Shown: in pieces, positions 1 to 4,596 of the stretch
Position numbering within the stretch: position 1 is the stretch's first letter
Layout of the letters: the number at the start of each line of letters is the position of its first letter
Program-made: the position numbers and the translations under genes
Notes under the pieces: model-generated
The model's input: the letters and a program-made list of their open reading frames with translations, nothing else
What the model was told of the DNA's origin: nothing
The model's database searches: none
IMG/VR virus record: IMGVR_UViG_2695420426_000010
Strand: one strand, 5' to 3'
DNA from: a virus
Lineage: Duplodnaviria > Heunggongvirae > Uroviricota > Caudoviricetes
Length of the DNA: 4,596 bases

Positions 1-2
1 AT

Positions 3-6
3 GGAG
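3..6 (+). promoter_or_regulatory. Shine-Dalgarno-like ribosome binding site for J
   Basis: GGAG at 3..6 with an 8-nt spacer to ATG at 15; an in-frame TGA at 9..11 immediately precedes the start. Confidence 0.6.
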
Positions 7-14
7 CATGACGA

Positions 15-3000
15 ATGGGTAAAGGCAGCAGTAAGGGGCATACCCCGCGCGAAGCGAAGGACAACCTGAAGTCCACGCAGCTGCTGAGTGTGATCGATGC
101 CATCAGTGAAGGGCCGGTTGAAGGTCCGGTGGATGGATTAAAAAGCGTGCTGCTGAACAGTACGCCGGTGCTGGACAATGAGGGGAATACCAACATCTCC
201 GGCGTCACGGTGGTGTTCCGGGCAGGTGAGCAGGAGCAGTCACCGCCGGAGGGATTTGAATCCTCCGGCTCCGAGACGGTGCTGGGTACGGAAGTGAAAT
301 ATGACACGCCGATCACCCGGACCATCACGTCGGCAAACATCGACCGTCTGCGCTTTACCTTCGGTGTACAGGCACTGGTGGAAACCACCTCAAAGGGAGA
401 CAGGAATCCGTCTGAAGTTCGCCTGCTGGTTCAGATACAGCGTAACGGTGGCTGGGTGACGGAAAAAGACATCACCATTAAGGGCAAAACCACCTCGCAG
501 TATCTGGCCTCGGTGGTGGTGGATAACCTGCCGCCGCGCCCGTTTAATATCCGGATGCGCAGAATGACGCCGGACAGCACCACAGACCAGCTGCAGAACA
601 AAACGCTCTGGTCGTCATACACCGAAATCATCGATGTGAAACAGTGCTACCCGAACACGGCACTGGTCGGCGTACAGGTGGATTCGGAGCAGTTCGGCAG
701 CCAGCAGGTGAGCCGTAATTATCATCTTCGCGGGCGCATTCTGCAGGTGCCGTCGAACTATAATCCGCAGACGCGGCAATACAGCGGTATCTGGGACGGA
801 ACGTTAAAACCGGCATACAGCAACAACATGGCCTGGTGTCTGTGGGATATGCTGACCCATCCGCGCTATGGCATGGGGAAACGTCTTGGTGCGGCAGATG
901 TGGATAAATGGGCGCTGTATGTCATCGGCCAGTACTGTGACCAGTCGGTGCCGGACGGCTTTGGCAGCACGGAGCCGCGCATCACCTGTAATGCCTGGCT
1001 GACCACACAGCGCAAGGCGTGGGATGTGCTCAGTGATTTCTGCTCGGCGATGCGCTGTATGCCGGTATGGAACGGGCAGACGCTGACGTTCGTGCAGGAC
1101 CGACCGTCGGATAAGGTGTGGACCTATAACCGCAGTAATGTGGTGATGCCGGATGATGGCGCGCCGTTCCGCTACAGCTTCAGCGCCCTGAAAGACCGCC
1201 ATAATGCCGTTGAGGTGAACTGGATTGACCCGGATAACGGCTGGGAGACGGCGACAGAGCTTGTGGAGGATACGCAGGCCATTGCCCGTTACGGTCGTAA
1301 CGTCACGAAGATGGATGCTTTTGGCTGTACCAGCCGGGGGCAGGCACACCGCGCCGGGCTGTGGCTGATTAAAACAGAAGGGCCGGTTGAAGGTCCGGTG
1401 GATGGATTAAAAAGCGTGCTGCTGAACAGTACGCCGGTGCTGGACAATGAGGGGAATACCAACATCTCCGGCGTCACGGTGGTGTTCCGGGCAGGTGAGC
1501 AGGAGCAGTCACCGCCGGAGGGGTTTGAATCCTCCGGCTCCGAGACGGTGCTGGGTACGGAAGTGAAATATGACACGCCGATCACCCGGACCATCACGTC
1601 GGCAAACATCGACCGTCTGCGCTTTACCTTCGGTGTACAGGCACTGGTGGAAACCACCTCAAAGGGAGACAGGAATCCGTCGGAAGTCCGCCTGCTGGTT
1701 CAGATACAGCGTAACGGTGGCTGGGTGACGGAAAAAGACATCACCATTAAGGGCAAAACCACCTCGCAGTATCTGGTCTCGGTGGTGGTGGATAACCTGC
1801 CTCCGCGCCCGTTCAGTATCCGGATGCGCAGGATGACACCGGACAGCACCACAGACCAGCTGCAGAACAAAACGCTCTGGTCGTCATACACCGAAATCAT
1901 CGATGTGAAACAGTGCTACCCGAACACTGCACTGGTCGGCGTACAGGTGGACTCGGAGCAGTTCGGCAGCCAGCAGGTGAGTCGTAATTATCATCTTCGC
2001 GGGCGCATTCTGCAGGTGCCGTCGAACTATAACCCGCAGACGCGACAATACAGCGGTATCTGGGACGGAACGTTAAAACCAGCATACAGCAACAACATGG
2101 CCTGGTGTCTGTGGGATATGCTGACCCACCCGCGCTACGGCATGGGGAAACGTCTTGGTGCGGCGGATGTGGACAAATGGGCGCTGTATGTCATCGGCCA
2201 GTACTGCGACCAGTCAGTGCCGGACGGCTTTGGCGGCACGGAGCCGCGCATCACCTGTAATGCGTACCTGACCACACAGCGCAAGGCGTGGGATGTGCTC
2301 AGTGATTTCTGCTCGGCGATGCGCTGTATGCCGGTATGGAACGGGCAGACGCTGACGTTCGTGCAGGACCGACAGTCGGATAAGGTGTGGGCCTATAACC
2401 GCAGTAATGTGGTGATGCCGGATGATGGCGCGCCGTTCCGCTACAGTTTCAGCGCCCTGAAAGACCGCCATAATGCCGTTGAGGTGAACTGGATTGACCC
2501 GGATAACGGCTGGGAGACGGCGACAGAGCTTGTGGAGGATACGCAGGCCATTGTCCGTTACGGTCGTAACGTCACGAAGATGGATGCCTTTGGCTGTACC
2601 AGCCGGGGGCAGGCACACCGCGCCGGGCTGTGGCTGATTAAAACAGAACTGCTGGAAACGCAGACCGTGGACTTCAGCGTGGGCGCAGAAGGGCTTCGCC
2701 ATGTGCCGGGCGATGTCATTGAAATCTGTGATGATGACTATGCGGGTATCAGCATCGGCGGGCGCGTGCTGGCGGTAAACAGCCAGACCCGGACGCTGAC
2801 GCTCGACCGTGAAATCACGCTGCCATCCTCCGGTACCATGCTGATAAGCCTGGTTGACGGAAGTGGCAATCCGGTCAGCGTGGAGGTTCAGTCCGTCACC
2901 GACGGCGTGAAGGTGAAAGTGAGCCGTGTTCCTGACGGCGTTGCTGAATACAGCGTGTGGGGGCTGAAGCTGCCGACGTTGCGCCAGCGCCTGTTCCGCT

Positions 3001-4596
3001 GTGTGAGTATCCGTGAGAACGATGACGGCACGTATGCCATCACTGCCGTGCAGCATGTACCGGAAAAAGAAGCCATCGTGGATAACGGGGCGCACTTTGA
3101 CGGCGACCAGAGCGGCACGGTGAATGGTGTCACGCCGCCAGCGGTGCAGCACCTGACTGCCGAAGTCACCGCAGACAGCGGGGAATATCAGGTGCTGGCG
3201 CGCTGGGACACGCCGAAGGTGGTGAAGGGGGTGAGCTTTATGCTTCGCCTGACCGTGGCAGCGGATGACGGCAGTGAGCGGCTGGTCAGCACGGCCCGGA
3301 CGACGGAAACCACATACCGCTTCACGCAACTGGCGCTGGGACGGTACACGCTGACAGTCCGGGCGGTAAATGCCTGGGGACAGCAGGGCGATCCGGCGTC
3401 GGTATCGTTCAGGATTGCCGCACCGGTAGCACCGTCGCGGATTGAGCTGACGCCGGGCTATTTTCAGATAACTGCCACGCCGCATCTTGCGGTTTATGAT
3501 CCGACGGTACAGTTTGAGTTCTGGTTCTCGGAAACGCGGATTACCGATATCAGGCAGGTTGAAACCACAGCCCGCTACCTTGGCGCGGGGCTGTACTGGA
3601 TAGCCGCCAGTATCAATATCAAACCGGGCCATGATTATTACTTTTATATCCGCAGTGTGAACACCGTTGGCAAATCGGCATTCGTGGAGGCCGTCGGTCG
3701 GGCGAGCGATGATGCGGAAGGTTACCTGGATTTTTTCAAAGGCAAGATAACCGAATCCCATCTCGGTAAAGAGCTGCTGGAAAAAGTTGATCTGACGGAG
3801 GATAACGCCAGCAGACTGGATGAGTTTTCGAAAGAGTGGAAGGACGCTAACGATAAATGGAATGCGATGTGGGGCGTCAAAATTGAGCAGACCAAAGACG
3901 GCAAACATTATGTCGCGGGTATTGGCCTCAGCATGGAGGACACGGAGGAAGGCAAGCTGAGCCAGTTTCTGGTTGCCGCCAATCGTATCGCGTTTATTGA
4001 CCCGGCAAACGGGAATGAAACGCCGATGTTTGTGGCGCAGGGCAACCAGATATTCATGAACGACGTGTTCCTGAAGCGCCTGACAGCCCCCGCCATTACC
4101 AGCGGTGGCAGTCCTCCGGTATTTTCCCTGACATCAGACGGAAAGCTGACCGCTAAAAATGCGGATATCAGTGGTAGTGTGAATGCGAACTCAGGAACGC
4201 TCAACAATGTCACGATTAACCAGAACTGTACGATTAAGGGCATGCTGGAGGCGACCCAGGTCAGAGGGGATTTCGTTAAAGCTGTATCAAAAGCCTTCCC
4301 GAAAAAAGTCGGTACGTGGGGTAACACGGAAACACCAGACGGTACGGTTACAGTCACCATCAGCGATGATCATAACTTTGACCGCCAGATTATTATTCCG
4401 CCCATTATTTTTAACGGTATAGCGTATGACGATCCGGGGAGCGGAAATAACCCGGGAGGCACGCGATACACGGGTTATGGTTTTGAAGTTCGCAAAAACG
4501 GCGTATTAATCGCATCCAGAGAAACTAAAGGTGCCATTCCCGGTAGTTACAGTGCAGTTATTGATATGCCTAGTGGTGGTGGTAGCGTCACTCTGG
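15..4596 (+). CDS. J: Lambda-like tail tip / host specificity protein J (central tail fibre), 3'-partial, containing an internal in-frame tandem duplication of residues 33-455
   Basis: Hand translation of the frame starting at ATG 15 gives [168 protein letters not shown]..., which I recognise from memory as near-identical to the N-terminus of phage lambda gpJ. Downstream segments ([62 protein letters not shown]..., ...[124 protein letters not shown]...[15 protein letters not shown]) also match lambda J in the same order. I found no in-frame stop anywhere from 15 to 4596 by hand translation, and a TGA at 9..11 closes the frame just upstream, so ATG 15 is the first start. GGAG at 3..6 sits 8 nt upstream of the ATG. 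The gene runs off the 3' end of the window, which is why the ORF track does not list it. Confidence 0.93.
111..1379 (+). repeat. Direct tandem repeat copy 1 (1269 bp, J codons 33-455)
   Basis: Sequence from 111 (gggccggttgaaggtccggtggatggattaaaaagcgtgctgctgaacag...) to 1379 (...ggctgtggctgattaaaacagaa) recurs at 1380..2648 with a period of exactly 1269 bp (3 x 423), so the J frame is preserved. The duplicated antisense ORFs in the track (431..631 vs 1700..1900; 628..816 vs 1897..2085) show the same 1269 offset. Confidence 0.95.
1380..2648 (+). repeat. Direct tandem repeat copy 2 (1269 bp, second copy of J codons 33-455)
   Basis: About 97-98% identical to copy 1 by my hand comparison (about 30 substitutions, no indels noticed). 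It ends at ...ctgattaaaacagaa (2646..2648 = gaa) and is followed by ctgctggaaacgcagaccgtg (LLETQTV), the normal continuation of J. Confidence 0.95.
3132..3698 (+). other. Two tandem fibronectin type III-like (Ig-like beta-sandwich) domains within J
   Basis: Two consecutive segments of about 95 aa with FN3-like character: [98 protein letters not shown] and [91 protein letters not shown]. Each has a conserved Trp near its N-terminal strand, a Tyr-containing strand, and a tyrosine corner-like motif (TYRF / YYFYIRSVN). FN3 domains are known in lambda J. Boundaries are approximate. Confidence 0.5.
4204..4596 (+). other. Divergent C-terminal receptor-binding (host-range) module of J, 3'-partial
   Basis: Up to ...[15 protein letters not shown] the protein tracks lambda J closely. 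From about 4204 it reads [131 protein letters not shown], only distantly similar to my recollection of the lambda C-terminus. Composition becomes visibly more AT-rich with rarer codons (ata, aga, cct, agt), e.g. attattattccgcccattatttttaacggtatagcg. The start coordinate is approximate. Confidence 0.55.

Follow-up and report, generated by a model that had tools for sequence, protein, structure and literature searches.

For the tail tip protein J of phage lambda (gpJ), solved structures show that residues 33–455 comprise most of the HDII-insertion domain (including FNIII-A, residues 72–215), HDII, HDIII and part of HDIV, while strand β24 of HDIV is located at residues 477–482 and an inserted sandwich at residues 483–569 (PMC10721106; PMC11101478). 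The placement of diverged alleles in tandem is known from vertebrate assemblies, where it is referred to as “heterotype false duplication” (VGP usage; Ko et al., 2022, PMC9516828). False joins are also possible in the greedy scaffolding and gap-closing steps (SSPACE and GapFiller) of a widely used high-throughput assembly pipeline, as stated by its own authors (PMC5320598). Here, we describe a viral contig in which J residues 33–455 are encoded twice in succession, and we propose that the resulting elongated J is not a real feature, but almost certainly an assembly error by which two J alleles, distinguishable by their sequence, were joined.

An Open J Frame With an Internal Repeat

The window, i.e., the whole stretch of 4,596 nucleotides that was analyzed (IMG/VR record IMGVR_UViG_2695420426_000010, Caudoviricetes), is nearly all one plus-strand ORF: 14 bp precede the J start codon, the 3' end falls within J, and translation shows that the frame is open from the ATG at position 15 through base 4595, which amounts to 1527 codons without a stop. 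The window contains no N or other non-ACGT letter. Six out of six Pfam families (FNIII-A_GpJ, Phage-tail_3, Ig_J, Ig_J_second, Phage_Tail_Tip, and Ig_GpJ_C) are matched far above their cut-offs, and a PDB search retrieved solved lambda gpJ chains at E=0 (8iyk_J, 9e7m). Judged by this series of domains and by the homology to structurally solved gpJ, the gene is a member of the TipJ family. FNIII-A_GpJ and Phage-tail_3 are each found in two stretches because of the repeat. Minus-strand ORFs of up to 564 aa match no Pfam family and look like the usual spurious antisense ORFs of a GC-rich gene. The gene order L-K-I-J-lom of a lambdoid tail module is seen at the homologous loci L006, L008, and L102. 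The main features of the window are:

15–4596, plus strand: ORF of TipJ (lambda-type tail tip protein J), 3'-partial, without stop; Pfam and PDB matches
111–1379, plus strand: copy 1 of the 1269-bp unit, J codons 33–455 (window self-comparison)
1377–1379, plus strand: junction microhomology GAA, 3 bp; the triplet recurs at 108–110 and 2646–2648
1380–2648, plus strand: copy 2 of the 1269-bp unit, unlike copy 1 at 30 sites (window self-comparison)
4085–4596, plus strand: C-terminal fibre and receptor-binding part of J, a separate mosaic block with dense mismatches to both NCTC9082 and L100

When the window is compared to itself at an offset of 1269, positions 108–1379 and 1377–2648 align over 1272 bases with 30 mismatches and 0 indels (97.64% identity). 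The repeat unit of 1269 bp corresponds to 423 codons (J residues 33–455) and is arranged head-to-tail and in frame; a repeat of this kind together with an open frame is far beyond chance. The self-comparison and the open frame confirm that the doubled block, which had been reported in a first-pass annotation of this DNA as an in-frame tandem duplication, is truly in the sequence. Its boundary is ambiguous by 3 bp owing to the GAA microhomology, and within this ambiguity the coordinates and the junction that had been given (acagaa followed by gggccg) are correct. The annotation had described the block as present twice; this is accurate with regard to the tandem layout, but the copies are not identical, and the 30 differing sites had escaped notice. 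They are distributed over 29 codons, with 22 synonymous and 7 amino acid-changing differences; the low non-synonymous fraction reflects a history of functional alleles.

The novel join in the window reads ...AAAACAGAA continued directly by GGGCCGGTT..., and the sequence spanning it is ATTAAAACAGAAGGGCCGGTTG. The normal joins are CATCAGTGAAGGGCCGG, which leads from the upstream sequence into the unit, and AAAACAGAACTGCTGG, which leads from the unit into the downstream sequence. The breakpoints adjoin common polymorphic sites (107, 1376, and 1379); the random chance of such an arrangement is estimated at ~0.2, and it was therefore not used as evidence. Concerning the length of the predicted protein, the elongation by about 423 aa agrees with the 423-codon unit, but the full product would comprise ~1560 aa and not 1555 aa as previously estimated, since the close homologues P0008 and P0085 run 33 residues past ...GGGSVTL. 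The block type of window positions 4085–4596 is also present in these two proteins.

Pre-existing Alleles in the Two Copies

For comparison, a panel of J alleles from ~90 records was used, with 53 distinct alleles serving for the polymorphism count. At 28 of the 30 sites that distinguish the copies, both states are standing polymorphisms among the 53 distinct alleles, with 17.6% of positions in the block being polymorphic overall in the same set. The two copies are therefore two pre-existing alleles. Copy 1 has only 10 differences to a Shigella sonnei-type allele (found in the draft L006 and in several IMG/VR contigs), compared to 30 differences to copy 2, and the panel allele nearest to copy 2 is 24 differences away. 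An old tandem duplication that arose in place, and whose copies later mutated to 97.6% identity, would be in line with the fact that the copies differ, and that they do so mostly at synonymous positions. However, such a history would leave unexplained why both states already exist in other J alleles at 28 of 30 sites, why copy 1 is nearer to foreign alleles than to its own neighbor, and why two natural haplotypes (S* and T*, see below) account for the states at 30 of 30 sites. Because the differing states pre-exist and copy 1 is nearer to the L006-type allele, duplication in place followed by divergence can be dismissed with near certainty.

Both copies carry a rare A at position 178 (Asn55), which none of the first 53 alleles has. 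By an exact search with a 34-mer, it was detected in 7 IMG/VR contigs, including L095; the shared A178 shows only that the alleles are related.

Haplotype Phase Within the Copies

All ~90 alleles were scored at the 30 discriminating sites, 25 of which lie at 254–998 and 5 at 1105–1319. Two natural haplotypes are relevant to the window:

S* haplotype: copy-1 state at 254–998 and copy-2 state at 1105–1319; L006, L032, L033, L035, and, with one exception, L029
T* haplotype: copy-2 state at 254–998 and copy-1 state at 1105–1319; L100 and NCTC9082

The S* records are a Shigella sonnei draft (L006) and four IMG/VR contigs, among them L029 with S* states at 29 of 30 sites (24/25 within 254–998). T* is represented by the finished long-read genome of E. 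coli NCTC9082 and by the IMG/VR contig L100, both of which have a J of normal length. None of the ~90 records has the combination of states that the window shows in copy 1 or in copy 2. Resolved by haplotype, the window consists of the following segments:

111–998, plus strand: S*-type segment of copy 1; 25/25 sites at 254–998 in the S. sonnei-type state
999–1104, plus strand: stretch of 106 bp that is identical in both copies and recurs at 2268–2373; both copies switch haplotype here
1105–1379, plus strand: T*-type segment of copy 1; 5/5 sites at 1105–1319 in the NCTC9082/L100 state
1380–2267, plus strand: T*-type segment of copy 2; no mismatch to L100 over window 1380–2373
2374–2644, plus strand: S*-type segment of copy 2; no difference to the S. 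sonnei-type allele over unit coordinates 999–1375
2645–4084, plus strand: T*-type downstream part of J; 1 mismatch to NCTC9082 over 2649–4084

In NCTC9082 and L100, the segment of the 1105–1379 type is preceded by the sequence found at window positions 1380–2373, and it is followed directly by the sequence from 2649 onward. L100 has the copy-1 states at 5/5 sites of 1105–1319 and 2 mismatches in the next 1.4 kb downstream; NCTC9082 is 99.9% identical to the T*-type segment of copy 2, the sole difference being one 1-bp indel. When T* is re-phased from the window (1380–2319, 1051–1379, and 2649 onward), only 4 differences to the NCTC9082 J are left over 2.8 kb, including the 1-bp indel that is the source of the “frameshifted” J gene in RefSeq; the number of differences to L100 is 7. 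All S*-type records have another downstream sequence from 1376, with mismatches at 1376, 1388, 1403, 1415, and onward. The decisive result of this comparison is that each copy is a reciprocal chimera of two natural haplotypes. In a genuine duplication, each copy would be a contiguous parental stretch and the differences between the copies would be new mutations, which is not the case for either copy.

In terms of nearest-neighbor distance alone, the gain by re-phasing is modest (28 versus 34 total differences); the argument becomes decisive only with the full haplotype patterns and the loci L095, L100, and L102.

Oversize J Proteins in Draft Assemblies

The closest relative found, L095, is identical to window positions 2589–3743. 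At 30/30 sites, its state is that of copy 1 or of copy 2, but in a third phase (T* at 254–419, S* at 508–1319), and the 1269-bp duplication is absent from it. L095 contains four single-N joints, three of which are flanked by tandem duplications with 97–98% identity; at the joint inside J, normal-J coordinate 2474 is followed by an N and then by coordinate 1236 of an S-type allele. The same pair of alleles is thus present in different phases in different assemblies, alongside proven scaffold joints.

The first-pass annotation had suggested a comparison with J homologues of about 1550 aa in other genomes: no protein with this duplication is among the best 120 matches in a collection of 5.8 billion proteins. 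The same best 120 matches include nine other oversize J proteins (1295–1882 aa), all of which are encoded in draft assemblies, on contigs or scaffolds that do not exceed 1.09 Mb, and many J proteins of normal length that come from Mb-scale chromosomes. In 4 of the 9 oversize cases (L006/P0003, L009/P0061, L010/P0067, and L011/P0068), the duplication junction coincides exactly with a single N, and the identity between the copies is 97–99.6%. L009 and L010 share an allele, and their joints are offset by 6 bp, a finding that speaks against inheritance. L092 is lambda DNA within a “Bacillus thuringiensis” scaffold, in which perfect duplications of ~175 bp lie on either side of the 20-N gaps and a 750-bp block of J is repeated four times. 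In L093, likewise lambda DNA, 11 kb contain four tandem duplications without an N, of which two are not in frame. Multiple tandem duplications of this kind in lambda DNA are impossible. Several N-free, diverged duplications are found within one J gene in L094, and one N-free duplication in L008. The N-free joints of these other drafts have 0–3 nt of microhomology, as does the join in the window; because artefactual N-free junctions (L093, L008) show 1–3 bp of it too, short microhomology is a weak argument for a genuine duplication. The prevalence of in-frame cases among the oversize proteins is due to ascertainment, as only in-frame cases yield long ORFs. Judging from the accession style only, some of these records may have been produced by the pipeline described in PMC5320598.

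Occurrence of the Junction

Neither the GTDB representatives (185,579 species-representative genomes) nor IMG/VR contain a 31-mer that spans the join. In JGI metagenomes, a 21-mer across the join has one match only (L001), which was rejected as a chance match, as the locus is without homology to the window. INPHARED contains no phage that covers the join, and there is no contiguous match to it in 5426 complete E. coli genomes. For 29 complete E. coli records that seemingly cover the join, four were inspected, one per hit group (H1, H2, H11, and H12), and turned out to be internal deletions of J, located in decayed or defective prophages with the two J halves in opposite order. Taken as a whole, each half of the window reaches at most ~98% identity to any of the complete E. 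coli genomes. If the duplication were genuine, an inherited junction would be expected in relatives, and the sequences searched here lack it.

A Chimeric Contig as the Preferred Explanation

We consider the window to be a chimeric contig, i.e., an assembly artefact and not a real gene, and estimate the probability of this explanation at roughly 0.88. The starting point would be a sample in which two or more closely related J genes of the lambda type, with the haplotypes S* and T*, were present; most likely, they resided on lambdoid prophages that share one Shigella sonnei or E. coli-like genome. S* and T* are identical over at least 143 bp at 111–253, 106 bp at 999–1104, and ~56 bp at 1320–1375, and short reads are unable to phase variants across these stretches. 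The assembler or scaffolder could then have laid the allele-specific segments in series instead of in parallel, using each of them once: the path leads from S* (1 to ~1050) to T* (~1050 to 1379), jumps back to T* (111 to ~1050), and proceeds via S* (~1050 to 1375) to the downstream sequence of T*. The outcome of such a serial layout would mimic an in-frame tandem duplication of 423 codons. The haplotype switches all fall inside stretches that are identical between S* and T*, twice at 999–1104 and once at 1320–1375. That each allele segment is used exactly once, with switches in identical stretches, is the pattern of a repeat-confused assembly or scaffold. We infer that the join was made by software or in a chimeric library molecule, and not in a cell. 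No step by which an assembler would merge contigs over 3 bp of overlap could be identified from the pipeline paper (PMC5320598). Some observations speak against an artefact: the join is free of Ns, and a 3-bp microhomology is also left behind by real illegitimate recombination or template switching. The preserved frame is a weak point on the same side, given that it would be retained in 1 of 3 cases by chance anyway. Moreover, J is highly mosaic in nature, and odd phases could in principle be real recombinants.

A real duplication would require that position 1379 of one J gene was joined to position 111 of another, carried by a co-resident prophage, through illegitimate recombination or template switching at GAA. 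The clean, N-free join with its 3 bp of microhomology and a frame that is intact over 1527 codons are what such an event would leave, and the defective prophages of finished E. coli genomes do have rearranged J genes, although those seen are internal deletions. However, a single unequal exchange predicts contiguous parental copies, whereas the haplotype changes in both copies inside one and the same stretch of 106 bp, and in copy 2 a second time at 1320–1375, so that three extra homologous exchanges would be required. The junction has been found nowhere else, not even in the nearest relative, L095, and among the best 120 matches, internally duplicated J proteins are confined to draft assemblies, on contigs or scaffolds no longer than 1.09 Mb. 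In addition, the breakpoints are located inside hub domains and not between them (Pfam; PMC10721106): Phage-tail_3 extends over residues 330–496 of a normal J, and the right breakpoint at residue 455 cuts this domain. Taken together, a real duplication is quite improbable. An artefact of a somewhat different kind, in which each allele stems from a different strain or phage because the sample was mixed (a metagenome or a contaminated culture), or in which a chimeric library molecule was faithfully assembled, is unlikely as well. The occurrence of S* in Shigella sonnei-type records and of T* in E. coli NCTC9082 would be compatible with a mixed sample, and the N-free join fits a chimera that is supported by reads; but the number of J-like loci per E. 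coli genome has a median of 3 and reaches 14, which makes co-residence the simpler assumption, and L095 has both allele types in one scaffold. The first-pass annotation had left the choice between a real elongated or defective tail tip and a misassembly. Two alleles, reciprocal chimeras, a unique junction, and the duplications of this kind at explicit scaffold joints in L095 and several other drafts argue for the misassembly, and a real tip is unsupported as biology.

Consequences for J Annotation

If the duplication were true, a J protein of ~1560 aa with a doubled hub (residues 33–455) would either be tolerated or be the mark of a newly inactivated prophage; most likely, it would result in an assembly-defective tail tip, probably in a decaying prophage. 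The previous statement that the doubled residues lie in hub domains is right in itself (PMC10721106), but probably moot. Under the preferred explanation of a chimeric contig, the locus most likely holds ordinary J genes of normal length that belong to two lambdoid prophages. The ~1560-aa product should not be used for annotation, for counts of new architectures, or for host-range or structural inference. The same artefact is already present in public protein databases in the form of oversize “host specificity protein J” entries of 1295–1882 aa, and comparing haplotype phase to natural alleles can flag such artefacts without reads. The biological weight of the finding is small; its relevance lies in data hygiene and in the warning about oversize J entries.

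Comparison With Known Systems

The window shares with the heterotype false duplications of vertebrate assemblies that two diverged versions are placed in series, that these carry allele-specific variants, and that gene content or length is inflated. The copies have the variants of distinct pre-existing alleles (28/30 sites polymorphic, 30/30 explained by S* and T*), and independent or better assemblies of closely related genomes lack the structure: L095 is without the duplication, the T* allele of NCTC9082 is of normal length, and the junction is not found. In contrast to the vertebrate cases, the “haplotypes” in the window would be J paralogues carried by prophages that share a haploid bacterial host, and the duplicate is contained in a single ORF, in which it happens to be in frame. 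Moreover, an N gap is typically found between the copies, as in L006, L009, L010, L011, and L095, whereas the window is without a gap.

The draft joints marked by a single N (P0003/L006, P0061/L009, P0067/L010, P0068/L011, and L095) resemble the window in the gene affected, the divergence of the copies, the tandem layout, and the in-frame ORFs, and L095 carries even the window's own alleles. These drafts keep the explicit N, whereas the joint in the window is seamless, like those in L008, L093, and L094. Compared to lambda gpJ itself (PDB 8IYK, 8IYL, 8XCG), the gene in the window is an ordinary relative with the full Pfam series and a match at E=0: its hub region is ~95% identical to lambda-type J, and its C-terminal receptor-binding block is of the P0008/P0085 type and not that of lambda. 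What sets the window apart is solely the order in which its segments are written, and the re-phased pieces yield J genes of normal length.

Apparent junction matches in complete genomes

Among 5426 complete E. coli genomes, 29 apparently covered the junction query, i.e., the sequence across the join of the two copies of the 1269-bp unit. Four of these were inspected, one per hit group (WB61, CFSAN061772, K_EC180, and E2; L002–L005), and in all four the coverage was produced by an internally deleted J gene, in which the region of codons 33–66 is brought near that of codons 422–455. These genes are annotated as partial or as pseudogenes and reside in degraded prophages, e.g., in a region that resembles Qin and contains tfaQ and pinQ.

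Elongated J entries in public records

Single-N scaffold joints were found in the tail genes of several comparison loci:

L006, 12982: one joint
L009, 4185: one joint
L010, 4185: one joint
L011, 2694 and 4092: two joints
L095, 8833, 9992, and 13607: three joints

The joints are flanked by tandem duplications that are 97–99.6% identical. Four proteins of 1408–1720 aa listed publicly as “host specificity protein J” (P0003, P0061, P0067, and P0068) arose from such joints and are scaffolding artefacts.

Two further records with a lambda-type J carry duplicated blocks:

L092 (KN849217.1, GCA_000878525.1): scaffold labelled Bacillus thuringiensis Sbt003
L093 (RWZF01000087.1, GCA_003979635.1): contig whose J product, P0041, resembles the J of L092

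L092, a scaffold of 13.8 kb in a Bacillus assembly, consists of phage lambda DNA and looks like contamination. Ten of its 11 N runs consist of 20 N and are bordered by perfect duplications of about 165–184 bp; a 750-bp block of J occurs four times, resulting in a “J” of 1882 aa (P0001). L093 contains four N-free tandem duplications within 11 kb (units of 1224, 1054, ~790, and 520 bp), with overlaps of 1–3 nt at the three joins measured. Two of the four break the reading frame, suggesting a different type of artefact, arising in assembly or in the library.

A long J of 1301 aa (P0059) is encoded on a complete-size contig of 5.35 Mb. Its central segment contains a near-repeat, ...VAKKSGEQS.AIA.VDRKVD...SEIRQTVSRSTEENSRQIAQ.RQYVDDK..., present twice, suggesting that genuine length variation of J is located in the central fibre region and not in the hub.

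Source lineage and remaining features of the window

The following features are considered here:

L102, 3905–7319 (NZ_LR134080.1, E. coli NCTC9082): J gene, best match to the re-phased T* haplotype
Window 4085–4596: C-terminal fibre and receptor-binding block of J, of a different mosaic type
Window 2214–3908, minus strand: antisense ORF of 564 aa within J
Window 804–1349 and 3908–4360, minus strand: smaller antisense ORFs

Both copies carry an A, at window 178 and 1447, which encodes Asn55 in ...VLDNEGN.... This state was absent from the first 53 J alleles compared (G in 43, C in 10), and an exact 34-mer search recovered it in only seven IMG/VR contigs (L095–L101); A178 marks the source lineage. 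The NCTC9082 J gene is annotated as frameshifted owing to one 1-bp indel at normal-J position 486; the long-read consensus may be wrong at this site, or the gene may be a real pseudogene. The three antisense ORFs had no Pfam match and are probably spurious products of a GC-rich coding region.

From window 4085 on, mismatches to NCTC9082 and to L100, a second carrier of T*, become dense. In type, this block agrees with the ...EFKIFQKGNQGAGNITDC... form seen in P0008 and P0085 and not with the lambda receptor-binding domain, and PDB 9wca “A8 gpJ 713” slightly outscores lambda gpJ 713 as a match.

What the first reader, a model, noticed from the sequence alone, without database searches (positions are those of the whole stretch)
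111..2648. The two copies differ mostly at synonymous sites, as if two diverged functional J alleles were joined
My hand comparison finds about 30 single-nucleotide differences between the copies (about 2.4%), roughly three quarters synonymous and mostly transitions. The amino-acid changes I see are A/V, N/S, S/G, W/Y, P/Q, T/A and A/V. This is what two alleles evolving separately under purifying selection look like. It argues against a very recent duplication and against sequencing noise. The likeliest origins are unequal recombination between J genes of two different lambdoid prophages, or an assembler joining reads from two prophages. The counts are approximate because they were made by eye.
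Basis: partly seen in the sequence, partly recalled or inferred. Interest (0 to 1): 0.55.

Follow-up and report, generated by a model that had tools for sequence, protein, structure and literature searches.

The report
Probable false tandem duplication in J
The two near-identical 1.27-kb copies inside this phage tail-tip gene are real in the deposited sequence, but they are most likely an assembly artefact: short-read contigs from two resident prophage alleles of Shigella sonnei placed one after the other.

Summary
Windows 108-1379 and 1377-2648 are a 1269-nt in-frame direct repeat with 30 substitutions and no indels.

The differences are old allelic variation, not noise or in-place divergence. 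At 28 of 30 sites both states occur among 61 independent J alleles.

The copies are not two alleles. The window is the whole 4596-nt contig CXFB01000232.1 of a 377-contig Illumina draft of Shigella sonnei, made with Velvet, SSPACE and GapFiller. Copy 1 and copy 2 are reciprocal mosaics of two natural alleles:
- X carries copy-1 states at sites 1-25 and copy-2 states at sites 26-30.
- Y carries the opposite pattern and is the standard S. sonnei J (0/1083 aa mismatches after swapping the 3' blocks).

Both repeat edges sit directly next to common inter-allelic SNPs (107 and 1376), and the period equals the distance between them. Similar J "duplications" in other drafts have a single N at the junction. 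The junction occurs in no other collection searched.

Best reading: a scaffolding or gap-closing false join (about 0.75). A real duplication specific to this strain remains possible (about 0.2). Mapping the reads of ERR039524 would settle it. Interest is low.

The parts
1..11 (+). 3' end of the upstream tail-assembly gene (lambda I-like), stop TGA at 9-11
   Evidence: Frame analysis. In related loci the PF06805 Lambda_tail_I gene ends just before J.
15..4596 (+). J (TipJ / lambda gpJ-type tail tip protein) ORF. It runs off the contig end and gives 1527 aa = WP_216078219.1 'partial'.
   Evidence: Pfam FNIII-A_GpJ x2, Phage-tail_3 x2, Ig_J, Ig_J_second, Phage_Tail_Tip, Ig_GpJ_C. PDB lambda gpJ 8iyk/9e7m at E=0. 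Exact look-up in the protein collection.
108..1379 (+). Copy 1 of the 1269-nt unit (J residues 32-454), including the shared GAA
1377..2648 (+). Copy 2 of the unit
1376..1379 (+). Junction. Inferred end of the left contig at 1375, one filler base (A, 1376), then the start of the right contig at GAA (1377).
   Evidence: Sites 107 and 1376 are common SNPs (C65/T16 and G52/A29 of 81 alleles) that abut both repeat edges, and 1376-107=1269. Other drafts carry a single N at the equivalent position. That this junction was a contig join is an inference.
413..998 (+). X-allele tract in copy 1 (24 informative sites; site 254 also carries the X state)
   Evidence: L081, L021, L022 and L024 carry copy-1 states at sites 1-25.
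1105..2267 (+). Y-allele tract that runs from the 3' block of copy 1 across the junction into the 5' block of copy 2
   Evidence: L091 shows the pattern 2x25 + 1x5. P0124 has 0/1083 aa mismatches to lf + c2[1-939] + c1[940-1269] + rf.
2374..2588 (+). X-allele tract in copy 2 (5 informative sites)
999..1104 (+). 106-nt stretch identical in X and Y where the phase switches in copy 1. The equivalent stretch in copy 2 is 2268-2373.
   Evidence: Positions of informative sites
2649..4596 (+). Y-type remainder of J (HDIV/OB, FNIII-1/2, helical shaft, fibre and most of the receptor-binding domain)
   Evidence: The protein is identical to S. sonnei P0124/P0131. It is only about 95% identical to the X-type L081 downstream of the unit.

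Best explanation
The duplication is probably a product of assembly and scaffolding, not a feature of the S. sonnei chromosome.

The isolate carries at least two lambdoid prophages. Their J genes (alleles X and Y) are identical over long stretches and differ at about 30 mostly synonymous SNPs in the first 1.4 kb.

Inferred steps:
1. In the Velvet graph the two alleles form parallel branches joined by shared nodes. Two overlapping contigs came out of this graph.
2. The first contig carried the end of gene I plus J nt 1-1361 and ended just before SNP 1376.
3. The second contig started just after the SNP equivalent to 107 and ran into the 3' part of J.
4. Each contig changed allele once, in the 106-nt stretch that X and Y share. 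They are therefore reciprocal X/Y mosaics.
5. The greedy scaffolder placed the two contigs in series with a minimal gap, and the gap was closed with one base.
6. Both bounding SNPs are third codon positions, so the join is automatically in frame and yields a 1527-aa 'J' with residues 32-454 repeated.

The low dN/dS simply reflects purifying selection on the two real alleles.

Shown directly: the identity of the contig and pipeline, the reciprocal mosaic, the SNP-flush edges, the singleton status, and the N-junction analogues. Inferred: that this particular junction was a scaffold gap.
For: - The window is the complete 4596-nt contig CXFB01000232.1 of GCA_001248565.1, and its protein occurs on that contig only.
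- CXFB01000001-377 (run ERR039524) is listed in the supplement of the Sanger Velvet+SSPACE+GapFiller pipeline paper. That paper says these greedy tools 'can lead to false joins' and reports a mean of 405 contigs for S. sonnei.
- The 30 sites give pattern 1x25+2x5 in L081/L021/L022/L024 and 2x25+1x5 in L091. No all-1 or all-2 allele occurs among about 90 alleles.
- The standard S. sonnei J protein P0124 (36 contigs) has 0/1083 mismatches to copy2-5' + copy1-3'. It has 4, 3 and 7 mismatches to the other three combinations.
- Sites 107 and 1376, which abut the repeat edges, are common SNPs. Only 4.4% of sites reach MAF >= 0.19, so both doing so by chance is about 0.002.
- Other partial S. sonnei J proteins also start or end flush at polymorphic sites.
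- Three other drafts have J-internal 'duplications' with a single N exactly at the junction: L081, L085 and L094. A fourth, L083, is joined through an 11-nt overlap.
- The junction is absent from 5426 complete E. coli genomes, 50,697 phage records, the GTDB representatives, IMG/VR and JGI metagenomes. No other protein in the 5.8-billion-cluster collection has the 423-aa repeat.
Against: - The window has no N at the junction. The two sides share a 3-nt GAA microhomology, typical of real illegitimate recombination and expected by chance only about 1 time in 64 at a random join.
- As published, GapFiller closes a gap only when the extensions from both sides can be merged. A closed gap could therefore mean that reads do span the junction.
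- I could not identify which read pairs would have made the scaffolder link the end of the unit to its start.
- Both copies carry Y states at 178 and 341-353, although the X allele of another S. sonnei isolate (L081) differs there. This needs either bubble popping or a slightly different resident allele.
- No reads were available to test any of this.
Confidence: 0.75

Rival explanations
1. A real, recent, strain-specific tandem duplication of J nt 94-1362 arose in one prophage by illegitimate recombination at the GAA microhomology. The differences between copies come from the second resident allele, either through real recombination between prophages or because the assembler threaded X-allele reads into a true Y-Y duplication.
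For: The junction is seamless, in frame and has a 3-nt microhomology. A true tandem repeat would also break de Bruijn contigs at the unit boundaries, and read pairs would then link unit end to unit start. GapFiller's stated rule for closing a gap requires extensions that can be merged. Both copies share the rare N55 state and Y states at 341-353 and 1376, as a Y-Y duplication would.
Against: It is a singleton in a clonal species that has been sequenced heavily. Repeat edges that abut two common SNPs would be a coincidence, with p of about 0.002-0.04. The exactly reciprocal X/Y mosaic needs two complementary conversion tracts or two phasing errors. The same gene shows different 'duplications' in several drafts whose junctions are unbridged Ns; that frequency is too high for independent real events. 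The repeated segment (residues 32-454) ends inside HDIV, the core hub domain of gpJ, rather than at a domain boundary, so a working tail tip is unlikely.
Confidence: 0.2
2. Unequal recombination joined the whole 5' unit of prophage allele A (copy 1) to the whole unit of prophage allele B (copy 2).
For: The divergence between copies (2.4%, dN/dS 0.11) is typical of distances between alleles; pool alleles differ from either copy at 10-50 sites.
Against: Neither the copy-1 nor the copy-2 haplotype exists among about 90 alleles, whereas their reciprocal recombinants do. The copies share a private variant (178/1447) and are identical over the first 146 nt. When 97% homology is available in register, homologous exchange would produce a normal hybrid J, not a 3-nt-microhomology join.
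Confidence: 0.03
3. An old tandem duplication whose copies diverged in place under purifying selection, or else sequencing noise.
For: The substitutions are biased towards synonymous changes.
Against: At 28/30 sites both states already segregate in other J alleles. The construct occurs in one assembly only. By general knowledge, a 1.27-kb direct repeat at 97.6% identity would be lost through RecA-dependent deletion long before dS reached 0.08. Noise would not be 77% at third codon positions.
Confidence: 0.01

Closest known systems
False (haplotype-type) duplication in draft assemblies: two diverged copies of one region placed in series by a greedy scaffolder or gap filler (SSPACE/GapFiller in the Sanger pipeline, PMC5320598)
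   Same: It is a short repeat-only contig from a 377-contig Illumina draft made with that pipeline. The copies are mosaics of two resident alleles. The edges lie at SNP branch points. Sibling cases have a single N at the junction.
   Different: Here the gap is closed seamlessly and a 3-nt overlap is present, so the sequence alone cannot show the placeholder. The two 'haplotypes' are paralogous prophage alleles in a haploid genome, not diploid haplotypes.
Phage lambda gpJ / TipJ-family tail tip (central fibre) protein
   Same: The domain order after the repeat is the same: FNIII-A, Phage-tail_3 hub, two Ig/FNIII domains, tail-tip fibre and C-terminal receptor-binding domain. It matches PDB 8iyk/9e7m at E=0. 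The gene context is I-J.
   Different: Residues 32-454 (HDII-insertion, FNIII-A, HDII and further hub sequence, ending inside HDIV) appear twice. Natural gpJ proteins are about 1130-1165 aa. The receptor-binding end resembles the 'A8 gpJ 713' type (9wca) more than lambda's own.
Mosaic J alleles produced by recombination among lambdoid prophages
   Same: The pool of J alleles is a fine-grained mosaic: nearly every one of about 90 alleles has its own pattern at the 30 sites. This explains why the differences between copies look like selected standing variation.
   Different: Natural mosaics are single-copy. None carries the unit-end to unit-start junction.

Membership tests
TipJ / lambda gpJ tail tip protein | Pfam domain set FNIII-A_GpJ, Phage-tail_3, Ig_J, Ig_J_second, Phage_Tail_Tip and Ig_GpJ_C, all above the gathering scores | tested here: met
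   all six families scored 70-276 bits against cut-offs of 22-29. FNIII-A and Phage-tail_3 each matched twice.
TipJ / lambda gpJ tail tip protein | Sequence homology to structurally solved gpJ, and position directly downstream of the I-like tail assembly gene | tested here: met
   (8iyk, 9e7m at E=0). Searches show the Lambda_tail_I gene immediately upstream in related loci. The window has the stop at 9-11 and the ATG at 15.
Genuine genomic tandem duplication | The novel junction is present in independent sequences (other strains, assemblies or collections) | tested here: not met
   Searches found no contiguous junction; the protein is known from this one contig only.
Genuine genomic tandem duplication | Reads and read pairs span the junction, and depth over the unit is raised | not testable with these tools
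   The reads (ERR039524, identified) cannot be fetched here.
Genuine genomic tandem duplication | Each copy is a coherent haplotype, either identical to the other or derived from one parental allele | tested here: not met
   the copies are reciprocal X/Y mosaics, and no natural allele has either copy's haplotype.
Scaffolding / gap-closing false join | The assembly was made from short reads with a greedy scaffolder and gap filler, and the sequence is a short contig made only of multi-copy sequence | tested here: met
   (CXFB01, 377 contigs, Sanger pipeline). J occurs a median of 3-4 times per E. coli genome.
Scaffolding / gap-closing false join | The joined ends coincide with graph branch points, i.e. 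inter-allelic SNPs | tested here: met
   sites 107 and 1376 are common SNPs flush with both edges, and the period equals their distance. Chance is about 0.002.
Scaffolding / gap-closing false join | A placeholder N, or a minimal overlap, at the join | tested here: inconclusive
   The window has no N, only a single base (1376) and a GAA overlap. A single N sits at the equivalent junction in L081, L085 and L094, and L083 has an 11-nt overlap.

The most novel reading that the evidence does not exclude
The junction is real. One S. sonnei isolate would then carry a prophage whose tail-tip gene J has an in-frame tandem duplication of 423 codons (most of the hub domains HDII-insertion, FNIII-A and HDII, ending inside HDIV), built from sequence of two resident prophage alleles. 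That would be an example of microhomology-mediated expansion of a phage tail hub protein, still with an intact reading frame.
Probability: 0.2. Interest if true: 0.35.

Novelty: not a real feature. Interest (0 to 1): 0.1.

Why it matters
As biology it matters little. If the duplication is an artefact, it says nothing about how J evolves.

It has some practical value as a warning:
- The chimeric 1527-aa product is a RefSeq protein (WP_216078219.1).
- Several other over-long 'J' proteins in nr/RefSeq have the same origin, three of them with an N at the junction.
- Such records can mislead surveys of tail-fibre domain duplication, prophage typing and dN/dS scans for 'diverged paralogous repeats'.

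The case also gives a simple diagnostic for this class of artefact: the copies are reciprocal mosaics of resident alleles, the repeat edges sit flush against inter-allelic SNPs, and the join is in frame because those SNPs are third codon positions.

Tried and rejected
- I searched for the junction (121-nt query and an exact 24-mer) in complete E. coli genomes, phage records, GTDB representatives, IMG/VR and JGI metagenomes. Nothing contiguous was found. The 29 E. coli records with 'full coverage' consist of two separate pieces 312-657 nt apart. The two I opened (H1, H2) are truncated J pseudogenes, not junctions.
- I looked for 100% matches to each copy in complete E. coli genomes. The best were only about 98%, because the source is Shigella, which that collection does not hold.
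- I tried to fetch DNA for the S. sonnei single-copy proteins P0124 and P0128. I used the protein comparison instead and an IMG/VR pattern search on the rare N55 codon, which returned the Y-type locus L091.
- I tested whether the outer ends of the contig (position 1) also abut a common SNP. They do not clearly do so.
- The start of the right-hand contig in L081 (equivalent to window 1331) is not polymorphic in my pool, so the SNP-flush rule does not hold everywhere.
- I considered a 'Campbell-type' insertion of a circular Y unit into an X-type gene. It reproduces the mosaic formally, but I rejected it as unparsimonious: there is no source for a 1269-nt circle, and the right flank is Y-type.
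- I did not run structure prediction of the duplicated protein, because it would not distinguish an artefact from a real duplication.

Full report
**1. The observation**

The window contains a gap-free direct repeat of period 1269 nt, from 108-1379 to 1377-2648. The two stretches share a GAA at their edges.

There are exactly 30 mismatches (2.36%). They fall 23/5/2 on codon positions 3/2/1, with 24 transitions and 6 transversions.

Nei-Gojobori counting gives Sd=22, Nd=8, dS=0.078, dN=0.0083 and dN/dS=0.106. The excess of synonymous change has p=1e-8.

A single ORF starts at ATG 15, four bases after the TGA (9-11) of the upstream gene. It stays open through both copies to the end of the window.

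The ORF is a lambda gpJ/TipJ tail tip protein. FNIII-A_GpJ and Phage-tail_3 each match twice, followed by Ig_J, Ig_J_second, Phage_Tail_Tip and Ig_GpJ_C. Lambda gpJ structures 8iyk and 9e7m match at E=0. The repeated segment is J residues 32-454.

**2. Where the differences come from**

I extracted the homologous 1269 nt from 61 gap-free single-copy J alleles in IMG/VR. At 28 of the 30 differing sites both states already segregate in that pool. Two states are private to copy 2. One rare state (N55, window 178/1447) is shared by both copies and absent from the pool.

The differences are therefore imported standing variation. They are not sequencing noise and not mutations that accumulated after a duplication. 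It also removes the argument against a recent origin.

**3. What the sequence is**

An exact look-up shows that the 1527-aa product is WP_216078219.1, 'phage attachment tail tip protein J, partial [Shigella sonnei]'. It is known from one contig of 4596 nt.

The window is the entire contig CXFB01000232.1 of assembly GCA_001248565.1. The supplement of Page et al. 2016 (PMC5320598) lists CXFB01000001-CXFB01000377 as run ERR039524, sample ERS024603, study ERP000182, Shigella sonnei.

That assembly came from the Sanger high-throughput pipeline:
- It runs VelvetOptimiser/Velvet, then SSPACE for 16 iterations, lowering the requirement to five linking read pairs.
- It then runs 120 iterations of GapFiller.
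- S. sonnei assemblies from the pipeline average 405 contigs.

The contig is thus a short piece made only of prophage sequence. J occurs at a median of 3-4 places per E. coli genome.

**4. The copies are reciprocal mosaics of two natural alleles**

I scored the 30 sites in about 90 natural alleles. Nearly every allele has its own fine mosaic, but two haplotypes stand out.
- X carries copy-1 states at sites 1-25 (window 254-998) and copy-2 states at sites 26-30 (1105-1319). It is seen in L081, a S. sonnei contig, and in IMG/VR loci L021, L022 and L024.
- Y carries the exact opposite pattern and is seen in L091.
- No allele has the all-copy-1 or the all-copy-2 pattern.

At protein level, the standard single-copy S. 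sonnei J (P0124, on 36 contigs, and also P0131) has 0 mismatches in 1083 residues to the construct left flank + copy2[1-939] + copy1[940-1269] + right flank. It has 4 mismatches to the copy-1-only construct, 3 to the copy-2-only construct, and 7 to the opposite chimera.

The window therefore reads:
- mostly Y-type left end (X-like at 8 and 12; X differs at 107, 178 and 341-353)
- X (413-998)
- Y (1105, across the junction, to 2267)
- X (2374-2588)
- Y (2645 to the end)

Both phase switches fall in the same 106-nt stretch that X and Y share.

A simple join of 'allele A + allele B' does not predict this. Reproducing it biologically needs a contrived series of events. An assembler walking twice through a chain of two-allele bubbles, taking each long branch once, produces it naturally.

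**5. The repeat edges**

The base just left of each edge, window 107 (T) and 1376 (A), is a common polymorphism among J alleles: C65/T16 and G52/A29 of 81 alleles. The S. sonnei X allele differs from the window at both.

The period of the repeat, 1269, equals 1376-107. Only 4.4% of sites in this region reach a minor-allele frequency of 0.19, so the chance that both do is about 0.002.

De Bruijn contigs end at q-1 and start at q+1 around a SNP at position q. The natural reading is that a contig ending at 1375 and a contig starting at the equivalent of 108 were concatenated with one base between them. Both SNPs are third codon positions, so such a join is in frame automatically.

Other partial S. 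sonnei J proteins show the same habit. P0131 starts at nt 570, right after the X/Y SNP at 569. P0132 ends immediately before a polymorphic D/N codon.

**6. Sibling cases**

Among the 120 best protein hits, about ten J proteins have different in-frame internal 'tandem duplications'. I examined six at DNA level:
- L081 (S. sonnei FTVF01000064.1): 1665-nt unit, 41 mismatches, a single N exactly at the junction.
- L085 (an IMG/VR contig): a single N exactly at the junction. A second N in L085 replaces 13 nt spanning the SNPs at 341, 347 and 353, with the flanking pieces ending at 340 and starting at 354.
- L094 (E. coli UDEU01000011.1): a single N exactly at the junction.
- L083 (S. sonnei CXBN01000105.1): joined through an 11-nt overlap.
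- L096: one odd filler base at the junction.
- L095: a 1-nt overlap.

Junctions left as N after gap filling are joins that no read bridged. This shows that this class of pipeline does concatenate overlapping J contigs. Several different 'duplications' of one gene among a few hundred assemblies of a clonal species is far too frequent for independent real events.

**7. Uniqueness**

The junction, tested as a 121-nt query and as an exact 24-mer, was not found contiguous in any of these collections:
- 5426 complete E. coli genomes
- 50,697 phage records
- GTDB species representatives
- IMG/VR
- JGI metagenomes

No other protein in the large collection carries the 423-aa repeat.

**8. What speaks for a real event**

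- The window's junction carries no N and has a 3-nt GAA microhomology. That is expected about 1 time in 64 at a random join and is typical of illegitimate recombination.
- GapFiller's published rule closes a gap only when the left and right extensions can be merged. A true tandem repeat would also break contigs at its boundaries and then be re-linked by read pairs.
- Native continuation of the left contig past 1375 reads A-GAA, and the right contig begins with GAA. A one-base fill is therefore arithmetically consistent with a 1-nt placeholder. Whether the pipeline's parameters allow such a closure without spanning reads I could not establish.

I therefore keep about 0.2 for a real duplication specific to this strain.

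If it were real, the protein would probably not assemble. The repeated segment takes in the HDII-insertion with its FNIII-A insert (residues 72-215) and following hub sequence. It ends at residue 454, before strand beta24 (residues 477-482), which flanks the beta-sandwich inserted in HDIV. HDIV is the core hub domain and carries HDIII as an insertion, so the repeat cuts through an interleaved fold rather than ending at a domain boundary. That last step is an inference.

**9. Verdict**

- The variation is allelic and shaped by selection.
- The copies are not two alleles.
- Nothing argues for an old or functional duplication.

Most likely this is not a real genomic feature (0.75). The decisive test is to map the public reads of ERR039524 across positions 1366-1390, or to run a junction PCR on the isolate.

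Noticed in passing
L081:8982; L085:13607 and 11485; L094:2685; L083:5324; L096 about 2445: Other public draft assemblies carry different in-frame 'tandem duplications' inside J. Their junction is a single N (L081, L085, L094), an 11-nt overlap (L083) or one odd filler base (L096). The resulting over-long proteins (P0003 at 1720 aa, P0061 at 1412 aa, P0014 at 1442 aa, P0002 at 1512 aa) sit in nr/RefSeq as ordinary J proteins.
   Followed up: partly
P0001 (1882 aa; 13.8-kb contig labelled Bacillus thuringiensis Sbt003): This is a lambda-type J protein with four identical tandem copies of a 250-aa segment, in an assembly of a Gram-positive bacterium. It looks like lambda DNA contamination combined with a misassembly.
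   Followed up: no
L081:11260-12801 and L083:7811-9187: Both S. sonnei contigs have a further partial J-like ORF (513 and 458 aa; Ig_J_second, Phage_Tail_Tip, Ig_GpJ_C) between J and lom. It is unclear whether this is a real remnant or another scaffolding product.
   Followed up: no
window 2214-3908 and 3908-4360, minus strand: Long antisense ORFs of 564 and 150 aa lie inside J. They are listed as called genes for this contig but have no Pfam hit. They are probably shadow ORFs of the GC3-rich J frame.
   Followed up: no
window 3422-4595 (J residues 1136-1527 of the contig protein): The receptor-binding end matches PDB 9wca 'A8 gpJ 713' (E=9e-200) slightly better than lambda's own C-terminal fragment 8xcj (E=5e-193). 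This allele therefore has the non-lambda type of receptor-binding domain.
   Followed up: no
window 178 and 1447: Both copies share the codon AAT (Asn55). It is absent from 61 pool alleles but present in the standard S. sonnei J (P0124) and in ten IMG/VR loci found by an exact pattern search. It is a useful marker of the Y-type 5' end.
   Followed up: yes
L097 (NZ_CP042893.1) and L098 (NZ_CP104509.1): In complete E. coli genomes where the unit-end and unit-start sequences lie 312-657 nt apart, the two records opened hold truncated J pseudogenes (one missing the C-terminus, one the N-terminus), including one in a Qin-like prophage remnant. They are not duplication junctions.
   Followed up: partly

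What the first reader, a model, noticed from the sequence alone, without database searches (positions are those of the whole stretch)
1371..1388. Novel duplication junction with 3-bp microhomology
The junction reads aaaacagaa|gggccggtt, encoding ...[16 protein letters not shown].... Both parental contexts carry gaa immediately before the breakpoint (agtgaa|gggccg at 105..116, and acagaa|ctgctg at 2643..2654). Joining at a 3-nt microhomology, with no long homology at the breakpoint, fits illegitimate or microhomology-mediated recombination or replication slippage. The same short-overlap signature can also appear in chimeric assembly joins, so the junction needs direct read support.
Basis: seen in the sequence. 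Interest (0 to 1): 0.35.

Follow-up and report, generated by a model that had tools for sequence, protein, structure and literature searches.

The report
Scaffolding artefact, not a real duplication
The apparent in-frame duplication in this Shigella sonnei phage tail-tip gene (J) is an assembly artefact: two contigs from two different prophage copies of the gene were placed end to end, and the public record has an unresolved base (N) exactly at the supposed junction.

Summary
The window is the whole 4,596-bp contig CXFB01000232.1 of a Shigella sonnei Illumina draft (GCA_001248565.1). That draft was built with Velvet, SSPACE and GapFiller. It encodes a lambda-type tail tip protein J.

The 1,269-bp in-frame tandem repeat is present as described (108-1376 and 1377-2645). 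Four results show that the junction was never sequenced:
- The deposited record differs from the window at one base only. Position 1376 is N in the record, and the window has A.
- All 30 differences between the two copies are the differences between two J alleles, A and B, seen as single-copy genes in sister isolates.
- The phase between A and B flips reciprocally inside a 106-nt stretch that is identical in both alleles.
- The left piece ends one base before an A/B polymorphic site (1376). The right piece starts one base after another (107).

Four other over-long J genes in public drafts show the same pseudo-duplication, and their joins lie on a single N. The junction is absent from every collection searched.

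Verdict: this is a false scaffold join of two co-resident prophage alleles. The GAA "microhomology" is chance. It is not a real feature, and its interest is very low.

The parts
1..14 (+). End of the I-J intergenic spacer, at the left end of the contig
   Evidence: In sister loci the J ATG lies 60 nt after gene I. At sites 8 and 12 the window carries the allele A state.
15..1375 (+). Left assembly piece: the 5' part of the lambda-type J gene (codons 1-453). It is mainly allele A, with allele B states at 107, 178, 341-353 and 1105-1319.
   Evidence: It matches S. sonnei L007 and IMG/VR prophages L013-L017 with 10-11 mismatches, all of them at B-state sites. It ends one base before the A/B polymorphic site at 1376.
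1376..1376 (.). Scaffold gap. This base is N in the deposited record CXFB01000232.1 and was replaced by A in the window supplied.
   Evidence: L093 (the public record) and the window differ at this one position only, and it is the record's only N. In this assembly pipeline, contigs joined by read pairs get a gap of N (PMC5320598).
1377..4596 (+). Right assembly piece: J gene from nt 94 to about nt 3313. It is allele B except for an allele A patch at 2374-2588.
   Evidence: It has 5 mismatches in 3155 nt to the single-copy J of sister isolates L094 and L095. Over 2646-3945 it has 0 mismatches to B and 195 to A. It starts one base after the A/B polymorphic site at unit position 107.
108..1375 (+). 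'Copy 1' of the pseudo-duplication, which is the overlap of the left piece with the right piece in gene coordinates
   Evidence: 97.6% identity to 1377-2645.
1377..2645 (+). 'Copy 2' of the pseudo-duplication
999..1104 (+). A 106-nt stretch identical in alleles A and B, inside which the phase switches reciprocally. Copy 1 goes from A to B here, and copy 2 goes from B to A at the matching stretch 2268-2373.
   Evidence: Site-by-site table and phase strings.

Best explanation
The junction is a false scaffold join. Shigella sonnei carries several lambdoid prophages or remnants whose J genes are about 95-98% identical.

Shown:
- The two pieces match two different J alleles, A and B.
- There is an N at the join.
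- Each piece ends next to an A/B polymorphic site. The left piece stops at 1375, just before site 1376 (G in A, A in B). The right piece starts at J nt 94 (window unit position 108), just after site 107 (C in A, T in B).
- The assembly came from a Velvet, SSPACE and GapFiller pipeline.

Inferred:
- In the short-read assembly of isolate ERS024603, alleles A and B formed a chain of bubbles.
- Isolated SNP bubbles were collapsed, and phase was lost across identical stretches.
- Extension of both pieces stalled where the two alleles disagree.
- Read pairs falling in the shared or mis-phased sequence then linked the two pieces.
- SSPACE placed them in series, GapFiller could not close the gap, and one N remained.

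Because the two pieces overlap by 1,269 nt in gene coordinates, the scaffold reads like an in-frame tandem duplication. The frame is preserved by chance (1 in 3). The true genome most likely has two separate single-copy J genes.
For: 1. The window is the whole contig CXFB01000232.1 (4,596 bp) of GCA_001248565.1. Its 1,527-aa product, WP_216078219.1, is on record from one contig only.
2. The record has N at 1376 and is otherwise identical to the window. A lone N falling within 1 nt of the repeat boundary by chance has a probability of about 7e-4.
3. All 30 copy-to-copy differences equal the A/B allele differences. At sites 254-998 copy 1 is A and copy 2 is B. At sites 1105-1319 copy 1 is B and copy 2 is A.
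4. Allele B is a normal single-copy J on sister-isolate contigs. Protein P0124 is listed on 36 contigs, and L094 and L095 are 55-kb examples. Allele A is found in L007, in L008 segments (100% identity) and in IMG/VR prophages.
5. Both piece ends abut A/B polymorphic sites. There are 39 such sites in 1,400 nt, so the joint chance is about 8e-4.
6. The assembly is listed in the supplement of Page et al. 2016. The paper says that joined contigs get an N gap and that SSPACE and GapFiller 'can lead to false joins'. GapFiller applies a 0.7 majority rule at allelic differences and closes a gap only with an overlap of at least 10 nt.
7. The same anatomy recurs in other drafts, with joins on a single N: L007 position 8982, L090 positions 2694 and 4092, and L091 position 4185. 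In every case the copies are diverged, at 91-99% identity.
8. The junction is absent from 5,426 complete E. coli genomes, INPHARED phages, GTDB representative genomes, IMG/VR and JGI metagenomes.
Against: - I could not inspect the reads (ERR039524), so the absence of junction-spanning reads is inferred from the unresolved N, not observed.
- The steps that led SSPACE to link the two pieces are reconstructed, not shown.
- A single N could in principle be an ambiguous base call inside a real junction.
- The join preserves the frame and shares GAA with both parental contexts. Both are compatible with chance (1/3 and about 1/64).
Confidence: 0.95

Rival explanations
1. The tandem partial duplication is real. 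Illegitimate, microhomology-mediated joining between two co-resident or co-replicating lambdoid phage genomes (allele A at J nt 1362-1365 joined to allele B at J nt 94) produced a J gene of about 1,560 codons. The N is only one uncalled base next to a true junction.
For: - The frame is preserved, and GAA is shared by both parental contexts.
- J genes do undergo real illegitimate rearrangements: four different internal deletions of J occur in complete E. coli genomes.
- No reads were examined.
Against: - The only N in the contig sits at the join.
- Both breakpoints fall next to A/B polymorphic sites. Assembly extension predicts this, and biology does not.
- Both copies are reciprocal A/B mosaics.
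- The pipeline ran 120 GapFiller iterations and did not close the gap, although a real, read-supported junction should close readily.
- The junction is seen on one contig only, in a highly clonal species with hundreds of sequenced isolates.
- Four analogous joins in other drafts lie on N.
Confidence: 0.03
2. Replication slippage or unequal sister-strand exchange duplicated a segment within one J gene, and the copies later diverged by mutation.
For: A short direct repeat (GAA) lies at both ends of the unit.
Against: - All 30 differences coincide with the two alleles already present in sister isolates, and none is private to either copy.
- In a broader sample of 30 distinct alleles, both states segregate at 22 of the 30 sites.
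- A 1.27-kb tandem repeat would be unstable to homologous recombination long before it accumulated 2.4% divergence (general knowledge).
- There is an N at the join.
Confidence: 0.005
3. The join is an artefact, but the reciprocal A/B phase switch at 999-1104 is real. A crossover or gene conversion between the two prophage J genes in this isolate made true A-left/B-right and B-left/A-right recombinant genes.
For: - Recombination between co-resident lambdoid prophages is common (general knowledge).
- The switch is exactly reciprocal.
Against: - The left piece has four further switches at isolated SNPs (phase string AABBABBBA...BBBBB).
- At sites 178 and 341-353 the A state is missing from both copies. 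That looks like bubble collapse and not like crossing-over.
- All five A-like loci and both B loci examined keep the unswitched phase.
Confidence: 0.1

Closest known systems
False joins and pseudo-duplications made by short-read scaffolders and gap closers (SSPACE and GapFiller in the Sanger pipeline; Page et al. 2016, PMC5320598; Boetzer and Pirovano 2012, PMC3446322)
   Same: - A leftover N lies at the join.
- The two pieces come from near-identical repeats (prophage genes).
- The piece ends lie at allelic branch points.
- The assembly is listed among those produced by that pipeline.
- The same pattern occurs in other drafts (L007, L090, L091).
   Different: Nothing material. The only unusual aspect is that the join is in frame, so annotation pipelines accepted it as one long protein (RefSeq WP_216078219.1).
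Bacteriophage lambda tail tip / host specificity protein J (gpJ, TipJ family)
   Same: - Domain order is FNIII-A_GpJ, Phage-tail_3, Ig_J, Ig_J_second, Phage_Tail_Tip, Ig_GpJ_C.
- The gene lies after the tail genes L, K-like peptidase and I, and before lom, in sister loci.
- Each piece is about 95-98% identical to thousands of E. coli and Shigella J genes.
   Different: The apparent second FNIII-A_GpJ and Phage-tail_3 block is not a property of the protein. It is the second allele's contig.
Real microhomology-mediated tandem duplications or illegitimate recombination in E. coli and lambdoid phages
   Same: Superficially there is a tandem repeat with only 3 nt shared at the novel joint.
   Different: - The joint was never sequenced (N).
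- The copies are two pre-existing alleles.
- The breakpoints coincide with allelic SNPs.
- There is no independent occurrence.
Real internal rearrangements of J in decaying prophages
   Same: The same gene is involved. Complete E. coli genomes contain J genes with internal deletions: J 1-550 joined to 1258, 1-191 to 1146, 1-184 to 795, and 1-181 to 878.
   Different: Those are deletions in finished genomes, annotated as pseudogenes. None shares this junction or its reciprocal.

Membership tests
Scaffolding false join across a repeat | An unresolved gap character at the join in the deposited sequence | tested here: met
   The record has N at 1376. It is the only N and the only difference from the window.
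Scaffolding false join across a repeat | The assembly was made with a scaffolder or gap closer that inserts N between linked contigs | tested here: met
   CXFB01000001-377 is listed in the supplement of PMC5320598, which describes a Velvet, SSPACE and GapFiller pipeline.
Scaffolding false join across a repeat | Each side corresponds to a separate, normally arranged locus in related genomes | tested here: met
   The right side is the single-copy allele B of L094 and L095, with 5 mismatches in 3155 nt. The left side is allele A of L007 and L013-L017, with 10-11 mismatches.
Scaffolding false join across a repeat | Piece ends lie at points where repeat copies diverge | tested here: met
   The left piece ends at 1375, with an A/B SNP at 1376. 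The right piece starts at unit position 108, with an A/B SNP at 107.
Scaffolding false join across a repeat | No reads span the join | not testable with these tools
Real microhomology-mediated tandem duplication | A contiguous, base-called novel junction | tested here: not met
   There is an N at the junction.
Real microhomology-mediated tandem duplication | Copies derive from one template, so they are identical or differ by private mutations | tested here: not met
   All 30 of 30 differences are A/B allele states, and neither copy has a state absent from both alleles.
Real microhomology-mediated tandem duplication | The junction is found again in related isolates or independent assemblies | tested here: not met
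   The junction gave no true match in E. coli genomes, phages, genome contigs, viral contigs or metagenome contigs. The only metagenome hits were two chance matches. The protein is on one contig.
Lambda gpJ / TipJ tail tip protein (identity of the gene) | The gpJ Pfam domain set in canonical order | tested here: met
   Precomputed Pfam hits on the product match those of normal J proteins.
Lambda gpJ / TipJ tail tip protein (identity of the gene) | Position in the tail module: tape measure, M, L, K, I, J, lom | tested here: met
   The sister loci L094 and L095 show the upstream genes, and L096 and L097 show the downstream genes. The window itself holds only J.

The most novel reading that the evidence does not exclude
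The isolate really carries an in-frame A/B hybrid tandem duplication of the first 423 residues after residue 31 of the tail tip protein J. That region covers the N-terminal FNIII-A_GpJ and Phage-tail_3 domains. The N would then be an uncalled base beside a true illegitimate joint between two prophage alleles.
Probability: 0.03. Interest if true: 0.3.

Novelty: not a real feature. Interest (0 to 1): 0.03.

Why it matters
Biologically it does not matter, because there is no evidence for a duplicated J gene.

It does matter for data hygiene in two ways:
1. The window given to the first-stage reader had the record's N silently replaced by A. That removed the one character that would have flagged a scaffold gap. 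Any junction-type finding from this scan should be checked against the original record for Ns.
2. In-frame false joins of prophage J alleles have entered public protein databases as apparently intact giant tail proteins. Examples are WP_216078219.1 here and SJA44810.1 (P0003) in another S. sonnei draft. They can mislead studies of tail-fibre domain shuffling or gene duplication.

Tried and rejected
- **Exact and degenerate junction searches** in five collections. I found nothing real. The two metagenome hits were unrelated chance matches.
- **Two-piece E. coli hits covering at least 80% of the junction query.** They looked like possible related rearrangements. They turned out to be four different internal deletions of J in cryptic prophages, none of them this junction or its reciprocal.
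- **A two-parent illegitimate recombination model, or duplication followed by gene conversion.** I considered these after finding that 22 of 30 differing sites are standing polymorphisms. I dropped them once the N and the allele assignment were found.
- **A de Bruijn k-mer model for the breakpoints** (piece end = last SNP + k-1). It was not needed, because the ends lie directly next to SNPs, which fits base-by-base extension stalling.
- **Mapping the duplicated segment onto a gpJ structure, or predicting a structure.** I did not do this, because the duplication is not a property of the protein.
- **Look-up of P0128** found no record. One literature search failed on a term-length limit.

Full report
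**What is in the window**

From position 15 (ATG GGT AAA...) a single open frame runs to the end of the window. It encodes a lambda-type tail tip / host specificity protein J. Thousands of E. coli and Shigella J genes match each half at about 98%. The product carries the gpJ domain set: FNIII-A_GpJ, Phage-tail_3, Ig_J, Ig_J_second, Phage_Tail_Tip and Ig_GpJ_C.

**Check of the observation**

- The tandem repeat is real in the window as supplied. Positions 108-1376 and 1377-2645 have a period of 1269 nt, which is 423 codons in frame.
- The copies are not identical. They differ at 30 sites (97.6% identity): 22 silent single-base changes and 8 bases in 7 codons that change the amino acid.
- A 3-nt shared motif at a join is within chance expectation, at about 0.05 for 3 nt or more at a random blunt join (my calculation).

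**Is the junction seen anywhere else?**

No.
- A 201-nt query across the junction never matched as one piece in 5,426 complete E. coli genomes or in 50,697 phage records.
- The 29 E. coli records that covered at least 80% of the query were two-piece hits. The four I inspected are internal deletions of J in decaying prophages, with other breakpoints.
- The exact 31-mer is absent from GTDB representative genomes and from IMG/VR.
- A degenerate version found only two unrelated chance matches in JGI metagenomes.

**Origin of the differences between the copies**

- Against 30 distinct J alleles from IMG/VR prophages, both states segregate in the population at 22 of the 30 differing sites. The differences are therefore standing allelic variation, not mutation after a duplication.
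- This already excludes simple slippage on one template.

**Analogues in public data**

A protein search with the whole ORF put several abnormally long J proteins on top, each with a different in-frame internal duplication. I fetched their DNA.
- Every one has the window's anatomy: an abutting tandem pair whose copies are 91-99% identical.
- Four joins in three loci lie exactly on a single N: L007 position 8982, L090 positions 2694 and 4092, and L091 position 4185.
- Another has a non-templated base at the join (L092 position 3945).
- Another (L008) has an 11-nt overlap.
- Several of these contigs also carry further partial J or lom segments in series.

These are scaffold joins of overlapping contigs from different J alleles.

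**Source of the window**

- An exact look-up of the 1,527-aa product found it on one contig only: CXFB01000232.1, 4,596 bp, of Shigella sonnei assembly GCA_001248565.1 (RefSeq protein WP_216078219.1). The window is therefore that whole contig.
- The public record and the window differ at exactly one base. Position 1376 is N in the record ('attaaaacNgaagggccgg') and A in the window.
- The record's only N thus lies at the supposed junction, which has a chance of about 7e-4.

**Allele assignment**

- Sister S. sonnei isolates carry a normal single-copy J, allele B. It is found in L094 and L095 on 55-kb contigs, and its protein is listed on 36 contigs. It matches window 1377-4531 with 5 mismatches in 3,155 nt.
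- Downstream, over 2646-3945, the window has 0 mismatches to B and 195 to A.
- Window 1-1375 matches another allele, A, with 10-11 mismatches. Allele A occurs in S. sonnei L007 and in IMG/VR prophages L013-L017. It is also present at 100% identity in segments of L007 and L008.
- All 30 copy-to-copy differences are A/B differences.
  - At sites 254-998, copy 1 is A and copy 2 is B.
  - At sites 1105-1319, copy 1 is B and copy 2 is A.
  - This is a reciprocal phase switch inside the 106-nt identical stretch 999-1104.
- The left piece also carries B states at the isolated sites 107, 178 and 341-353. The phase strings are AABBABBBA(x24)BBBBB for the left piece and B(x29)AAAAABB for the right piece.
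- This is what short-read assembly of two co-resident repeats about 98% identical produces: bubble collapse and loss of phase.

**The breakpoints**

- Gene positions 107 (C in A, T in B) and 1376 (G in A, A in B) are themselves A/B polymorphic sites.
- The left piece ends at 1375, one base before site 1376. The right piece starts at unit position 108, one base after site 107.
- With 39 A/B sites in 1,400 nt, the chance that both ends abut such a site is about 8e-4.
- Base-by-base extension that stops where the reads disagree explains both 'breakpoints'. No biological model predicts this.

**Pipeline**

- CXFB01000001-CXFB01000377 is listed in the supplement of Page et al. 2016 (study ERP000182, sample ERS024603, run ERR039524).
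- The paper describes Velvet, then SSPACE, then 120 iterations of GapFiller. It says that joined contigs receive a gap of N, and it warns that these greedy tools 'can lead to false joins'. Its 299 S. sonnei assemblies averaged 405 contigs (PMC5320598).
- GapFiller applies a 0.7 majority rule at allelic differences. It closes a gap only if the two extensions overlap by at least 10 nt and the fill fits the estimated size (PMC3446322).
- That fits the unclosed N here. It also fits the 11-nt overlap at the N-less join in L008, which looks like a false closure.

**Conclusion**

- The 'novel duplication junction' is a false scaffold join between a contig of J allele A and a contig of J allele B from two prophages of the same genome.
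- The join is in frame by chance, and the GAA 'microhomology' is chance.
- Shown: the N, the allele identity of every differing site, the piece ends at SNPs, the pipeline, and the recurrence in other drafts.
- Inferred: the exact sequence of assembler decisions, and the absence of spanning reads, which I could not inspect.
- I put 0.95 on the artefact and about 0.03 on a real duplication. It is not a real feature, and its interest is very low.
- The useful by-products are the warning that Ns were replaced by A in the scan input, and the observation that such in-frame false joins have been deposited as intact giant J proteins.

Noticed in passing
window 1376 (record CXFB01000232.1 position 1376): The window supplied to stage 1 has A where the public record has N. 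Ambiguity characters seem to be replaced by a base before windows are read, which hides scaffold gaps and can create false junction findings.
   Followed up: yes
L007 8982; L090 2694 and 4092; L091 4185; L092 3945; L008 5324: Other public E. coli and S. sonnei drafts contain in-frame pseudo-duplications of J. They are deposited as intact proteins of 1,408-1,720 aa (P0003/SJA44810.1, P0068, P0061, P0014, P0002). Four of their joins lie on a single N, one has a non-templated base, and one has an 11-nt overlap, which would satisfy GapFiller's 10-nt closure rule.
   Followed up: yes
L089 4626 (scaffold KZ269417.1, protein P0080, 1,295 aa): This is a 489-nt tandem repeat in J with 96.7% identical copies, no N and only about 1 nt of overlap at the join, inside a 1.09-Mb scaffold. 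It is probably the same kind of artefact, but that is not shown.
   Followed up: partly
P0001 (1,882 aa, 'Bacillus thuringiensis Sbt003', 13.8-kb contig) and P0041 (1,370 aa): P0001 and P0041 share the same J sequence outside their repeats, which I recognise from memory as lambda's own. P0001 has a 250-aa unit present four times (join TLRAE|VQFEF), and P0041 has a segment of about 300 aa present twice (join SRIELT|TVDFS). The repeats are identical at protein level. P0001 sits in a Bacillus assembly, so it is presumably lambda DNA contamination. I did not examine the origin of these repeats.
   Followed up: no
L004, L005, L006 (complete E. coli genomes NZ_CP104509, NZ_CP042893, NZ_CP062203): Three different internal deletions of J in cryptic prophages have left breakpoints within 10 nt of each other (window-equivalent positions 181, 184 and 191). 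Their right breakpoints differ (878, 795 and 1146). This may be a local hotspot for illegitimate deletion.
   Followed up: no
P0059 and P0071 (1,301 aa) versus P0049 (1,243 aa): This looks like a natural length variant of J. A 58-aa coiled-coil unit (VAKKSGEQS...RQYVDDK) in the central fibre region is present twice in a protein carried on a 5.35-Mb replicon. It looks like real repeat expansion, unlike the pseudo-duplications above.
   Followed up: no
window 2214-3908 (-) and 3908-4360 (-): Long antisense ORFs of 564 aa and 150 aa inside J are recorded as called genes in the public collection, for this contig and for its sister contigs. They have no Pfam hits and are almost certainly spurious.
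   Followed up: no

What the first reader, a model, noticed from the sequence alone, without database searches (positions are those of the whole stretch)
4204..4596. Divergent, AT-richer C-terminal receptor-binding module suggests a host-range swap to a non-LamB receptor
J matches lambda closely across the hub, FN3 and central fibre regions, then diverges and shifts in GC content and codon usage from about 4204 onward. The C-terminal part of lambda J is the receptor-binding domain and determines which outer-membrane protein is recognised. A mosaic breakpoint here is the classic signature of tail-fibre host-range module exchange. The receptor for this variant cannot be named from sequence alone, and the domain is incomplete because the window ends.
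Basis: partly seen in the sequence, partly recalled or inferred. Interest (0 to 1): 0.6.

Follow-up and report, generated by a model that had tools for sequence, protein, structure and literature searches.

The report
Phage 434-type J receptor-binding tip (OmpC)
The divergent end of this lambda-like tail-tip gene is real, but it is the long-known host-range module of phage 434, which binds the porin OmpC instead of LamB and sits in about 39% of complete E. coli genomes, so it is ordinary.

Summary
The window is one J (tail tip attachment) gene. It is about 95% identical to lambda J in DNA up to about 4190. Identity then falls to 30-65% through the window end, with the best breakpoint at about 4217. 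GC drops from 0.577 to 0.479 and GC3 from 0.703 to 0.469.

The module-swap reading is also right. Bases 4203-4595 match phage 434 J at 392 of 393 positions, and all 131 amino acids are identical. The literature read here reports that 434 and the lambda h434 hybrid use OmpC.

The segment is a truncated Ig_GpJ_C receptor-binding domain. It is about 42% identical in protein to lambda's domain. The window ends 33 codons before the stop codon of 434 J.

The same module occurs in 2103 of 5426 complete E. coli genomes. Lambda's own LamB-binding module occurs in 98. Natural J proteins carry at least four receptor-binding classes joined at one conserved junction, so this is routine mosaicism.

Verdict: already known, low interest. 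The one odd feature lies outside the finding. It is an in-frame 1269-nt tandem duplication at 108-2645 that I found in no public collection and could not resolve as real or artefact.

The parts
15..4596 (+). J gene (tip attachment / central tail fibre protein). The ATG is at 15, the frame is +3, and the ORF runs off the 3' end of the window.
   Evidence: Frame 3 is a single open frame. Pfam architecture is FNIII-A_GpJ (x2), Phage-tail_3 (x2), Ig_J, Ig_J_second, Phage_Tail_Tip, Ig_GpJ_C. DNA identity to lambda J is 94.6-96.4% up to 4253.
3999..4202 (+). Conserved junction segment ([12 protein letters not shown]...[14 protein letters not shown]). It is the last part of the fibre shaft, just upstream of the variable module, and is the likely site of homologous crossover.
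   Evidence: This stretch is nearly invariant in eight J proteins from four receptor-binding classes. It is also conserved in phages whose upstream shaft module differs, Stx2d_112808 and Kati. That it is the crossover site is inference.
4190..4220 (+). Mosaic breakpoint zone between the lambda-like and the 434-specific sequence.
   Evidence: The sliding identity drop is. The first switch-specific differences are at about 4192 in the alignment. The maximum chi-square breakpoint is at 4217.
4203..4283 (+). Divergent neck ([27 protein letters not shown]) between the conserved junction and the Pfam receptor-binding domain. It is already 434-specific.
   Evidence: Alignments. The AlphaFold model has low confidence here, as expected for a monomer model of a trimeric intertwined segment.
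4284..4596 (+). Receptor-binding domain (Pfam PF12421 Ig_GpJ_C), 434 type, truncated by the window end.
   Evidence: Pfam score is 73.1 bits against a cutoff of 26.2, covering profile positions 1-98 of 135. All amino acids match phage 434 J, with one synonymous change at 4532. The same region of full-length 434 J matches solved lambda J and A8 gpJ chains at E 1e-67 to 1e-76.
108..1376 (+). Copy 1 of an in-frame 1269-nt tandem duplication in the hub region (J residues about 32-454). It is not part of the finding.
   Evidence: The two copies differ at 30 of 1269 nt.
1377..2645 (+). Copy 2 of the tandem duplication. The junction at 1376/1377 has only 3 nt of microhomology (GAA).
   Evidence: The junction 34-mer is absent from genome contigs, metagenome contigs and viral contigs. 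The listed best complete E. coli genomes lack the duplication.

Best explanation
Bases 4204-4596 encode most of the C-terminal receptor-binding module of a lambda-family J protein, and this module is the phage 434 (h434) allele.

How it works, by homology to solved J fibres. Three copies of an all-beta Ig-like domain form the tip of the central tail fibre. Their loops dock into the extracellular side of a trimeric porin. For this allele the porin is OmpC, not LamB. Binding spreads the bottom of the trimer. That movement is passed up the shaft and opens the tail tip for DNA ejection.

How it got here. The module was joined to a lambda-like J body by homologous recombination in the conserved stretch just upstream (about 3999-4202).

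What is shown: the sequence identity to 434 J, the domain family, the breakpoint, the composition shift, and how widespread the module is. What is taken from the literature: OmpC as the 434/h434 receptor, and the lambda opening mechanism. What is inferred: that this copy, whose last 33 residues are unseen and whose gene carries a hub duplication, is expressed and works the same way.
For: 1. Identity to 434 J. Bases 4254-4596 are 99.7% identical to phage 434 J (OL657226), 99.4% to lambda h434 imm21, and 99.1% to mEp460_ev081 and several Stx phages. Over 4203-4595 the match is 392/393 nt and 131/131 aa, with one synonymous change.

2. Receptor. 434 uses OmpC, and lambda carrying the 434 J binds OmpC (PMC11101478; PMC3509688). 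A related long-tailed phage, phi330, is shown by knockout and complementation to need OmpC, and its fibre is compared with those of 434 and lambda (PMC12502783).

3. Domain family. Pfam Ig_GpJ_C scores 73.1 bits. BLASTP identity to the lambda J C-terminus is 40%, E 1e-29.

4. Homology to solved fibres. phmmer of the full 434 C-terminus hits 9wca (A8 gpJ) at E 1e-76 and lambda J 8xcj/8iyk at E 1e-67.

5. Fold. An AlphaFold model built on P0008, whose sequence equals the window's over all 131 aa, has an all-beta domain with pLDDT mostly 70-95 over residues 92-225. Its best Foldseek hits are 9wca, 8xck, 8xcj and 9wcb. Entry 9wcb is an A8 gpJ fibre bound to OmpC.

6. Loops. All four indels against lambda fall between predicted strands.

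7. Module exchange. The breakpoint is sharp and third positions downstream are saturated. The same module is joined to a different upstream shaft module in Stx2d_112808 and Kati. Four receptor-binding classes share one junction.

8. Purifying selection. Relatives that differ at 32-40 of 393 nt differ at only 6-10 of 131 aa.

9. Mechanism. The lambda fibre opening mechanism is described in PMC11101478.
Against: The last 33 codons are outside the window. Close relatives vary there at three positions (V/I, H/Q, R/G/W), so the exact C-terminus is unknown.

The sequenced lambda h434 imm21 hybrid is 434-like from J nucleotide about 2120 rightwards, through lom, stf and tfa. That hybrid alone therefore does not separate the J module from the 434 side fibre as the OmpC determinant. 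The assignment to J rests on the genetics cited in the reviews and on analogy with J-only chimeras (PMC11338833).

OmpC is itself polymorphic, and J variants discriminate between OmpC alleles. 'OmpC' does not fix the strain range.

The gene carries a 423-codon tandem duplication, so this copy may not make a working tail tip, or the contig may be misassembled.

Confidence: 0.92

Rival explanations
1. The C-terminus diverged from lambda's gradually and in place, under diversifying selection for host range, without any module exchange.
For: The two modules are homologous along their whole length, at 40-43% aa identity with conserved motifs such as DDHxFDRQ and DMPxGxG. They therefore share an ancestor.
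Against: Identity falls from about 95% to about 50% within about 30 nt. Downstream third positions are near saturation at 0.32. GC3 shifts from 0.70 to 0.47. The identical module sits behind a different upstream shaft module in other phages. The same upstream body carries lambda-type, A8-type or a fourth type of module in other genomes.
Confidence: 0.02
2. The module recognises a receptor other than OmpC, or needs more than OmpC. This could be because the unseen last 33 residues differ, or because 434's OmpC dependence comes partly from its side tail fibre rather than from J.
For: The window lacks the last 33 codons. Lambda h434 imm21 also carries the 434 lom, stf and tfa genes. Ur-lambda's side fibre itself binds OmpC (PMC11338833). 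The 434, A8 and lambda classes are each only 42-48% identical to one another, so module class alone does not predict the receptor.
Against: All 131 visible residues are identical to 434 J. In nine relatives the missing tail is conserved apart from three positions. J-only C-terminal swaps are enough to move lambda particles from LamB to OmpC when the side fibre has been replaced. A J fibre bound to OmpC has been solved, entry 9wcb.
Confidence: 0.05
3. The sequence is a defective prophage remnant or a misassembled contig, so the module is present but is not part of a working tail tip. This does not exclude the best explanation of what the module is.
For: There is a 1269-nt in-frame tandem duplication whose copies differ at 30 sites. 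Its junction was found in no public collection. Other over-long J proteins lie in messy loci. P0068 is at a contig end among repeated tail genes. P0003 is followed by a third partial J copy. E. coli genomes hold a median of 3 J copies, which invites misassembly.
Against: The ORF is intact over all 1527 codons. The junction has only 3 nt of microhomology, which a k-mer graph cannot create without reads that span it (inference). The receptor-binding module shows no damaging changes.
Confidence: 0.4

Closest known systems
Phage 434 J protein (central tail fibre, OL657226 CPT_434_21) and the h434 host-range allele in lambda h434 imm21 (OM418627)
   Same: Bases 4203-4595 match at 392/393 nt and 131/131 aa. 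The breakpoint against lambda is the same. Upstream J sequence is 97-98% identical. OmpC is reported as the receptor.
   Different: The window lacks the last 33 codons. Its upstream body is a slightly different mosaic: the best match over the last 1 kb is mEp460_ev081 at 99.3%. It also carries a hub duplication that 434 does not have.
Lambda J receptor-binding domain bound to LamB (PDB 8XCJ, 8XCK; PMC11101478)
   Same: The Pfam family (Ig_GpJ_C), position and all-beta fold are the same. Conserved motifs are shared. The mechanism of porin docking and tip opening is presumably the same.
   Different: Amino-acid identity is only 40-43%. There are four loop indels: +2, +6 and +1 residues, and a net 4-residue deletion (6 in the pairwise alignments). 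The receptor is LamB. This type is present in only 98 of 5426 complete E. coli genomes, several of the listed ones being laboratory strains.
A8 gpJ chimera (PDB 9WCA closed state; 9WCB bound to OmpC of EDL933; PMC11338833)
   Same: It is a natural E. coli prophage J C-terminus grafted on lambda J that switches the receptor to OmpC. It is the best sequence and fold match among solved structures. The junction region is the same.
   Different: It belongs to a different module class, 48% identical over the module. Its C-terminal sequence matches that of P0080, not the window's.
Phage phi330 tail fibre (PMC12502783)
   Same: It is a long-tailed temperate EHEC phage whose J-like fibre needs OmpC, shown by knockout and complementation. 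The authors compare it structurally with the 434 and lambda fibres.
   Different: The authors report its receptor-binding domain as only 35-40% identical to those of 434 and lambda. I did not compare its sequence here.

Membership tests
Pfam PF12421 Ig_GpJ_C (J C-terminal receptor-binding domain) | Profile score above the curated gathering cutoff | tested here: met
   The score is 73.1 bits against a cutoff of 26.2, E 2.9e-20. With the whole ORF as query it is 70.2 bits.
Pfam PF12421 Ig_GpJ_C (J C-terminal receptor-binding domain) | Complete domain present | tested here: not met
   Only profile positions 1-98 of 135 are covered because the window ends. Full-length 434 J covers positions 1-134.
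Lambda-family tip attachment protein J | Domain order FNIII-A_GpJ, Phage-tail_3, Ig_J, Ig_J_second, Phage_Tail_Tip, Ig_GpJ_C, with high identity to lambda J | tested here: met
   All six families are found in order. DNA identity to lambda J is 94.6-96.4% up to 4253. One anomaly: the first two domains occur twice because of the tandem duplication.
Phage 434 (h434) host-range allele of J | Near-identity to the 434 J C-terminal module | tested here: met
   The match is 392/393 nt and 131/131 aa over 4203-4595, and 99.7% over 4254-4596.
Phage 434 (h434) host-range allele of J | Same C-terminal 33 residues (EFKVFHKGNQRAGNITDCTVIVTKKAASGISIR) | not testable with these tools
   These residues lie beyond the window end. 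Relatives conserve this tail apart from three positions. The source contig could not be found by junction search.
Phage 434 (h434) host-range allele of J | OmpC-dependent, LamB-independent adsorption | not testable with these tools
   This is known for 434 and lambda h434 from the literature only. It needs a wet-lab test.
   Codon-aligned identity is 52% in nt and 43% in aa. BLASTP identity is 40%. There is no blastn alignment beyond 4253.
Fold of solved J fibre tips (8XCK, 8XCJ, 9WCA, 9WCB) | The predicted structure matches the solved receptor-binding domains best | tested here: met
   The top four Foldseek hits are 9wca, 8xck, 8xcj and 9wcb, at E 1e-18 to 5e-14. The next hit is at E 3e-4. 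Model quality is moderate: mean pLDDT 65, with 70-95 in the domain and a poor neck. TM-scores are therefore modest, 0.52, and 0.67 normalised to the 9wcb chain.

The most novel reading that the evidence does not exclude
The in-frame 423-codon tandem duplication of the J hub region (108-2645) may be a real molecule and not an assembly artefact. Its two copies would then come from two different J alleles. It would be one instance of a recurrent class of in-frame internal duplications in prophage J genes, because other over-long J proteins with different junctions exist. In that case a tail-tip protein would tolerate, or exploit, a doubled hub segment. The 434-type module at 4204-4596 has no novel reading that I can defend.
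Probability: 0.1. Interest if true: 0.45.

Novelty: already known. Interest (0 to 1): 0.1.

Why it matters
It matters little as a discovery. The h434 host-range allele has been used in lambda genetics for decades, its sequence is published (Feiss et al. 2022, PMC9119081), and fibre tips of this family bound to LamB and to OmpC have been solved.

The practical value is annotation. A J gene ending in this module can be labelled '434-type, OmpC-binding' and not left as 'receptor unknown'.

The census run here gives useful context. Among complete E. coli genomes the 434-type module is in 39%, a fourth type is in 69%, and lambda's LamB-binding type is in under 2%. Lambda is a poor reference for what a typical J tip looks like.

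Tried and rejected
1. I looked for the source contig, to recover the 3' end and the downstream genes, by searching the duplication-junction 34-mer in genome contigs, metagenome contigs and viral contigs. There were no hits.

2. I searched the two halves of the window separately against complete E. coli genomes. The best matches were only about 98%, so the source is not among them.

3. I searched the whole ORF against the protein collection. No protein carries this duplication. The search did return other over-long J proteins.

4. I looked for the A8 and 1A2 gpJ sequences in the supplements of PMC11338833, to see whether 1A2 is the 434 type. The files held as text contain no sequences.

5. I searched for a paper describing 9wca/9wcb and found none in the library.

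6. I checked for non-coding features. There were no Rfam matches in the window. In 3800-4596 there were no terminators and one promoter-like site, against 0.9 expected by chance. The short ORFs in other frames, 3908-4360 (-) and 4183-4422 (+), lie inside a conserved coding frame, and I dismissed them as spurious.

7. I considered foreign origin of the AT-richer module. A scan of one genome per species found it only in Escherichia, plus one 1350-bp contig binned as Collinsella that is almost certainly mis-binned. That scan finds close relatives only.

8. The monomer AlphaFold model of the neck upstream of the domain was poor (pLDDT below 50). I did not use it.

Full report
**What the window is**

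Frame +3 is one open reading frame from an ATG at 15 to the window end. It has no stop over 1527 codons. Pfam finds the J architecture in order: FNIII-A_GpJ, Phage-tail_3, Ig_J, Ig_J_second, Phage_Tail_Tip and Ig_GpJ_C. Against lambda (NC_001416; J at 15505-18903), blastn gives two collinear pieces. Window 1-1379 matches at 96.4% and window 1377-4253 at 94.6%. Nothing aligns beyond 4253.

**Checking the observation**

In 60-nt windows, identity to lambda is 0.87-1.00 up to 4200. It is 0.65 at 4201-4260 and then 0.30-0.65 to the end. Identity to phage 434 J and to mEp460_ev081 stays at 0.98-1.00.

Upstream of 4204 there are 143 differences in 2920 sites. Downstream, a protein-guided codon alignment gives 190 identical of 366 sites (52%). 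Amino-acid identity is 43% and third-position identity is 0.32. Fisher p is 1e-98, and a maximum chi-square scan puts the breakpoint at 4217.

GC is 0.479 and GC3 is 0.469 in 4204-4596, against 0.577 and 0.703 upstream. No upstream 393-nt window is as low. Lambda's own equivalent stretch has 0.542 and 0.606. GC already sags from about 3400 in the lambda-like part, and in lambda too, so only part of the shift belongs to the breakpoint.

**What the divergent segment is**

A search of phage records with 4254-4596 gives phage 434 at 99.7%, 434B and lambda h434 imm21 at 99.4%, and mEp460_ev081 and several Stx2 phages at 99.1%. In all, 74 records match down to about 80%. Over 4203-4595 the window differs from 434 J at one synonymous base (4532). 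All 131 amino acids are identical. The window stops 101 nt before the 434 stop codon, so EFKVFHKGNQRAGNITDCTVIVTKKAASGISIR is missing.

Pfam places the start of Ig_GpJ_C, 'Tip attachment protein J, C-terminal receptor binding domain', at window 4284, and profile positions 1-98 of 135 are present. The breakpoint therefore lies about 25 codons upstream of the domain proper, in the neck.

BLASTP against the lambda J C-terminus gives 40% identity, E 1e-29. The modules are homologous but anciently diverged.

**Receptor**

Two papers read here state that replacing lambda's J with that of 434 makes the phage bind OmpC, the receptor 434 uses. They are PMC11101478 and PMC3509688, both citing Fuerst and Bingham 1978. 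A 2025 study shows by knockout and complementation that the long-tailed EHEC phage phi330 needs OmpC. It compares that fibre with those of 434 and lambda (PMC12502783). Engineered lambda particles carrying only the C-terminal part of natural prophage J variants (A8, 1A2), with the side fibre replaced, deliver DNA through OmpC in strains lacking lamB (PMC11338833).

One caveat came from sequence. In the sequenced lambda h434 imm21 hybrid the left crossover lies at J nucleotide about 2120. Everything to the right, including lom, stf and tfa, is 434-derived. That hybrid alone does not isolate the J tip from the side fibre.

**Structure and mechanism**

The full 434 C-terminus (232 aa) matches solved chains by sequence. 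These are 9wca 'A8 gpJ 713' at E 1e-76 and lambda J 8xcj and 8iyk at E 1e-67.

I built an AlphaFold model from an eight-sequence alignment whose first row is P0008, which is identical to the window over the visible module. The model has an all-beta domain at residues 92-225, with pLDDT mostly 70-95. The neck is poor, as expected for a monomer model of a trimeric segment. Its four best Foldseek hits are 9wca, 8xck, 8xcj and 9wcb (E 1e-18 to 5e-14). Entry 9wcb is the A8 fibre in the open state bound to OmpC of EDL933.

The four indels against lambda are +2, +6 and +1 residues and a net 4-residue deletion in the eight-sequence alignment (6 in the pairwise alignments). All fall between predicted strands. 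I could not tell which of them correspond to the four receptor-contacting bottom loops described for lambda.

The lambda mechanism is taken from PMC11101478. The loops insert into the porin's extracellular lumen. The bottom of the trimer widens. New hydrogen bonds twist the shaft, the helical bundle flips, and the tip opens. That this allele works the same way on OmpC is inference from homology and from the existence of 9wcb.

**Mosaicism**

The same 434-type module follows a different shaft module, with a 28-residue insertion and many substitutions, in Stx2d_112808 and Kati. Twenty-five J proteins fetched from the protein search end in at least four module classes:
- the 434 type;
- the lambda type;
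- the A8 type, seen in the C-terminus of P0080, which matches the 9wca sequence aligned;
- a fourth type that begins NCRVLGKLSANQIEGD.

These classes combine with at least three shaft lengths. All are joined at the nearly invariant stretch DPANGN...[14 protein letters not shown]. Over the module, 434 against A8 is 48% identical, 434 against lambda 42%, and A8 against lambda 46%. Within the 434 class, relatives that differ at 32-40 of 393 nt differ at only 6-10 of 131 aa, so selection is purifying.

**How common it is**

The 434-type module matches in 2103 of 5426 complete E. coli genomes, with 452 records at 99% or above. The fourth type matches in 3743 genomes. Lambda's own module matches in 98, all at 99% or above, and several of the listed ones are laboratory strains such as DE3 lysogens. 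Among one genome per species, the 434 module was found only in Escherichia, plus one tiny contig binned as Collinsella.

**Other strands and features**

There are no Rfam matches in the window. In 3800-4596 there is no terminator and one promoter-like site, against 0.9 expected by chance. The segment is plain coding sequence.

**The odd thing outside the finding**

Bases 108-1376 and 1377-2645 are an in-frame tandem duplication of J residues about 32-454. The copies differ at 30 of 1269 nt, and the junction shares only GAA. The listed best complete E. coli genomes all lack it: the matched span is 3327 bp. The junction is absent from three public collections, and no database protein carries it.

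Other over-long J proteins with different internal duplications do exist. P0001 is lambda J with four tandem copies of a 250-residue segment, in an assembly labelled Bacillus thuringiensis. The others are P0002, P0003, P0014, P0061, P0067, P0068, P0080 and P0084. Of the two I looked at in context, P0068 lies at a contig end among repeated tail genes, and P0003 is followed by a third partial J copy. Both look like assembly trouble in multi-copy J regions. I could not decide the matter for the window.

**Verdict**

The module is the known 434/h434 allele, it is common in nature, and solved relatives exist bound to both LamB and OmpC. Novelty: already known. Interest: low.

Noticed in passing
window 108-1376 and 1377-2645: There is an in-frame 1269-nt (423-codon) tandem duplication of the J hub region. 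The copies differ at 30 nt (97.6% identity) and 7 aa. The junction has 3 nt of microhomology (GAA). It is absent from the best-matching complete E. coli genomes and from three public contig collections, and no database protein has it. It could be real or an assembly or library artefact. This is undecided.
   Followed up: partly
proteins P0001, P0002, P0003, P0014, P0061, P0067, P0068, P0080, P0084; loci L017 6001-10227 and L018 6001-11163: Other database J proteins are over-long (1217-1882 aa) because of in-frame internal duplications with different junctions. Nearly all are single-sequence clusters seen on one contig. L017 lies at a contig end among repeated K, I and J-fragment genes. L018 has a third partial J copy after the gene. 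Both suggest misassembly in multi-copy J regions.
   Followed up: partly
protein P0001 (labelled Bacillus thuringiensis Sbt003, contig 13.8 kb): This is a lambda-type J, identical to lambda J wherever I compared the two by eye, with four tandem copies of the segment VQFEFWF...NGTLRAE. It sits in an assembly of a Gram-positive bacterium. It is almost certainly lambda DNA contamination combined with an assembly artefact.
   Followed up: no
window 3999-4202 and alignment A1: Natural E. coli J proteins carry at least four receptor-binding module classes (434, lambda, A8, and one beginning NCRVLGKLSANQIEGD). They also have at least three shaft lengths. All are joined at one nearly invariant 68-residue stretch. 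Prevalence in 5426 complete E. coli genomes is 3743 for the fourth type, 2103 for the 434 type and 98 for the lambda type.
   Followed up: partly
L011 (lambda h434 imm21, OM418627) against L012 and L013: The classical h434 hybrid switches from lambda-like to 434-like at hybrid coordinate 17619-17637, which is J nucleotide about 2120. It stays 434-like through lom, stf, tfa and the b region. It also has a 434-like patch at 175-1684 near cos and Nu1/A. The hybrid therefore carries the 434 side fibre as well as the J tip.
   Followed up: partly
L015 (JAGZNZ010000056.1, 1350 bp): A 1350-bp contig binned into a Collinsella MAG encodes a 434-type J tip at 93% identity. It is most likely a mis-binned Escherichia prophage fragment.
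   Followed up: no
window 4093-4095 (codon GCC, Ala, in [10 protein letters not shown]): The window has Ala where lambda, 434 and most relatives have Thr (LTAPTITSGG). Among the sequences compared, only the prophage J of E. coli M19 shares it. That copy also matches the receptor-binding module at 392/393 nt.
   Followed up: no
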